Assembly (NCBI GenBank): GCA_018394315.1
Contig: CP074575.1
Span: 1,148,615 to 1,212,614 of the forward strand
Length of the DNA: 64,000 nucleotides
Source of the DNA: Mycoplasmatota bacterium
Lineage (GTDB): Bacteria > Bacillota_I > Bacilli_A > MAG-NZ
Reading direction: 5' to 3'
A program made the position numbers and the translations under genes. The notes beneath the pieces are model-generated. The model saw only the letters and a list, made by a program, of their open reading frames with translations, ran no database searches and was not told the DNA's origin. Below are positions 1-64,000 of the stretch, piece after piece; the stretch's first letter is position 1; every line of letters starts with the position of its first letter.

Positions 1-2
1 AT

Positions 3-818
3 AAGAATACTATTAAACTAGCTACTAAGATGGTTATCAAAATGATGCGATATCATAAAATGATATCTTTAATTCCAACTAACTATTTCATCCTGGGTTA
101 TGAGCCTATAGAAGGAAGTGAAATGGGGAATGTACAGCTTGCTCAAGCGATGACTAGATTTGCTCCTGCTAAAGAAAAGGTATATGCTTTAAGACCTGTA
201 GGTGATAAGTACGAAATTGATTACTTTGGTATCATAAATGGACTTAAGAGATTTAATAGACAAAGATTACCCGTTAGGATTATGGGATTCCCATCATATC
301 TATATATGATTATAAATACAATGAAAGATGCAGGTATGAAACCTTTAAAGTTAAACAAGAAGTCAATTGTTTTAACAGGCGGGGGTTGGAAAAAGTATGA
401 TGATTTAATGATTGATAAATCTGAGTATTACCAGTTGATCGAGGAGTACTTAGGCATACCAGCAGAAAATTGTAGAGATTTTTATAGTGCTGTAGAACAT
501 AGTGTTGCTTATCCAGAGTGTAAGAATCATCATATGCATGTTCCTATTTGGAGTAGAGTTATTATACGAGATCCTTTAACTTTAGAGCCGCTAGGGTATA
601 ACAAACCTGGTTTCTTAAATTTTGTCAGTCCATTGGTTTCTTCACAACCGATCTCTTCAATATTAATGGGTGATTTAGGTGTTTTAAGAGATGGTAAGAG
701 TTGTGGTTGTGGAATTGAAACACCTTACTTTGAAGTTCTAGGAAGAGCTGGAACCGCTAAGGTTAGAAGTTGTGCTGTAGCAGCTAATGAGTATATTAAG
801 GGGGATCAAAATGGATAG
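3..818 (+). CDS. LuxE-family acyl-protein synthetase, 5'-truncated by the window edge
   Basis: Frame is open from base 3. Motifs TGGGWK, RDFYSAVEH, ILMGDLG and FEVLGRAG...RSCA are typical of LuxE-like proteins. Stop overlaps the start of a LuxC-like gene. Confidence 0.85.
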   Translation, partial: KNTIKLATKMVIKMMRYHKMISLIPTNYFILGYEPIEGSEMGNVQLAQAMTRFAPAKEKVYALRPVGDKYEIDYFGIINGLKRFNRQRLPVRIMGFPSYLYMIINTMKDAGMKPLKLNKKSIVLTGGGWKKYDDLMIDKSEYYQLIEEYLGIPAENCRDFYSAVEHSVAYPECKNHHMHVPIWSRVIIRDPLTLEPLGYNKPGFLNFVSPLVSSQPISSILMGDLGVLRDGKSCGCGIETPYFEVLGRAGTAKVRSCAVAANEYIKGDQNG

Positions 819-2103
819 CCTATTTAGAGGAGAACTAGTTACTAAATCTGAATTTATAAATAGACTTGATGAATATAAAGAAATTATACAAGATGATTTA
901 ATAAAAGAGCCAATTAACCAAGAAATAGTTATTGAAGCTTTACATAAGTTAGCTACCGAAATTAATAAAGATCAAATAATTGAGAAGCTACTTAAAATGG
1001 AGATGCCAGAATGGGCAATAAGTATATATATAGATCAAGCTATTAAAAGTATTGAAAGGGAAGAAATTAATAAGAAGTTACTAAGAGAGTTGGGAGAAAA
1101 GCCATTTGAGTGGAAGAAAGTAACAGACCAAATAGAGGAGAGAAAATATCCCTTAGGAGTAATTATGCATATCGGAGCGGGTAATGCATTAGGATTATCT
1201 GCATTAAGTGTTATGGAAGGATTATTAACAGGAAACATTAATATATTGAAATTACCTGAACACGAGGGGGGTATTTCATTAGATATATTAATAAAACTAG
1301 TAGAAATTGAACCTCGACTAAAACCTTATATTTACGTGATAAATGTTTCTTCGAAAAATGAAGAAGTGATAAGTAAATTAATAGAATTAGTAGATGCAGT
1401 TCTTGTTTGGGGTGGTGATGAAGCAATTAATGCTTTAAGACATCTTACGCCACCAACAATTAAATTAATTGAATGGGGACATAGGTTAAGTTTTGCATAC
1501 TTTACAAAACAGGAGAGTTATGAATTAGACTTAGAAGCTTTAGCGAATGATATTGTACAAACCGATCAGCTTTACTGTAGTTCTCCACAGTGCATCTTTT
1601 TAGAAACGGAAAGTAAAAGGGAACTAGATGAGTTTGCATATCAGCTTTTTGAAAAGATAAAAAATGTATCTAGTAAATACCCATCAAGCAAAAGATCGTT
1701 AGATGTTCAATCACAAATCACTTGGACAAGAGAACTCGTGAAAACAGAAGAAGTTCTTGGCGAAAAGAAATTATATGTGGATGAAACTAAAGAGTATAGT
1801 GTTTTGGTTGATTATATACCAAGATTAACTCCATCACCTTTATTCCGTAACATTTGGGTAATGCCAATTAAAAGAAACGAAATTCTTAATTTATTAAGAA
1901 AAGAAAAAGGGCACTTGCAGACAGTAGGACTTAGCTGTATGAAAGAAGATTTAGATGAAATGTCTAATATTTTTTACTCAGCAGGAGTTAATAGAGTTAT
2001 GCAGTGCGGTGAAATGTCAAGTAATTATAGTGGGGAGCCCCATGATGGAGAATTTGCTTTACTTAAGTATGTGAGAGTTGTGAACAGAAAAATAGCAAAA
2101 TAG
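811..2103 (+). CDS. LuxC-family acyl-CoA reductase
   Basis: ALDH-like fold motifs PLGVIMHIGAGN, NILKLP, VWGGDEAI, EWGHRLSF, catalytic-Cys motif QLYCSSPQ and C-terminal PHDG. SD AAGGGG precedes ATG 811. Confidence 0.85.
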   Translation: MDSLFRGELVTKSEFINRLDEYKEIIQDDLIKEPINQEIVIEALHKLATEINKDQIIEKLLKMEMPEWAISIYIDQAIKSIEREEINKKLLRELGEKPFEWKKVTDQIEERKYPLGVIMHIGAGNALGLSALSVMEGLLTGNINILKLPEHEGGISLDILIKLVEIEPRLKPYIYVINVSSKNEEVISKLIELVDAVLVWGGDEAINALRHLTPPTIKLIEWGHRLSFAYFTKQESYELDLEALANDIVQTDQLYCSSPQCIFLETESKRELDEFAYQLFEKIKNVSSKYPSSKRSLDVQSQITWTRELVKTEEVLGEKKLYVDETKEYSVLVDYIPRLTPSPLFRNIWVMPIKRNEILNLLRKEKGHLQTVGLSCMKEDLDEMSNIFYSAGVNRVMQCGEMSSNYSGEPHDGEFALLKYVRVVNRKIAK

Positions 2104-2131
2104 AACATACAAAGAAAAGAGAAGGATGTAT

Positions 2132-2282
2132 ATGTAAAAAAGCAACGTTGAACGGGTTACTACTAATAATATTCATACTAAAAAGTTGTGAAGAGGTTGT
2201 AATTGGAGTTATTGAAAGAGGTCATTATTCAGAATCTACCGAACAAAATTCTGTTGATTTTGAATTCACAGTCGGAGGATAG
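2132..2282 (+). pseudogene. Possible frameshifted remnant of a lipoprotein gene
   Basis: SD GAAGGA, ATG 2132, then one extra T. The +1 frame reads KKATLNGLLLIIFILKSC..., resembling a signal peptide and lipobox, and stops at 2282. Confidence 0.3.
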
Positions 2283-2285
2283 GAT

Positions 2286-2903
2286 ATGAATTTAACTAGG
2301 CTTAAGAATTTAGAAAGAGATTTTCTAGAAGTACACCCAGAGGGTTTTGATTCTGAAGAAATGAAAAAAATAGCCAAGAAACACAATCTTGGTAAAAATA
2401 TAGAATTTGTTCATAAAGTGTGTTCGAAAGAACACTTAGATCAAGGAATCAATATAATTGAAGATATAATTAAGATTGTTACAAAATCTTCAATGGTTTC
2501 AGTATTTGAAAAGGTTAAGTTTAGAGATTTAGTAAGAGAGTTTAATGATTTTGATCAACAGTTACTGGTAGATAGTCTTTATGAGAATATTTATGGTGAT
2601 GAGGAAAAAGGATTTGATATGTTAGTAAAATTATTGTCTCCATATAAACTCGCTAAATGGCCTATTATTACAGTTTTTAGGGCTTACTATAATTCTAATT
2701 ATGATGTATTTATGAAACCAACTACAGTAAAAAAGGTTATAAGTTATTTAGAACTTGATGGGATCAAATATAATTCAAAACCTGACTTTCAACTATATAA
2801 AAGATATAGAGAATATATTAATATATTGAAGGGTCAAGTAGATAAAAGATTGTCACCTGATAATCCGGCATTCTCAGGTTTTTTAATGTTAACAATCAAT
2901 TGA
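2286..2903 (+). CDS. Hypothetical protein (205 aa)
   Basis: SD GGAGG, long ORF with host-like codon usage; no family recognised with confidence. Confidence 0.8.
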   Translation: MNLTRLKNLERDFLEVHPEGFDSEEMKKIAKKHNLGKNIEFVHKVCSKEHLDQGINIIEDIIKIVTKSSMVSVFEKVKFRDLVREFNDFDQQLLVDSLYENIYGDEEKGFDMLVKLLSPYKLAKWPIITVFRAYYNSNYDVFMKPTTVKKVISYLELDGIKYNSKPDFQLYKRYREYINILKGQVDKRLSPDNPAFSGFLMLTIN

Positions 2904-3071
2904 TTTTTGTTTATTGTCGATATAGACGGATTAATTTCAGAAATCATAATTAAGTTTATAAATCACTTTTCTAGTATAAATTTAATATGAAAACATAGAT
3001 TATAGTGTATATTTTCATATTGTAGAAGAAGATTTGATGAAATTTAACGAACTGTATGAAATATTTATAAC

Positions 3072-3097
3072 AAAGAACTCTTTTAAAAGAGTTCTTT
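3072..3097. terminator. Perfect 26-bp palindrome, probable intrinsic terminator
   Basis: AAAGAACTCTTTT/AAAAGAGTTCTTT downstream of the 2286..2903 gene. Confidence 0.55.
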
Positions 3098-3292
3098 TGT
3101 TCTATTTAGTTAGACAAGAGAAGAACTAATCTATCGAATTTATATTTAGGCGGAGTAATTATAGTTTGTCAGGCTTGTCACTATGAATTGTCAAAATCCA
3201 TATTATAAAACAGTGAGGAGGGAGTGAAATTAATAGTGTAGGTGGTGATAAGACAAAAAGAGTTATTGAATAGTTCGTAAGGGGGGGGTGAA

Positions 3293-3499
3293 ATGAAGGA
3301 TAAAGCAAAGATATATTTTACAGCTGCTCTATTAAGTGTATTTGTTATATATCATTTTATTAAAGCTTATACACCATGGCCGTTTGAGTTTGATCCAGAG
3401 TTGGGAAATACAATCACAGTGTATTTAACATCTGGATTAGGATTTATATTCGGTGTTGAGATAGGGCAACTCATTGAAAAGAATAGGAATAATAAATAG
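3293..3499 (+). CDS. Small two-TM membrane protein
   Basis: Strong SD (AAGGGGGGGGTG), two hydrophobic segments, followed by a terminator. Confidence 0.65.
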   Translation: MKDKAKIYFTAALLSVFVIYHFIKAYTPWPFEFDPELGNTITVYLTSGLGFIFGVEIGQLIEKNRNNK

Positions 3500-3516
3500 A
3501 GGATATACAATAAAAA

Positions 3517-3551
3517 AATGACTTTGTTGCAAAAAATGCAACAAAGTCATT
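3517..3551. terminator. Bidirectional intrinsic terminator
   Basis: AATGACTTTGTTGCA-N5-TGCAACAAAGTCATT between convergent genes. Confidence 0.75.
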
Positions 3552-3576
3552 ACCAATTAAGTTAATCTTATTTGTA

Positions 3577-4218
3577 CTAGAATCTTGTAACTTGTTTCTT
3601 AGACATAAACAAACTATCGTAGAGATTTGAATAAAAACCTATGACAGGTCCCATAGCAAGAGCTAGTATTAAAGTACCAAAGCTTACATATCCTAGTCCT
3701 TCACCCGCTAGTAAACTGAATAATAAAGCAGTGATTAGAAAAAAGAAATCTACACCTACTTTTACAAGTTTTAGATTGTCTGTCTTGAATACTTTTACAA
3801 GTGTAAGCATAAATTGCTCAGGGACAGAAGGTGGCAAGTTCGATTTTATAAAGAATGTGACACCTAAACATATCAGTAAAACCGCAAAGAAGAAGTAAAA
3901 CCATCCTAAGTTATAAATTTCTACATTACTAAAAATAAATTTCATAAAAAACTCTACCGTATACCCGATTATGATGTTTGATAATACGCAGAACAAGTAT
4001 ACTATTTTAAAATCGATAATTAGTATTACTACCAAAAATACTGATGCAAATATTAGTGATGCTGTACCAACAGAAATATTTAATAGTAAACTTAAGTTCG
4101 TCCAGCTTGCATCGTATGATGTTAATCCTTTTTCAGATATAATTGCAAAGCTGATTCCCATTGATAATATAATTAAACCCAAAAGCCAATTAGTTATATT
4201 CCGCTTTGTAAGATTCAT
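3577..4218 (-). CDS. YczE/YyaS/YitT-family membrane protein
   Basis: Six hydrophobic segments in two similar halves; GLTSYD and GTLILALAMGPVI motifs. Confidence 0.75.
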   Translation of the reverse strand: MNLTKRNITNWLLGLIILSMGISFAIISEKGLTSYDASWTNLSLLLNISVGTASLIFASVFLVVILIIDFKIVYLFCVLSNIIIGYTVEFFMKFIFSNVEIYNLGWFYFFFAVLLICLGVTFFIKSNLPPSVPEQFMLTLVKVFKTDNLKLVKVGVDFFFLITALLFSLLAGEGLGYVSFGTLILALAMGPVIGFYSNLYDSLFMSKKQVTRF

Positions 4219-4240
4219 AGCTTCCTCCCTAAATTAGTTT

Positions 4241-4279
4241 TAAAAAGAGCGCATTGATTAAGGAAATTACGCTCTTTTT
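4241..4279. terminator. Intrinsic terminator after dhaL
   Basis: AAAAAGAGCG...CGCTCTTTTT inverted repeat. Confidence 0.6.
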
Positions 4280-4284
4280 GATAT

Positions 4285-4920
4285 TTATAAGTTAGCAATT
4301 ACTTTATAGAAACCTTCTATAAATAACTTTCCTACTGTAGCTCCAGGATCTTGTTTTCCAACTGATTTTTCTTGAAATACTGCAGCTTTTCCGTGTGTTG
4401 ATGCCATATTAATTGTACTTTCAAGTCCGTCTACACTAGCTTTATAGGCTTCGTTTATTGATAGTCGTAGGTCTTTACCCTCAAGAACAGATTCTTTTAA
4501 AGATTCTGAAGCTGGATAAAGGGAATCAATCACTGTTTTATCACCAGGTTTTCCTTTACCTCTTTCCATAACTCCGATAACGAAATTATCAAAAAAAGCG
4601 GCCATTTCCTCATCATTGAATGAGTTATTTCCTTTTAATGCTTTTCCCGCCTTCATTAATCCTGACGCCATAAGTGTACCCATTGTTGAAGGTACAGTGT
4701 TTGCTAAGTTTGAGCCTAGTTTAAACAATAATTTACCTAAATCTTCTTCATGGATATTAGTCACAATTGACGCTAACTCAGAAAATCCCTTACTCATTGT
4801 TAACCCTAGGTCTCCATCACCAATTGCTGCATCAAGCTCTGTAAGATAATTTTTGTTTTCAACCATGATGTCACCAAGTGTGATGAATATTCGATTTATG
4901 TGTTCTCTATTTATTTGCAT
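4285..4920 (-). CDS. dhaL: Dihydroxyacetone kinase-family subunit L
   Basis: LDAAIGDGDLG, GKPGDKTVID and QDPGA motifs. Confidence 0.9.
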   Translation of the reverse strand: MQINREHINRIFITLGDIMVENKNYLTELDAAIGDGDLGLTMSKGFSELASIVTNIHEEDLGKLLFKLGSNLANTVPSTMGTLMASGLMKAGKALKGNNSFNDEEMAAFFDNFVIGVMERGKGKPGDKTVIDSLYPASESLKESVLEGKDLRLSINEAYKASVDGLESTINMASTHGKAAVFQEKSVGKQDPGATVGKLFIEGFYKVIANL

Positions 4921-4929
4921 GATACCCTC

Positions 4930-5931
4930 CTATTTTTGAGAGAAGAATGGTGTGTGTGCTGGCTTAAGTAATAAACGCTTAGTCTCTTCATCTAGTTTCA
5001 AAATAGTTAAAGATGCACCAACCATTTCCATTGATGTAGCAAACTCACCTAAGTATGTTTTGACTACCTTTATACCAAGATTAGTAAGAGTTTCTTCAAC
5101 CTTGTTGTACATAATATATAATTCTTCTTTAGGTGTTCCCCCTAAACTGTTCACTAAAACTGAAACTTCATCACCAGCTTTTAACGGATTATCTCCTAAA
5201 ATGTTATCTAGCATTATTTCTACAATCTCATTAGCTGTTTTTAGTGGACCTTTATCTATTCCAGGTTCACCATGAATCCCCATACCTAATTCCATCATTC
5301 CATCTTCAACTGTGAAGTTTGCTTTTCCGATTTCTGGAATAATACAAGGTGAGAGTGCAACGCCCATTGTTCTTACATTAGCGCCAACTTTTTCAGCAAC
5401 TCTTTTTACATTATCTAAATCCATCATTTCATCTGCAGCGGCACCTGCGATTTTAAACATATAGAAGATTCCTGCAACACCTCTTCTTTTATGCTCTTCA
5501 CCTTTTTTAGCTGAAGCTACATCATCTGCGCCCACAACAGATTCAACTCTAATATCAGATTCCATATCAGCCATTTCTGCTGCCATATCAAAATTCATTA
5601 TGTCACCAGTGTAATTACCATATATGTATAAAACTCCGGCACCAGCATTGATTGCCTTTGTTACTTCAAACATTTGATTAGCACTAGGTGACTGAAATAC
5701 TCCACCAACTGAACAGCCATCGATCATTCCTTCACCAACGTAACCTAAAAATACTGGTAAGTGTCCTGATCCACCTCCTGTAGCAATACCTACTCTACCT
5801 GGTTTAATATCTTTTTTTACGTAACATCTTAAATCATCATTTACGTAGGTAACCATATCAGAGTGTGCTTTATAAATTCCCTTTAGTGTTTCATCTGCAT
5901 AATTTTCTGGTTTATTTAAAATTCTTTTCAT
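4930..5931 (-). CDS. dhaK: Dihydroxyacetone kinase-family subunit K
   Basis: GGGSGH, NYTGDIMNF, RRGVAG, MGIHGEPG and ATSMEM motifs. Confidence 0.92.
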   Translation of the reverse strand: MKRILNKPENYADETLKGIYKAHSDMVTYVNDDLRCYVKKDIKPGRVGIATGGGSGHLPVFLGYVGEGMIDGCSVGGVFQSPSANQMFEVTKAINAGAGVLYIYGNYTGDIMNFDMAAEMADMESDIRVESVVGADDVASAKKGEEHKRRGVAGIFYMFKIAGAAADEMMDLDNVKRVAEKVGANVRTMGVALSPCIIPEIGKANFTVEDGMMELGMGIHGEPGIDKGPLKTANEIVEIMLDNILGDNPLKAGDEVSVLVNSLGGTPKEELYIMYNKVEETLTNLGIKVVKTYLGEFATSMEMVGASLTILKLDEETKRLLLKPAHTPFFSQK

Positions 5932-5968
5932 GTTTAATCCTCCTTAAAGTAGTACTGGTTTTAAAAAA

Positions 5969-5997
5969 ATGTTAGCATATGAAAACGCTTATGTCAA
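5969..5997 (-). promoter_or_regulatory. SigA-type promoter of dhaKL with a cre/LacI-type operator in the spacer
   Basis: Minus strand TTGACA-17-TAACAT with extended TG; spacer contains TAAGCGTTTTCA. Confidence 0.65.
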
Positions 5998-6203
5998 AGA
6001 AAAATCTAGAACTTATTTTATTTAAAAAAAACATAATTTTTTTTGGAGATAGTAAAAAAATTTAGTATAAGGATAGTGCACAAACTGTATTAGCACCAAA
6101 AAGTGAGACACAATGCAATATTACGTTACTAAAATTGTTTAGTTATATCTAAAAAATCGTAAGTAAGGGGCTAAAAAGTAGCATTTTTTGGCATTATTGT
6201 GGC

Positions 6204-6233
6204 GTTGACAACGTTTTCAACACTTGTTAATAT
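6204..6233 (+). promoter_or_regulatory. SigA-type promoter of the sugar ABC operon with an overlapping cre/LacI-type operator
   Basis: TTGACA(6205)-17-TAATAT(6228) with extended TG; near-palindrome GTTGACAACGTTTTCAAC overlaps the -35. Confidence 0.7.
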
Positions 6234-6274
6234 AGACGAAAGTAAATAAATTTAATTCTCAAGAGGGTGTATTT

Positions 6275-7762
6275 ATGAAGTCTGAATTTATTAGATTAGA
6301 TGATATCAGTAAGTCGTTTTATGGAGTTAAGGCACTAAGTAATGTATCAGTTACTATTAACAGAGGAGAGGCGTATTGTCTTGCAGGAGAGAATGGTAGT
6401 GGTAAGTCTACCTTGATAAAGATTATCGCTGGAGTTTATAGTAAAGATAATGGATCTATATATGTTGATGGAAATGTTGTTCATGATATGAATCCCAATA
6501 AATCTATGGATTTAGGAGTTCAGATTATTTATCAAGATTTTTCTTTGTTTCCTAATTTAACAGTAGCAGAGAATATTGCTTATTATAATCAAATCGTAAA
6601 TAAAAGAAAAAGAGTTGACTGGAACAATATAGAGTCAATTGCGAAAGAAGCATTAGACCAACTAAATTTAAAAATTGACTTAAATAAGTTAGTTGGGGAA
6701 TTGACCGTAGCAGAAAGACAGCTTGTAGCAATCGCCAGAGCAATAACTCAAGATGCAAAGTTATTGATTATGGACGAGCCTACGACTACTTTAACTAATG
6801 TTGAAATTGATGCTTTATTCGAGATTGTAAGAGATTTGAAATCAAGAGGCATATCAATTCTATTCATAAGCCATAAGTTAGATGAAGTATTTAAAGTAAG
6901 CGAGAAGATAATAATCTTACGAAATGGGAAAAAAGTGGCTGAAGGAAATATTGAAGACTTTGATAACGATAAAGTCTCTTATTATATGACTGGTCGTGAG
7001 ATCACTAGTGAAGGTTTTGGATTTGATGGTGATACTGATGACTTAATCTTATCTGTTAAAGATCTAAATAAAGAAGAAGAGTATTCCGACATTAATTTTG
7101 ATTTGTCTCGTGGCGAGGTACTTGGAATTACTGGACTTTTAGGTTCAGGAAGAACAAAGTTAGCAAACTCATTATTTGGGGTAAGTCCTGCAGATTCAGG
7201 TACATTGGTTCTAAATGGTGAGACAATAAGTATTGATTCTGTTCAAGATGCAATTGATCATAAGATTGCTTATGTTCCAGAAGATAGAATTACAGAAGGA
7301 CTTTTCTTACAAAGATCAATCGGGAATAATATTATCTCGACTATCGTAGATAAGTTTAAACGTAAATTTGGGATAGTTGATGAAAAAGAAGAAGAAAAAG
7401 AAATACTATCTTGGATTGATAAATTGAAGATCAAGGTAGCATCTCATGAAAAACCTGTTAGGTCGTTATCTGGTGGGAATCAACAAAGGGTAGTAATTGC
7501 AAGAGCATTGGCTACTAATCCAGAAGTATTAATACTAAATTGCCCTACCGTTGGTGTTGACGTAGGCTCAAAAGAAGAAATACATAAAATTATTCGTGAA
7601 CTGGCAAAACAAAACATTGGTGTTATTGTAATTTCGGATGATATTCCCGAATTACTTCAAACATGTAATCGTGTTTTAATCATGAAAAAAGGAAGAATAA
7701 CAAACGAAGTTAAAATTTCAGACTGTGATGAAGCTCACATTCAAGAATTGATGCTTTCATAA
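6275..7762 (+). CDS. Monosaccharide (CUT2) ABC transporter ATP-binding protein, two NBDs
   Basis: GENGSGKST, MDEPT, ISHKL; second half has LSGGNQQ. Confidence 0.95.
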   Translation: MKSEFIRLDDISKSFYGVKALSNVSVTINRGEAYCLAGENGSGKSTLIKIIAGVYSKDNGSIYVDGNVVHDMNPNKSMDLGVQIIYQDFSLFPNLTVAENIAYYNQIVNKRKRVDWNNIESIAKEALDQLNLKIDLNKLVGELTVAERQLVAIARAITQDAKLLIMDEPTTTLTNVEIDALFEIVRDLKSRGISILFISHKLDEVFKVSEKIIILRNGKKVAEGNIEDFDNDKVSYYMTGREITSEGFGFDGDTDDLILSVKDLNKEEEYSDINFDLSRGEVLGITGLLGSGRTKLANSLFGVSPADSGTLVLNGETISIDSVQDAIDHKIAYVPEDRITEGLFLQRSIGNNIISTIVDKFKRKFGIVDEKEEEKEILSWIDKLKIKVASHEKPVRSLSGGNQQRVVIARALATNPEVLILNCPTVGVDVGSKEEIHKIIRELAKQNIGVIVISDDIPELLQTCNRVLIMKKGRITNEVKISDCDEAHIQELMLS

Positions 7763-7779
7763 GTTGGGGGAAGAGTTAG

Positions 7780-8766
7780 ATGATTAAAAAAGTTAAATTA
7801 CAAAATGAACTATTCCTACTAGGAGTTTTAGTAATTATATGTGGTGTGTTTACTAGTATAAATCCAAATTTCTTGTCAGTGACTAATTTCTTAAATATAA
7901 CAAAGAACAGTATTGAAATAGGGATATATGCTATTGGAGTATTATTAATTCTAATATCAGGCGGAATCGACATTTCATTTATGGCGGTCTCAGTATTCAG
8001 TATGTATGCAACCGTTAAGTTTTCATTGTTGATTAATCCTGATATGCATATACTGTTTATATTTTTAATCTCTGGAATAATTGGTTCAACATTAGGACTG
8101 ATTAACGGATATATTATTTCAAAATTCAATTTACCTGCATTTATTGTTACACTAGGTACTTCTAAGATATTTGTAGGGATTTTACAAGCATATATCGGGG
8201 CTAAACAAATTGGTTCAAGAGATTTACCGACTGGAATGAAATCTTATTCTAGTTTGAACTTGTTTGAGTATGTCTCGGATAATGGAATTGTTTATGGGTT
8301 GCATAGCGCAACTTTAATACTCATTGTGATTTTAGTTCTTGCTTGGTATGTCTTAAAGTATACTCAATTTGGTAGAAACATTTACGCAATTGGTGGTGAC
8401 AGGATTTCTGCTAAAAGAGTTGGAATAAACATTATGAAAACCAATCTGATTGCTTTTGCACTAGTTGGAGCGCTAGCAGGAGTTACTGGAATCATACATT
8501 CGTCATTCGTTATGCTAGCAAGTCCATTCGATTTAATTGATAAAGAACTTAATGTAATTGCTGCGGTTGTATTAGGTGGAGCTAGTATCTTTGGTGGAAA
8601 AGGAACAGTTCTAGGTACCTTAATTGGTGTGGTAATTATCGTAATAATTAATAGTAGTTTGATTTTATTAGGTATACCTTCATTCTGGCAAAAAGTTGTC
8701 GTAGGTGTAATTATTATAGTTTCCGTATCACTTCAAGCTCTTAGGGAAAGAAATAGGAGAGATTAG
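7780..8766 (+). CDS. Sugar ABC transporter permease
   Basis: SGGIDIS, GRNIYAIGG and VIAAVVLGGASIFGG motifs (RbsC-type). Confidence 0.93.
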   Translation: MIKKVKLQNELFLLGVLVIICGVFTSINPNFLSVTNFLNITKNSIEIGIYAIGVLLILISGGIDISFMAVSVFSMYATVKFSLLINPDMHILFIFLISGIIGSTLGLINGYIISKFNLPAFIVTLGTSKIFVGILQAYIGAKQIGSRDLPTGMKSYSSLNLFEYVSDNGIVYGLHSATLILIVILVLAWYVLKYTQFGRNIYAIGGDRISAKRVGINIMKTNLIAFALVGALAGVTGIIHSSFVMLASPFDLIDKELNVIAAVVLGGASIFGGKGTVLGTLIGVVIIVIINSSLILLGIPSFWQKVVVGVIIIVSVSLQALRERNRRD

Positions 8767-8767
8767 C

Positions 8768-9781
8768 ATGGTGAAAACATTAAGACAATATTATAACAAG
8801 GTTACAAATTTCTATAGAAACATTAATATTAATGATAGCGCAAAGAATTTAATAGTAATTTCTATATTAATATTAGTATTTCTGACTTTGAAAAATCCTA
8901 GATTTATATCGGTTAATAGTTTGAAGTCAATGGCATTTCAGATTCCTGAAATAGGTATATTAGTACTTGCGATTTCAATAGTAATGATAGCAGGTGGAAT
9001 AGATTTAAGTATTGTAGGTATAGCGAATTTATCTTCTATAACTGCGGCTTTATTTATGATTAATACCGTGAGTGATTCAACTACACCTGGTATGCGTATG
9101 CTAATCGTTCTAATTGCAATAATTATAGCGGGGATAGTAGGTATAATATCAGGGATTCTAAATGGATTATTAGTTGCATACATGAAAATCGCACCAATCT
9201 TAGTAACTTTAGGAACAATGAGTTTGTTTACAGGGGTAGCGGTAGTTATTACAAAAGGAACAGCTGTATACAATTTCCCTGAAGAGTTTTTGTATATTGG
9301 AACTAAGACTTTTGGGTTTATAACATTTCCGTTTGTTATATTCCTAATATTAGCACTATTAGTAGGATTACTTTTAAGCAAAACTGCCTTTGGTAGAAGA
9401 ATTTATATGATTGGTACAAACATTAAAGCAGCTAATTTTGCGGGTATAAAAACAAAAGTGAATATACTTTATGCATATATGTTTAGTGGATTTTTAGCGG
9501 CAATGGCTGGTATTATGATGATTGCTAAAACTAACTCGGCAAAAGCTGACTACGGATCATCATATGTCCTTCAGGCTATCCTTATTGCCATCTTAGGTGG
9601 GGTTGATCCTGATGGTGGTGAAGGTAGAGTAAGTGGAATCATTATGTCAATTATAACAGTTCAATTTATATCAACAGGCTTCACAATGTTAAGGATAAAT
9701 GATTTTGTTAAGGGCGTTGCTTGGGGAGCATTATTACTATTTGTTATTATTTTAAAAGTTAGGAATCATGTTAAGGAGTAA
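8768..9781 (+). CDS. Sugar ABC transporter permease
   Basis: AGGIDLS, GRRIYMIG and AILGGVDPDGGEG motifs. Confidence 0.93.
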   Translation: MVKTLRQYYNKVTNFYRNININDSAKNLIVISILILVFLTLKNPRFISVNSLKSMAFQIPEIGILVLAISIVMIAGGIDLSIVGIANLSSITAALFMINTVSDSTTPGMRMLIVLIAIIIAGIVGIISGILNGLLVAYMKIAPILVTLGTMSLFTGVAVVITKGTAVYNFPEEFLYIGTKTFGFITFPFVIFLILALLVGLLLSKTAFGRRIYMIGTNIKAANFAGIKTKVNILYAYMFSGFLAAMAGIMMIAKTNSAKADYGSSYVLQAILIAILGGVDPDGGEGRVSGIIMSIITVQFISTGFTMLRINDFVKGVAWGALLLFVIILKVRNHVKE

Positions 9782-9784
9782 ATT

Positions 9785-10861
9785 ATGGAAAAATTATTAG
9801 AAAAACTAGTTAAGACTCCAGGCTTGTCAGGACATGAAGAAAAAGTTATTAGAATTATGAAAGATGAATTATCTAAATATTCTGATAATGTTTATATTGA
9901 TAATTTAGGTAACGTGATAAGTAAAATAGAAGGTACAAATCCAGAAAAAAAAGTTATGATTTTCGCTCATATGGATCAATTAGGTCTAGTTGTTAGAAAA
10001 ATAACTGATGATGGATTTATTGGAGTAGAGAGAGTAGGAGGAGTACCTGAAAAGGTATTACCAGCTACAGAAGTGATAGTAGAAAACGAAGATGGGGAGG
10101 TTTTCTATGGTGTAGTAGCAAATAAATCACACCATCTTACACCTCAATCTGAAAAATATGTAGTAACTCCATATTTAGAGCAATTTGTAGATATAGGAGC
10201 TACTACAAAAGAAGAAGTGCTTGAAAAAGGTATTGATGTTGGAGCACCTATAACGTATAAACCTGTATTTAAAGAAATAATGAATGATAAAATTATGGGT
10301 ACATCTTTAGATAATAGAGTCGGATGTTCGCTTTTAGTTGAGTTATCAAAAGAGTTTAGTCAAAATAGACCAGAGGTAACAGTTTATTTAGTTGCGACTG
10401 TTCTAGAAGAGTTTAATTTGAGAGGTGCAATGGTTGCTGCAAGAGCTATAAAACCTGATATTGCAGTATGTTTGGATGTTGTAGCTTCTGGCGATACACC
10501 AAATTTAAGATCTAGAAGTGATCTAAGCCTTGGTAGTGGACCAGTAATTTCTATGTATAACTTCCATGGACGTGGAACATTAAACGGCACAATTCCTCAT
10601 CCGAAATTAGTTAAACACTTCGTTAAAGTAGCAAGTGATAACAATATAAAAACACAAAAAGGGGCATTAACTGGTCTACTGACAGATTTATCATATGTTC
10701 AGCTTGAGAATGAAGGGATTGCTAGTATTGATCTTTGCTATCCTACTAGGTATACGCATACGCCAACTGAGGTAGTGAGTATGTCTGATATATTTGCATT
10801 AAAGGACTTAGTAGTAAAAGCTATCAATCAAATAAACGAAATTACTTTGAGTAGGATTTAA
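9785..10861 (+). CDS. M42-family metallohydrolase (SgcX/FrvX-like)
   Basis: PGLSGHE plus all dimetal/catalytic motifs: AHMD, LDNR, LEEF, LDVV, YTHTP. Confidence 0.88.
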   Translation: MEKLLEKLVKTPGLSGHEEKVIRIMKDELSKYSDNVYIDNLGNVISKIEGTNPEKKVMIFAHMDQLGLVVRKITDDGFIGVERVGGVPEKVLPATEVIVENEDGEVFYGVVANKSHHLTPQSEKYVVTPYLEQFVDIGATTKEEVLEKGIDVGAPITYKPVFKEIMNDKIMGTSLDNRVGCSLLVELSKEFSQNRPEVTVYLVATVLEEFNLRGAMVAARAIKPDIAVCLDVVASGDTPNLRSRSDLSLGSGPVISMYNFHGRGTLNGTIPHPKLVKHFVKVASDNNIKTQKGALTGLLTDLSYVQLENEGIASIDLCYPTRYTHTPTEVVSMSDIFALKDLVVKAINQINEITLSRI

Positions 10862-10862
10862 T

Positions 10863-12389
10863 ATGAATGGAAAATATATTTTAGGAATTGATATCGGTAC
10901 ATATTCCTCTAAAGGAGTATTGATAGATACGTTTGGTAAACTTATAGCCTCAAAAGTCGTTGAACACGACATTATCATCCCACAAAAGGGATGGGTTGAG
11001 CATGATGCAGAAGAAACTTGGTGGGGAGGCTTCACGAAGATATCGAATGCGCTGATTGAAGAATCAGGTGTAGATCCTAATGAAATTGCTTCTGTTGGAT
11101 GCAGTGCAATAGGACCGTGTTTATTACCAGTAGATGAAGGCTGTAACCCACTTAGAAACGGTATTCTATATGGAATCGATACAAGATCAACAGAAGAGAT
11201 AGCTTATTTAGAAGAAAAATATACTAAGGAACAAATATTCAATAAATGTGGTAATTCCTTGTCAACACAAGCAATTGGCCCTAAGATTTTGTGGTTAAAA
11301 AATAATGAACCAGATATATATGAAAAAGCCTATAAGTTTATTACTTCAACGACATTTATAGTTGCAAGATTAACTGGAAATTATGTTATCGATCATTACT
11401 CTGCTTCTAGTTTTCAACCAATGTATGATTTTAAAAGTAATAAATGGTCTAAAGAAATGTCTAAGTTAATTACACCAATAAGTAAATTAGCAGATATTAG
11501 GTGGACAACTGATATTGCAGGAACTATAACAAAGGAAGCTAGTAAGTCAACGGGACTATCAGTTGGTACTCCAGTAATTGTTGGTACTATAGATGCCTCA
11601 GCAGAAGCAGTAAGTGTTGGAGTTGTTAACCCAGGAAGCTTAATGCTAATGTATGGTACAACTCAATTTATGATAAATATTACAGACAAACCGGTTACAG
11701 ACGAAAGACTGTGGTCTGCACCTTATTTATTTCCAAATACCTATGCAGTAATGGGAGGAATGGCAACATCAGGAGCTATTACTGTTTGGTTCATGAATAA
11801 TTTTGCTAAGGACTTAATACTAGATGAAAAAACGTCTGGAATCCACCCATTAGAAAGTATGGCAAGCGATCTTAGTAAAATCCCACCTGGGTCTGAAGGG
11901 TTACTTGTATTACCGTACTTTAGTGGTGAGAGAACACCAATTAATAACCCTAACGCTAAGGGAATCATCTATGGATTATCTCTTATACATACAAGGGAGC
12001 ATATATATAGAGCTATATTAGAAGGTATTGGTTTTGCGATAAGCCAACATATGGATGTCTTTGAATCAGCAAGGATAGAAACAAAAGTCATTAGATCTGT
12101 AGGTGGAGGAACAAAGAATAAAGATTGGTTGCAAATTGTTTCTGATATCTCAGGATATGAGCAAGAAGTTCCAGATATATCAATAGGTGCAAGTTTTGGA
12201 GATGCGTTACTTGCTGGAATAGGAACTGGTCACATTGTTTCAAGAAGTGATATTAACCATTGGATTAAGAAGATAGAGAAAATTGTACCGGATTCAAAAA
12301 AAACAAGTAAATACAAAGAAATTAAACATCAATTCCATGAGTTGTATTATTCAACGAAGGAACTAATGAATAAAAAGGAGATAAAATAA
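10863..12389 (+). CDS. FGGY-family carbohydrate kinase
   Basis: GIDIGT, GPKILW, LPYFSGERTP, RAILEG and VGGG motifs. Confidence 0.92.
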   Translation: MNGKYILGIDIGTYSSKGVLIDTFGKLIASKVVEHDIIIPQKGWVEHDAEETWWGGFTKISNALIEESGVDPNEIASVGCSAIGPCLLPVDEGCNPLRNGILYGIDTRSTEEIAYLEEKYTKEQIFNKCGNSLSTQAIGPKILWLKNNEPDIYEKAYKFITSTTFIVARLTGNYVIDHYSASSFQPMYDFKSNKWSKEMSKLITPISKLADIRWTTDIAGTITKEASKSTGLSVGTPVIVGTIDASAEAVSVGVVNPGSLMLMYGTTQFMINITDKPVTDERLWSAPYLFPNTYAVMGGMATSGAITVWFMNNFAKDLILDEKTSGIHPLESMASDLSKIPPGSEGLLVLPYFSGERTPINNPNAKGIIYGLSLIHTREHIYRAILEGIGFAISQHMDVFESARIETKVIRSVGGGTKNKDWLQIVSDISGYEQEVPDISIGASFGDALLAGIGTGHIVSRSDINHWIKKIEKIVPDSKKTSKYKEIKHQFHELYYSTKELMNKKEIK

Positions 12390-13198
12390 TGTGGACAGAA
12401 GAAGTATTTAATGTAAAAAAACCGATTATTGCTATGTGTCACTTATTAGCACTACCGGGAGACCCAGGATTTGATCATGAAAAAGGAATGGATTATGTTG
12501 TAGAAATGGCAAGGAAAGATTTCTTGGCACTTCAAGAAGGTGGAGTTGACGCAGTTATGTTCTCAAATGAGTTCAGTTTACCTTATTTAACAGATGTTAA
12601 AACGGAAACTGTAGCTGCAATGGCGAGAATTATTGGTGAACTAATGCCACTAATTAAAATACCATTTGGAGTAAACGTACTGTGGGATGCAAAGAAAAGT
12701 TTAGATTTAGCAGTTGCTACTGGTGCAAAATTCGTAAGAGAAATATTTACTGGTGTTTATGCAAGCGATTTCGGCCTTTGGAATACAAATGTTGGAGAAA
12801 CTGCAAGACATCAACATAGAATTGGAGCTCAAGGAGTTAAATGCTTATACAATATAGTACCTGAAGCTGCTGCGTACTTAGCTGAAAGAAGTATTGAAAG
12901 TATTGCTAAATCAACAGTTTTCAATAACCAACCTGATGCTTTATGCGTTTCTGGATTAACTGCTGGTTCTGAAACTGATTCGGAAATACTAAAGAGAGTT
13001 AAGGATACAGTATCATCAACTGTTGTATTTGCAAATACTGGTGTAAACCCAAATAACGTGTGTGAGCAACTTACTATTGCTGATGGAGCTGTAGTAGGAA
13101 CAACATTTAAATACGATGGTAAATTTGAGAATCACGTAGATATAAGTAGAGTTGAATCATTTATGAAAATAGTTAAGAATTTCAGAAGTTCGTTATAG
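12389..13198 (+). CDS. BtpA/SgcQ-family TIM-barrel protein
   Basis: KPIIAMCHL.ALPGDP, MFSNEFSLPY, PFGVNVLWD, ANTGV and ADGAVVGT motifs. Confidence 0.88.
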   Translation: MWTEEVFNVKKPIIAMCHLLALPGDPGFDHEKGMDYVVEMARKDFLALQEGGVDAVMFSNEFSLPYLTDVKTETVAAMARIIGELMPLIKIPFGVNVLWDAKKSLDLAVATGAKFVREIFTGVYASDFGLWNTNVGETARHQHRIGAQGVKCLYNIVPEAAAYLAERSIESIAKSTVFNNQPDALCVSGLTAGSETDSEILKRVKDTVSSTVVFANTGVNPNNVCEQLTIADGAVVGTTFKYDGKFENHVDISRVESFMKIVKNFRSSL

Positions 13199-13248
13199 GT
13201 ATTAATTACCCACTGGGTAAATAAATATAAAAATAAGGGGAGAGAAGA

Positions 13249-14229
13249 ATGAAAAAATTATTAGCACTACTATTAACATTCGTAATGGCATTAACTTTAG
13301 TTGGATGCTCAGACAGCGATGACAATTATGTTATGGCAAATGTGCCAAAACTAGTTGGTATCAACTGGTTTGATCGTATGGGCGAAGGTGTTGTTGAGTA
13401 TGGTGAAAAATCTGGATATGATACTTTCCAAACTGGTCCTACTAAAGCTGACCCAGCATTACAAGTTTCATCTATTGAAGATGTAATTGCTCAAGGTGTT
13501 GACGTATTAACTGTTGTACCTTTTTCACCCGAAGCACTTGAACCAGTTCTTAAAAGAGCTAGAGAAGAAGGGATTGTTGTTATATCTCACGAAGCCTCAA
13601 ATCAACAAAATATCGATTATGACGTAGAAGCATTCGACAATGTAGCATTTGGTGCTCATATGATGGATAACTTAGCAGAGGCTACAGGTGGAAAAGGACA
13701 ATATGTAATATTTGTAGGTGGATTAACTGCGAAAACACATATGGAATGGGCTGAAGGAGCTCAAACACGTCAAGAAGAAGCATATCCAGAGATGGAATTA
13801 GTTGTTGAGAGAATCGAATCATTAGAAGATTCACAAGTTGCATATCAAAAAATGAAAGAAGTTATTCAAACTTATCCAGATATCTCAGGTGCTTTAGGAT
13901 GTGCTGCAACTGACGTTGCTGGTGTAGCATTAGCAGTTGAAGAAGCAGGATTAGAAGACCAAGTATCTATAGCTGGTATTTCTTTAGTATCAATTTCTGA
14001 AGAATATGTAGAAAGAGGAACTATTCACAAAATCAGTTTCTGGGATCCTAAAGATGCAGCTTTAGCTATGTTTGCTGTAGCTGAAAAAGTATTAGCTGGT
14101 GAAGAAGTTAAATCTGGTGATGATTTAGGTGTTCCTGGTTATGAAAATGTAACTGTAGTTGGTAAAGTAATTTATGGTAATGCATGGGTTGACGTAGATG
14201 TGTCAAACATGGCAGACTATGATTTCTAA
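13249..14229 (+). CDS. Sugar ABC substrate-binding lipoprotein (LsrB/RhaS-like)
   Basis: Lipobox LVGC; KLVGINWFDRM, GIVVISHE and FWDPKDA motifs. Confidence 0.88.
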   Translation: MKKLLALLLTFVMALTLVGCSDSDDNYVMANVPKLVGINWFDRMGEGVVEYGEKSGYDTFQTGPTKADPALQVSSIEDVIAQGVDVLTVVPFSPEALEPVLKRAREEGIVVISHEASNQQNIDYDVEAFDNVAFGAHMMDNLAEATGGKGQYVIFVGGLTAKTHMEWAEGAQTRQEEAYPEMELVVERIESLEDSQVAYQKMKEVIQTYPDISGALGCAATDVAGVALAVEEAGLEDQVSIAGISLVSISEEYVERGTIHKISFWDPKDAALAMFAVAEKVLAGEEVKSGDDLGVPGYENVTVVGKVIYGNAWVDVDVSNMADYDF

Positions 14230-14252
14230 AAAACGACAAATCTAATTATTAT

Positions 14253-14282
14253 AGTAGAGAGATTTTGCTCTCTACTTTTTTT
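14253..14282 (+). terminator. Intrinsic terminator
   Basis: AGTAGAGAG-loop-CTCTCTACT followed by a T run. Confidence 0.8.
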
Positions 14283-14352
14283 ATGATAAAATGTAGTAAA
14301 CTTCTATGAAAGGCATAAGGGCTTATTTCGTTATTTGCTCACAAAAATTGAT

Positions 14353-15357
14353 ATGAAGATTAGAGAAATTGCTAAAATTGCAAACGTTTCACCAGCGACT
14401 GTTTCATTAGTAATAAATGGAAAAAAAGGTGTAGGGGAAGCTACTAGAAAAAGAATATTATCCATTATTGATGATTTTGGATATGAAGTTACTAGTAACG
14501 TATCTAGAAAAGAAAATAAGATATTTGGAAACATAAAGGTAATATGTTTTAACAAATATGGCGATTCACTCCAAGGAATAGTTGAGATTTATAAAAAATT
14601 TCTTGATGAGTTAACAAGAGAAGCAAATAAGCTTGGTCTAGCTGTTGACATCTCAATTGTAAATGAAAAAAACTTTAGTGACTTTTTTGAAGAAGTAAGA
14701 AACTTAGATTATCATGGAATTATATTTATCGCTACTGAAATGAATAGACAAGATGTTGAATTAATTAGTGACTTGAATATTCCTTGTGTAATTTTGGATA
14801 ACCCAATTGAAAATATTTGCATTGATAGTGTCTCAACAGATAACAGTAACATGATGTTCAATATGACTAAGGAACTTTTTGAGTTTGGTTACCGTGAAAT
14901 TGGATATATAAGGAGTACAATTCAATTAGAAAACTATAAAGCGCGTTATAATGGTTATATGAATGCGATAAAACGATTTGGATTAAGTACATCTCGTGAG
15001 AATGTTATTTATGTAAAGCCAAGCTTTGCTGGTGCAAAAAGTGAGTTAATTAAATATATTCAATCAGATAGAAAACTTCCAAAAGCCTTGATCGTAGATA
15101 ATAATATGGTTTATGCAGCCTTAATTAACGCATTTAATACTCTTAAAATTGATTCTTCAGAATTTGTGTTAATAGTCGTTAACAATGACATTACGAATCA
15201 AGTTTTGGGGAACCGAGCGTGGATTATGGATGTTTTACCTGAGACAATGGCGTACCATGCAATTAAACGAATTTATGAAAAAATAATATATCTTGATGGA
15301 AACAAAATCAAACATTTAATAAATCCTAAGTTAATCAAATTTAGCAGTGAGATTTAA
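14353..15357 (+). CDS. LacI-family transcriptional regulator
   Basis: N-terminal HTH IREIAKIANVSPATVSLVING followed by a sugar-binding domain. Start is uncertain (alternative TTG at 14335). Confidence 0.88.
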   Translation: MKIREIAKIANVSPATVSLVINGKKGVGEATRKRILSIIDDFGYEVTSNVSRKENKIFGNIKVICFNKYGDSLQGIVEIYKKFLDELTREANKLGLAVDISIVNEKNFSDFFEEVRNLDYHGIIFIATEMNRQDVELISDLNIPCVILDNPIENICIDSVSTDNSNMMFNMTKELFEFGYREIGYIRSTIQLENYKARYNGYMNAIKRFGLSTSRENVIYVKPSFAGAKSELIKYIQSDRKLPKALIVDNNMVYAALINAFNTLKIDSSEFVLIVVNNDITNQVLGNRAWIMDVLPETMAYHAIKRIYEKIIYLDGNKIKHLINPKLIKFSSEI

Positions 15358-15380
15358 TGAATTAGCATATCACATAAATA

Positions 15381-15420
15381 GCCATTAACTACTGAAGTAT
15401 AAGTAATTAATGGCATTTTT
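15381..15420. terminator. Terminator between the convergent lacI-like and tpl-like genes
   Basis: GCCATTAA...TTAATGGC followed by a T run. Confidence 0.6.
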
Positions 15421-15503
15421 ATGTAATTTTTACTATGATTTTAAAAACCTATTTGGTTGAGAGTAAATTCATGCTTTAAATGTGTTCCCTTAAGAAAAGA
15501 TAA

Positions 15504-16961
15504 TCAAAGTTTTGTTTGGAAATCCTCAATAAATTTTTCAACTAACCTATTTGTCCAACTAGAGACCGGCTCTAATTTACCGAAGAAAAATCTAAGAATT
15601 TCTGGTTCTTCGGTAAATTTTAAGCCTTCAATCAGTTCTCTGTTTTGATATAGCCATGTAATTCTATCTACGGCATATTTAACATGAGATAAACTAAATA
15701 CTCTACGAGGTAAAGCTAAGCGCACTAATTCTAAATTAGCCAAAGTGTCAGATCCATCTGTCTGTCTTTCTTCTGATAATGTACCACGTTCCATTCCGCG
15801 TATCCCACTTATTATATATATAGCAGCAGCTAGAGCTCCTGCTGGGTACTTTTCTTGTGGTATATGACTAACAAACTGAAGTGCATCTATATGACATCCT
15901 AAACCACCAGCGGGAGTAATAACAGGCACACCATTTTTCTTTAATTCATTAGTCATGAATTCTATAAATTGTGGACCTTGGCTAATGATATCTTCATCCA
16001 TAGTTTCTTCTAAACCTACAGTAATTGCTTCCATCTCTTTTACTGACATTCCACCATAAGTTATGAAACCTTCATATAGTGTTAGAAGTACCTTCATTTT
16101 TGAATATATTTCCTCATTGTTTAGACATATTCCTCCACCTCTAGCTGAACCTAGTTTTCTACCGGAGAAATAGATAATGTCACAACAATCAGCTATCTCT
16201 TTAGTTATTTCTTTGATACTCATACTTCTACATGCATCTTCTCTAGTCTTTATAAAATGTAAGTTGTCACTTAATAAGCTTGCATCCATCACTAGTATTA
16301 TGCTGTTGTCCTTACAAACCTTACTAACTTCTTTAATATTTTCTAATGAAAAAGGTTGTCCTCCTATTAGATTAGTACCTGCTTCCATCCTAACAAATGG
16401 GATTTTGTCCCTTCCAAGTTTATTAATTAAAGACTTTAATTTTTTTATATCCATATTTCCTTTAAATAGGAAAGAACTTTTAGTCTCTAAACCCTCTTCT
16501 ATAAGTAATTCTTCTATAGAACCGCCATTCAACATTATGTGTGCTTTAGATGTTGTGAAATGATAGTTCATTGGTACAACTGAACCTTCTTCTACAAGAA
16601 CTTTAGAGATTATATTTTCACATGCTCTACCTTGATGAGTAGGTAGAATAAAATTCATACCAAATAATTCTTTTAATTTAGCCTCAAAACGATAGAACGT
16701 CTCACTACCAGCGTAACTATCGTCAGCTATAAACATTGCTGCTTGCTGTTTATCACTCATCGCATTGACACCACTATCCGTAAGCATATCCATAAATACA
16801 TCTCTATTTCTAAGTAAGAATGTATTGAAACCAGCCTCAACCATGGCGTTTTCTCTTTCTTCAATTGGTTTTAGAGATATTTTTTGCACTATTCTTGCTT
16901 TATGCATCTCTAAAGGGATTTTTTCTCCACTTAATAATTTAATCATACTTTTTGCCTCCAT
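15504..16961 (-). CDS. Beta-eliminating lyase (tryptophanase/tyrosine phenol-lyase family) with TPL-type specificity residues
   Basis: NTFLL, DMLTDSG, DSYAGS, HQGR, NYHFTT, PLP-lysine motif SGRKLG, GMERG, RLALPRRV, LRFF. Confidence 0.88.
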   Translation of the reverse strand: MEAKSMIKLLSGEKIPLEMHKARIVQKISLKPIEERENAMVEAGFNTFLLRNRDVFMDMLTDSGVNAMSDKQQAAMFIADDSYAGSETFYRFEAKLKELFGMNFILPTHQGRACENIISKVLVEEGSVVPMNYHFTTSKAHIMLNGGSIEELLIEEGLETKSSFLFKGNMDIKKLKSLINKLGRDKIPFVRMEAGTNLIGGQPFSLENIKEVSKVCKDNSIILVMDASLLSDNLHFIKTREDACRSMSIKEITKEIADCCDIIYFSGRKLGSARGGGICLNNEEIYSKMKVLLTLYEGFITYGGMSVKEMEAITVGLEETMDEDIISQGPQFIEFMTNELKKNGVPVITPAGGLGCHIDALQFVSHIPQEKYPAGALAAAIYIISGIRGMERGTLSEERQTDGSDTLANLELVRLALPRRVFSLSHVKYAVDRITWLYQNRELIEGLKFTEEPEILRFFFGKLEPVSSWTNRLVEKFIEDFQTKL

Positions 16962-16980
16962 TTTCCTCGATTTAATATAT

Positions 16981-17250
16981 AAAAAACCGTCCTTTGTTTG
17001 TTTAACAAAGGACGGATTATAACCGTGTTACCACCTGAATTTATCAATGTCTCGCAACATTGACCTTAATAAGTATCTATCAATACCTTACACGTTAACG
17101 AGTGTAAATCCGGTTTACTCCTACTATGATTTTAATCAATTCAAAGCACTGCTCATGAGATGTATTCATAAAAGTTTTCTTTGAACCTCTCATCAACCGG
17201 TATCTTTCTGTAAAGAGTAAACTTTAACTACTAATTCTCAGTCATTGCAT
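16981..17250 (-). ncRNA. T-box riboswitch, Tyr specifier (UAC)
   Basis: Minus strand: GA motif, AGUA, AG box (CAGAAAG), GNUG box (GAUGAGA), specifier loop GAA-UAC-A (plus 17162-17164), T-box AAUUCAGGUGGUAACACG, terminator CCGUCCUUUGUU/AACAAAGGACGG plus U6. Confidence 0.9.
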
Positions 17251-17265
17251 TTATATATTGATATT

Positions 17266-17294
17266 ATCTTACGCGAATATTGTCGAATTGTCAA
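17266..17294 (-). promoter_or_regulatory. SigA-type promoter of the T-box leader
   Basis: Minus strand TTGACA-17-TAAGAT. Confidence 0.75.
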
Positions 17295-17448
17295 TAATTT
17301 AATAAATTTTTAGAGCCTTGGAGAATTAAATATATAGAATAATACTAGAAACTGCATAATTTTGGGATAACATTAAAGATATAGTCAAGAATATAATTTG
17401 TTTAATCCATTCTTTATATTAATGTGAATTCTGTTAAGGAGATTTATT

Positions 17449-18111
17449 ATGAGAATAGATACTGTTTTATTTGACTTAGATGGAACTTTAATCAATACTA
17501 ATGAAATTATTATTAACTCATTTAAATACGTTTTTGAAACTTATTTTCCGTCCAATGTACTTACTAGAAAAGAAGTATTAACATTCTTTGGTCCGACATT
17601 AAAAGAAACTTTTGGAAAATATACTGATTCTCAGAAAAAAGTACTTGAAATGGAGAAGATGTATTTGAGTCATTATAAAGAAATAGAAAGTGATATGTAT
17701 GAATTATATCCAGGAGTTCTTGAAGTTCTTCAGAACCTAAAACAAACGGGTTATAATTTAGGCATTGTAACTACTAAATATAGAAAGTCTGCAATGCCAA
17801 GCATTGTTAACTTTAAACTGGATGAGATATTTGAGGTGATTGTTACGTTAGATGATGTAAATAGTCCTAAGCCCTCTTGCGAACCGATTGAAGTCGCATT
17901 GAGGAATTTTCCGGGCTATAAAAAAGTAATGATAGTTGGTGATAATAGAAATGATATATTAGCGGGAAAAAACGCTTCTGTTTATACTGCAGGAGTAGCT
18001 TGGACTATCATAGGGGAAAAAAGTTTAAAAGAGCTGAACCCAGATTTTATGCTTAAGAATATGCATGAACTAGTTGATATATTAAATGAGTTCAATCAAG
18101 ATGATAAATAG
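17449..18111 (+). CDS. ppaX: HAD-family phosphatase, PpaX-like pyrophosphatase
   Basis: FDLDGTL, GIVTTK, PKP and VGD..NDI.AGKNA motifs. Confidence 0.75.
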   Translation: MRIDTVLFDLDGTLINTNEIIINSFKYVFETYFPSNVLTRKEVLTFFGPTLKETFGKYTDSQKKVLEMEKMYLSHYKEIESDMYELYPGVLEVLQNLKQTGYNLGIVTTKYRKSAMPSIVNFKLDEIFEVIVTLDDVNSPKPSCEPIEVALRNFPGYKKVMIVGDNRNDILAGKNASVYTAGVAWTIIGEKSLKELNPDFMLKNMHELVDILNEFNQDDK

Positions 18112-18160
18112 GATGTTGACAATGATTTTTTATATGATATATTTAAAACAACTTAATAGA

Positions 18161-18265
18161 ACTTTCAGGGCAGGGTGAAATTCCCGACCGGCGGTTATAG
18201 TCCGCGAGCTTAGGCTGATTAGGTGAAACTCCTAAACCGACAGTAAAGTCTGGATGGAAGAAAGT
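18161..18265 (+). ncRNA. FMN riboswitch (RFN element)
   Basis: CAGGGCAGGGTGAAATTCCCGACCGGCGG...CCGACAGTAAAGTCTGGATGGAAGAAAG upstream of the rib operon; TTGACA at 18116. Confidence 0.97.
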
Positions 18266-18301
18266 GGGAAATAGATAGTATTTTTACTATATATTATTTT
18301 T

Positions 18302-18336
18302 GCTCTGAAGTAAACTTTTTGCTTCAGAGTTTTTTG
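18302..18336 (+). terminator. Riboswitch-controlled terminator
   Basis: GCTCTGAAGTAA...TTGCTTCAGAGT plus a T run, just before the ribD SD. Confidence 0.8.
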
Positions 18337-18351
18337 TTGGAGGGTATTCAA

Positions 18352-19449
18352 GTGGATACAAAATATATGAAAAGAGCACTAGAACTGTCAAGAAAGGGTA
18401 GCGGATTTACTAATCCTAATCCACTTGTAGGTGCAGTAATAGTAAAAAACGATAAAATAATTGGTGAAGGTTATCATGAGCGTTATGGTCAGGCTCACGC
18501 AGAGATAAATGCTCTTAAAAGCGCCAAAAATTCGGTTGAAGGTGCAACTATGTATGTGACGTTAGAACCATGTTCACATTACGGAAAAACACCTCCCTGC
18601 GCGGATGCTATTATAGCTAATGGTATAAAGAGAGTGATTGTTGGTATACTTGATCCAAATCCTTTGGTCTCTGGAAATGGAGTTAGGAAATTACAAGAAG
18701 CAGGTATCGAAGTTCAAGTTGGAATATTAGAAAGTGAAATAAGAAATGTAAATGAAATATTCTTAAAATATATCACAACGAAGAAACCGTTTTGTATTAT
18801 GAAAACGGCAATGACTTTAGATGGGAAAATTGCTACAGTAACGGGTGATTCAAAATGGATTACTTGTACTGAATCTAGAGAATATGTACATATGATTCGC
18901 CAAAGAGTTGCTAGTATTATGGTTGGAATTGGAACAGTTGAGGTTGATAATCCACTTCTTACAACTAGACTTAATCAAGAAACTTCTAGTCTAACCAGAA
19001 TCATTGTTGATAGTAAACTGAGAATTAATTTAGAATCGCATGTATTAAATGTTAGCAACAGAGCCAAAACTATTATTGCGACTACTAATAATGCTGATAC
19101 TTACAAAATGAATATATTAAAAAGAAGAGGTATTGAAGTAATAGTTTGCCCGACTAAAAAGAATAGAGTTGACTTAAATTATCTAGTAAATAAGTTGGGA
19201 GAGATTGGGATAGATAGTATTTTATTAGAAGGTGGTGCAACTCTAAATTATAGTAGTTTAAATGAAGGTATTGTAGATAAGGTTATGGTCTTTATAGGGC
19301 CTAAAATATTTGGTGGAGAAACTGCTAAGACCTCAGTTGGTGGAGCTGGTAAAAATTATGTAGATGAGAGTATTCTATTAGGTGATATGAATCTTAAAAA
19401 AATAGGCTCAGATATTTTAATTGAAGCCTATATCAAAGGAAGTGAATAG
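18352..19449 (+). CDS. ribD: Bifunctional riboflavin deaminase/reductase
   Basis: PNPLVG, HAE, LEPCSHYGKTPPC, TLDGKIA and LEGG; GTG start after SD GGAGG. Confidence 0.96.
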   Translation: MDTKYMKRALELSRKGSGFTNPNPLVGAVIVKNDKIIGEGYHERYGQAHAEINALKSAKNSVEGATMYVTLEPCSHYGKTPPCADAIIANGIKRVIVGILDPNPLVSGNGVRKLQEAGIEVQVGILESEIRNVNEIFLKYITTKKPFCIMKTAMTLDGKIATVTGDSKWITCTESREYVHMIRQRVASIMVGIGTVEVDNPLLTTRLNQETSSLTRIIVDSKLRINLESHVLNVSNRAKTIIATTNNADTYKMNILKRRGIEVIVCPTKKNRVDLNYLVNKLGEIGIDSILLEGGATLNYSSLNEGIVDKVMVFIGPKIFGGETAKTSVGGAGKNYVDESILLGDMNLKKIGSDILIEAYIKGSE

Positions 19450-20091
19450 ATGTTTACAGGGTTAATTGAAGAATTAGGAGTAGTAAAGGATGTAGTATTT
19501 GGAAGTTCATCAGCCAAGATTTCTATTTACGGGAACAAAGTATTAGATGGACTTAATATTGGAGACAGTATAAGTACTAATGGAGTATGTTTAACTGTAG
19601 TTGAATATAATAATAATTCTTTTGCTGTTGATGTCATGCCTGAGACTATGGAAAAAAGCAATCTTGATGAACTTAGAATTGGAGACATGGTTAATTTAGA
19701 AAGGGCGCTTAGATTAGGTGATAGACTTGGAGGACATATAGTATCAGGACACGTGGATGGTAAGGGGATTATAGAGAGTTTTATAGAAGATGATAATGCA
19801 ATTTGGGTTACCATTAAAGCAACTGGAGAAGTACTTAAATATATAATCAAAAAGGGCTCGATTGCTATTGATGGAGCTAGTCTTACTGTTGCGTATGTAG
19901 ATGAACATTCTTTTAAAGTATCAATTATTCCATTAACACAAGAAGAAACTACCCTTACAAAAAAGAATGTAGGAGATTATGTTAACTTAGAGTGTGATAT
20001 GGTAGGTAAGTATATTGAAAAGATTATAGGATTTGAGAAAAAAGAAAAACCGATTGATTTTAATTTTTTAAAAGAAAACGGATTTACATAG
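19450..20091 (+). CDS. ribE: Riboflavin synthase (alpha chain)
   Basis: MFTGLIE, NGVCLTV and [11 protein letters not shown] motifs. Confidence 0.96.
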
Positions 20092-20102
20092 GAGGAGAAA
20101 TA

Positions 20103-21314
20103 ATGAAATTTAACACCATTGAAGAAGCAATTGAAGATATTAAGAATGGAAAGATGATAGTTGTTATTGATGACGAAGATCGCGAAAACGAAGGAGATTT
20201 ATTGATGGCTGCAGAAAAAGCAACTCCAGAATCAATAAACTTTATGGCTAAGTATGGTCGTGGTTTAATCTGTACTCCAATGACAAGAAAGAGACTTGAC
20301 TTACTAGGTATATTTCCGATGTTAAAAGAGAATACTGATCCAAAAGAAACGGCTTTTACAGTGTCAGTTGATTCTAAAGATTGTAAAACAGGAATTTCTG
20401 CGTATGAAAGAGCGAGTACTATACAAAAATTGATTGATGACAATTCAAACGAAGAAGATTTTACAAAGCCAGGTCATATCTTTCCTTTAGTAGCAAAGGA
20501 TGGAGGGGTTTTAAAACGAGCTGGTCACACAGAAGCAGGAGTAGATTTAGCCAAACTTGCAGGATTAAAACCTGCAGCTGTAATATGTGAAATTATGAAT
20601 GATGATGGAACTATGGCTAGAGTTCCTGATCTACAAGAGTATGTGAAAGTTCATAACTTAAAAATAATCACTATCGAATCTTTAATTAAATATAGAAGAA
20701 TAAGAGAGAAACTGATTTCAAGAGAAAGCGAGGCAATGTTACCTACAAAAAATGGTGAGTTTAAGATGGTAGGTTACATCAATAAATTAAACGATGAACA
20801 CCATGTAGCTCTGGTAAAAGGAGATATCAGTGAAAATGATGAAGTGCTTGTAAGAGTACATTCTGAGTGTTTAACTGGAGATGCATTTGCTTCATTAAGA
20901 TGTGATTGTGGAGATCAATTAAATGAGGCTCTAAGAAGAATTAATGATGCTGGTAAAGGAGTACTCTTATACATGAGACAAGAGGGACGAGGAATCGGTT
21001 TGATTAATAAGATTAAAGCTTATGCACTACAAGATACTGGAATGGATACAGCTGAAGCCAATGTAGCACTAGGTTTTCCAGAGGATATGAGAGAATACGG
21101 GATTGGTGCACAGATTCTTTATGATTTAGGAGTTAGGAAGATTAAGCTTATGACTAATAACCCTTTGAAGTTATCAGGAATAAATGGTTATGGTTTAGAA
21201 ATTGTTGATAGAGTACATATTCAAACAAACCACCATGAGCGTAGTGATTTCTACTTAAAAACAAAGAAAAATAAAATGGGTCATCTATTAAATTTCAAGG
21301 AGGAAGAGAAATGA
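20103..21314 (+). CDS. ribBA: Bifunctional DHBP synthase / GTP cyclohydrolase II
   Basis: DREDENEGD-type motif, [22 protein letters not shown] and QEGRGIGL. Confidence 0.96.
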
Positions 21315-21787
21315 AAATAATCGAAGGAAATCTAATTTCTAATAATAAGAAATTTGGAATTATTGTAGGAAGATTTAATGAATTTATCGGAGGAAAATTG
21401 TTATCTGGAGCATTGGATGGATTAAAGAGGCACGGTGTAGAAGAAGATAATATTGAGATTGTTTGGGTACCAGGTGCATTTGAAATGCCTCTTGTAGCTA
21501 AAAAGATGGTGGAAGCATCAAAGTATAGTAGCGTAATCTGCTTGGGTGCAGTAATAAAGGGTTCGACACCACATTTTGATTATGTGTCAAATGAAGTAAC
21601 TAAAGGTATAGCTAGTGTTTCTTTAGAATCGGGTATTCCTGTAGTATTCGGAGTGTTAACTACAAACACTATCGAACAAGCTATTGAGAGAGCAGGAACT
21701 AAAGCTGGTAATAAGGGTTATGATGCAGCAATTACTGCTATAGAGATGTCGAATTTATTAGAAAATATTGATTTGAATAAGTATTAG
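21311..21787 (+). CDS. ribH: 6,7-dimethyl-8-ribityllumazine synthase
   Basis: RFN, VPGAFE, G.TPHFDYV and [10 protein letters not shown] motifs. Confidence 0.96.
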
Positions 21788-22149
21788 TTTATACTTTTGA
21801 AAGAATGCATTAATATTACAAGAGCGGATCTTAAATCTGATTTTATAGTTTATTTATTGAGTTTGTATGAGGAATTATCAACATCTAGAAGTTATTAAGT
21901 GATTACAAGAATGTCATTTTGATAAATAAGCTCTTTCAAAATAATGATTGCAAAAAGTCAGGTCTAGCTATGTTAGGCCGGTATATCGAAACAGCTTTTT
22001 TCTATATAGGAAATTAATCCTTAAGCTTGTACCTTCTAGAATATAAAACACTAATTTATAGATGTTATGACCCACTTTTCCCTGAATAAGTAAAATTATT
22101 TCGGAGGTGGGTTTTTATATTAATATAGTATATTTATAGGTTATAGAAA

Positions 22150-23700
22150 TTATTGATTTATAATTTTATATTCTTTAGCTTTATTCAATGCTTCTACGCG
22201 ATGTGTAACATTCAATTTTTTATATATGTTCGCTAAATGCCATTTAACTGTACCTTGGCTAATGAATAACACCTCAGCTATTTCACGATTTGTTTTACCT
22301 CTGGACATCTCGGTAAGAATTTCTTCCTCACGTGTTGTTAAGTGTTCATAATTAAAATTATTTTGTTTACTTATGATATATTTGTTGTACTTTAGGATTT
22401 TCTTTACTAATCGATTATCTATGTCACCTATATATGATAAAAAGTCAATCTCTCGATTGAAAAATCCAATCTCTAGACCGCAGGATTGATACCATTTGTA
22501 AGCTTCTTTGAAATACCTAAACCCTTCACCTATAAGTTTCTTTGAAAAATAAATACTTGCAAACTCCATTGCAATCGCTTGACTCTGTTCTTTATTTATT
22601 TTTTCTTTGTTATCTGTATATGATTTTTTCAACTTATCTAAATATAAAGGATTTCCACGCCCCATCCTAATTGCTCTTAACAATGATTCAACAGCAAAAG
22701 GATGACCATATTTAGCCATCTCCAAACCTTTTAGTTCGAGCTCATCTATCCATTCTCTTTGAATCTCTTTATTCAAGGATAGTGCATAATCAACCTTCAT
22801 ACAGAGTAATACAAGATGAATCATCATATGCTCAAGATAACCGAATCTTCTTTCCAGTTCTTCAACCAATAACCCCATCTTTTCAAAATCCTTTTCAGTC
22901 ATAAAACAGTTAAACAAATAATACTCTACAAGACCATGCATATGAGGAAGTTCAAGTGCATCAATGGCTTTCTTTGCACTTTTTAAATTTAGAAGGCTTA
23001 ATCCTGTTTTATTAAGACAGTAATATGCCATTCCTAGTGGCAACTTCATTAATTCCCAGTAATGACCTTGTCTAGATGATGAAGACATTCTCAAGTGATA
23101 ACCGCATATTCGAACAACTTCATGAAAATTCCCAGTCGCATGAATATTAAGGGCTTCATTTGTATAACAGCTAACTGCTAAAAACACACATTCATTCAAT
23201 TCGAAAATCCTTGCTGCCTTTTTGAAGTATGATGCTGCTTCTTGAAACAGACATAGAGAAGCGTATTGTCTAGCATGAGACATATAAATATTGGCTTTCA
23301 TCGGTGTATCAGCCTTGTTGTCAACAAGATTAATTGCCTTTTTAGATAAAGATAATCCCTTTTCATAGTCTGTAGAGAATAGAGCCATCGACTTTAAAGC
23401 ATACCATCCTGCACAAGTGGTTTTATCTTGAACAGTGTTAAGGTCTTCACTAATCAACAAACGTTTTAATACCGAATTATCCCCACTAGCAAAAGCTAGC
23501 CAACCTAATATCAAACGTTGCTCACTGTATCTGTAATACTTAAGTGGGATTTCTTTAATTGCATGGTAAAGTTTCGCTAAGTTTGGCTCTTTATACATCC
23601 ACTTTGCGTTCGAAAAAAAGCATGTTAAACCCTCTTCAAACTGAGCATTTTCTACATGCTTTATTACCTTTTGAATCAAATTTAGATGTTCCTGCTCCAT
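22150..23700 (-). CDS. Large LuxR-family regulator (helical/TPR-like N-terminus, C-terminal LuxR HTH)
   Basis: C-terminal LTTREEEIL..G.TNREIA..LFIS.GTVKWHL.NIY.KL; SD GGAAGG before ATG 23700. Confidence 0.85.
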   Translation of the reverse strand: MEQEHLNLIQKVIKHVENAQFEEGLTCFFSNAKWMYKEPNLAKLYHAIKEIPLKYYRYSEQRLILGWLAFASGDNSVLKRLLISEDLNTVQDKTTCAGWYALKSMALFSTDYEKGLSLSKKAINLVDNKADTPMKANIYMSHARQYASLCLFQEAASYFKKAARIFELNECVFLAVSCYTNEALNIHATGNFHEVVRICGYHLRMSSSSRQGHYWELMKLPLGMAYYCLNKTGLSLLNLKSAKKAIDALELPHMHGLVEYYLFNCFMTEKDFEKMGLLVEELERRFGYLEHMMIHLVLLCMKVDYALSLNKEIQREWIDELELKGLEMAKYGHPFAVESLLRAIRMGRGNPLYLDKLKKSYTDNKEKINKEQSQAIAMEFASIYFSKKLIGEGFRYFKEAYKWYQSCGLEIGFFNREIDFLSYIGDIDNRLVKKILKYNKYIISKQNNFNYEHLTTREEEILTEMSRGKTNREIAEVLFISQGTVKWHLANIYKKLNVTHRVEALNKAKEYKIINQ

Positions 23701-23765
23701 ATATATCATCCTTCCGACAACATTCGCTATCTTTAGAATAACATAAATCAGGCAATCAGTCATTG

Positions 23766-24887
23766 CTAATCCGTATTTATCTCCACCTTTAAGATATCAT
23801 CCTTTATCTTTATTACTTCATCTACAAAACGTTCCGTTTCGCTTCTCCAAGGTGTATGTCCAGAATGTTCAAACCATATTAATTCTTTATTAGGAGCTTC
23901 AAGGTATTGATAATACTCTTCAACTAGTTCCGTTGGTGCATTTAAATCATGAATACCATGTAGGATGTAAACTGGTACATCAATTTTAGGAACGTCCTCA
24001 ATTAAAGATATATCATATAATTGTTGATAGACACGATTGAAGGTGGAAAGCATACCTCTAAAATAGTTTATTTTATCAATAATTCCATACTCTCTACTCA
24101 TTACGTCATTAATAGTACTATATCCTGGCCCATGAATATTAGTATTTCTATTCATTTCTTTAGATAAGTACATTAAGTACTTGGAAGCTTTCATAACCAT
24201 TTTTTCACCATAATAAGGAGGTGCTCCTTGTTCCTCTAACTTAGTTACAGTTTCTTCGTCTTTATTTTTCTTAGCCAAAGTTAAGGCACTCTCATAACAA
24301 ATTTTCTCGGTCTCAAGAAAGTCTACCATCTGACCTGAATTGATTATTCCATAATAGTCCTCAGGATAACGTTCTGCCAACCATAAACTTAGCGCTGTAC
24401 CCCAAGATTGACCCATAATGAAAATCTTATCCTCGTTGAAGTATTCTTCAAGGTGTTTTGTCAGAGCATGAGCATCTTCAATATATCTTTCCTTGTTAAG
24501 GTTTTCCTGATCTACTGCGCCAAATGACTTACCAGATCCGGGTTGTTCCCAGTTGACCACTATAAAATCCTTTTCTAGGTCTTTAAAATAGTTTCTTGTT
24601 TCTACTATTTGACTACCCCCTGGACCTCCTGCTAGAAATAATAAAACTGGATTTGAATTGTTGTAACCTCGAATTGTAATCCACTGTTTTGATCCGTTCA
24701 ATTCGACTTGTTCCAATAATGAAATACTCCCTTCAACCTTGTTACCCATCTCATCTACAATACTAGGAGTACTTGCTGCTAATTGACTTATACCGGTTCC
24801 TAGAATTACTACAAATATAACTATCAAAATTATATGTAATCTTTTTCTTTTGATTAGATTGTTCTTTTTCTTTTTCTTACTTCGCAT
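23766..24887 (-). CDS. Membrane-anchored alpha/beta hydrolase (proline iminopeptidase-like)
   Basis: N-terminal TM segment, GGPGG, nucleophile GQSWG, HG.HD and FEHSGH. Confidence 0.85.
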   Translation of the reverse strand: MRSKKKKKNNLIKRKRLHIILIVIFVVILGTGISQLAASTPSIVDEMGNKVEGSISLLEQVELNGSKQWITIRGYNNSNPVLLFLAGGPGGSQIVETRNYFKDLEKDFIVVNWEQPGSGKSFGAVDQENLNKERYIEDAHALTKHLEEYFNEDKIFIMGQSWGTALSLWLAERYPEDYYGIINSGQMVDFLETEKICYESALTLAKKNKDEETVTKLEEQGAPPYYGEKMVMKASKYLMYLSKEMNRNTNIHGPGYSTINDVMSREYGIIDKINYFRGMLSTFNRVYQQLYDISLIEDVPKIDVPVYILHGIHDLNAPTELVEEYYQYLEAPNKELIWFEHSGHTPWRSETERFVDEVIKIKDDILKVEINTD

Positions 24888-24918
24888 ACTATCACATCCT
24901 TTTCTTTACTTCAGATAT

Positions 24919-24963
24919 ATTATATAAGCTGCTTCTAGATATGTCACCTGCCGAAAGTTAGGT
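24919..24963 (-). promoter_or_regulatory. Promoter of the hydrolase-LuxR operon with an adjacent imperfect inverted repeat
   Basis: Minus strand GTGACA-17-TATAAT; ACCTAACTTTCGGCAGGT abuts the -35. Confidence 0.55.
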
Positions 24964-25046
24964 TTTTTCTTCTTTATTAGGAGAACATAGAACTTTAACA
25001 TTTATTTGCTAGCTAAGTTGTATGAAAAAATAGACATTTATAATCA

Positions 25047-25080
25047 TTGACAAACAATATTGTTTAATGTATAATATTGT
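25047..25080 (+). promoter_or_regulatory. Consensus promoter with probable PadR operator
   Basis: TTGACA-17-TATAAT; perfect palindrome AAACAATATTGTTT in the spacer and a further AATATTGT after the -10. Confidence 0.7.
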
Positions 25081-25093
25081 TCGAGGTGGTATA

Positions 25094-25411
25094 ATGAATA
25101 TCCAAATGAAAAAAGGTTTACTTGATTCTTTGGTCTTGTCGATACTTAATAAAGGTGAGACATATGGTTATCAATTAACGTCAGATTTAAAGAGGATTGT
25201 GAACGTAACTGATACTGCGCTTTATCCAGTATTAAGAAGATTGCAAAGTCAGGATTATGTAACCACCTTTTCGAAGGAATATAATGGTCGCTTAAGAAAA
25301 TATTATTCAATTACTAGTAAGGGAATCAAGGCATTAAAAGCAAATCTAGTTGAACTGAATGAAGTCGTAAAAATAATAAAATACATTGAAGGAGGTATAA
25401 ATGATGAATAA
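25094..25411 (+). CDS. PadR-family transcriptional regulator
   Basis: QMKKGLLD..VL, TYGY, LYPVLRRL and RKYYSIT..G motifs. Confidence 0.92.
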   Translation: MNIQMKKGLLDSLVLSILNKGETYGYQLTSDLKRIVNVTDTALYPVLRRLQSQDYVTTFSKEYNGRLRKYYSITSKGIKALKANLVELNEVVKIIKYIEGGINDE

Positions 25412-26642
25412 ACTTGATTTATATATAAATGAGTTATTACAAGAAATTGAGGACTTACCTTCTCAATATACAGAGGATGCTTTAGAATATTATAAATCTT
25501 TTATTTTAGATGCTAAAGAAGCAAAAACACCAGAAGAAGAGATTTTGTTACAACTTGGTTCAGTAGTAGAAGTAGCAAATCAAATAAAACTTGATTATTA
25601 CTTAAAAAATCAAAATAGTGTTTCAAGATTATTTCAAAAAATATTTAAGATACTTAAGTCTTCTGAAATTATTGAAAAATCTGCATCGTACTTTCTAGCG
25701 TTACTTACTTTTTGTTCTAGTCTCTTAATGTATTTGATGTCTCTTATATCTTATATTTCGATTATTGGTTGGGTAGCGTTATTAGGAAGAGAGTATATTA
25801 TTACGCCATCTAATTATTCAAGTACCAAACTAAGTTTATTTGGATTAGCATTACTTGGAGGAGCATTATTAGCATTATTAGGATATATGTTTCAAAAAAT
25901 ATCGAAACTTCTTTCTGGGTATACAATAAGATTAATCAGATCAAAATTACATAAAGAGTTGACAGTTAAAGAAGAAAGAAGAATTAAAAATCGTTTTCCA
26001 TTAATAATTGCAGTTTATACCGGATTCCTTGTTGTTGGATTTGTCATTTTATTAATAACGCCAATGTTTCGTAACGCAACTTCAATATGGCTAAGTCTTC
26101 CAGCAAAAAGTTATATATTAATAGAAGATGATTTCAAACAAGAGGATGTAAATAGAATTGATATAAATGCTGTGAATGTGAAAATCTCTATTGAATATGA
26201 AGATACTGATTATATCAGTGTAATCTATCAAAAAGAAAACTGGATGAATTATAATACTAATCTTCAAAATAACACATTATACATTTCAGAAACTGGAAAT
26301 GGAAAGTTACCATTTATGAACTTCATTGGAAGACATTATAGTACTAATGAGTTAATGATAGTATTGCCAGATAATTTTAAAGAAAGTATTAACATAAATA
26401 CTATTGGAAGTATTGTTGAGACTCAGGAAATTAGAGAAGATTTTCATCTGTTCGCTGATACATCGCTCGTAAACTTTAACTATATAGATACATGTAACTT
26501 AAATATAAACACCGTTAGGGGACATATAACAATTGACAATCAAGAGATTGAAACAAATAATTATAAATGGGAAGAAGATAGTAACATATGCTTAATCGAG
26601 ATTAACACAGTTTCTGGAAGTGTAAATGGAGTAAATCGATGA
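25401..26642 (+). CDS. Membrane protein with DUF1700-like N-terminus and DUF4097-like C-terminal domain
   Basis: ALEYY...EEEIL..LG at the N-terminus, TM helices, beta-rich C-terminus (INTVSGSV); typical PadR-operon context. Confidence 0.65.
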   Translation: MMNKLDLYINELLQEIEDLPSQYTEDALEYYKSFILDAKEAKTPEEEILLQLGSVVEVANQIKLDYYLKNQNSVSRLFQKIFKILKSSEIIEKSASYFLALLTFCSSLLMYLMSLISYISIIGWVALLGREYIITPSNYSSTKLSLFGLALLGGALLALLGYMFQKISKLLSGYTIRLIRSKLHKELTVKEERRIKNRFPLIIAVYTGFLVVGFVILLITPMFRNATSIWLSLPAKSYILIEDDFKQEDVNRIDINAVNVKISIEYEDTDYISVIYQKENWMNYNTNLQNNTLYISETGNGKLPFMNFIGRHYSTNELMIVLPDNFKESININTIGSIVETQEIREDFHLFADTSLVNFNYIDTCNLNINTVRGHITIDNQEIETNNYKWEEDSNICLIEINTVSGSVNGVNR

Positions 26643-27493
26643 GAAAAACGATAATTATATCAGGTGCAACATCGGGAATTGGATTTGCACTTGCAAAAGA
26701 GTATACAATTAATGACGAAAGAGTAATTGCTCTAGGAAGAAATAGTGAGAGTAGTAGTAATGCGCTAAAAGAAATAAAATCGATAAAGCCAGATTGTGAT
26801 ATTATTTACTTATCTGCTGATTTATCCTCTTTAGAAGAAATTGACAATGTATGTAAAAAGATATTAAAATTAACTGAGAATACTGGTATAGATGTTTTGA
26901 TAAATAATGCATCGACTGTACCTAAGTGGTATTTAACAACTAAACAAGGGTATGAAATGCAGTTTCAGGTTAATCATTTATCTGCTATGGCAATCACAAG
27001 AAAATTGATGAGAGGTTTAATAAAAAACAAAGGTATGATAATAACAACATCCTCAAGATCTCATCGTGGTGCAACTATAAACTTCAATGACATTATGTTA
27101 TCTCAAAGATATAATCTGTTGAAAGCTTATAAACAATCTAAACTTGCCAATGTTCTATTTACATATGAATTTAATAGAATGTATAAAAATAAGTATAATG
27201 TAATTGGGTATGCTGTTGATCCTGGGCTGGTAAATACAGCTATTGGAGAGAAGAATTCATCTGGTATAGCTAGAATCCTTTGGAAGTTAAGAAGAAAGTT
27301 CGGAAGATTACCAGAAGAGATAATTTCAACATATTCATCGCTAATTTACAATGAAAAGAACCGTCAGGTTGATTGTTATTACTATAAAGATTCAAAGCCA
27401 ATTCAGCCCTCTAAATATGCTAGAAGAGTAGTTAATAGTAGAAAACTGTGGGATTTATGTTATAAATTATTGGGAGATTCAGTTTATGAATGA
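26639..27493 (+). CDS. Short-chain dehydrogenase/reductase (retinol dehydrogenase-like)
   Basis: SGATSGIG, INNA, FQVNHL, YKQSK and VDPGLV.T motifs. Confidence 0.9.
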   Translation: MRKTIIISGATSGIGFALAKEYTINDERVIALGRNSESSSNALKEIKSIKPDCDIIYLSADLSSLEEIDNVCKKILKLTENTGIDVLINNASTVPKWYLTTKQGYEMQFQVNHLSAMAITRKLMRGLIKNKGMIITTSSRSHRGATINFNDIMLSQRYNLLKAYKQSKLANVLFTYEFNRMYKNKYNVIGYAVDPGLVNTAIGEKNSSGIARILWKLRRKFGRLPEEIISTYSSLIYNEKNRQVDCYYYKDSKPIQPSKYARRVVNSRKLWDLCYKLLGDSVYE

Positions 27494-28283
27494 TAAATAT
27501 TGCTTAATTACAGGAGCTACTGGTGGACTTGGAAGAGCAATTACTTATGAAGCTGCCAGTAGAGGATATGAGTTGATATTGGTTGATCTAGATGATAGAA
27601 ATCTTGAGAGTTTAAAAATAGGATTAAAAAGTAATTTTAATGTTAGTGTTATAACATTTAATATAAGCATTCTAGATAAAGATCAAATGACCGGAGTATG
27701 GAATTACCTTAAAGAAAATAATATTAAATTAGATATGCTTATTAATGTTGCTGGTAGGGATGAAGAGGGATTCTTTGCAAATACATTGCCTGTAGTGTCA
27801 ATTGGTATAGCTGAATTAAATGCAGTTGGAACTCTAAGCATGATATCGAACGCTATTAAATACAAGAGTAACACACTTAGAGTAATAAATATCTCTTCCA
27901 TGGCTGGATTTTATCCAATGCCATTGAAAGCAGTATATTCAGCGTCAAAGAGATTCTTAATTGATCTGGGCTACTCTTTAAATGATGAGTTAAACTCACA
28001 AAACATATATATTACAACTGTTTGTCCGGCGGGATTACCTACAAGAGCAGATATTATAGAGAAGATTGACAGCCAAGGTTTTTTTGGAAGAGTAACAACA
28101 TTAAATGTAGGAATAGTAGCGAGAAGAATTTTTGAGAATGCTTTTCGAAACAAGAAAATATATATACCTGGATTTCTTAACCAGGTAGTAGTTATAATTA
28201 GTAATTTAATTCCTCAAAGAGTACTTGCAAAGCTAGTTGGAAAAAGGTGGAGGAAAACTAACTGTAGAATAAGTCATAGTTAG
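27486..28283 (+). CDS. Short-chain dehydrogenase/reductase (DltE/17-beta-HSD-like)
   Basis: TGATGGLG, INISS, YSASK and VCPAG motifs. Confidence 0.9.
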   Translation: MNDKYCLITGATGGLGRAITYEAASRGYELILVDLDDRNLESLKIGLKSNFNVSVITFNISILDKDQMTGVWNYLKENNIKLDMLINVAGRDEEGFFANTLPVVSIGIAELNAVGTLSMISNAIKYKSNTLRVINISSMAGFYPMPLKAVYSASKRFLIDLGYSLNDELNSQNIYITTVCPAGLPTRADIIEKIDSQGFFGRVTTLNVGIVARRIFENAFRNKKIYIPGFLNQVVVIISNLIPQRVLAKLVGKRWRKTNCRISHS

Positions 28284-28324
28284 TCATTTAAAAAGTATGA
28301 AAAATGGGAGCGGGGGAAATATTT

Positions 28325-29056
28325 ATGAAAGATTTTTTTAGTTATGAACCATCAAATAATATATTCAGATTGTATAGTATACCTCATATAATAATGCTAA
28401 TAGTTTTTGCTGTAATGCTAGCGCTTTTATATGTGAGTAAAGATAAGATAAGAAAATCAAAATATGAGAAAGTAATAAGGATATCATTTGCATCAATTGT
28501 GTTATCACTAGAAATTATGCTCTACTTTTGGTACATTTTAAATGGTCAAACCGATTTGGCTTTAATCTTACCATTCGAAGTTTGTGGATTTGCTTTATAT
28601 TTTGGTGTATTTATGATGTATTTTAAAAATTATAAGTTATTTAGATTAGGTTATTATTGGTCTTTTGGAGCTAATATTGCTATATTGTTTCCACCAATTC
28701 TATATTCATTTGATAGGTTTAGATTTTATCAATATTTGTTTAATCATATGTTTATTTTCATTATGTATCTATATATGTATTTTGTTCATAAATTTAAACC
28801 TACCTTAAAAGCCTATATACAATCTATCTTGTTTATGATACTAGTTGCACCTATTATGTATATACTGAATATAATTATGGATGCTAATTTCTTTGTTTTG
28901 AGTAGTTCGGAAGGTGCTCCATTTGAATGGTTAAGAAATATGGATGGTCCTTTGTTTACTCTGGTAGTAGTAACGGTGGGTATTTCATTATTTTCAATCG
29001 GTAACATTCATTATTTATTTACAAGAAAAAAACGCGATTTATCTCACCAAGAATAA
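28325..29056 (+). CDS. YwaF/TMEM164-like integral membrane protein
   Basis: F.LYS.PH, LPFEVCG, FRFYQY..NH and N....ANF motifs; multiple TM segments. Alternative start at 28304. Confidence 0.7.
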   Translation: MKDFFSYEPSNNIFRLYSIPHIIMLIVFAVMLALLYVSKDKIRKSKYEKVIRISFASIVLSLEIMLYFWYILNGQTDLALILPFEVCGFALYFGVFMMYFKNYKLFRLGYYWSFGANIAILFPPILYSFDRFRFYQYLFNHMFIFIMYLYMYFVHKFKPTLKAYIQSILFMILVAPIMYILNIIMDANFFVLSSSEGAPFEWLRNMDGPLFTLVVVTVGISLFSIGNIHYLFTRKKRDLSHQE

Positions 29057-29075
29057 AATCATTGTCCTCATAATA

Positions 29076-29119
29076 AAAACAGCATCCTTAGTATACTTGC
29101 TAAAGGTGCTGTCTTTTTT
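29076..29119. terminator. Bidirectional terminator
   Basis: ACAGCATC-TTAG...CTAA-GGTGCTGT flanked by A and T runs between convergent genes. Confidence 0.65.
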
Positions 29120-29137
29120 AATACGCTGCATAAACTT

Positions 29138-31018
29138 CTAATTACGATTGTTATAATAATCTTCGATTAGAATATTTTGAAATACATCAATCTTTTCATA
29201 CAATGCTTCATTTACATCTTTGTAATAATCATGTTGATTTACACTTGCGTTTACAATCGAGCTAGAGTAATTATATTCATTATCCAACCAACTATAATCT
29301 TTTAAAACTACAATAGGCTTACTTTGTTCATCCATAATATCCACCCCAAAGTAATTTCCAGGTTCATAATCAAGTCTAAACATATTTGCAACTGTAGGTA
29401 AGACATCATAAGTTGATCCGATTTTTGTAACTGTTTTTGAATCTACTTCTGGACTCCAAATTATTAATGGGAGGTTATGATAATCATATTCGTATTCTGC
29501 ATCAATATAATCTGTATACATATTATGTTCCAACATATATGGATAGTGATCTGAGAGTATTACAAAGACAGTATCAGCTAATCTACCACTAGAGCTCAAA
29601 TCATCATAAAACTTTGTTAGCATATTATCGAATTCCATTTGATAAGCACTATAAACTAAAATTTCTTTAGGTGTCCCCTCTTCTAACACAGCTTCTGCAA
29701 CTTTGTAATTATTAGAATAATATGACTTGTTCATTAAGTCCTTTTCTGTATATCCACCATGTCCAGAGAAGGAAATTATGAAATTATAAAATTTATCATT
29801 TGGTAAAATATAATCTTTTCCAAATTCGTAAATATTGCTGTCTATCTTTAAATCGATATTTAATGCATCACAATCATAGAATCGCTCAAAGCCTAATGAA
29901 TTATGTAATTCTGTTCTGTTATAAAATGCTCCTACATTGTTATGAAATGAATTTACTGAGTATCCACTACTTTTAAACAAATTAGCTAAGGAGTACGGAT
30001 ATTGATTATTTTGATAAATGTAACAGGTTGGACCGCTATATAGTGATGGGAGTAAACCTGTTTGAGATATAAACTCTGAATCACACGTAGTTCGTGGATA
30101 AGCTGGTACGTAGAAGTTTTCAAAATATAAGCCAGTATCTTGCATCATATGCAATGTAGGCGTTAATTCTGGATTCAGTATGTTTACATTAAGTGATTCA
30201 GCAAGAATAAAAATTACATTTTTATCCTCAAATATACCGGTGTATTCATTCTCGTTTTTTTCGATTTTACTGTTCTCAAAGTAAGTCGATATTTCTTCTA
30301 AAACTTCATTATCATTATCATTTCCCTTGTTCAAAATCATTAGTTCAATATCGCGCTTGAGGTGACCATATATACCGAATTCCTCTATAGACATATCTTT
30401 TCTAAAAAGAGTTTCATATAAGTATACTTTATTATCTATAATCTGCCATTTAGTGTTCTCGCTGTTATAAATAATTGTTCTTCCTAGAAAACTAGTGCTT
30501 AGAAAGAGTATTAACAATACTAGAAATAATAGCCTATTTGTATTTTTTTTGACTCTCTTGATTAACTTTATTGAGAAATATGATGAGATAATGGCAAATA
30601 GAATGATTAAAATATAGTCGAATTTAAAATGTCTACTCACATCATTAAAGAAAATATCTGCATCACTATAATAGTTATGAGTATCTTGAAGCATTAATAC
30701 TTGCCGTATAGATATAAACTCTTTGAATAGACCATAATATACTCTATTAGCAATCATATATATAGTAACTAATAAATATATTAAAATAATATATACACTC
30801 TTTATTTTAGTGGGTATAATAACTAATATTGCCGATAATAAAGAAAGAAAAGCAATTGAATATAGTAGTGATATACCTTTTAAAAACTTGAAATCTTCTA
30901 GTATTAAATATATTTGATATCTATTGAAATACTCAATGATAATGAGCCCTGCTGCAAAGACTATTATGTATAATAAACTCGTACTTTGCTTTTTTGATTT
31001 TCTAAAAATATTCTCCAC
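29138..31018 (-). CDS. LTA synthase (LtaS)-family membrane protein with sulfatase-like domain
   Basis: Five N-terminal TM segments; NVIFILAES, TP.L, catalytic-Thr region TTCDSEF, FH.N...FYNR, SDHYP, DVLPT. Confidence 0.85.
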   Translation of the reverse strand: MENIFRKSKKQSTSLLYIIVFAAGLIIIEYFNRYQIYLILEDFKFLKGISLLYSIAFLSLLSAILVIIPTKIKSVYIILIYLLVTIYMIANRVYYGLFKEFISIRQVLMLQDTHNYYSDADIFFNDVSRHFKFDYILIILFAIISSYFSIKLIKRVKKNTNRLLFLVLLILFLSTSFLGRTIIYNSENTKWQIIDNKVYLYETLFRKDMSIEEFGIYGHLKRDIELMILNKGNDNDNEVLEEISTYFENSKIEKNENEYTGIFEDKNVIFILAESLNVNILNPELTPTLHMMQDTGLYFENFYVPAYPRTTCDSEFISQTGLLPSLYSGPTCYIYQNNQYPYSLANLFKSSGYSVNSFHNNVGAFYNRTELHNSLGFERFYDCDALNIDLKIDSNIYEFGKDYILPNDKFYNFIISFSGHGGYTEKDLMNKSYYSNNYKVAEAVLEEGTPKEILVYSAYQMEFDNMLTKFYDDLSSSGRLADTVFVILSDHYPYMLEHNMYTDYIDAEYEYDYHNLPLIIWSPEVDSKTVTKIGSTYDVLPTVANMFRLDYEPGNYFGVDIMDEQSKPIVVLKDYSWLDNEYNYSSSIVNASVNQHDYYKDVNEALYEKIDVFQNILIEDYYNNRN

Positions 31019-31326
31019 GATAAAATCTCCCTATCCATCTAACTTGATTTTCTAATCTGACATCTCCTCTAATGTTAGGTTAGTTTGAATAAGAGTTTAG
31101 GATGCTATTTAAACGCTCTATAGTGTTTACTGCCTATGAACTCTATTCTCATACTATTATAATACATTATTCTTTTATTTGTAAGTAATATTCTTTATTA
31201 AATATAAGCATTAGCTTGATGAGGTAGTTTATAGTTCCTTTTAAGGTTATAAGTTTAATCTTTCAATTGAAAATATTTATTAAGTAATAATGGGGTCAAA
31301 CAATAGTTGTTTTTTTATGCTTCATT

Positions 31327-31405
31327 CCATTTCGAAATATATCGAAATGAATTGACAAATATGGAATTAAATGATAAAATCCATTTAGATAGATATCGAA
31401 TTAAA
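31327..31405 (+). promoter_or_regulatory. Promoter flanked by two ArsR-type operator copies
   Basis: TTGACA(31352)-17-TAAAAT with extended TG; CATTTCGAAATATATCGAAATG upstream and CATTTAGATAGATATCGAATT downstream. Confidence 0.65.
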
Positions 31406-31420
31406 TAGAAGGAGAACATT

Positions 31421-31825
31421 ATGATTATGAATAAATTAAAGAAAGATTATTTTAAGATTGTAGATCTAAAACTTGATGAGGCCACGAAAAAGATTGAATA
31501 TCTTATTACTCAGGATAGGCTAGATGAAGCTAATCACGAAAAAATAAGACGTAATGTAATTGACATCTTTAAAAAGATGTATGATGTTAGTCTCAAAAAA
31601 GTTTATAGTTATGAAAATAAATCAGTTGAGGATATGAATCTTAAAGAATTTAGAAAAACATATTTAGAGTTTTTTGATACTATTCCAATGACATGGCTCT
31701 CAAGCTTACAAAAAGCTAAAGAGAATAACGACCATGAGAAGATTTTTATTGAAGAACTGAAAATTGAAACGAAAGACAAAGTTAAATCATATTTTGAAGA
31801 GTGTTGGGAGGGACTTTATGTTTGA
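31421..31825 (+). CDS. Hypothetical helical protein
   Basis: SD AAGGAG; overlaps the downstream ArsR gene. Confidence 0.75.
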   Translation: MIMNKLKKDYFKIVDLKLDEATKKIEYLITQDRLDEANHEKIRRNVIDIFKKMYDVSLKKVYSYENKSVEDMNLKEFRKTYLEFFDTIPMTWLSSLQKAKENNDHEKIFIEELKIETKDKVKSYFEECWEGLYV

Positions 31826-32372
31826 TAATTCCATCAAAATTTTTAAGTCTCTTTCAGACAATTCGAGACTACGAATTGTAAATAATCTGCTTAATGGACC
31901 TATGTACGTTGAACTGCTTTCTGAGCGATTAAACCTTTCACCTTCTACTGTGTCGTTTCATTTAAAAAAATTAGAAGGAGCTGGACTTGTATTTCCTAAG
32001 AAAGAGCAATACTATGTAGTCTATCATCTAAATGAAGAAATATTAAATAAGAACCTATTAAGCTTAGTAAAAATTAAAGATGAGGAGAGAGAAAAACAAG
32101 ACAGAAGACAAGAAGAATATAGAGGTAAAATAATAAAAAATTTTTTTGAATATGGAAAGTTAAAGAGTATTCCAGTTCAAAGAAAAAAGAGACTAGTTAT
32201 AATAAGTGAAATTAGTAAGGCTTTTGAATTTGGTAAGGAATACACTGAAAAAGAAGTAAACTTGATTATATCTAAATTTCATGGTGATTTCTGCACAATT
32301 AGAAGAGAATTTATATCGGAAAAATTATTTACACGAGAGAATAATATATATATAAAAGTAAAAGAATTATAA
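31818..32372 (+). CDS. ArsR/SmtB-family regulator with C-terminal DUF2087 domain
   Basis: FKSLSD.SRLRI, STVSFHLKKL, then LKSIP..RKK, YTEKEVN and D.CT.RRE. Confidence 0.85.
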   Translation: MFDNSIKIFKSLSDNSRLRIVNNLLNGPMYVELLSERLNLSPSTVSFHLKKLEGAGLVFPKKEQYYVVYHLNEEILNKNLLSLVKIKDEEREKQDRRQEEYRGKIIKNFFEYGKLKSIPVQRKKRLVIISEISKAFEFGKEYTEKEVNLIISKFHGDFCTIRREFISEKLFTRENNIYIKVKEL

Positions 32373-32387
32373 AATCTATTATAAAGT

Positions 32388-32425
32388 AAATCGCCATTAA
32401 TCTTCGCTGTTTATGGCGATTTTTT
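32388..32425 (+). terminator. Intrinsic terminator
   Basis: AAATCGCCAT...ATGGCGATTT plus a T run. Confidence 0.7.
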
Positions 32426-32566
32426 ATTAAGTTCACTTTTACTGTCTTTATTCTAATTTTAATGTATGATTTTATTGTGATATAGTGTAAATGTCAAATA
32501 TTTTCATAATTTGACAATGTTCTTGATGAATCAATGGGATATATGATGGAAAGTGAGGTTTTAAAT

Positions 32567-33058
32567 GTGAAAAAATTGGTAATTATACATGGTCCTCCTG
32601 GCGTTGGGAAGACAACGGTGTGTAAATCGTTATATAAGAATGTTGATAGATCTGTTTGGTTAGATGCTGACTGGTGCTGGATGATGAATCCTTTTGAAGT
32701 AACTGATGAGAACAAGCAGATGGTAGTGGATAATATTATTCATCTGTTGAGAAACTTTCTAAATAACTCTTCTCTTGATTATGTTATTTTCTGTTGGGTT
32801 ATTCATAAGGAATTTATATTTGATATTATCTTAAAGGGATTGTCTGATTTGAATTTTGAGTTGCAAAAAATTACATTAACATGTTCCTCAGAGTCACTTA
32901 GAAATAGAATGGAAAATGATAATCGTACAAAACACCAAATTAATTCAAGTATAGAATCAATGAAAGATTACTATGATTTTGATACATTGAAAATCGATAC
33001 AACAGAGAAAAAAATAAAAGACGTAGTAAGCGAGATTGAAAACATAGTCGTGAGGTGA
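32567..33058 (+). CDS. P-loop kinase/AAA-family small ATPase
   Basis: Walker A GPPGVGKTT, LDADWCW.M.PF; GTG start after SD GAGG. Confidence 0.8.
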   Translation: MKKLVIIHGPPGVGKTTVCKSLYKNVDRSVWLDADWCWMMNPFEVTDENKQMVVDNIIHLLRNFLNNSSLDYVIFCWVIHKEFIFDIILKGLSDLNFELQKITLTCSSESLRNRMENDNRTKHQINSSIESMKDYYDFDTLKIDTTEKKIKDVVSEIENIVVR

Positions 33059-33063
33059 TATGT

Positions 33064-33501
33064 GTGAAAGATTACGAAATTATAGAAGTGAATGAAGATA
33101 GTAAAGAGAAGTTGTTTAGGTTGTTAGAATGGAGAAAGACAGGTAAAGAGAACATTGACTTAATTAAGAAAAATGAATATGGGACTCTTTGTAGTGATTA
33201 CTTTAAAGTATTAGTTGTTGAGAAAGACGATCAATTTATTGCTTATATAACAATAACTATTATTCCTAAACCTGATGAAAGGCTTGGTACACTATATGTT
33301 GATGAATTATGGGTTCCGCAGAAATATCGTAGACGAGGTTTAGCTAAGGCATTAATTGAAAAAGCAAGTGAATATGCTAAAGATATGGGACTTTGGAGAG
33401 TAAGATTGATAGTTGGATATGAAAATACCAATGCAAGAGAATTTTATAAAAGTGTGGGATTTGTAGAATCTTCAGCTATGTTTTGTGAGAAAAATCTTTA
33501 A
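33064..33501 (+). CDS. GNAT-family N-acetyltransferase
   Basis: LWV..KYRRRGLAKALI and N..AREFYKSVGF motifs. Confidence 0.88.
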   Translation: MKDYEIIEVNEDSKEKLFRLLEWRKTGKENIDLIKKNEYGTLCSDYFKVLVVEKDDQFIAYITITIIPKPDERLGTLYVDELWVPQKYRRRGLAKALIEKASEYAKDMGLWRVRLIVGYENTNAREFYKSVGFVESSAMFCEKNL

Positions 33502-33513
33502 TCAAGATAGAAA

Positions 33514-33744
33514 ATGCAACAAGTTGATTTCAGGACAAATCATTATATTATCGGAGAAGAAAATGCTTTGAAATATAGTTTAAGTATAGGTGATGAAATG
33601 AATTTACAATTAATGGAATACGAATTGTTCAAACAAATGAATGAGTCGGAAGGAACAACTATTGTTCAAGTAACACATTCACCTAAATCTACTGAATATG
33701 GGTCTAGGATAATTCTCGTTAAAGATGGAAATGTTTCTAGTTAG
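33514..33744 (+). pseudogene. ORF ending in a C-terminal fragment of a LolD/MacB-type ABC ATPase
   Basis: ELFKQMNE.EGTTIVQVTHS...YG.RII.VKDG is the H-loop region; no Walker A or signature motif present. Confidence 0.6.
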
Positions 33745-33909
33745 TATTTAAAATAAAAATATAAGTGAAAGTTCAATTAATAGAAGTCTAGAGAGTAATC
33801 TGACTTCTATTTTTTCACCCTTATTTATAGAAGAAAATATATCATATTATAGATATTAAATGATATAATTAAATGAAAATAATGATATTTTAGAAAAAGG
33901 AGACTAGAT

Positions 33910-34482
33910 ATGGTTACCCAATTTGATTTAAGGAACATAGGAGATAGAAATCCTGTAGTAGAGTTAGAAAAGGAACTCAGTAACATTAAATCTGGTAACA
34001 GAATTGTTTGTATTGTTACCAATGATTCTACTAAGAATATTATAGAAAATATGCTTAGTAAGAAGGGGTACTCGTTTAAAACTACATTTCTAAGAGAAGA
34101 TTTTTATATTGAGTTTATAAATGAAGTAAAAACTAAGGATGAGTATAGAGATTACGTTGTTGTGATAGATAAATTATATATGGGAGAAGCCGAAAAAGAA
34201 TTAGGAAAAGGGTTACTGAAATCATTCATCTATACCCTATGTGAAATGAACGATTTACCAACTCATGTTTTACTTTATAACGAAGGTGTTAAATTGGTTT
34301 CCGATAAATCAGAACTTATTAACAAATTCACTTCATTAAGTGAAAAAGGAGTAGAGATATTGTGTTGTGGATCATGTTTGAAATATTTTGAACTTGTTGA
34401 AAAAATTAAAACAGGAAGAATATCTAATATGTTCGAGATAATAAGTGTACAAATTAATGCCAGTAAAATTATTAAGCCATAA
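33910..34482 (+). CDS. yedF: YedF-family selenium-metabolism sulfurtransferase-like protein
   Basis: SirA-like N-domain plus DsrE-like C-domain: MG....ELG..LLKSFIYTL, YNEGVKL, CGSCL.YF, G.ISNMFEI. Confidence 0.8.
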   Translation: MVTQFDLRNIGDRNPVVELEKELSNIKSGNRIVCIVTNDSTKNIIENMLSKKGYSFKTTFLREDFYIEFINEVKTKDEYRDYVVVIDKLYMGEAEKELGKGLLKSFIYTLCEMNDLPTHVLLYNEGVKLVSDKSELINKFTSLSEKGVEILCCGSCLKYFELVEKIKTGRISNMFEIISVQINASKIIKP

Positions 34483-34724
34483 TGAAACATATAATTACAT
34501 TTGAGAAAGAAAATATGGTATTTAAGTCTCATGAACTACTGAAAGAAAAGCTTGAGATTGAATTGATTCCATTACCAATTTATATAGAAATCAACTACTA
34601 TAATGGGATAGCACCATGTGGTTTTTGCTTATTGATTAGTGACTTTGATTTAGCTCAAGTAAAAAGTATATTATTTCTTGAAAATATAACAATAGACAAG
34701 TTGATTAGATTAGATGAATTTTAA
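34482..34724 (+). CDS. DUF3343-like small protein
   Basis: IITF, LIPLP..I and CG..L pattern; adjacent to yedF. Confidence 0.6.
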   Translation: MKHIITFEKENMVFKSHELLKEKLEIELIPLPIYIEINYYNGIAPCGFCLLISDFDLAQVKSILFLENITIDKLIRLDEF

Positions 34725-34747
34725 TTTTAGAATCTGGAGATGAAACA

Positions 34748-35248
34748 ATGAAAAGAAGTAAGAAAATTTTATTAGTTAGTCATTGTATCTTAAACCAAAA
34801 TAGTGTTGTTGAACCTTTAGCTAGAGATGGAAAAGGTATCTTTAATAAGTTGAAACCATTTATAGATGATGGATATGGAATAGTTCAACTACCATGTCCA
34901 GAGCTTAAGTGTTTTGGCTTAAGAAGATGGGGTCATGTTAAGAATCAGTTTGACTTTCCGCACTTTAAAGATTATTCAAGAGAATTATTAAAAGAATATG
35001 TTAATGATATTGTGAGTTATCTAGATAATGGGTATGACATTTACGGAGTAGCTGGTATTGAAGGGAGCCCATCATGTGGTTGTACTGTTACTTGTTCTTC
35101 GGATGATTGGAAAGGTGATGTAACTACATCCAGTAACACAGTTAAAATGATTAACGGAAAGGGAATCTTTATGACGGTGTTTAAAAATATGTTGAGTAAG
35201 AAAAACATAAATCTAAACTTTTTCGATCTAGTAAAAATGAATGACTAG
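34748..35248 (+). CDS. TudS-related (DUF523-like, CD3072-type) putative Fe-S desulfidase
   Basis: SHCILNQN, QLPCPE, GSPSCG and GIFM motifs. Confidence 0.75.
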   Translation: MKRSKKILLVSHCILNQNSVVEPLARDGKGIFNKLKPFIDDGYGIVQLPCPELKCFGLRRWGHVKNQFDFPHFKDYSRELLKEYVNDIVSYLDNGYDIYGVAGIEGSPSCGCTVTCSSDDWKGDVTTSSNTVKMINGKGIFMTVFKNMLSKKNINLNFFDLVKMND

Positions 35249-35283
35249 AAAATTCACTTTTTATATATAGAAAATACTTGATC

Positions 35284-35309
35284 AACGACCATAGAGGTCG
35301 TTTTTTTTC
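35284..35309 (+). terminator. Intrinsic terminator
   Basis: AACGACC-ATAGA-GGTCGTT plus a T run. Confidence 0.75.
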
Positions 35310-35432
35310 TTCGAGTATAAGAAGTCATAAGCCTTCTTGCTTATACTTGTGAAATGTTCCTTTGAATGAAAGAGAAATACTTGGGAAAAATATTTTAAAA
35401 CTTTTTACTGAGTAAAGAGAAAGTTGGATAAT

Positions 35433-36353
35433 ATGAAAAAGACAATCAAGATGATCGTTATATTCTTTTCAGTCTGCTTATTAGGGATAGTGTGGCAATT
35501 TGGTACAATTGTTTTTCAAGAAGGAAATCCCATCCCCATAGTATCTAGCATTATAAAGCTTGAGTCTGGAAAAGATGACTATATTGAAATTACTGATAAT
35601 AGATTTATTACCAAAACAAGTAGCAATGATAACTTCTTTGATTTTCTAGAACAAGAACATAATGTAATAGAAACAACACAAATGGGGGCTGGATATTTCT
35701 TTAGTGGTAATAATAAAGGGATAATGTTAGAGAGTAGGAAATTTACTAGTTCTTATACTCTTTGGAACTTAAATGTTTTCAACTCCTCTGACATAAGCTT
35801 AGATCAATATGATTTATTGGTGAGGTTTAGAGATGACAGATCTGTTTATTATGGTGGTCCAAAGTATGATAAAAAGATTATTCTAAAAAGCGAAGATGGA
35901 ATCGAATTCTTATGTAAGGGATATATACCAAGACCTATTTTAAACTCAAATAATGAAATGATAGCTTATATAGATAATATTTCATTTGAAGAGATTGGTA
36001 ATGCTTTTATATTTGACAATAATACAAAAAAGATTATAAATATCACAAAGTTATCATATAGCAGTAATAATACTGTAAAAGATATCGAGTGGCTAGATGA
36101 AGATAATCTTTTATTAGTGATAGGGTATGCATATGGGACAGTAACAAAAGGTGGGAATGTATATCGATTCAATTTAATTGATAAGGAATTAAAATTGATT
36201 GATAATAACTTAGAAGATAGTAGTGAGATTGTAGATATATTAATTGATGGAGATAAAATTGTTCTTAGAGGAATTAAATGGAGTGATGAAAATTATCTAC
36301 AGTATGATTATTTTAGCATTATACTGACGTGTGATGATATTTTTACATTTTGA
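35433..36353 (+). CDS. Secreted or membrane-anchored protein with DUF4652-like C-terminal domain
   Basis: N-terminal hydrophobic segment; W.D...LL..IG..YGTV..GG.VY motif. Start uncertain (35424 or 35433). Confidence 0.6.
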   Translation: MKKTIKMIVIFFSVCLLGIVWQFGTIVFQEGNPIPIVSSIIKLESGKDDYIEITDNRFITKTSSNDNFFDFLEQEHNVIETTQMGAGYFFSGNNKGIMLESRKFTSSYTLWNLNVFNSSDISLDQYDLLVRFRDDRSVYYGGPKYDKKIILKSEDGIEFLCKGYIPRPILNSNNEMIAYIDNISFEEIGNAFIFDNNTKKIINITKLSYSSNNTVKDIEWLDEDNLLLVIGYAYGTVTKGGNVYRFNLIDKELKLIDNNLEDSSEIVDILIDGDKIVLRGIKWSDENYLQYDYFSIILTCDDIFTF

Positions 36354-36397
36354 ATAAATATGTTTATAAAGAAAACCTCTTCATAGTATAAAGAGGT

Positions 36398-37420
36398 TTA
36401 TTTTTTATTAAATGAATCTATTATTTGTTCTGCAATTCTATCATATGTTTTACTTAACTCATCAGTTTCCAAGAATAAAGAATGATACTTACCATTAGTT
36501 GGTTGTGTAAGTGGAATTTGTTCTAGTAATTCAATACCAAGTTCCTTGGATACTTGTTGTCCTCCACCGTTTCCAAAAACGTTATGTTTATTACCATCTA
36601 TTTCTAGGTAAGACATGTTTTCAATAACACCAATAATAGGGTGTCTTAATTCTTTAGCCATTAGTCCAGCTCTAACCGCAACATGTGATGCACTGGGATG
36701 AGGAGTTGTAACTAATAGTTGACGTGTTTGAGGGATTAATTGTTGAATATCCATCGCAACATCACCTGTACCTGGTGGTAAATCAATTAATATATATTCA
36801 ATATCAGCTGACCACTTCACATCATTTAAGAAATGTTTAAGAAGCTTTTGCAACATAGGTCCACGCCACATAATTGGCTTATTACCATCCACTAACATAG
36901 CTGTTGTTATTACCTCTATACCTTCTTTTAATACTGGGATAATCAAATTCTCTCTTTGAGTAGGAAGTTTAGTTATTTCCATTACTTGATTTATGCTACT
37001 ACCATATATATCAGCATCAATTATACCTACTTTTTTACCCATTCTAGACAGGGCTACACCTATATTAGCCGTTAAAGTTGATTTTCCAACTCCACCTTTT
37101 CCTGACGCAACTGCTAAGAAATTAACTTTTGAGTTTGGAGCAAGTATTGTTGTTTCTCCCGCTGCTCTTGTATTTAATTTAGTATACTCTACTCTAACCC
37201 CACTAAATCCCAACTCTAATTTTAAGATTTTCATCAATTCATATTGGAAATCATCTTTTTTGGGAGAAGTATCATCAGCTAACGCAATAATTAGATAAAC
37301 TTTATTATTCTCTTTATCTATGGTGATTTTTCTGATACCACCATTTGACTTTAGTGTTTTACCACTTGTTGGATCTATTAGACCACTTAGTTTTTCAGTT
37401 ATTTGTTTTTCTGTTATCAA
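36398..37420 (-). CDS. mrp: Mrp/NBP35-family ATPase (SalA-like, no C-terminal CxxC)
   Basis: ASGKGGVGKST, DADIYG, WRGPM, DLPPGTGD, VTTP and ENMSY; TTG start with SD AGGAGG. Confidence 0.88.
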   Translation of the reverse strand: MITEKQITEKLSGLIDPTSGKTLKSNGGIRKITIDKENNKVYLIIALADDTSPKKDDFQYELMKILKLELGFSGVRVEYTKLNTRAAGETTILAPNSKVNFLAVASGKGGVGKSTLTANIGVALSRMGKKVGIIDADIYGSSINQVMEITKLPTQRENLIIPVLKEGIEVITTAMLVDGNKPIMWRGPMLQKLLKHFLNDVKWSADIEYILIDLPPGTGDVAMDIQQLIPQTRQLLVTTPHPSASHVAVRAGLMAKELRHPIIGVIENMSYLEIDGNKHNVFGNGGGQQVSKELGIELLEQIPLTQPTNGKYHSLFLETDELSKTYDRIAEQIIDSFNKK

Positions 37421-37563
37421 GGTAAACTTGCCTCCTTTTAATTTATAGTATTATCATAAATTATTTAGTCTATTTAAACAAACAATATACAAAAAATAAA
37501 TCCTATTCTTTGAAAAACCTGAGTGATTATTGACAAAAATTATGAAAAGGTATAATATTTAAG

Positions 37564-37577
37564 TGAGCATATGCACA
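37564..37577. promoter_or_regulatory. Palindromic operator upstream of the DUF134 operon
   Basis: TGAGCATATGCACA lies just downstream of TTGACA(37530)/TATAAT(37551) elements. Confidence 0.55.
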
Positions 37578-37598
37578 TAATAGCGAAAGGAGAAAAAT

Positions 37599-38285
37599 AT
37601 GACTAGAGTTAGAAAAAAGAGATACTGTAGACGACTTGACAATGGAAAAGTTTATAAACCACATACCTTAGTGAACAACCAAGAAGAAGTATATATTGAG
37701 CTAGATGAGTTCGAGGCTATAAGACTCTGTGATCATGAAGACTATAGTCAAGTTGATGCAAGTAAGGAAATGGAAGTCTCACGAGCAACAATCCAACGAT
37801 TACTTAAGTCAGGTAGATTTAAGGTGATAGATGCTCTATTACATTATAAAGTTATAAATGTAAAAAATGAGACTCATAATATTAAATTAAAAGGAGAAAA
37901 CAACATGAAAACAAATTTTAAAGATGAATTGAGAATTGCATTTCCAACATCAGATGAGGAGAGAGTAGATGAACATTTTGGACATTGTAAATCTTTTGCG
38001 ATTTTCACAGTTAAAGAGGGAAAAGTTCTAAAGAAAGAATTTGTACAAGCACCACCACATGCCCCAGGTGTACTTCCAAGATTTCTAGGTGAGCTTAACG
38101 CCTCAACTATTATCACTGGTGGAATGGGACAAATGGCAATCAATCTATTTAAAGAGCAGGGAATTGAAGTAATACTTGGAGCTAGAGGAAGTATCATTGA
38201 AAATTTAAATGAATATTTAGGTGGAGAACTAGAATCAGAAGGTTCAGCTTGTGATCACCATCACGATGAAAGTTGTAGCCATTAA
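37599..38285 (+). CDS. DUF134 HTH protein fused to a NifB/NifX-family domain
   Basis: DEFEAIRL.D...Q..AS.EM.VSR.T.QR, then RIAFP, HFGHC, TGGMG and a His-rich tail. Confidence 0.85.
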   Translation: MTRVRKKRYCRRLDNGKVYKPHTLVNNQEEVYIELDEFEAIRLCDHEDYSQVDASKEMEVSRATIQRLLKSGRFKVIDALLHYKVINVKNETHNIKLKGENNMKTNFKDELRIAFPTSDEERVDEHFGHCKSFAIFTVKEGKVLKKEFVQAPPHAPGVLPRFLGELNASTIITGGMGQMAINLFKEQGIEVILGARGSIIENLNEYLGGELESEGSACDHHHDESCSH

Positions 38286-38309
38286 CCTTATTAAGAAAGG
38301 AGTGTCATT

Positions 38310-38684
38310 ATGAGAATTGCGGTATGTGCTAAAGATGAAGGTCTGAATTCTTTAGTCTCAGATAGATTCGGTAGATCTGAAAAATTTGTGATTTTTGATA
38401 CAACAAATCAAGAGTATATAACAATTGAAAATAGTGCAAAAAATGAGTCTGGCGGAGCGGGAGGAAGTGCAGTTAGATTATTAGATAAAAACAAGGTAGA
38501 TATTATTTTGGTTCCAGAGTTAGGTCCTAAGGCGATGGATGCTATAAATGCTTATGAGTTGAAAGTATATTCATTTGGTGACTCTATTACTGTTGAAGAA
38601 GCTATTAATGGATTTAGTGATGCAAAATTAGAAAGAATTTTAACAAACACTAATGATGGTCACCGTGGATTACGTAGAGTTTAA
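38310..38684 (+). CDS. NifB/NifX-family FeMo-cofactor-binding-like protein
   Basis: MRIAV, RFGRS..F.I.D, GAG and GPKA motifs. Confidence 0.85.
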   Translation: MRIAVCAKDEGLNSLVSDRFGRSEKFVIFDTTNQEYITIENSAKNESGGAGGSAVRLLDKNKVDIILVPELGPKAMDAINAYELKVYSFGDSITVEEAINGFSDAKLERILTNTNDGHRGLRRV

Positions 38685-38698
38685 AGGAAGATAAATTT

Positions 38699-39541
38699 AT
38701 GAATATAGCTGTTTTGAGTGGAAAAGGTGGAACAGGTAAAACCACTATAGCTGTGAATTTAGCAGTTAATAGTAAAAATGCGGTGTTGATCGATACCGAT
38801 GTGGAAGAACCAAACAGTCATATCTTTTTAAAACCTCATATAGAAAGAACTTATGAAATTAAAAAAAAATATCCTGTTATTGATACAGTAAAATGTACTC
38901 TATGTGGGGAATGTGGTGATTTTTGTAATTATAATGCAATTCTTCCTGCTAAAAACAAAGTGTTAGTCTTAAAAGAACTTTGTCACGACTGTGGGGGTTG
39001 TGAATTAGTATGTTCGTTTGACGCAATCAGTTTTGATAAAAGGGATATTGGAAAGATATATTCAGGAAAATCTCAAAATGATATTCCAATCATATATGGC
39101 GATTTAAACGTTGGAGAAGTGTCTGCAGTTAAGATTATAGAAAGATTAAGGGAAATTGTAGCAAACGAGGAATTGGTTATTATTGATTCACCACCAGGGA
39201 CATCGTGTTCAACCGTGTCTGCAGTGGAGGAAGTAGATTATGCAATAATAGTGTCAGAGCCCACTCCGTTTGGAGTAAGTGATATGAAAATGGTTGTTGA
39301 AATGCTTAGACACATGAAGATAAGTTTTGGTGTAGTAGTTAATAAATCAGGTCTTGGAGATAATGAAATATACGAATACTGTAAAGATGAAGGTATTGTT
39401 ATATTAGAAGAAATTATATTTGATACTGAAATTGCAAAGTCATATGCTAAAGGAGATATTTTAAGTTATAAGATAGAAGGGTATAGTGAAAAAATGAGTT
39501 CAATAATGAACAAGGTACTAGAGAGTGAGAATAATGAATGA
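38699..39541 (+). CDS. MinD/ParA-like P-loop ATPase with inserted 2x[4Fe-4S] ferredoxin domain
   Basis: SGKGGTGKT, DVEEPN, two CxxCxxCxxxC motifs, DSPPGTSC and EPTPFG. Confidence 0.88.
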   Translation: MNIAVLSGKGGTGKTTIAVNLAVNSKNAVLIDTDVEEPNSHIFLKPHIERTYEIKKKYPVIDTVKCTLCGECGDFCNYNAILPAKNKVLVLKELCHDCGGCELVCSFDAISFDKRDIGKIYSGKSQNDIPIIYGDLNVGEVSAVKIIERLREIVANEELVIIDSPPGTSCSTVSAVEEVDYAIIVSEPTPFGVSDMKMVVEMLRHMKISFGVVVNKSGLGDNEIYEYCKDEGIVILEEIIFDTEIAKSYAKGDILSYKIEGYSEKMSSIMNKVLESENNE

Positions 39542-40391
39542 GATAGTAATAGTATCTGGAAAAGGAGGTACTGGAAAGACAACATTAGCTGCATCTTTAA
39601 TTCCTTTCTTTGGAGAAGTTGTTATTGCTGATTGTGACGTTGATGCTCCAGACCTAGATATTTTACTCGATACTTCCTTAAAATATGAAGAAGACTTTGT
39701 TGGGTTAAAAAGGGCAAAAGTAAATAATCAATTATGTGTGAATTGCGGATTGTGTTATGAAAAATGTAATTTTAATGCAATTGATATAAATATTGAAATT
39801 AACAAAACTAAATGTGAAGGTTGTGGTGTTTGTGAGTACATTTGTCCAGTAGATGCAATTACAATGGAAGATTCAGTCGTTGGGCAAATTTTTCAATCGG
39901 GAACTGAATTCGGAGATATTGTACATGCCAAACTGATACCAGGAGAAGAGACATCTGGAAAACTAGTTGCTGAAGTAAGAAGTAGAGCGAAGGCTTTAGC
40001 AACTAAAAATAAGATCAAGAACATAATAATAGACGGCTCACCAGGGATTGCTTGTAATGTTATTTCTTCAATCACTGGTACATCTAAAGCAATTATAGTT
40101 ATTGAGCCAACACTATCAGGATTACATGATTTAGAAAAGATTCATAGTCTAGTTAACAAGTTTAGGATACCTATTTTAATAGTGATAAATAAGTGTGATT
40201 TATCACGTGATGAGTCATATAAGATTGAAAAATATTGTTTTGACAATGATCTAGAGATTGCTCTTAAGATACCTTTTGATAGAACAATAGTAGAGGGGAT
40301 TACAAAAAAGAAGATTCCTTCACTTTATAATCATGAGCTATTTAAAAGTATTGGTTTTAATGATTTTATAGATAAGCTAAAGATTAACTAA
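39534..40391 (+). CDS. MinD/ParA-like P-loop ATPase with inserted 2x[4Fe-4S] ferredoxin domain
   Basis: SGKGGTGKT, DCDVDA, two CxxCxxCxxxC motifs, SGKLV and EPT.SG.HDL. Confidence 0.88.
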   Translation: MNEIVIVSGKGGTGKTTLAASLIPFFGEVVIADCDVDAPDLDILLDTSLKYEEDFVGLKRAKVNNQLCVNCGLCYEKCNFNAIDINIEINKTKCEGCGVCEYICPVDAITMEDSVVGQIFQSGTEFGDIVHAKLIPGEETSGKLVAEVRSRAKALATKNKIKNIIIDGSPGIACNVISSITGTSKAIIVIEPTLSGLHDLEKIHSLVNKFRIPILIVINKCDLSRDESYKIEKYCFDNDLEIALKIPFDRTIVEGITKKKIPSLYNHELFKSIGFNDFIDKLKIN

Positions 40392-40426
40392 TCAAGATTA
40401 TACTATCTAAAATCTTTGATACTAGA

Positions 40427-40450
40427 AAACGCTATAAATAGCGTTTTTTT
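40427..40450. terminator. Bidirectional terminator
   Basis: AAAACGCTAT-AA-ATAGCGTTTT plus a T run. Confidence 0.75.
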
Positions 40451-40463
40451 ATATTATCTAAGA

Positions 40464-41180
40464 TTATATCCCTAGTGTTTGAAAGAAAGGGACGAATTCT
40501 TTTCCGTTCCAGTTTAATGATGTTTGAATATACCCTAAGTTATCAGCATTATATCTACCAGCAACCCTCTGGGTTGCATAAAGGCCAAATACACCATTTC
40601 TATTAAAGTCTATGGGATATAGGCCCCCAAGAGGATTGACCCAGCCCGTTACAGGATCTTTAAGAACTCCATTGACATTATATATCTCTGATAGATAATT
40701 TGGCCCTTTATATAAGATATTCAAAATGTATTTTCTATCCTTAGTATTGACTTCGACTTCGTAGTTATCTTTATATTTTATTTCATAAGTATATTTCTCA
40801 TTGAAATTACTATGATCAAATATTTTTTTCGGATTGCCTAGCACAAATGTATACACATAATAAAATGCATACCCACCAGAACCTCCTGAATCAATACTTA
40901 CTAATATGTCATTTACTCTATCTCCAGTAAAATCACCTAGAAAAACTGTAGGATTATACCCGGCGTTTTCTTCTAAAGGAATCTTTGTAACTTTGCCTGA
41001 ATCTCCGTCTTGAATTAGAAGCGTCAAGTCAGTAAGGAAAGAACTCTTTATATCTAGTCTATTACCTATTAGATAAACATGATCATTTTTTCCATCACCG
41101 CTTATATCTCCTTCTTTGTAAGCAATTATTATATAATCATTATTCTTCCTGTTACTCAAAACATAATTTTGATAATCCAA
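40464..41180 (-). CDS. VCBS/FG-GAP-like repeat protein, possibly spore-associated
   Basis: GDISGDGKND, GDFTGDRVND and IDFNRNG motifs; TTG start with SD AAGGAGG; no signal peptide. Confidence 0.65.
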   Translation of the reverse strand: MDYQNYVLSNRKNNDYIIIAYKEGDISGDGKNDHVYLIGNRLDIKSSFLTDLTLLIQDGDSGKVTKIPLEENAGYNPTVFLGDFTGDRVNDILVSIDSGGSGGYAFYYVYTFVLGNPKKIFDHSNFNEKYTYEIKYKDNYEVEVNTKDRKYILNILYKGPNYLSEIYNVNGVLKDPVTGWVNPLGGLYPIDFNRNGVFGLYATQRVAGRYNADNLGYIQTSLNWNGKEFVPFFQTLGI

Positions 41181-41204
41181 TTTTAGACCTCCTTAATATG
41201 TAGT

Positions 41205-41233
41205 ATGTTATGAGAATTTTTTTTGTTATATTA
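41205..41233 (-). promoter_or_regulatory. SigE-like (mother-cell sporulation type) promoter
   Basis: Minus strand TAATATA-14-CATAACAT versus the B. subtilis SigE pattern (T/G)(A/C)ATANN-14-CATACA(A/C)T. Confidence 0.35.
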
Positions 41234-41322
41234 CTAATTTATATATAACTAATAATATGATTTTAAAAAATGTAATTGAATAAAATTTTCTTATATAGAA
41301 AAAATAATTAAGAGGTGGTCAA

Positions 41323-42090
41323 ATGGGCGTAAGTTGGAAAGGTTCAATATCGTTCGGATTAATTTTTATACCTATAAGTTTACAAATAGCAACTAGCGAG
41401 GAGAAAATTGGCTTTAATATGCTTCATAAAGACTGTAAGCATAGAATTCACTATAAAAAAGTTTGTGAGCATTGTTTGGAAGAAGTAAAGCAAAATGAAA
41501 TAGTTAAGGGATATCAATATGAAGAAGATAAATATGTAGTATTTAATGAACAGGACTTTGAGAAAATCAAGACTCCTAAAGATAAATCAATAAATATTGA
41601 GCAATTTGTAAATCTAGATGAAATAGACACTATCTTTTATGATAAAACTTATTACGTCGTACCTACTGGTGGTGAAAGAGCGTTTGAACTCTTAAAACGA
41701 GCACTGATTGAGACGAAGAAAGTTGGTATCGCTAAAACCGTATTAGGGACTAAGGAAAGTCTTGTTGCACTTAGAATGAGTGGTGACAAATTAGTACTTA
41801 ATAAGATGTTTTTCTTAAGTGAGATAAGGAGCGTACAATACCCAATATTAAATATTGAAGTAAATCAAGCTGAGGTTAACCTTGCAAAGCAATTAATCGA
41901 AAACATGACATCCAGATTTCAACCTGAAATATATCGAGATGAATATATAGAAAAGATTAAGAAGGCTGTTAAACAAAAGATAGAAGGTAGAAAAATCACA
42001 GTAACTGAAGAGTTACCAGATAATAATATTATTAATTTGATGGAGGCACTACAAGAAAGCGTAAGGAAAACTGAAACACCTACATTATGA
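41323..42090 (+). CDS. ku: Non-homologous end-joining protein Ku
   Basis: WKGSISFGL..IP, IVKGY, I.IEQFV, YYVVP and NLMEALQ.S motifs. Confidence 0.95.
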   Translation: MGVSWKGSISFGLIFIPISLQIATSEEKIGFNMLHKDCKHRIHYKKVCEHCLEEVKQNEIVKGYQYEEDKYVVFNEQDFEKIKTPKDKSINIEQFVNLDEIDTIFYDKTYYVVPTGGERAFELLKRALIETKKVGIAKTVLGTKESLVALRMSGDKLVLNKMFFLSEIRSVQYPILNIEVNQAEVNLAKQLIENMTSRFQPEIYRDEYIEKIKKAVKQKIEGRKITVTEELPDNNIINLMEALQESVRKTETPTL

Positions 42091-43034
42091 AAGATATATA
42101 TGAGATGCGAAGTGCATCCCCTATGCTCTTGACAGATTCTGCTCCATTTGATTCAGATGAACATATATTTGAACTAAAGCTTGACGGAATTAGATGCCTA
42201 GCATATATAGAAAAAGGAAAAGTTGAATTAAGAAATAAACGAAATAAGATCTTGAATGATATATATCCTGAACTGAAATACATTCACAAATGTGTAAATA
42301 AGCGATGTATACTCGATGGTGAACTAATAGTGCTATCAAAAGGAAAACCAGATTTTTTTAAAGTACAAAAAAGAAGTCTAATGAATAATAAGTTTAAAAT
42401 AGAGTTATCCTCAAAACAAAACCCTGTAATGTTTATAGCATATGACATTCTTTACTTAGATGATAAGGAACTTATATTAATGCCTCTTCTGGACCGTAAA
42501 AAGATACTTGAGGAAATTATAAGAGAGAATAAATCAATAGCTGTTTCTAGATATATATTGGATAAGGGAATAGATTATTATAATTCCGTAGCGGAACAAG
42601 ACCTTGAGGGAGTTGTTGCCAAGAGGAAAGATAGCATATATCAGATGGGGAAAAGATCTAAGAGTTGGGTGAAGTTCAAACTCCTACATGATTCAGATTT
42701 CATAATTGTCGGTTATGTACCTAGTGAAAGCCGTGGTATTAAAAGTCTTACACTAGGTGTTTATAAGGATAAAGAAATTATTAATCAAGGTCATGTTTCA
42801 CTTGGTATCCCAAAAGATGAATCAAAATTGATTATGGAATTTGCAAGTAATCACAGACAAGATTGCCCATTTAATGAGAATGTAGAAGCAGATAATACAA
42901 TATGGTTCAAGGCAGAGTTGGTATGTACTGTAAAGTATATGGTACGTACAGAATCTGGATATTTACGACAACCAATATATAAAGGACTAAGAAATGATAA
43001 GTCAATAGAAGAATGTACTATTGATCAATTTTAA
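42087..43034 (+). CDS. ATP-dependent DNA ligase (LigD-type ligase domain only)
   Basis: ELKLDGIR adenylation motif, LDGEL, YDIL, EGVVAK, W.K.K and LRQP..KGLR.DK. Confidence 0.92.
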   Translation: MKDIYEMRSASPMLLTDSAPFDSDEHIFELKLDGIRCLAYIEKGKVELRNKRNKILNDIYPELKYIHKCVNKRCILDGELIVLSKGKPDFFKVQKRSLMNNKFKIELSSKQNPVMFIAYDILYLDDKELILMPLLDRKKILEEIIRENKSIAVSRYILDKGIDYYNSVAEQDLEGVVAKRKDSIYQMGKRSKSWVKFKLLHDSDFIIVGYVPSESRGIKSLTLGVYKDKEIINQGHVSLGIPKDESKLIMEFASNHRQDCPFNENVEADNTIWFKAELVCTVKYMVRTESGYLRQPIYKGLRNDKSIEECTIDQF

Positions 43035-43099
43035 TTTATATAAAGAAAATTGTTTATTTCAGGTTTAATTACAAAATATAATAAAAAGGAGGAATAAAT

Positions 43100-43573
43100 T
43101 TGAGAGATTTTGATAAAGATCATTTAGATAACCAAGTAAACATCGGTAATGAAAAAAGGCCAATAAGAAGTAAAGTTAAAGAATTTGCCGAAGAAGCTGC
43201 AGACAGTGTTACTGAAGGAGCAAAAAGAATTGGAAGACGAATGATAAGAACCGGAGAAACTATTGTAGATAAAACAAAACATACATCAAAAAAGGTTGAA
43301 AAATTTGCTGAAGATACTGCGCACAATGTTGCAGATACCGCTCGAAGAGTGGGGTATAAGGTTAGGAAGACTGGCGAAAATATTGCTGACCGAACAAAAA
43401 TTGTCTCAAGGAAAATTGATGAATTAGGAGATGAATTAGGTGCTGATGAGAGAATATCAGATGTAGAAACAGACAATCTAGAAATGGATAATTCTGATAA
43501 TGCTAGAGAGATGTTCATTAATAACAACGAAATGTATGAACCGTTTAAAGATGATGAAAATAGAGATTATTAA
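43100..43573 (+). CDS. Hydrophilic protein with tandem 40-aa repeats
   Basis: SD AGGAGG with TTG start; repeats KVKEFAEEAA...KTKHTSK and KVEKFAEDTA...RTKIVSR. Confidence 0.75.
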   Translation: MRDFDKDHLDNQVNIGNEKRPIRSKVKEFAEEAADSVTEGAKRIGRRMIRTGETIVDKTKHTSKKVEKFAEDTAHNVADTARRVGYKVRKTGENIADRTKIVSRKIDELGDELGADERISDVETDNLEMDNSDNAREMFINNNEMYEPFKDDENRDY

Positions 43574-43600
43574 ACTATAGTATTATAAGGAGGAATTTGA

Positions 43601-43846
43601 ATGAGTGATAAAAGAGAACCTAATGCTGTCGTGAAATCTAGTAAACAACAGTTACCAAAAGTTAATAGTACAGAAAGCAAGATGGTTATTCAGAATAAAG
43701 ACAGAGACGAAGAAATAAATAACAAAGAACAATATGTTGATAATATTGATCTCGATTACTCGGTAGTAGATAGTCAGTCTAATACTCTAAATCTAAAAAA
43801 TCTTACTTATACTGATAGGGAAAGAGAAGATAAAAGAGATTTATGA
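43601..43846 (+). CDS. Small hydrophilic hypothetical protein
   Basis: SD AAGGAGG; 81 aa; followed by a terminator. Confidence 0.7.
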   Translation: MSDKREPNAVVKSSKQQLPKVNSTESKMVIQNKDRDEEINNKEQYVDNIDLDYSVVDSQSNTLNLKNLTYTDREREDKRDL

Positions 43847-43874
43847 TTACTCTACTATTATTATAGTTTAATTG

Positions 43875-43902
43875 AAACTCCGGTAAACCTATACCGGAGT
43901 TT
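43875..43902. terminator. Bidirectional terminator
   Basis: AAACTCCGGTA-N6-TACCGGAGTTT. Confidence 0.75.
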
Positions 43903-45245
43903 TATCTATTTAATATTAGTTTTCGTATAATGAGTGGTATCTCATCATTATTTAATCCAGTATATTTAAAAATCAGCTTGTTTTCTTCACAAACGACTTT
44001 TTCTAATTTGTAATTTAAAGTTTTTGCATTCTTTTGAACCATATTTACCATACTTTCACTTTCAAATTCAAATAATAAATTTGTACCAGCTTTTGAGTCG
44101 ATTACTCTTAAATTAGGTATATTTAAATTCTTTATTTCTTCAATTATGATTTCGTTCTTTCTACTATATTGTTTTTTTATTTTTCTAATATGTCTCTCGA
44201 AGTCACCATTTTTCATAAAACTTGCTAGAGCTAATTGTTCTATCTTAGATGCTGTTTGAGAGTACTTGAATTTTACTTGTTCAAATTTTTCTAGTAGAAG
44301 AGGTGGCAGAATCATATAACTTATTTTTAGTGAAGGAAATAAGACAGTGGAGAATGATCCTATATAAATTACGTTTTCACCATTGCTTAGTCCCTGAAGT
44401 GATGGTATGGGATTGCCACTATATCTTAGTATACTGTTATAGTCATCCTCTATTATATAGTTATAATTATCTTGAGCCCATTTTATTAACTCAAGTCTGT
44501 TATTTATTGACATAATATTTCCAGTTGGGTATTGATGTGAAGGACTTACATATACAACTTTCGCATTAGTTGTTTTTAAATTATTGATATTTAGCCCATT
44601 CGTTCCATTTTCTATTGGAATTGTTTTTATATTGTAACTATCTAATATATATTTAACCCTATCATATCCTGGGTACTCATAAGCAACTTTGTTCTCCGTG
44701 CCTATGATATTCAGTAGTATTCCTAATAGTTGTTGAATTCCAGCACCCACTATAACTTGGTTTTTATGTGCGTAAACGCCTCTATACTGTCTAGTGTAAT
44801 TTATTATTTCCTCTCTCAACTTTTCTTCACCATTTACTGATGATGTGCTTAATAAATCTTTATTATTATCGGAAATAACTCGATTAAGTTCCTTTTGCCA
44901 TATTCTAAAGTTAAAAGAAGTATCAGTGATTCCCGAATTCAAGTACTTTGGATCCTCAATTGAAAAGAACTTATTTTGTTTCTTACTTAGTATTAAATCC
45001 TTATCATCTATTTTAACAACGAAGAATCCACTTCTTTCTACTCCTTCAATATAACCCTCCATTAAGAGTTGATTATAAGCGTTTTCAATTGTCGTTTTAC
45101 TTACACCAAGATCATCAACTAACCTTCTTATAGATGGTAACTTACTACCGGCAATGATGGTTCCATTTATTATATTATCTTTAATATAATTATATATTTG
45201 TAGATATAACTTTACCTTGCTACTCTTATCCAGGACTATTAGCAT
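43902..45245 (-). CDS. MocR/GabR-subfamily GntR regulator (PdxR-like)
   Basis: LYLQIY...KLPSIR.L...LGVS.TT...AY.QL wHTH plus aminotransferase-like domain (PSHQYPTG, IIEDDY). Confidence 0.9.
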   Translation of the reverse strand: MLIVLDKSSKVKLYLQIYNYIKDNIINGTIIAGSKLPSIRRLVDDLGVSKTTIENAYNQLLMEGYIEGVERSGFFVVKIDDKDLILSKKQNKFFSIEDPKYLNSGITDTSFNFRIWQKELNRVISDNNKDLLSTSSVNGEEKLREEIINYTRQYRGVYAHKNQVIVGAGIQQLLGILLNIIGTENKVAYEYPGYDRVKYILDSYNIKTIPIENGTNGLNINNLKTTNAKVVYVSPSHQYPTGNIMSINNRLELIKWAQDNYNYIIEDDYNSILRYSGNPIPSLQGLSNGENVIYIGSFSTVLFPSLKISYMILPPLLLEKFEQVKFKYSQTASKIEQLALASFMKNGDFERHIRKIKKQYSRKNEIIIEEIKNLNIPNLRVIDSKAGTNLLFEFESESMVNMVQKNAKTLNYKLEKVVCEENKLIFKYTGLNNDEIPLIIRKLILNR

Positions 45246-45247
45246 AA

Positions 45248-45297
45248 ATCTGTACCCCTCAATTTCTAGTGATTTGTATATTTATATATATACACAT
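45248..45297. promoter_or_regulatory. Probable MocR/PdxR binding region
   Basis: Direct repeats ATCTGTAC and ATTTGTAT plus inverted ATACACAT in the divergent intergenic gap, the usual MocR arrangement. Confidence 0.45.
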
Positions 45298-45341
45298 CTT
45301 TATTATACTATACGCGAAGTATATTTAAAAGGAGAGGTTTC

Positions 45342-45848
45342 ATGTCAAAAGAAATTACAACTAAGAGTCTAATGATGGGTGCTTTATTTATAGCTATAGT
45401 AACTTCATTAACATTTATTCAATTGTTTTCTGGTCCTAATGGGGGATTGGTCCATGCAGGATATATAGCATTATTTCCAATAGCTATAGTATTTGGTAAA
45501 AATTATGGTGCTATAGCAGGTGCATTCGGTATGGCGTTGTTTGATATTTTGTCAGGTTGGGCTTCTTGGGCACCGGCGACATTTGTTGTAGTTGGACTCG
45601 TTGGGTATTTTACTGGATTAATCGCTAGTGGTGGAGGCAACCAAAAAGTGAATTTATTAGCTTTAATAGTAGGTTCATTAATTTCAATATCAGGTTATTT
45701 TATTTATAATGCTTTTATCATGGGATTTGGAGTTGAATCAGCTCTAATTTCTGCAAGTGGAGATGCCTTTAAAGTATTGGTTAGTTCTATGGTAGTTATT
45801 ATGATGATACCTTCAGTTATTAGAACTAAAAATCAAATTAGTTTATAA
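45342..45848 (+). CDS. ECF transporter S component, probably vitamin B6 (PdxU-like)
   Basis: GGLVHAG, GA.AGAFGMALFD.LSGW..WAP.TF; divergent from a PdxR-like regulator. Confidence 0.75.
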   Translation: MSKEITTKSLMMGALFIAIVTSLTFIQLFSGPNGGLVHAGYIALFPIAIVFGKNYGAIAGAFGMALFDILSGWASWAPATFVVVGLVGYFTGLIASGGGNQKVNLLALIVGSLISISGYFIYNAFIMGFGVESALISASGDAFKVLVSSMVVIMMIPSVIRTKNQISL

Positions 45849-45861
45849 GTTCATAGTTTAT

Positions 45862-45895
45862 AAAAAAAAGTACACGAATATCGTGTATTTTTTTT
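45862..45895. terminator. Bidirectional terminator
   Basis: A8-GTACACGA-ATA-TCGTGTAT-T run. Confidence 0.75.
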
Positions 45896-46047
45896 CACTG
45901 AAATAATTTTTGATCTCTTACAAATTCGACTTCTTTATGAAAAGGAGGGTTCTTTTCAATTAACAATTCTCTAGCGATCTCTAAATCATTTTTTGAGTAA
46001 CCATTCTCTGTATTTAACTCTTTTTGATGGTCTTGAAATTCCTTCAT
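45895..46047 (-). CDS. Small protein (50 aa), absent from the ORF track
   Basis: MKEFQDHQKELNTENGYSKNDLEIARELLIEKNPPFHKEVEFVRDQKLFQ; SD GGGGTGA; ends at the shared terminator. Confidence 0.6.
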   Translation of the reverse strand: MKEFQDHQKELNTENGYSKNDLEIARELLIEKNPPFHKEVEFVRDQKLFQ

Positions 46048-46063
46048 ATTAATCACCCCAATT

Positions 46064-46092
46064 ATTGTATGATAATTAAATTGAAGATATAC
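46064..46092 (-). promoter_or_regulatory. SigE-like promoter for the 50-aa ORF
   Basis: Minus strand GTATATC-14-CATACAAT. Confidence 0.45.
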
Positions 46093-46399
46093 ATTTTATA
46101 TTAATAGAGTTTCTTTTTATAAATATCTATATTTTTTTTGCTGAAGAAGCAAATTTAAGTTAGAGCAAATGTGAATTCTATAATATACAAATAAAAATAA
46201 CACTTGACACTTACAATTTTGAAATAATAGTTTTAAAACAAGTCAAACTTTAATATTTTTTTAGTATCTTAAAAAGAAATTTTGAGGGTCAAAACATTCT
46301 AAATTTAAAAGTAAAAAATCGCTATATATACATACTTTTTACATATTTGATTCGGTTGAAGAATTGAATTTTACTAACATATTTTACAAATCATTATAT

Positions 46400-46437
46400 T
46401 GAAAACGCTTTACAATAAGTTAACAAAATGATAAGAT
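46400..46437 (+). promoter_or_regulatory. Promoter of the Mo-hydroxylase operon with a cre-like site over the -35
   Basis: TGAAAACGCTTTACA; TTTACA-17-TAAGAT with extended TG. Confidence 0.6.
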
Positions 46438-46546
46438 GGTTTGAGGACGAACAATATATTAAATGTACCTAATGTTACCGTGCATATGTTTATTACTTTT
46501 TTTTAGGTTGCTTTTTTTATATTAAGAAATGATAAGGAGGATATAT

Positions 46547-47425
46547 ATGATAATGAATAATTCTAGTGCTGAAAAGTTTTTCTTCGAATCGTTCAGCACA
46601 CTTAAAGAGACTAGTGAGTTTTTAGTTTCTAAAGGAAACGTAGCAATGATTAGTGCAGGATCAACTGATGTTTTAGTTCACACACAAAAAAGAGGTTTTC
46701 CGAATTACATTGTTAGTTTGAATCAGATTCAAGATTTAAATTATGTTAATGTTGATAAGAATGAGGTAAGAATTGGATCTTTGACAACATTAACAGAGAT
46801 TAGTGAGTCTCAGATAATTATAGAAAAGTTTCCTGCATTGAGCAAAGCAGCAGGTCAGGTTGGATCTCCACAAATTAGAAATAGAGCAACAATCGCTGGT
46901 AATTTATGTAATGCATCTCCTGCAGCTGATACTGCACCTGCTTTGTTGGTATATGATGCTAAACTAAAAATATTTAATCAAGGTAATGAAAGAATTGTAG
47001 AATTATCTGAATTCTTTGTAGGACCAGGTAAAACAATTTTAGAGAATGGTGATATTGTTATTGAGATAATTTTACCAATTCAAAAGAAGAGCGTTAGCTC
47101 ATTCGTTAAAATTGGAAAGAGAAAAGCCTTAGAGATTTCAATTATGAGTATGGCAATGAGTGTAGAAATTGAAAATAACATCATTAAATCAGCGAAAGTA
47201 GCTTGTGGATCGGTTGCTCCTAAACCTGTATTAATTAACAAAACAGCTAAGTCTTTAGTAGGTTTAGAAGTTAAGGATGAATTAGATTTAGTAAATGCAA
47301 TTGAGATTATCAAAAAAGAAGTTACTCCTATTGATGATATTAGAGGAACTGCAAATTATCGTCTTCATATGTTAGGCGTTACATTAAAGAGAATGGTTTT
47401 AGAACTAGTAAGGAGTGAAGCTTAA
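46547..47425 (+). CDS. Molybdenum hydroxylase FAD-binding subunit (CoxM/XdhB-like)
   Basis: AGSTD, GSPQIRNRATIAGN.CNASPAAD and PIDDIRGTA.YR; SD AAGGAGG. Confidence 0.92.
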   Translation: MIMNNSSAEKFFFESFSTLKETSEFLVSKGNVAMISAGSTDVLVHTQKRGFPNYIVSLNQIQDLNYVNVDKNEVRIGSLTTLTEISESQIIIEKFPALSKAAGQVGSPQIRNRATIAGNLCNASPAADTAPALLVYDAKLKIFNQGNERIVELSEFFVGPGKTILENGDIVIEIILPIQKKSVSSFVKIGKRKALEISIMSMAMSVEIENNIIKSAKVACGSVAPKPVLINKTAKSLVGLEVKDELDLVNAIEIIKKEVTPIDDIRGTANYRLHMLGVTLKRMVLELVRSEA

Positions 47426-47892
47426 TGATGAAAAAACTAAATTTTGTAGTAAATAATAGAAAATATTCAATTGAAGTGGACCCAAGAAAAACTTTGTTGG
47501 ATGTATTGAGAGAAGATTTGAAACTTACGGGTACAAAAAAAGGTTGTGGAAGTGGTGAATGTGGTGCTTGTACAGTCGTAATTGATGGACAAAATGTGAA
47601 TTCTTGTATGGTATTTGCGCTAGATATGGAAGGAAAAGAAGTAATTACAATTGAAGGACTTGCTCCTAAAAGTGGTGAAATCCATCCGATACAACAGGCA
47701 TTTGTTGACCATGGAGCTATTCAATGTGGATTTTGCTCTCCTGGTATGATTATGTCTACTTCAGCAATATTAGAAAAGCATGAAAAACCTACAGAAGAGC
47801 AAATTAGAGAAGGAATTTCTGGTAACTTATGTCGCTGTACTGGTTACGTTAAAATTGTAGACGCTATCCAATCGTTAGCGGAAAATAAGTAG
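47425..47892 (+). CDS. Molybdenum hydroxylase 2x[2Fe-2S] subunit (CoxS-like)
   Basis: GCGSGECGACTV, QCGFCSPG and GNLCRCTGY motifs. Confidence 0.95.
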   Translation: MMKKLNFVVNNRKYSIEVDPRKTLLDVLREDLKLTGTKKGCGSGECGACTVVIDGQNVNSCMVFALDMEGKEVITIEGLAPKSGEIHPIQQAFVDHGAIQCGFCSPGMIMSTSAILEKHEKPTEEQIREGISGNLCRCTGYVKIVDAIQSLAENK

Positions 47893-47906
47893 AAGGAGGA
47901 TTTGAT

Positions 47907-50177
47907 ATGAGTTTTTCAGTAGTAGGGAAAGATATTAAAAAAGTTGATGGTATAGCTAAGGCTAAAGGAGTAGCTAGATATATCGGTGATATAGAATTTC
48001 CAGGTATGTTATACGCTAAAATATTAAGAAGTCCCCATCCTCATGCAAAAGTATTAAGTGTTGATATAAGTGAAGCAGAAAAATTAGATGGTGTTCATGC
48101 AATTGTCACTCCTGAACATCAACCTAAGACACGTTACAATATGGCTGGGTTTCCACCAAACGCAGAAGAATTTCCTTTAATTGAAGATCAGTTAATACTA
48201 ACTGATCATCCAATGTATGTTGGTGATCCAATATGTGCTGTTGCAGCAGATACTGAAGAAATTGCCGAAAATGCATGTAAATTAATAAAAGTAGAATATG
48301 AAATTTTACCTCATGTAATATTTGCTGAAGATGCGATGAAAGAGGATGCACCTAAGTTAAGAGAAGAAGGAAATGTAATGTTCGAAGCGCCAATAAAATT
48401 TGGTGATATTGATGCAGCCTTTGCTGAATCAGCATTAATAGTAAAAGAATCGTATTCTACACAAAAAGTTTATCAAGCAACTATTGAACCAACTAGTGGT
48501 TGTGTAGCAATGTGGGATGATTCCGGTAAATTAACTGTTTATTCTCCGACTCAAATGCCGCATTTAGCTCGAAAAATAATCGGAACAGCTTTAGATATGC
48601 GTCTTGGAGATATAAGACTTATTAAGCCTCATGTTGGTGGTGGATTTGGAGCTAGACTAGGGTTAGTTATTGAGCCTTTAACAGCTTTATTAGCAAAACA
48701 TGCAGGTAGACCTGTAAAATTAATATATACACGTGAGGAAGCTATGGCATTTTCAGAACATAGACATCCGTGTAAAATGGATATGGAACTAGGATTCACC
48801 AAAGAAGGTAGAATTACTGGTATGAGATTTACAAATATTGTTGAAGGTGGAGCATACGCTACACATACGCCTTCAATTGCAGGAATTGTTGGTCCATGGG
48901 CATTTGGTATGTATAAAATGCAAGCAGTTGACTATTTAGGAAAGGCTGTACTTACAAACTCAATGTATAATGGAGCATATCGCGGTTATGGAAATCCACA
49001 AGCGAGTTGGGCTATTGAAAATACAATGGATATAGCTGCAGAAAAACTAGGGATAGATGATTTAGAAATAAGAAAAATTAATGGGTTCGGTGATGATGAC
49101 ATTTGGCCATGGAGTCAACTTCCGGTAGAAAGTTCAGGATTAAATGAATGTATCGATAAAGGTGCTGAAAGTATTGGATGGCATGAGAAACGAGGAAAAA
49201 AATTAGGTACATCAACAAAACCTCGTGGTATTGGTATGGCAGTAAGTTGCCATGTAAGTGGAGCAAAGCCTGGTTTATTAGAAATCAGTGGAGCATATGT
49301 TAAGATCAATGAAGATGGTACTGCTAACTTGATTATTGGTAATGCAGATATTGGTCAAGGTTCGACGACTGCATTAGCACAAATTTGTGCTGAAGAACTA
49401 GGTGTTAAGTTTGAGGATATAATTGTAGAAACTGATGCGGTAGATACTAATTATACGTTATTTGACATTGGATCACATGCAAGTCGACAAATGAACTCAG
49501 GTGGTAATGTAGTTGCAAAAGCAGCTAGAGAAGCAAAAGGAAAAATGTTAGAAGAAGCTGCTGTTATGCTGGATGTTAAGGCAGGGGATCTTGATGCTAA
49601 AGATGGAATCATTTTTGTAAAAGATAATCCAACTAAATCATTAACATACGGTGAAGTTTCTTTCGAAGCGCACTTCAAACCAGAGGGTACACAAATTTTC
49701 GGAACATCAAGTGAGAACCCAGAAGGAAATCCTCCTGTGTATGCAGCACAGTTTGCTGAAGTAGAAGTTGATACTGAAACTGGTGTTGTTTCTGTAATTA
49801 AATTTGTTGCAGCTCATGATACTGGTGTAGTAATTAACCCATTAAATACTACAGGTCAGATTGATGGTGGAGCTCATCATGGTATTGGATTTGCTTTAAC
49901 AGAGGAATCAGTAGTAAATCCTGAAACTGGGTTATTAGAAAATAGAGACTTGGCAAACTATAAAATTTTAACTGCAATGGATATGCCTGAAGTAGTTTCA
50001 ATTGCAGTAGAAACACCAGCAAAAACTTCGTCGCATGGACAAAAGAGTGTTGGAGAATCAGGATTAATCGCAACTGCGCCAGCTATTTCAAATGCAGTAT
50101 ACAATGCAATTGGGGTAAGAATCACAGACTTACCAATAACACCTGATAAAGTTTTAGCTGCATTAGCTAAAAAGTAA
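47907..50177 (+). CDS. Molybdenum hydroxylase molybdopterin-binding subunit (xanthine dehydrogenase family)
   Basis: RSPHPHA, TQMPH, VGGGFG, AYRGYG.PQ, GQG, ASR and KSVGE motifs. Confidence 0.93.
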   Translation: MSFSVVGKDIKKVDGIAKAKGVARYIGDIEFPGMLYAKILRSPHPHAKVLSVDISEAEKLDGVHAIVTPEHQPKTRYNMAGFPPNAEEFPLIEDQLILTDHPMYVGDPICAVAADTEEIAENACKLIKVEYEILPHVIFAEDAMKEDAPKLREEGNVMFEAPIKFGDIDAAFAESALIVKESYSTQKVYQATIEPTSGCVAMWDDSGKLTVYSPTQMPHLARKIIGTALDMRLGDIRLIKPHVGGGFGARLGLVIEPLTALLAKHAGRPVKLIYTREEAMAFSEHRHPCKMDMELGFTKEGRITGMRFTNIVEGGAYATHTPSIAGIVGPWAFGMYKMQAVDYLGKAVLTNSMYNGAYRGYGNPQASWAIENTMDIAAEKLGIDDLEIRKINGFGDDDIWPWSQLPVESSGLNECIDKGAESIGWHEKRGKKLGTSTKPRGIGMAVSCHVSGAKPGLLEISGAYVKINEDGTANLIIGNADIGQGSTTALAQICAEELGVKFEDIIVETDAVDTNYTLFDIGSHASRQMNSGGNVVAKAAREAKGKMLEEAAVMLDVKAGDLDAKDGIIFVKDNPTKSLTYGEVSFEAHFKPEGTQIFGTSSENPEGNPPVYAAQFAEVEVDTETGVVSVIKFVAAHDTGVVINPLNTTGQIDGGAHHGIGFALTEESVVNPETGLLENRDLANYKILTAMDMPEVVSIAVETPAKTSSHGQKSVGESGLIATAPAISNAVYNAIGVRITDLPITPDKVLAALAKK

Positions 50178-50243
50178 TAAATTAAAGAGTCTGTTTTAAC
50201 TACAGGCTTTTTATTTTAACTCATACATGAGGAAGAGGTAAAT

Positions 50244-51218
50244 ATGAAGTTAAAAACTATTAAAACTGTAGACGCTGTAGGACAAGTCTTATGTCACGAT
50301 ATTACTAAAATTGTTCCTAATGAGTTTAAGGGCAGACTATTTAAAAAAGGTCATATCGTTCGAGAAGAGGATATAGAAGTATTACTAAGTTTAGGTAAAG
50401 ACATTCTATATGTATGGGAAGATATAGAAGGTCTAGTTCATGAAAACGATGCAGCGATAAGATTAAAGAATGTTATTAAAGGTAATAACTTAGATGTATC
50501 AGTTGTAAAAGAAGGAAAAATCAATTTAATTAGTAAGGTTGATGGACTTTTGAAAATAAATACTGATTTACTTTTTAAAATAAATATGATTGACGAAGTA
50601 ATTGTAGCTACTAAACCAAACTTAATGTTTGTAAAAAAAGGTGATACAGTTGCTTCGACAAGAGTAATTCCATTATTAATTGATGAAAAAAAATTAATTG
50701 AAGTAGAAAATATTGTAGATGAGAAAGTAATAAATATATTACCATTAAAGACAAAGAAAGTAGCTATGGTTACAACAGGAAATGAGATTTTTTATGGAAG
50801 AATTAAAGATAAATTTAAGGAAATCTTATTACCTAAGCTTAGTGAGTATGGTTGTGAATTTATAGGTCAAACAATAGTACCTGATGATTTAGAAGAAGTA
50901 ACAAAAGCAATTAAGAACCACTTAGAAGAAGGTGCAGAACTAATAATATGTACTGGAGGAATGAGTGTTGATCCATCTGATATAACTCCGCAAGGGATTA
51001 TAAATACTGGAAGTAAGATAGTAACATATGGAATGCCAGTATTATCTGGATCAATGACTTTAATCGCATATAATGGAAATGTTCCAATCATAGGTTTACC
51101 AGCAGGAGTATTATTTGCTAAAAAATCAACAGTAGATGTAATATTACATAGATTACTATGTGATGATTTAATTACACGAGAAGAAGTAGCATTATATGGT
51201 AATGGTGGTTTATTATAG
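50244..51218 (+). CDS. Molybdopterin-binding protein (MoeA-related)
   Basis: AVG.VLCHDIT.I, HENDAA, TTGNE, TGGMSVDP.D.TP and YG.PVL.G motifs. Confidence 0.85.
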   Translation: MKLKTIKTVDAVGQVLCHDITKIVPNEFKGRLFKKGHIVREEDIEVLLSLGKDILYVWEDIEGLVHENDAAIRLKNVIKGNNLDVSVVKEGKINLISKVDGLLKINTDLLFKINMIDEVIVATKPNLMFVKKGDTVASTRVIPLLIDEKKLIEVENIVDEKVINILPLKTKKVAMVTTGNEIFYGRIKDKFKEILLPKLSEYGCEFIGQTIVPDDLEEVTKAIKNHLEEGAELIICTGGMSVDPSDITPQGIINTGSKIVTYGMPVLSGSMTLIAYNGNVPIIGLPAGVLFAKKSTVDVILHRLLCDDLITREEVALYGNGGLL

Positions 51219-51228
51219 AATTTTTATC

Positions 51229-51255
51229 AAAAAAGCATCTAATGATGCTTTTTTT
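51229..51255 (+). terminator. Intrinsic terminator
   Basis: AAAAAAGCATC-TAAT-GATGCTTTTTT. Confidence 0.75.
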
Positions 51256-51313
51256 ATATTAGAACCTTGTAAAATATTAGGAATCAATCTAATTTAGAAT
51301 CAATGTTGTCAAT

Positions 51314-51352
51314 TTTGTGTAAAACGCAAAAAAGTTATTGCGTTTTACACAA
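51314..51352. promoter_or_regulatory. 16-bp-arm inverted repeat upstream of the ABC exporter pair, probable operator
   Basis: TTTGTGTAAAACGCAA-N7-TTGCGTTTTACACAAA, overlapping a TTGCGT/TATTAT candidate promoter. Confidence 0.55.
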
Positions 51353-51479
51353 TAATAGTATATTATAATAATGGAATGCAAAAAGTATGGATATAGAGTG
51401 CTAAACTTAAGAATATAAGTACTTGATAAAACAAGAAATCACGATATCTCATATGTGGAAATAATTAAAGGAGGAATGA

Positions 51480-53138
51480 ATGAAAGAATTATTATTAAAA
51501 AGAAAATCTAAGTTTTTTCTTTATGTAGTAGCATGTTTTTTACCTATTATTAGTGATTTATTAAGAACTGGAGTATTTGCTTTATTCTTTGGGGCGATTG
51601 AGCAACAAGATAGATCATCCTTTGTTAGAATATGTATTTATGCGGGAATTTACGTTTTGGTAGGATTTTTTATCTATTTAGCTTCAAGGATGCTTAGAAT
51701 TGGCTTTATGAGGGATGTAGTTTTAGAGATTAGAAAAAAAGCATTTAGAAAAATTATAAGAACCTCATACAAGGAATTTAGCAAGAAATCCAAGGATATG
51801 TACATATCAAATCTTGTTAATGACATTAATACTTTTGAGTCTGAATTTTTTGTAAACTTAATAAGATTTATTTATCATACAGGAACATATGTTATATCGT
51901 TATTAATAATTGCATACTTAGATTTATATTTAGCAGGGTTTTTATTTGTGTTTTCGATAATTATGTATTTCATAATAAATAAGTTTCAAAAGAAGACCAT
52001 AAAGTTACAACAAGATGTATCAAGTCAGAATGAAGATTATACATTAAATATGGCCAATACATTTAATGGGTTAGAGATATTAAAACTGAATAATATTGAG
52101 GAAAAATTTTTAGATAAGAGTTATGGATTAATTGAAGAGTTAGAAGGAAAGAAATTTAAGTTTAGATTTTTTTCGCACTCTCAAAATAATTTTTCGAGTA
52201 CAATGGGGAATTTAGTATTTCTCTTAACATTAACGTACTTATTAACTAGAATGAATATTGGTGATAGTAATCTAGGATTTGGTATAATAGCTTTCATTAT
52301 ACAAATATCAATAAATGTAGTGTTTTCTTTATCAGAAATCCTACCAAAAATCAATGTTATTAAATCATCTGAAGCAATCTATAACAAAATTACAAAACAA
52401 GATGAACAGGAGAAGAAAAGCCTTACAAGATCCAAAAGATTTATCTTTAATAATAAAATTGAGGTAAAAGATTTATATTTTAATCATGATGAAAAAGAAG
52501 TTTTAAAAGGAGTATCTTTTAACATCGAGAAAGGCAAAAAGTATTTAATTAAAGGTGCAAGCGGTGTTGGAAAATCTACTCTTATGAAGTTGTTATCATT
52601 AACATTTGATGACTATAAAGGACAGATCACGATTGATGGTTTAGATTATAAAGTAATTAATGAAAATTCATTTAATGAAAGTGTAGCTTTTGTGTATCAA
52701 GATGTTTTCTTATTTGAGGACACAATAAAGAATAACATTACTTTATTTAAGGATCTAGGTGAAGAAAGAGTAATAGACTCAGTAAACAAAGCGGGACTTA
52801 AGGATTTTGTTGATGAGAAAAAGGATGGTGTTTATAGTTTCATCACTGAGAATGGTAAGAATTTATCTGGAGGAGAACGCCAAAGAATTTCTATCGCGCG
52901 TGCAATAGTAAAAGATGCGGATATTCTATTTATTGATGAGGGAACATCGGCATTAAATGAAGAATTGGGAAGAGAAATTGAAAAAACGTTTTTATCTTTA
53001 GATAAGACAGTTATTTCTATCAGTCATCGTTATTATGAGGGAATCAGTGAGAGATATGATTACGTTATTGAAATAAAGAATGGGAAAATAGAAGTGTACG
53101 CTAGTAATGTTTATTTTGGGGAGGTAGTATATGTTTAG
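51480..53138 (+). CDS. ABC exporter, fused TMD-NBD
   Basis: TM domain, GASGVGKST, LSGGERQ, IDEGTSALN and ISHR. Confidence 0.92.
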   Translation: MKELLLKRKSKFFLYVVACFLPIISDLLRTGVFALFFGAIEQQDRSSFVRICIYAGIYVLVGFFIYLASRMLRIGFMRDVVLEIRKKAFRKIIRTSYKEFSKKSKDMYISNLVNDINTFESEFFVNLIRFIYHTGTYVISLLIIAYLDLYLAGFLFVFSIIMYFIINKFQKKTIKLQQDVSSQNEDYTLNMANTFNGLEILKLNNIEEKFLDKSYGLIEELEGKKFKFRFFSHSQNNFSSTMGNLVFLLTLTYLLTRMNIGDSNLGFGIIAFIIQISINVVFSLSEILPKINVIKSSEAIYNKITKQDEQEKKSLTRSKRFIFNNKIEVKDLYFNHDEKEVLKGVSFNIEKGKKYLIKGASGVGKSTLMKLLSLTFDDYKGQITIDGLDYKVINENSFNESVAFVYQDVFLFEDTIKNNITLFKDLGEERVIDSVNKAGLKDFVDEKKDGVYSFITENGKNLSGGERQRISIARAIVKDADILFIDEGTSALNEELGREIEKTFLSLDKTVISISHRYYEGISERYDYVIEIKNGKIEVYASNVYFGEVVYV

Positions 53139-54747
53139 TAGAATAAGAAGTAATTTACCACTCTTCATAATGTTAGTTATATTCTTATTGGTATTAGGCG
53201 CATTGAATATCTTTTTACCTTTAGAAATTAAAACAATAGTTGATCTAACAATTAAGGGTAATACCAGTGAGTTCTGGAAACATGCAATTATAGTTGTATC
53301 ATTGATTGTTATATTCTTCCCTACTCAATTACTTGTCAATTGGTCTGAGGGTCTATTTATAAAAAAATGCCTAAAATCAATGAAGGCTAATTATATTAAG
53401 AGAGTGTTTAATAAAAATATCAATGAGTTTCAAGCAGAGAATAATGCGAACTATTTATCAAGTTTAACAAACGATTTCAACTTAATCGAAAAAAATTATT
53501 TAGAGCCAATTATAGCTATTGTTAGTAGTGTAATATTTTTTGCTGCTGGGATTATTTTAATCTCAATTGTTAGTCCATATATATTATTAATGGCTGTTGG
53601 TTTAATAATTATTAACATTATTATCGCTAGTATTGCTTCAAAACCATTAAATGAAAATACTAAACAAAGAAGTGAGTTGTTCAATAAATATACATCTTAT
53701 ATAAAGGAAGTACTATCAGCATTCCATATTATTAAAACTAATAATCTGACTGACAAAGTAGAAAAAGACTTTAGTGAAACAAGTTACAAAGTGCAACAAA
53801 AAGGTTATACGATCGATAAGATACTATCTGTTGTATTTGCTATTCAAAATTTAAATTTTAATTTAACTTTCTTTGGCTTGATAATTGTTGTTGGAATTAT
53901 GGCATTGAATGGAAATGTAACATTAGGTGGTGTTGTATTAATTGTACAAAGTACAGATAAGTTAGTGTGGCCAGTACAGCAGTTTTCTGAATCACTTCCT
54001 AAAGTGCTATCAGTTAAGTCGATCTTTAATAAGATTGATGAGAGTCTTATAAATAAAGTAGAGTATGCTGAAACCTTATCTTTTAATGGTTTCGAGGATG
54101 AAATTAAGTTTAGTGATGTAAACTTTAGCTATGAAGAAAACGAAATATTGAAAGATGTTAATTTCACCTTTAAGAAGAATAAGAAGTACTTGTTAGTGGG
54201 ACCTAGTGGAGGAGGAAAATCTACTATTCTAAGATTACTAAGAAAGTATTTTAATCCTGGGAGTGGTAAAATAGTAATAGATGAAAAACCATTACTCGAT
54301 ATTAAGAAAGATCAATATTTCTCACATATTTCTAATATTGAACAACAAGTTTTCTTGTTTGAAGACACTATACGTAATAATTTAACACTTTATAAGGAAT
54401 ATTCGGATGAAGAAATCCTGGATGCCATTGAGAAAGCTGGGTTAACAGACTTTGTTCAAGGCTTACAAAGCGGGCTAGACTCGGTTGTGTATGACAATGG
54501 TAAAAATATATCAGGAGGAGAAAGAAGTCGTATAGCCATTGCTAGAGGACTAATTAGAAAAGCAGAAATAATTTTTCTAGATGAGGCTTTTGCAAGTTTA
54601 GATATTGAAAAAGCTAAAGGTATTGAAAAGAGTATTCTAAATCTGAATAATGTTACAATTATAAATGTGAGTCATGTTGTATTCAAAGAACATGAGAATT
54701 TGTATGATGAAGTATTAATTGTTAAAGATAAATCAATTTATTCTTAA
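53131..54747 (+). CDS. ABC exporter, fused TMD-NBD (probable heterodimer partner)
   Basis: TM domain, GPSGGGKST, ISGGERS, LDEAFASLD and VSH. Confidence 0.92.
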   Translation: MFSRIRSNLPLFIMLVIFLLVLGALNIFLPLEIKTIVDLTIKGNTSEFWKHAIIVVSLIVIFFPTQLLVNWSEGLFIKKCLKSMKANYIKRVFNKNINEFQAENNANYLSSLTNDFNLIEKNYLEPIIAIVSSVIFFAAGIILISIVSPYILLMAVGLIIINIIIASIASKPLNENTKQRSELFNKYTSYIKEVLSAFHIIKTNNLTDKVEKDFSETSYKVQQKGYTIDKILSVVFAIQNLNFNLTFFGLIIVVGIMALNGNVTLGGVVLIVQSTDKLVWPVQQFSESLPKVLSVKSIFNKIDESLINKVEYAETLSFNGFEDEIKFSDVNFSYEENEILKDVNFTFKKNKKYLLVGPSGGGKSTILRLLRKYFNPGSGKIVIDEKPLLDIKKDQYFSHISNIEQQVFLFEDTIRNNLTLYKEYSDEEILDAIEKAGLTDFVQGLQSGLDSVVYDNGKNISGGERSRIAIARGLIRKAEIIFLDEAFASLDIEKAKGIEKSILNLNNVTIINVSHVVFKEHENLYDEVLIVKDKSIYS

Positions 54748-54786
54748 ATTATGATTAAACTAGGTTAATTTCAGTTAAATTAAATA

Positions 54787-54837
54787 AAGTAAATACCCCT
54801 AAAAGTGGAGATCAGTACTTTTAGGAGTATTTTACTT
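54787..54837. terminator. Terminator hairpin between convergent operons
   Basis: AAATACCCCTAAAAGT-N10-ACTTTTAGGAGTATTT. Confidence 0.6.
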
Positions 54838-54877
54838 ATATAGAGGAGAACCTTATTAATACAAATTGGTCTAATTA

Positions 54878-56629
54878 TTAATTACCGGGTTGCATTACAG
54901 GGCGCCATTCTTGAGCTTCGCCCATAGTAATATTTTTTTCTTTTAGTGTTTCTATATTGATTAATACTATACTAGCCTTTCGAGTATTTTCCCTAGAGAA
55001 GATTAAATTCTTACCATCATTAGTCCAGGTAGGTACCCATTCATCGTGTTTATTGTTTGTTAAGATTCTTTTATTTGAACCATCAGCATCCATTATCGCT
55101 ATATTCCAATATTCATTATATAATGTTGAGAATGCTAATTTGCTTCCGTCTGGAGAATACTCAGCTCTTGAACAATTTAAAGCTACTAGTTCAGGAGTTG
55201 GTATTTCAAAATCTTTTTTGTTAGGAATTTTAACTCTATACGTATCCTGAGTCTCATTGAAACTCGTAAATATAACATATTCATCATCTAAAGACCATGC
55301 TGGCCAAAAATCATCAGCTAGACCGGGTGTAATTTGTTTTTCATCTGTGCCATCAGAGTTTATTAAATAGATAGATCTTATATAATCTTTTGTTGATGCG
55401 TAAGCTATATAATTTCCATCATGCGACCATGATGCAGCCCTTTTAGATGTTCCTCCGTAAGTTAGTTGCTGTTTATTACTTCCATCTGCATCCATTGTGA
55501 AAAGTTGCTCTATTCTATCTACTAACGATGAGTAAAGAATTTTTTTTCCGTCTGGTGACCAAGATGGAACAACGTTATTTACATCATTATCGGTTAATTT
55601 AGTCAAATTAGATCCATCGATATTGACTGTATATATATTTCTTTTACCTTCAATATTTGAATCGAATACTATTTTCTTTTTTACAGGACGCCAATCAGGT
55701 CCCCAATCTGACGATGGATCAAAGGTAAGCTGTCTCATATCTTTACCTTCAGAATTCATTATATAAATGTCTGCAGGTTTAGCTGCTTCTAAGTCACAAG
55801 CTATCCACTTACTGTCAGGAGACCATACAGGAATCCATAATGTTCCCAGATCAGAGTTAGTTAGCTGTTCTCTATTTGTACCATCAGAATTCATTATGTT
55901 AATCTCATACGAACCATGATATAAAATCTTACTTCCATCAGGAGACCAATCAATATAGCCTGTTGGTTCACCTTCTATAATTGTTACTTCAGGATACTCA
56001 TTACTACTATCAATATCCTCAACTTTGATCAGTCCAAGTTGTTGTCTAAATCCAACTTTTGTAGTGAAACCTATCCATTTACCATCTGGTGAAAATGTTG
56101 GAGCTTTATCATCGCTTGAGATGTCTGTTAATCTACGTTGATTAGATCCATCAGAATTCATTATATAGATTTCAGAATTTCCATCTCTACTTGATTCGAA
56201 AACTATTCTATCACCATCAGGAGACCAGTCTGGAAGGTGGTCTTCACCTTTAGAATTAGTTAATCTAGAAGGAGTGATTTCTTCGTCCATGACGTTAATT
56301 GTGTATAACTCTCTATTTCCATCCATCGTTGAGAAGAAAACAATTCGATTGCCATCAGGTGCCCAATCTCCATGTCCTTCAAAAGATGGTAAATCTAATA
56401 GTACTCTACAATTCGTTCCATCAGCGTTGATTAAGTAAAGATCTCTGTCTCCTCCACGCTCTGAAGTAAAAAGAATCTCACCATCAACATGAGCTGGTTT
56501 CTCTTCTACAATTTCTTGAATCGAATTGTCGGGTTGATTTTCAATATTAGTTTCAACTTCAGTTGGATTACTTTCTAGATTACAACCACTGACAGTTAGT
56601 AGAACTAGTAAGCAAACAATAAATTTCAT
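54878..56629 (-). CDS. Lipoprotein with about 12 PD40/TolB-like repeats (probably two beta-propellers)
   Basis: Lipobox VSGC; repeated P.WSPDG..I.F and IY.MN.DG....LT units; SD GGGG before ATG 56629. Confidence 0.85.
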   Translation of the reverse strand: MKFIVCLLVLLTVSGCNLESNPTEVETNIENQPDNSIQEIVEEKPAHVDGEILFTSERGGDRDLYLINADGTNCRVLLDLPSFEGHGDWAPDGNRIVFFSTMDGNRELYTINVMDEEITPSRLTNSKGEDHLPDWSPDGDRIVFESSRDGNSEIYIMNSDGSNQRRLTDISSDDKAPTFSPDGKWIGFTTKVGFRQQLGLIKVEDIDSSNEYPEVTIIEGEPTGYIDWSPDGSKILYHGSYEINIMNSDGTNREQLTNSDLGTLWIPVWSPDSKWIACDLEAAKPADIYIMNSEGKDMRQLTFDPSSDWGPDWRPVKKKIVFDSNIEGKRNIYTVNIDGSNLTKLTDNDVNNVVPSWSPDGKKILYSSLVDRIEQLFTMDADGSNKQQLTYGGTSKRAASWSHDGNYIAYASTKDYIRSIYLINSDGTDEKQITPGLADDFWPAWSLDDEYVIFTSFNETQDTYRVKIPNKKDFEIPTPELVALNCSRAEYSPDGSKLAFSTLYNEYWNIAIMDADGSNKRILTNNKHDEWVPTWTNDGKNLIFSRENTRKASIVLINIETLKEKNITMGEAQEWRPVMQPGN

Positions 56630-56630
56630 T

Positions 56631-57194
56631 TTATTTCCCCCATTTATTTTTTTCAAAGTATGAAAAAGCTTCAATTGCTTCAACTACAAGCTCTGTAATC
56701 TGATTTTCAGTAAAAGCATTAGGATTCTGGTTCATGATTAATGCAAGTCCGTGCTTGAAAAGGGATAGTTTTTCATACATTATCTTTAGTGTCTCTATAT
56801 CAAGTTGATCCATTTTATTTCCTCTTTTTACCATGGAAATTTCGAAATCCGGGTTCTCGAATCTTAATCTAAGGTTTTTACCCGATATGTAAAGATATTT
56901 AAATAAATTTCTTTCTTTCCTAGCGAATTCAACGTACCCTATACATAATCTTAAAAATGGATCTTCATTTTCATTTGATAATAGATAATCATTAACCATT
57001 ATGTCATATATCTTTTTTGTAACAGCATTTTCCAATTCTTTAATTGATTTAAACTGGCTATAGATAGGTTGCGTAGAACAATTGATTTTTGCGGAGATTT
57101 TTCTTGTAGTAAAAGAATCTGTTCCTTCACTCTTTATCAAATCAATAGCTGCATCAATGATAGTATTTTTGTGTATTTGTGTTTTTCTAGGCAT
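56631..57194 (-). CDS. TetR-family transcriptional regulator
   Basis: IIDAA..LI..EG....TR.I...I.CSTQPIY..F HTH. Confidence 0.9.
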   Translation of the reverse strand: MPRKTQIHKNTIIDAAIDLIKSEGTDSFTTRKISAKINCSTQPIYSQFKSIKELENAVTKKIYDIMVNDYLLSNENEDPFLRLCIGYVEFARKERNLFKYLYISGKNLRLRFENPDFEISMVKRGNKMDQLDIETLKIMYEKLSLFKHGLALIMNQNPNAFTENQITELVVEAIEAFSYFEKNKWGK

Positions 57195-57212
57195 ATTTTC
57201 TCCTTATATAAC

Positions 57213-57244
57213 TATTGTAATATAACAAGCGTTATATTACAATA
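57213..57244. promoter_or_regulatory. Probable TetR operator
   Basis: TATTGTAATATAAC-AAGC-GTTATATTACAATA, perfect 14-bp arms, immediately upstream of tetR. Confidence 0.7.
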
Positions 57245-57290
57245 AGTTTTTTTATTTTTTATTTTTTTTTCAATCGTACTAATGAGAATG

Positions 57291-58058
57291 CTAAAGGTTA
57301 CTCTTTATTTTTTTTCCGATAGTAGCTATATAAACTACGAACTGATTCTCACCATCAAGCCCCAGAATTCTATTTATTTCATTATCATCATATGCTGCAA
57401 CTGCGCATACACCTGAGTCAATCGACTCAGCTGCTAAATATAAATTCTGGCAGACATGTCCAGCATCTAACAATGCATAACGGTAACTTCTTTCTTTATA
57501 TCTCCATATTGTTTTATAAATATCTGCAACCCAAATGAACGCTACAGAACTTTTAGCAACAAAACTTTGTTTCAAGCAAGCATTTGCTATAATAACACTA
57601 ATATTAGAGTTATCTGTCAGTTGTATTAGTTTATGCTTTGATGCAATATATCTATATAATCCCGACTCTAACTCTTTTACATTATTAATCAATAACACCG
57701 TTTCTAAAGGATGTCTTGCACCAGCAGAAGGAACGGTTCTTAATGTTATTTTGTATGTAGGCGTACGATTTATAATTTCTTTAACTCCCTGAGTACACCA
57801 TAACAAATATGAAAGTTCTTGTAAGTTCAATGAGTTTTTACTATAATGTCTTACACTCCTTCGTTCTTCAATTAATTCCTTAATATTGGTGTTATTAAGG
57901 TTAATAAGAGCAGGATCTGGTAAATCAATCATAGTTTTAGATACGTCATAGGGCATATCAATAGAAGGAGATGCGATTCCTACTTCCTGATCTGAATCAT
58001 ATGTCGAATAATCATATTTAGTAAATTCAATAAATTTCTTTCCTATATTCTTCTCCAT
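57291..58058 (-). CDS. SagB/ThcOx-type nitroreductase-family flavoprotein
   Basis: RRSVR, LS.LLW..QG, RTVPSAGARHPLE and DAGH.CQNLYL motifs. Confidence 0.88.
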   Translation of the reverse strand: MEKNIGKKFIEFTKYDYSTYDSDQEVGIASPSIDMPYDVSKTMIDLPDPALINLNNTNIKELIEERRSVRHYSKNSLNLQELSYLLWCTQGVKEIINRTPTYKITLRTVPSAGARHPLETVLLINNVKELESGLYRYIASKHKLIQLTDNSNISVIIANACLKQSFVAKSSVAFIWVADIYKTIWRYKERSYRYALLDAGHVCQNLYLAAESIDSGVCAVAAYDDNEINRILGLDGENQFVVYIATIGKKIKSNL

Positions 58059-58238
58059 TGTATCACTCCTTTTTCTCTTAATTATATCATACCAAACTAG
58101 TGAATTTTCGTAAGTAATATTATGCTTATAAATAGTATTATTAATACTCTTTATCTATTAATTCTTAAAAAGATGTGTGTCATACCAATAACCAACCTTA
58201 TTAAAGTATATAAGAAGTCATTTATCATTAGGAACTAC

Positions 58239-58288
58239 TTGAGTTATAGAAGGTTACTAGGTATAATATCCCCATACGGGGGATATTA
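58239..58288 (+). promoter_or_regulatory. Promoter with CsoR/RcnR-type operator
   Basis: TTGAGT-17-TATAAT overlapped by TAATATCCCC-ATACG-GGGGATATTA (C/G tracts flanked by AT, typical of this repressor family). Confidence 0.75.
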
Positions 58289-58306
58289 ATTTGCTAGGAG
58301 GTTTGT

Positions 58307-59686
58307 GTGAGAAGAGTGAAGGAAATAATTTATGAGAAGAGATTTTTACTAGATAGAAATAAGATCAAAATCGTATTGGCGTTAGCTATACCTGCTATGA
58401 TTGAAAATGTACTTCAAGTGTTTATTGGAGTGGTAGATACTTATTTTGTAAGTAAAATAGGAACTGAAGCAATAGCTGGTGTTGGTATTACAAATTTAAT
58501 TATGAACGTTTATATCGCGTTTTTTATTGCGATAGGAGTTGGTACAACAGCGATAGTCGCGAGAAGTATTGGAACTGGTGATACAAGTTCTGCAAATAAT
58601 TCTGTTAAGCAGTCGATGATAATTGCAATCATTATAGGTTTAATATCAGGGGTTATAAATTTGATTTTTTCCAAAAGATTATTTATGATTCTTAAGGCGG
58701 AACAAAATATCATTCAGTATGCTCTCCCATATTTTTTAATCGTAGCTGTTCCATCAGTGTTCTTAAGTGTAATGATGGTTCTTTCGAGCTCTCTACGCGG
58801 TGGAGGAGATACTAAAACGCCTATGAAGGTAGGCCTAATTGCGAACATAATTAACGCAGTGCTAGATTATGTATTGATTTTTGGGATACTAGGGTTTAGC
58901 GGAATAGGAATTGTAGGTGCCGCCTTAGCTACCACGGTATCTAGAGTCGTAGGAGTAATTATTTTACTAGTAAAACTTAATAATAAGAGAACTAAGTTAA
59001 CAGTTAAATTATTCAGTAAGTGGAAAATAGACTTAAAGGCTATGAAGTCTATAATAAGGATAGGATTACCAGCGGGAATTGAAAAACTTATTATGAGGTT
59101 TGGTCAATTGGTATATAGTGGTATGATTATAAAAATAGGAACAAGCGCTTATGCAGCTCACAATATAGCTGGTACTATAGAGAGTTTTTCATATTTACCT
59201 GGCTTTGGATTCGCAATTGCTGCATCTACATTAGTTGGGCAAAATCTAGGAGCAAAAAAATCTAAAGACGCACAAGAATATGCTTTGATATCAAATGTTC
59301 TCTCTACTGTTTTCATGATGGCAGTTGGAGTTATTTTTTATGTTTTTGCACCTTTTTTAGCAGGAATTTTCACGAAGGATGAAGAAGTATTAATTCTAGT
59401 TGTTAGTGTTTTAAGAATAATAGCATTACTGCAGCCGTTTTTAAGTATAACTTTTGTAATAACATCAGCCCTACAGGGAGCTGGAGATACAAAATTCCCT
59501 ATGTATTCTACTTTAATAGGAATTTGGGGTGTTAGGGTAATTGGAGTATATCTATTGGGAATTGTACTAGAGATGGGATTGGTAGGAGTTTGGATTGCTT
59601 ATGGATTTGATATTTTTATAAGGGGAATAATTCTAATGAGTAGATTTTTAAATGGAAAATGGAAGGAAATTCGTATTGAAACATAA
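58307..59686 (+). CDS. MATE-family efflux transporter
   Basis: LAIPAM.E, VD..FV..IG, RG.GDTKTPM, G..GAALAT and QG.GDT..PM motifs; about 12 TM segments. Confidence 0.92.
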   Translation: MRRVKEIIYEKRFLLDRNKIKIVLALAIPAMIENVLQVFIGVVDTYFVSKIGTEAIAGVGITNLIMNVYIAFFIAIGVGTTAIVARSIGTGDTSSANNSVKQSMIIAIIIGLISGVINLIFSKRLFMILKAEQNIIQYALPYFLIVAVPSVFLSVMMVLSSSLRGGGDTKTPMKVGLIANIINAVLDYVLIFGILGFSGIGIVGAALATTVSRVVGVIILLVKLNNKRTKLTVKLFSKWKIDLKAMKSIIRIGLPAGIEKLIMRFGQLVYSGMIIKIGTSAYAAHNIAGTIESFSYLPGFGFAIAASTLVGQNLGAKKSKDAQEYALISNVLSTVFMMAVGVIFYVFAPFLAGIFTKDEEVLILVVSVLRIIALLQPFLSITFVITSALQGAGDTKFPMYSTLIGIWGVRVIGVYLLGIVLEMGLVGVWIAYGFDIFIRGIILMSRFLNGKWKEIRIET

Positions 59687-59704
59687 GGTTAAGGAGGATT
59701 TTAT

Positions 59705-59971
59705 ATGTCAGATCACCCACATTGGAAGCAGATTGTCAATAGAATGGCAAGGATAGTAGGTCATGCAAATGCCGTGAAAAGAATGTGTGAAGAGAAAAAG
59801 GAATGTACTGAGATTCTTATACAAATTGCTGCAGTAAGAGCTGCTCTAAATAATGTAGGAAAATTAATTTTAGAAGATCACATTAATCATTGTGTAATAG
59901 AGGCAGTTGAAAATAATGACAAATTAGCTCTTGATAATCTTCAAGACGCGATTAATAAGTTTATCAAATAG
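59705..59971 (+). CDS. CsoR/RcnR-family metal-sensing repressor
   Basis: NRMARI.GH...V.RM.E....C.EIL.QIAAV...L...ILEDH..HC; N-terminal His residues. Confidence 0.9.
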   Translation: MSDHPHWKQIVNRMARIVGHANAVKRMCEEKKECTEILIQIAAVRAALNNVGKLILEDHINHCVIEAVENNDKLALDNLQDAINKFIK

Positions 59972-60039
59972 TTAAAGTCTTGCTAGATGAATTTTATAAG
60001 ATAACAAAAAAGAGGAAACATTTATGCTTCCTCTCTTTA

Positions 60040-60681
60040 TTAACATATTTCTCCAGAAATGTAATCAATATCTAATTTGTATTTCTCACATGCAATAATT
60101 GCAGCTTTTATGCCTTCTAGAAGAGTTTCAATGGAAAAAGAAGCGATATTTCTTTTGTTCACCACTTGTTCATGTAAGTAGGGGATATGGATAAACCCTG
60201 CCCGAATATTTAAATTGTTTTTATTTATGTAATTTAATACACCATACATTAAGTTATTACATACATAAGTTCCAGCGGTATTTGAAATTGAAGCAGGAAC
60301 ACCGATATTATTAATTTCTTTTACAATTCCCCTAATTGGTAATGTTGAAAAATACGCAGCAGGTCCATTATTATCGATGGGAATATTTTTAGGTTGATTA
60401 GATTCATTATCAGAGATTGATGCATCGTTAATGTTAATGGCTATTCTTTCTGGTGTGATAGAGTATCTTCCACCTGCTTGACCGATATTGATAATTACAT
60501 CAGGCTCGATCTCTTTGATTTTACCGGTTGTTACGCTTATAGCTTTTTGGAAAACTGTTGGAACTTCCAATTTAAAAATCTGAATATTTTCTATTTTATT
60601 AGGTAATTTCTTAATCACTTCAAATGCTGGATTAATACTTTCTCCCCCAAAAGGGTCAAAGCCTGTAACTAGTACTTTCAT
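60040..60681 (-). CDS. pcp: Pyroglutamyl-peptidase I
   Basis: LVTGFDPFGGE..NP, GQAGGR, ER.AIN, AGTYVCN and GFIHIP motifs. Confidence 0.95.
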   Translation of the reverse strand: MKVLVTGFDPFGGESINPAFEVIKKLPNKIENIQIFKLEVPTVFQKAISVTTGKIKEIEPDVIINIGQAGGRYSITPERIAININDASISDNESNQPKNIPIDNNGPAAYFSTLPIRGIVKEINNIGVPASISNTAGTYVCNNLMYGVLNYINKNNLNIRAGFIHIPYLHEQVVNKRNIASFSIETLLEGIKAAIIACEKYKLDIDYISGEIC

Positions 60682-60921
60682 TGGTTTCACCTCGCTTTAT
60701 ATTTTAAATAGAAATATAATAAAGTGCAAGGTTTAGATTAGATATTGGTTTCTTTACATAAATTTTTTGGAATAATTCTAAACGGTTTCTATTGTGTAAC
60801 CATTTTTCATAATTTTATGAAGACTAAGTAAATAAAATTATTAGAATATCGTTTTTTAAGCATAATAAACTATGCTATAATATTCATTGTAAAAATCTTT
60901 AGGTCTAAAGGAGTAATAAAT

Positions 60922-62355
60922 ATGTTTAAGAATATCGAAGAAATGATTAATTATTGTGAGAACGAGAGAGTTGAAATAATTGATCTTAAAGTTGTTGATA
61001 TGAAAGGAAGATGGCATAGACTCTCTATTACTAACAAAAAATTAACTAATGAGATTATGAAAAAAGGAATAGGATTTGATGGATCAAGTTACGGTTTTCT
61101 TACTGTAGAAAAATCGGATATGGTTATGATTCCTGATGTTGAGTCTGCTTACATTGATTGTCATAAGGAACATAAAACAATTGTTTGTATTGCTAACGTT
61201 TATGTAATCAACGGACAAGATTTAATTCGTTTTGAAGATGACCCGAGATTTATAGCCGAGAAGGCTGAAAAATTTATGATTGAAAATGATATTGCAGATA
61301 CTTGTTTACTCGGTCCAGAATTTGAGTTTTTCGTGCTAGATCATGTTTCATTTAGAAATACAAATCAACACATGGAAGTTAAATTAAATTCAGAGCAAGC
61401 AAATTGGAATATGGATGATGACTCTAAACAAAATATTGGTTTCAAAGTTCCTCATCAAGGTGGTTACCATTTAGATTCTCCATTTGATCATAGTTATGAG
61501 TTTAGAACTGAAGTTGCGCTTCAAGCTGAGAAAATCAATATTCCGATTAAGTATCACCATTCAGAGAACGGTGGTCCAGGTCAAGTAGAAATAGAAGTTA
61601 ACTTTGCAGGCATCAAAGAAATGGGAGACCGTTCATTAAAACTAAAAAATTTACTAAATTTAACTGCTGTTAAAATGCATAAGACCGTTACTTTCATGCC
61701 TAAACCTTTTGTTGATGAGTGTGGGAGTGGTCTTCATGTTCACATTCAATTGACAAAAAACGGTGAATATATCATGTATGATAAGGATGGGTATTCAGGT
61801 TTATCTGAATTAGCACACTATGCGATTGGTGGTATTTTAAAACACGCTAAAGCTATCACTGCTATAACAAATCCTTCAACTAATTCATATAAAAGGTTAG
61901 TGCCAGGGTATGAAGCACCCGTGACGATAGGTTTTGCAACTGCTAATAGAAGTGCTGTAATTAGAATTCCGGGTTACACTATTACTGCTGATGAAAAACG
62001 TTTCGAGTTACGTAGTCCAGATGCAACTGCAAATCCCTACTTAGCATATTCAGCTATTATGATGGCTGCATTTGATGGAATTATTAACAAGATTGATCCT
62101 GTTAAAGAAGGCTTTGGACCATATGATTTCAATTTATACACTTTAACAGAAGAAGAACAAAAGAGCATTGATAGTTTACCAACTACACTTCTTGAGGCTG
62201 CTAAAGCACTAGAAGATGATCATGAATTCTTACTTGCTGGAGGGGTGTTTACTGAAAATATCATCAAAAATCATATTACTAGAATTAAGAATGAGTTTTA
62301 TTTAGTAAATAAATTGCCTCACCCAGTTGAATTTGAACTTTATTACAATTTATAA
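60922..62355 (+). CDS. glnA: Glutamine synthetase type I
   Basis: FDGSS, GPEFEF, TFMPKP, GSGLH.H, NSYKRLVPGYEAP, NRSA.IRIP and E.RSPD..ANPYLA motifs. Confidence 0.96.
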   Translation: MFKNIEEMINYCENERVEIIDLKVVDMKGRWHRLSITNKKLTNEIMKKGIGFDGSSYGFLTVEKSDMVMIPDVESAYIDCHKEHKTIVCIANVYVINGQDLIRFEDDPRFIAEKAEKFMIENDIADTCLLGPEFEFFVLDHVSFRNTNQHMEVKLNSEQANWNMDDDSKQNIGFKVPHQGGYHLDSPFDHSYEFRTEVALQAEKINIPIKYHHSENGGPGQVEIEVNFAGIKEMGDRSLKLKNLLNLTAVKMHKTVTFMPKPFVDECGSGLHVHIQLTKNGEYIMYDKDGYSGLSELAHYAIGGILKHAKAITAITNPSTNSYKRLVPGYEAPVTIGFATANRSAVIRIPGYTITADEKRFELRSPDATANPYLAYSAIMMAAFDGIINKIDPVKEGFGPYDFNLYTLTEEEQKSIDSLPTTLLEAAKALEDDHEFLLAGGVFTENIIKNHITRIKNEFYLVNKLPHPVEFELYYNL

Positions 62356-62362
62356 ATATTTT

Positions 62363-62393
62363 AGAGTATTCGAGTTTTTGAATGCTCTTTTTT
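62363..62393 (+). terminator. Intrinsic terminator
   Basis: AGAGTATTC...GAATGCTCT plus a T run. Confidence 0.65.
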
Positions 62394-62460
62394 CTTGATT
62401 AAACAATTTATTTATTATATCTTAATTTTTTGTGTGATATAATTTTTTAGAGGTGTTTGT

Positions 62461-64000
62461 ATGAGAGATGAATTGAAGTATTTAATAATGTTAAGTAAAA
62501 ATTTTCCGACAATACAAAGTGCATATACGGAAATTATAAACTTGAATGCAATCTTGAACTTACCTAAGGGAACAGAGCATTTTATAACAGATTTGCATGG
62601 TGCTTATGATGCGTTTTCTCATTTCGTTAAAAATGGTTCTGGTGTAATCTCGGCTAAGATAGATGATGTTTATGGTAATGATTTGAGTGGGCAAGATAAG
62701 AGAAGATTAGCAATTTTAATTATATATCCTGAATTAATGATTGAAAAATATAATAATTTACTAAACTTAGAAGAGTTTAACAATTTTGTACGACAAAATC
62801 TTGTACATTTAATTGATATTTGTAGACATGTATCAACTAAGTATACAAAAAGTAAAGTAAGAAAAGCTTTACCTAAAGAATTCGCTTATATAATAGAAGA
62901 ATTATTATATGAATCATCAAAGGAGAATAAGCAGTATTACTATAAATCAATAATTAATAAGATGATAGAACTAGATAGGGGAGTTTATTTTATATATGCT
63001 CTTTCTAAGGTTATTCAAAGATTGACTATTGATCATTTACACATAGTTGGTGATATATTTGATAGAGGTCCGCATCCGGAAAAGATTATTGATTCATTGA
63101 TTGGGTATCACAAAGTAGATATTCAATGGGGAAACCATGATATTTTATGGATGGGAGCTGCATCTGGAAGTGAGTTATGTATTGCTAATGTTATAAGAGT
63201 CACAGCTCGCTATAATTATCTAAATGTACTAAACGATGGTTATGGAATAAACCTACTTCCTTTAGTTAAACTTGCTCAGAAGTATTATTTAAAAGATTAC
63301 AACAATTTCTACCCTAAGAGTGAAATTCAAAGTGACGATTTAGATTTAGTAGCTAAGATTCATAAGGCTATTAGCATTATTCAATTTAAACTAGAATATG
63401 ACGTTTTTAAACGAAATCCTGAATTTAAACTAGAATCAAGATTATTGCTTGATAAAATAAATTATGATGATTATACAATCAAAATTAATGGAGTAACTCA
63501 TAAGTTAAATTCTAAAGATTTTCCAACAATTAATCCTAATAAACCATTTGAATTGAACGAAGAAGAATTAGATGTAGTAAATAAACTTAAAATTGGATTT
63601 ATGAAAAATGAAAAGCTGAACAAACACACCAAATTCTTATTCAGTAATGGCTCAATGTATAAGATACACAATGGGAATTTCTTGATACATGGTTGTATTC
63701 CATTAGATGCAGATGGTAGTTTATCATTACTTAGAATTGATGGTAAAAACCATATGGGAAGATCATTGTTGGATAAGTTGGAAGAAAAGATCAAATCAGC
63801 ATATTTTGATAATTCTGCTGATCATCGTAATGATTATTTTGTTTATTTATGGCAAGGATTTGCATCTCCATTATTTGGAAAAAGCGAAATGAAAACTTTT
63901 GAAAGATATTTTATTGATGATGACTCAACATGGGTTGAGGAAAACAACTCATATTTCAACTTAAGAGAAGAGGAATATATTTTAGAAAATATATTTCAAG
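62461..64000 (+). CDS. fbp: Fructose-1,6-bisphosphatase class III, 3'-truncated (absent from the ORF track)
   Basis: Translated by hand: MRDELKYL..LSK.FP....AYTEIINL.AILNLPKGTEHF.TDLHG, GDIFDRGP, QWGNHD, HGCIP and SPLFGK..M.TFERYF; SD GAGGTG. Confidence 0.92.
   Translation, partial: MRDELKYLIMLSKNFPTIQSAYTEIINLNAILNLPKGTEHFITDLHGAYDAFSHFVKNGSGVISAKIDDVYGNDLSGQDKRRLAILIIYPELMIEKYNNLLNLEEFNNFVRQNLVHLIDICRHVSTKYTKSKVRKALPKEFAYIIEELLYESSKENKQYYYKSIINKMIELDRGVYFIYALSKVIQRLTIDHLHIVGDIFDRGPHPEKIIDSLIGYHKVDIQWGNHDILWMGAASGSELCIANVIRVTARYNYLNVLNDGYGINLLPLVKLAQKYYLKDYNNFYPKSEIQSDDLDLVAKIHKAISIIQFKLEYDVFKRNPEFKLESRLLLDKINYDDYTIKINGVTHKLNSKDFPTINPNKPFELNEEELDVVNKLKIGFMKNEKLNKHTKFLFSNGSMYKIHNGNFLIHGCIPLDADGSLSLLRIDGKNHMGRSLLDKLEEKIKSAYFDNSADHRNDYFVYLWQGFASPLFGKSEMKTFERYFIDDDSTWVEENNSYFNLREEEYILENIFQ

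Follow-up and report, generated by a model that had tools for sequence, protein, structure and literature searches.

Why would a gene of the tyrosine phenol-lyase (TPL)/tryptophanase (TnaA) family stand behind a leader that responds to a shortage of tyrosine? The question arises at one locus of a 64,000-nucleotide stretch of a Mycoplasmatota genome (contig CP074575.1, positions 1,148,615 to 1,212,614), here called the window. A first-pass annotation had proposed that a tyrosine T-box at this locus drives a TPL-type enzyme working in the direction of tyrosine synthesis. We followed the proposal through the leader, the protein, its relatives, and the gene content of the genomes that carry it. 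The source genome is labeled G000 in what follows, and all features given here by window coordinate lie on the minus strand. Sequence comparisons supported control of the gene by tyrosine starvation; the reaction that the enzyme catalyzes is argued below with less certainty.

The T-box leader and its gene

A complete T-box leader had been proposed upstream of the gene, and it was borne out. The Rfam model RF00230 matched positions 17254 to 17005 (-) with 102.2 bits, over the gathering score of 93 (E value, 2e-21), with model positions 1 to 219 all covered, and the element at 17005..17254 comprises stem I, stem II, stem IIA/B, stem III, and the antiterminator. The specifier codon at 17162..17164 (-), in a loop reading GAA-UAC-A, is the UAC (Tyr) that had been claimed, and the Rfam alignment, the register of other leaders in the genome, and the relatives agree on it. 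G000 carries 17 T-boxes. With codons read by eye, the same register gave the expected codons for genes that, trpB excepted, we take from their translations to be tyrS (UAC, identical to the codon found here), trpS and trpB (UGG), pheS (UUC), proB (CCU), asnS and asnB (AAC), metS (AUG), ileS (AUC), alaS (GCU), and serS (UCA). A wrong specifier codon was ruled out by the Rfam alignment together with these in-genome controls.

It is well established that binding of the uncharged cognate tRNA to a T-box leads to read-through. The single tRNA-Tyr of G000 has the anticodon GUA and ends in ACCA, which can pair with the UGGU of the antiterminator bulge (UGGUAAC, 17027..17033, -). The fit to tRNA-Tyr noted earlier is therefore real, but it is weak evidence on its own because UGGU is common to most of the T-boxes in G000. 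The leader terminator, also claimed earlier, was found at 16987..17015 (-) as a 12-bp intrinsic hairpin of -17.5 kcal/mol with a U-run. It shares sequence with the 3' arm of the antiterminator, for which the predicted energy is -3.9 kcal/mol, and the two structures are mutually exclusive. On its predicted folding, the leader is a transcriptional-type T-box with the usual layout that is on during starvation, and the overlap implies that the gene should be transcribed only when uncharged tRNA-Tyr is bound.

The promoter was only partly upheld. A promoter-like site, TTGACA-17-TAAGAT, lies at 17266..17294 (-), immediately 5' of the leader, with 10 of 12 matches, but the argument for it is one of position, since such sites are no commoner in the region than expected by chance (14 observed versus 18.6 in shuffled sequence). 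The leader shares with RF00230 leaders of the tyrS type, of which Bacillus subtilis tyrS is a named example, a full stem I with UAC, an antiterminator with a UGGN bulge, and an overlapping intrinsic terminator. It differs from them in its target, which is a gene of the beta-eliminating lyase family and not one for a synthetase, for de novo synthesis, or for transport. The aro-tyrA operon of G000 has no T-box.

The regulated gene, at 15504..16961 (-), encodes a pyridoxal phosphate (PLP)-dependent enzyme of 485 amino acids, or of 480 amino acids from a second ATG at 16946, with the PLP lysine at K269. The second ATG is probably the translation start, because it is preceded by GGAGG and because 480 amino acids is also the length of the two nearest proteins in the databases. 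The gene is monocistronic, as the annotation had it: its upstream neighbor, a HAD gene, is divergent, its downstream neighbor, of the LacI family, is convergent, and a terminator-like hairpin at 15381..15414 (-) faces the latter.

A third branch of the TPL/tryptophanase family

The protein belongs to PF01212 and passed PRK13238, an NCBIfam subfamily model named "tryptophanase," with a score of 601 against a cutoff of 285. The tryptophanase label under which the protein appears in databases comes from this broad model. Both TnaA equivalog models failed (TIGR02617, 352 versus 826; NF053783, 399 versus 750), as did the TPL equivalog TIGR02618 (446.8 bits versus a cutoff of 720.7), on which relatives scored 453 and 438. 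The closest solved structures are TPLs with about 40% identity, from Citrobacter freundii (2EZ1) and Erwinia herbicola (1C7G). Folding from the single sequence was unusable (pLDDT 37); the alignment-based model (pLDDT 92) had a fold-type I PLP architecture and superposed on both TPL and TnaA with TM scores of about 0.9 (up to 0.91 for TPLs), the best hits among TPLs having root mean square deviations of 1.3 to 2.1 Å. In a tree of 113 proteins, the 90 clade members grouped on one branch (length, 1.2; SH-aLRT, 100) that excluded the 6 TPL and 17 TnaA sequences; the tree was built by a quick method with SH-aLRT support only and carries a long-branch warning, and L105, from the same genome as L028, was left out. 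By these alignments the enzyme is TPL-like and constitutes a third branch of the family, outside TPL and TnaA proper.

The motifs FTT, MERG, LRFF, and SGRKLG, on which the first-pass annotation had based a TPL-type assignment, are all present as described. PMC5805759 names five residues by which TPL can be told from TnaA: Thr124, Met288, Met379, Arg381, and Phe448. The clade has the tyrosine-type state at four of the five, the equivalents of Thr124, Met379, Arg381, and Phe448 being kept in 90, 90, 90, and 87 of 90 sequences (the other 3 are truncated), whereas position 288 is the TnaA-type Phe in all 90. Other TPL equivalents that are kept are Thr49, Tyr71, Asn185, Asp214, Lys257, Arg404, and Phe449, and the PLP lysine is present in 90 of 90. 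A phenol-type (tyrosine-type) pocket is supported by this pattern.

The TPL-type assignment stood for the pocket but not for the enzyme as a whole. While the fold, about 40% of the sequence, and most pocket residues are common to TPL, all 90 sequences carry the changes Arg217 to Leu, Lys256 to Arg, His343 to Leu, and Phe346 to His, as well as Asn262 to Arg or Lys and the Met288-to-Phe change already noted. Glu69 is Asp in 87 sequences, and the Asp258 equivalent is Leu, Phe, or Val. Arg217, Lys256, Asn262, and His343 were in the canonical state in all 23 TPL and TnaA sequences. We take the carboxylate of the substrate to be bound by Arg217 and the monovalent-cation site to consist of Glu69, Lys256, and Asn262, so these changes suggest a remodeled active site, and the loss of Arg217 and His343 throughout means that the chemistry may differ from that of TPL. 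The clade shares family, fold, and Phe at position 288 with TnaA, and the protein is 35% identical to a separate TnaA-type paralog of G000, which has no T-box. It lacks, however, four of the five indole-pocket residues, the TnaA determinants Asp137, Val394, Ile396, and His463 being absent from every clade sequence.

Tyrosine sensors and tyrosine genes among the relatives

The first-pass annotation had suggested surveying homologues for tyrosine T-boxes and for missing tyrA and shikimate genes. The best 80 of 299 relatives were taken as genome loci. A T-box stem I lay upstream of 27 of the 80, with 24 of the 27 scoring over the Rfam cutoff, and the specifier was UAC in all 27 (24 by pattern and 3 by eye); the other 53 relatives had no T-box. 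An even draw of the phylum, in which 399 genomes of at least 90% completeness were scored (G106 and G152 were left out), contained eight other carriers, five of them with a T-box reading UAC and four of those five over the cutoff. From 80 metagenome loci, 6 were not parsed (leaving 74) and 6 more had too little upstream DNA (leaving 68); 10 of these 68 had a T-box, and all 10 read UAC by eye. Among canonical genes (6 TPL and 17 TnaA), a T-box was found within 700 nucleotides in 0 of 23. L127 and L131 did not parse and are not counted. The T-box copies are intact and spread over the tree of the clade, across many lineages. Chance capture of a T-box was ruled out by this conservation and by the canonical control.

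A second kind of tyrosine sensor was found among the relatives. Leader-peptide attenuators of the trpL, pheL, and hisL type are well known, and like them, some T-box-less relatives have short open reading frames with runs of three to six Tyr codons followed by a terminator. A short upstream open reading frame with at least three consecutive Tyr codons preceded 6 of 50 T-box-less genome loci, compared with 2 of 272 neighbor genes (P = 2e-4), with L060, L083, and L101 left out because of their short upstream DNA. The same strict test was positive at 9 of 58 T-box-less metagenome loci. A looser test for Tyr-rich leaders did not discriminate (8/53 versus 13/172); only three Tyr codons in a row separated the two sets. 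Terminators follow the Tyr leaders of L042, L053 to L055, L144, L147, L177, L180, and L196, and five of six folded metagenome leaders had, by eye, a hairpin with a U-run. Three loci from Patescibacteria have two tandem Tyr leaders with a terminator after each. A Johnsonella leader combines six Tyr codons with a terminator and with a strand that could base-pair to those codons. L097 and L100 pass the strict test with no clear terminator and may be chance matches. Unlike the trpL, pheL, and hisL leaders, these precede a lyase-family gene; there is none in the window itself. T-boxes and Tyr-codon leaders together place the clade under one signal by two unrelated mechanisms.

Gene content gave a more qualified answer. 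tyrA was not found in 19 of the 27 T-box genomes (it is present in the other 8), compared with 7 of the 53 genomes without a T-box; a Tyr leader is present in 4 of these 7. All 31 tyrA-negative genomes were also negative for PF20463, a second tyrA model, and the idea that a divergent tyrA had been overlooked is accordingly unsupported (0/31); the call for the Bacteroidetes genome G030 is unsure because PF20463 missed the Bacteroides control. In the even draw, where the carriers are 96 to 99% complete, tyrA was absent from all five carriers with a T-box and present in all three without one. The one-contig genome G226 has neither tyrA nor aroC; both are present in its congeners G159 and G216, in which the clade gene has no match. 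Across gene-tree-independent pairs, only 5 of which were available, an average of 3.1 went with an association between sensor and tyrA loss and 0.0 against it (sign test, P = 0.25; L060, L083, and L101 were left out). Only 5 of 297 tyrA-less genomes in the even draw carry the gene, which argues that it is no general replacement for tyrA. Because related genomes are not independent, many are incomplete metagenome-assembled genomes, and carriage is this rare, the link between sensor and tyrA absence is suggestive only. The 53 T-box-less copies include 46 in tyrA-positive genomes, most with no detectable Tyr sensor, and those copies may be used otherwise.

The survey thus confirmed that UAC T-boxes recur and that tyrA is often missing, but the expected absence of tyrA and shikimate genes failed in G000 itself. 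There, tyrA, aroA, aroC, and a chorismate mutase gene lie in one operon with likely aroB, aroE/K, aroQ, and aroF, and the close relative G006 also has tyrA and aroC. Tyrosine auxotrophy of G000 is ruled out by this operon, and a phenol route there would be a saving, not a need. Elsewhere, aroC is also absent from half of the 24 tyrA-less T-box genomes. UbiD was found in 7 of 37 genomes, and in 5 of 28 tyrA-less genomes with a sensor, and was not found in G000; an internal route from chorismate through 4-hydroxybenzoate to phenol is not general given its rarity. With aroC lost in half of these genomes and UbiD rare, the ring would mostly have to come from outside.

The clade gene is usually solitary. 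No neighbor is conserved in more than 5 of 80 loci, and those 80 loci show no recurrent partner, be it a transporter, a hydrolase, or anything else; the lack of a recurring transporter is a difference from TPL. aro or tyrA neighbors occur at 1 of 168 loci, plus one aroC, and a trpB neighbor occurs at 5. At the locus L098, a Tyr T-box is followed in one row by the clade gene, aroF, tyrA, and aroA. The 60-nucleotide gap holds nothing resembling a terminator, and an aroF-pheA unit under a Phe T-box is divergent from the row. Lone TrpB is known from indole salvage. In G000, just beyond the end of the window, a Trp T-box precedes a lone trpB, and trpA-, trpC-, and trpE-type genes were not found in the genome; by analogy, this arrangement would fit indole salvage, and it parallels our reading for tyrosine.

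Proposed supply of tyrosine from phenol, and the alternatives

We consider it probable, from these comparisons, that the enzyme supplies tyrosine from scavenged phenol. When tyrosine is short, uncharged tRNA-Tyr would pair with the leader at two places, through its anticodon at the UAC specifier and through its ACCA end at the antiterminator bulge. The tRNA-bound leader could not form the terminator, and the gene would be transcribed. The enzyme would then join environmental phenol to a PLP-bound aminoacrylate, giving L-tyrosine, with the aminoacrylate coming from pyruvate and ammonia by reverse elimination or from serine or cysteine by beta-replacement. In G000 the shikimate route would stay in place and this would be an inexpensive bypass of it, just as the lone trpB under a Trp T-box would salvage indole, and in tyrA-less carriers it is possibly the only route to tyrosine besides uptake. 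Three parts of the scheme we infer: the synthesis of tyrosine by the enzyme, the use of phenol as ring donor, and the identity of the three-carbon donor.

The anabolic direction, which the first-pass annotation had argued from regulation at one locus, gains support from the conserved UAC T-box, the Tyr-codon attenuators, the enrichment in tyrA-less genomes, the L098 operon, and the lone trpB. It is weakened by the tyrA of G000, by the nonsignificant tyrA link over independent pairs, and by thermodynamics. Passages of PMC10170061 describe TPL as reversible and able to catalyze beta-replacement, with Km values of 12 mM for pyruvate, 20 mM for ammonia, and 1.1 mM for phenol and a reverse kcat 1.5 times the forward one. 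According to sections of PMC13174591, TPL thermodynamics favor breakdown, synthesis is usually run at 1 to 10 mM substrate, and in-cell synthesis was tested with 500 µM 2-methoxyphenol. Replacement driven by serine or cysteine, or high ammonia, would presumably ease the energy problem.

Chances seem about even for a broader reading, drawn from the same alignments and leaders and taken as one joint claim, in which the clade is a natural tyrosine synthase. Its TPL fold would have been remodeled in favor of phenol coupling (Arg217 lost, the cation site changed, the His moved three residues), with an aminoacrylate derived from serine or pyruvate. Its users would be anaerobes as diverse as Firmicutes, Patescibacteria, and Bacteroidota, which would recycle the phenol of tyrosine fermenters under two independently evolved sensors of tyrosine starvation. 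The clade would then do for tyrosine what TrpB does in indole salvage, concealed under the name tryptophanase. The nearest comparison is the tyrosine synthase TyrS, which sections of PMC13174591 describe as engineered from TrpB. The proposed job is the same as for TyrS and lone TrpB, the conversion of a free arene and aminoacrylate to an aromatic amino acid, but TyrS is laboratory evolved and has the TrpB fold, whereas the clade protein is natural and has the TPL fold, and suppression of elimination in it is conjectural.

If the phenol reading is true, it would provide a one-step route to tyrosine without the shikimate pathway, and the cycle between phenol and tyrosine would be closed in digesters, sediments, and guts. 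Calls of tyrosine auxotrophy would change for some small-genome bacteria, including some Patescibacteria, and a tryptophanase label that can inflate counts of indole producers would be corrected. Biocatalysis of tyrosine analogues, whose synthases have so far had to be engineered from TrpB, would also gain a natural enzyme to start from.

The T-box and the enzyme each come from known families; the combination of the third clade with control by tyrosine shortage was found in no paper searched. No paper linking a T-box to the clade was found among paper listings and abstracts; an earlier listing is possible in the RegPrecise and TBDB tables or in the 2008 comparative T-box survey (doi 10.1261/rna.819308). 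The pairing is not mentioned in the portion of the TBDB text (PMC7778990) that was covered, nor was it found in the covered portions of PMC7461572, PMC6424909, and PMC8537960. The clade motifs are absent from the covered part of the supplement of a tryptophanase-mining paper (PMC12980246), a supplement that gives accessions and possibly no sequences.

A different source of tyrosine is the alternative that survives best, although we regard it as unlikely. The enzyme might recover tyrosine from D-tyrosine by racemization or, through aryl exchange, from tyrosines substituted on the ring or on the oxygen. It might also remove analogues that compete for TyrRS during tyrosine scarcity. This fits all of the regulatory results and avoids the thermodynamic problem, and a site remodeled by Arg217Leu, Lys256Arg, Asn262Arg/Lys, His343Leu, Phe346His, and Met288Phe permits another reaction. 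Yet the residues that hold the unsubstituted phenol ring in TPL are kept, together with Tyr71, no partner gene recurs nearby, and the lone trpB points to salvage of a free arene, as the phenol reading proposes.

That the enzyme is instead a catabolic TPL, with a T-box acquired by chance or vestigial, or with tyrosine broken down for reasons unrelated to supply, appears improbable. Its closest solved structures are TPLs, the direction favored by thermodynamics (in the sections of PMC13174591 cited above) is breakdown, and most relatives have no T-box. Against this, the UAC T-box is intact in many lineages, a second and unrelated sensor of tyrosine starvation is used elsewhere in the clade, and destroying tyrosine during tyrosine starvation would be self-defeating in tyrA-less genomes. 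The control is also opposite in sign: the clade gene should be on at tyrosine shortage, whereas canonical tpl is induced 32-fold by tyrosine through TyrR (passages of PMC10170061), and none of the canonical genes has a T-box. Least probable of all, and very doubtful, is a tryptophanase as labeled in databases, or a general cysteine/serine beta-lyase with an indirect link to tyrosine: the PRK13238 score, the Phe at position 288, and the prevailing database names speak for it, but both TnaA equivalogs fail, the clade has none of the determinants Asp, Val, Ile, and His of TnaA, G000 has its own TnaA-type gene, and the sensor in every leader read is for Tyr and never for Trp.

A lone trpB under a tryptophan T-box

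About 430 nt beyond the window end, the source genome carries a lone trpB (C1:1213044-1214464) driven by a T-box with a UGG (Trp) specifier. No trpA, trpC or trpE-type genes were found in this genome, which also holds a TnaA-type gene alongside the lone trpB. Two other loci, L056 and L057, likewise have a Trp T-box and a lone trpB near a relative of the studied gene, and trpA was not found in either genome. The arrangement in the source genome suggests that indole is salvaged there, with a TrpB1-type protein working without an alpha subunit.

Aromatic amino acid operons

The shikimate-to-tyrosine operon of the source genome (C1:928543-935589) has no T-box. No prephenate dehydratase was found in this genome, which is 93.6% complete, and the organism therefore makes tyrosine, but perhaps not phenylalanine or tryptophan, de novo. 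At another relative's locus (L098:781-8696), two T-boxes stand back-to-back, with a Phe (UUC) T-box preceding aroF-pheA and a Tyr (UAC) T-box preceding the relative itself, followed by aroF, tyrA and aroA.

Relatives without a T-box

At three loci from Patescibacteria in which neither tyrA nor aroC was found, the clade gene is preceded by Tyr-rich leader peptides in tandem, with a terminator behind each one (~100-250 nt upstream of the gene in L053 and L055 and 100-370 nt in L054). These tandem leaders form a putative double attenuator in CPR bacteria. Among T-box-less Firmicutes copies, TGGTAG direct repeats near the promoter, upstream of the clade gene, are common to L065, L067, L079, L097 and L100, and part of the repeat also occurs in L070 and L080; they are possibly a transcription-factor site serving another type of control. 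In Rhodobacter sp. CZR27 (L111:2305-4452), the clade gene has no T-box and is divergent from an Rrf2-family regulator.

Other riboswitches

Three further T-boxes in the source genome, at 1492471 (L004), 1670975 (L005) and 1924328 (L017), have as first downstream ORF a gene that is not obviously for a synthetase or biosynthesis; from their translations, we take these to encode a 107-aa membrane protein, a GNAT-like protein and a MazG-like protein. Within the window, an FMN riboswitch followed by ribD-ribE-ribBA-ribH-like genes (18157-21787, plus strand) is an ordinary arrangement.
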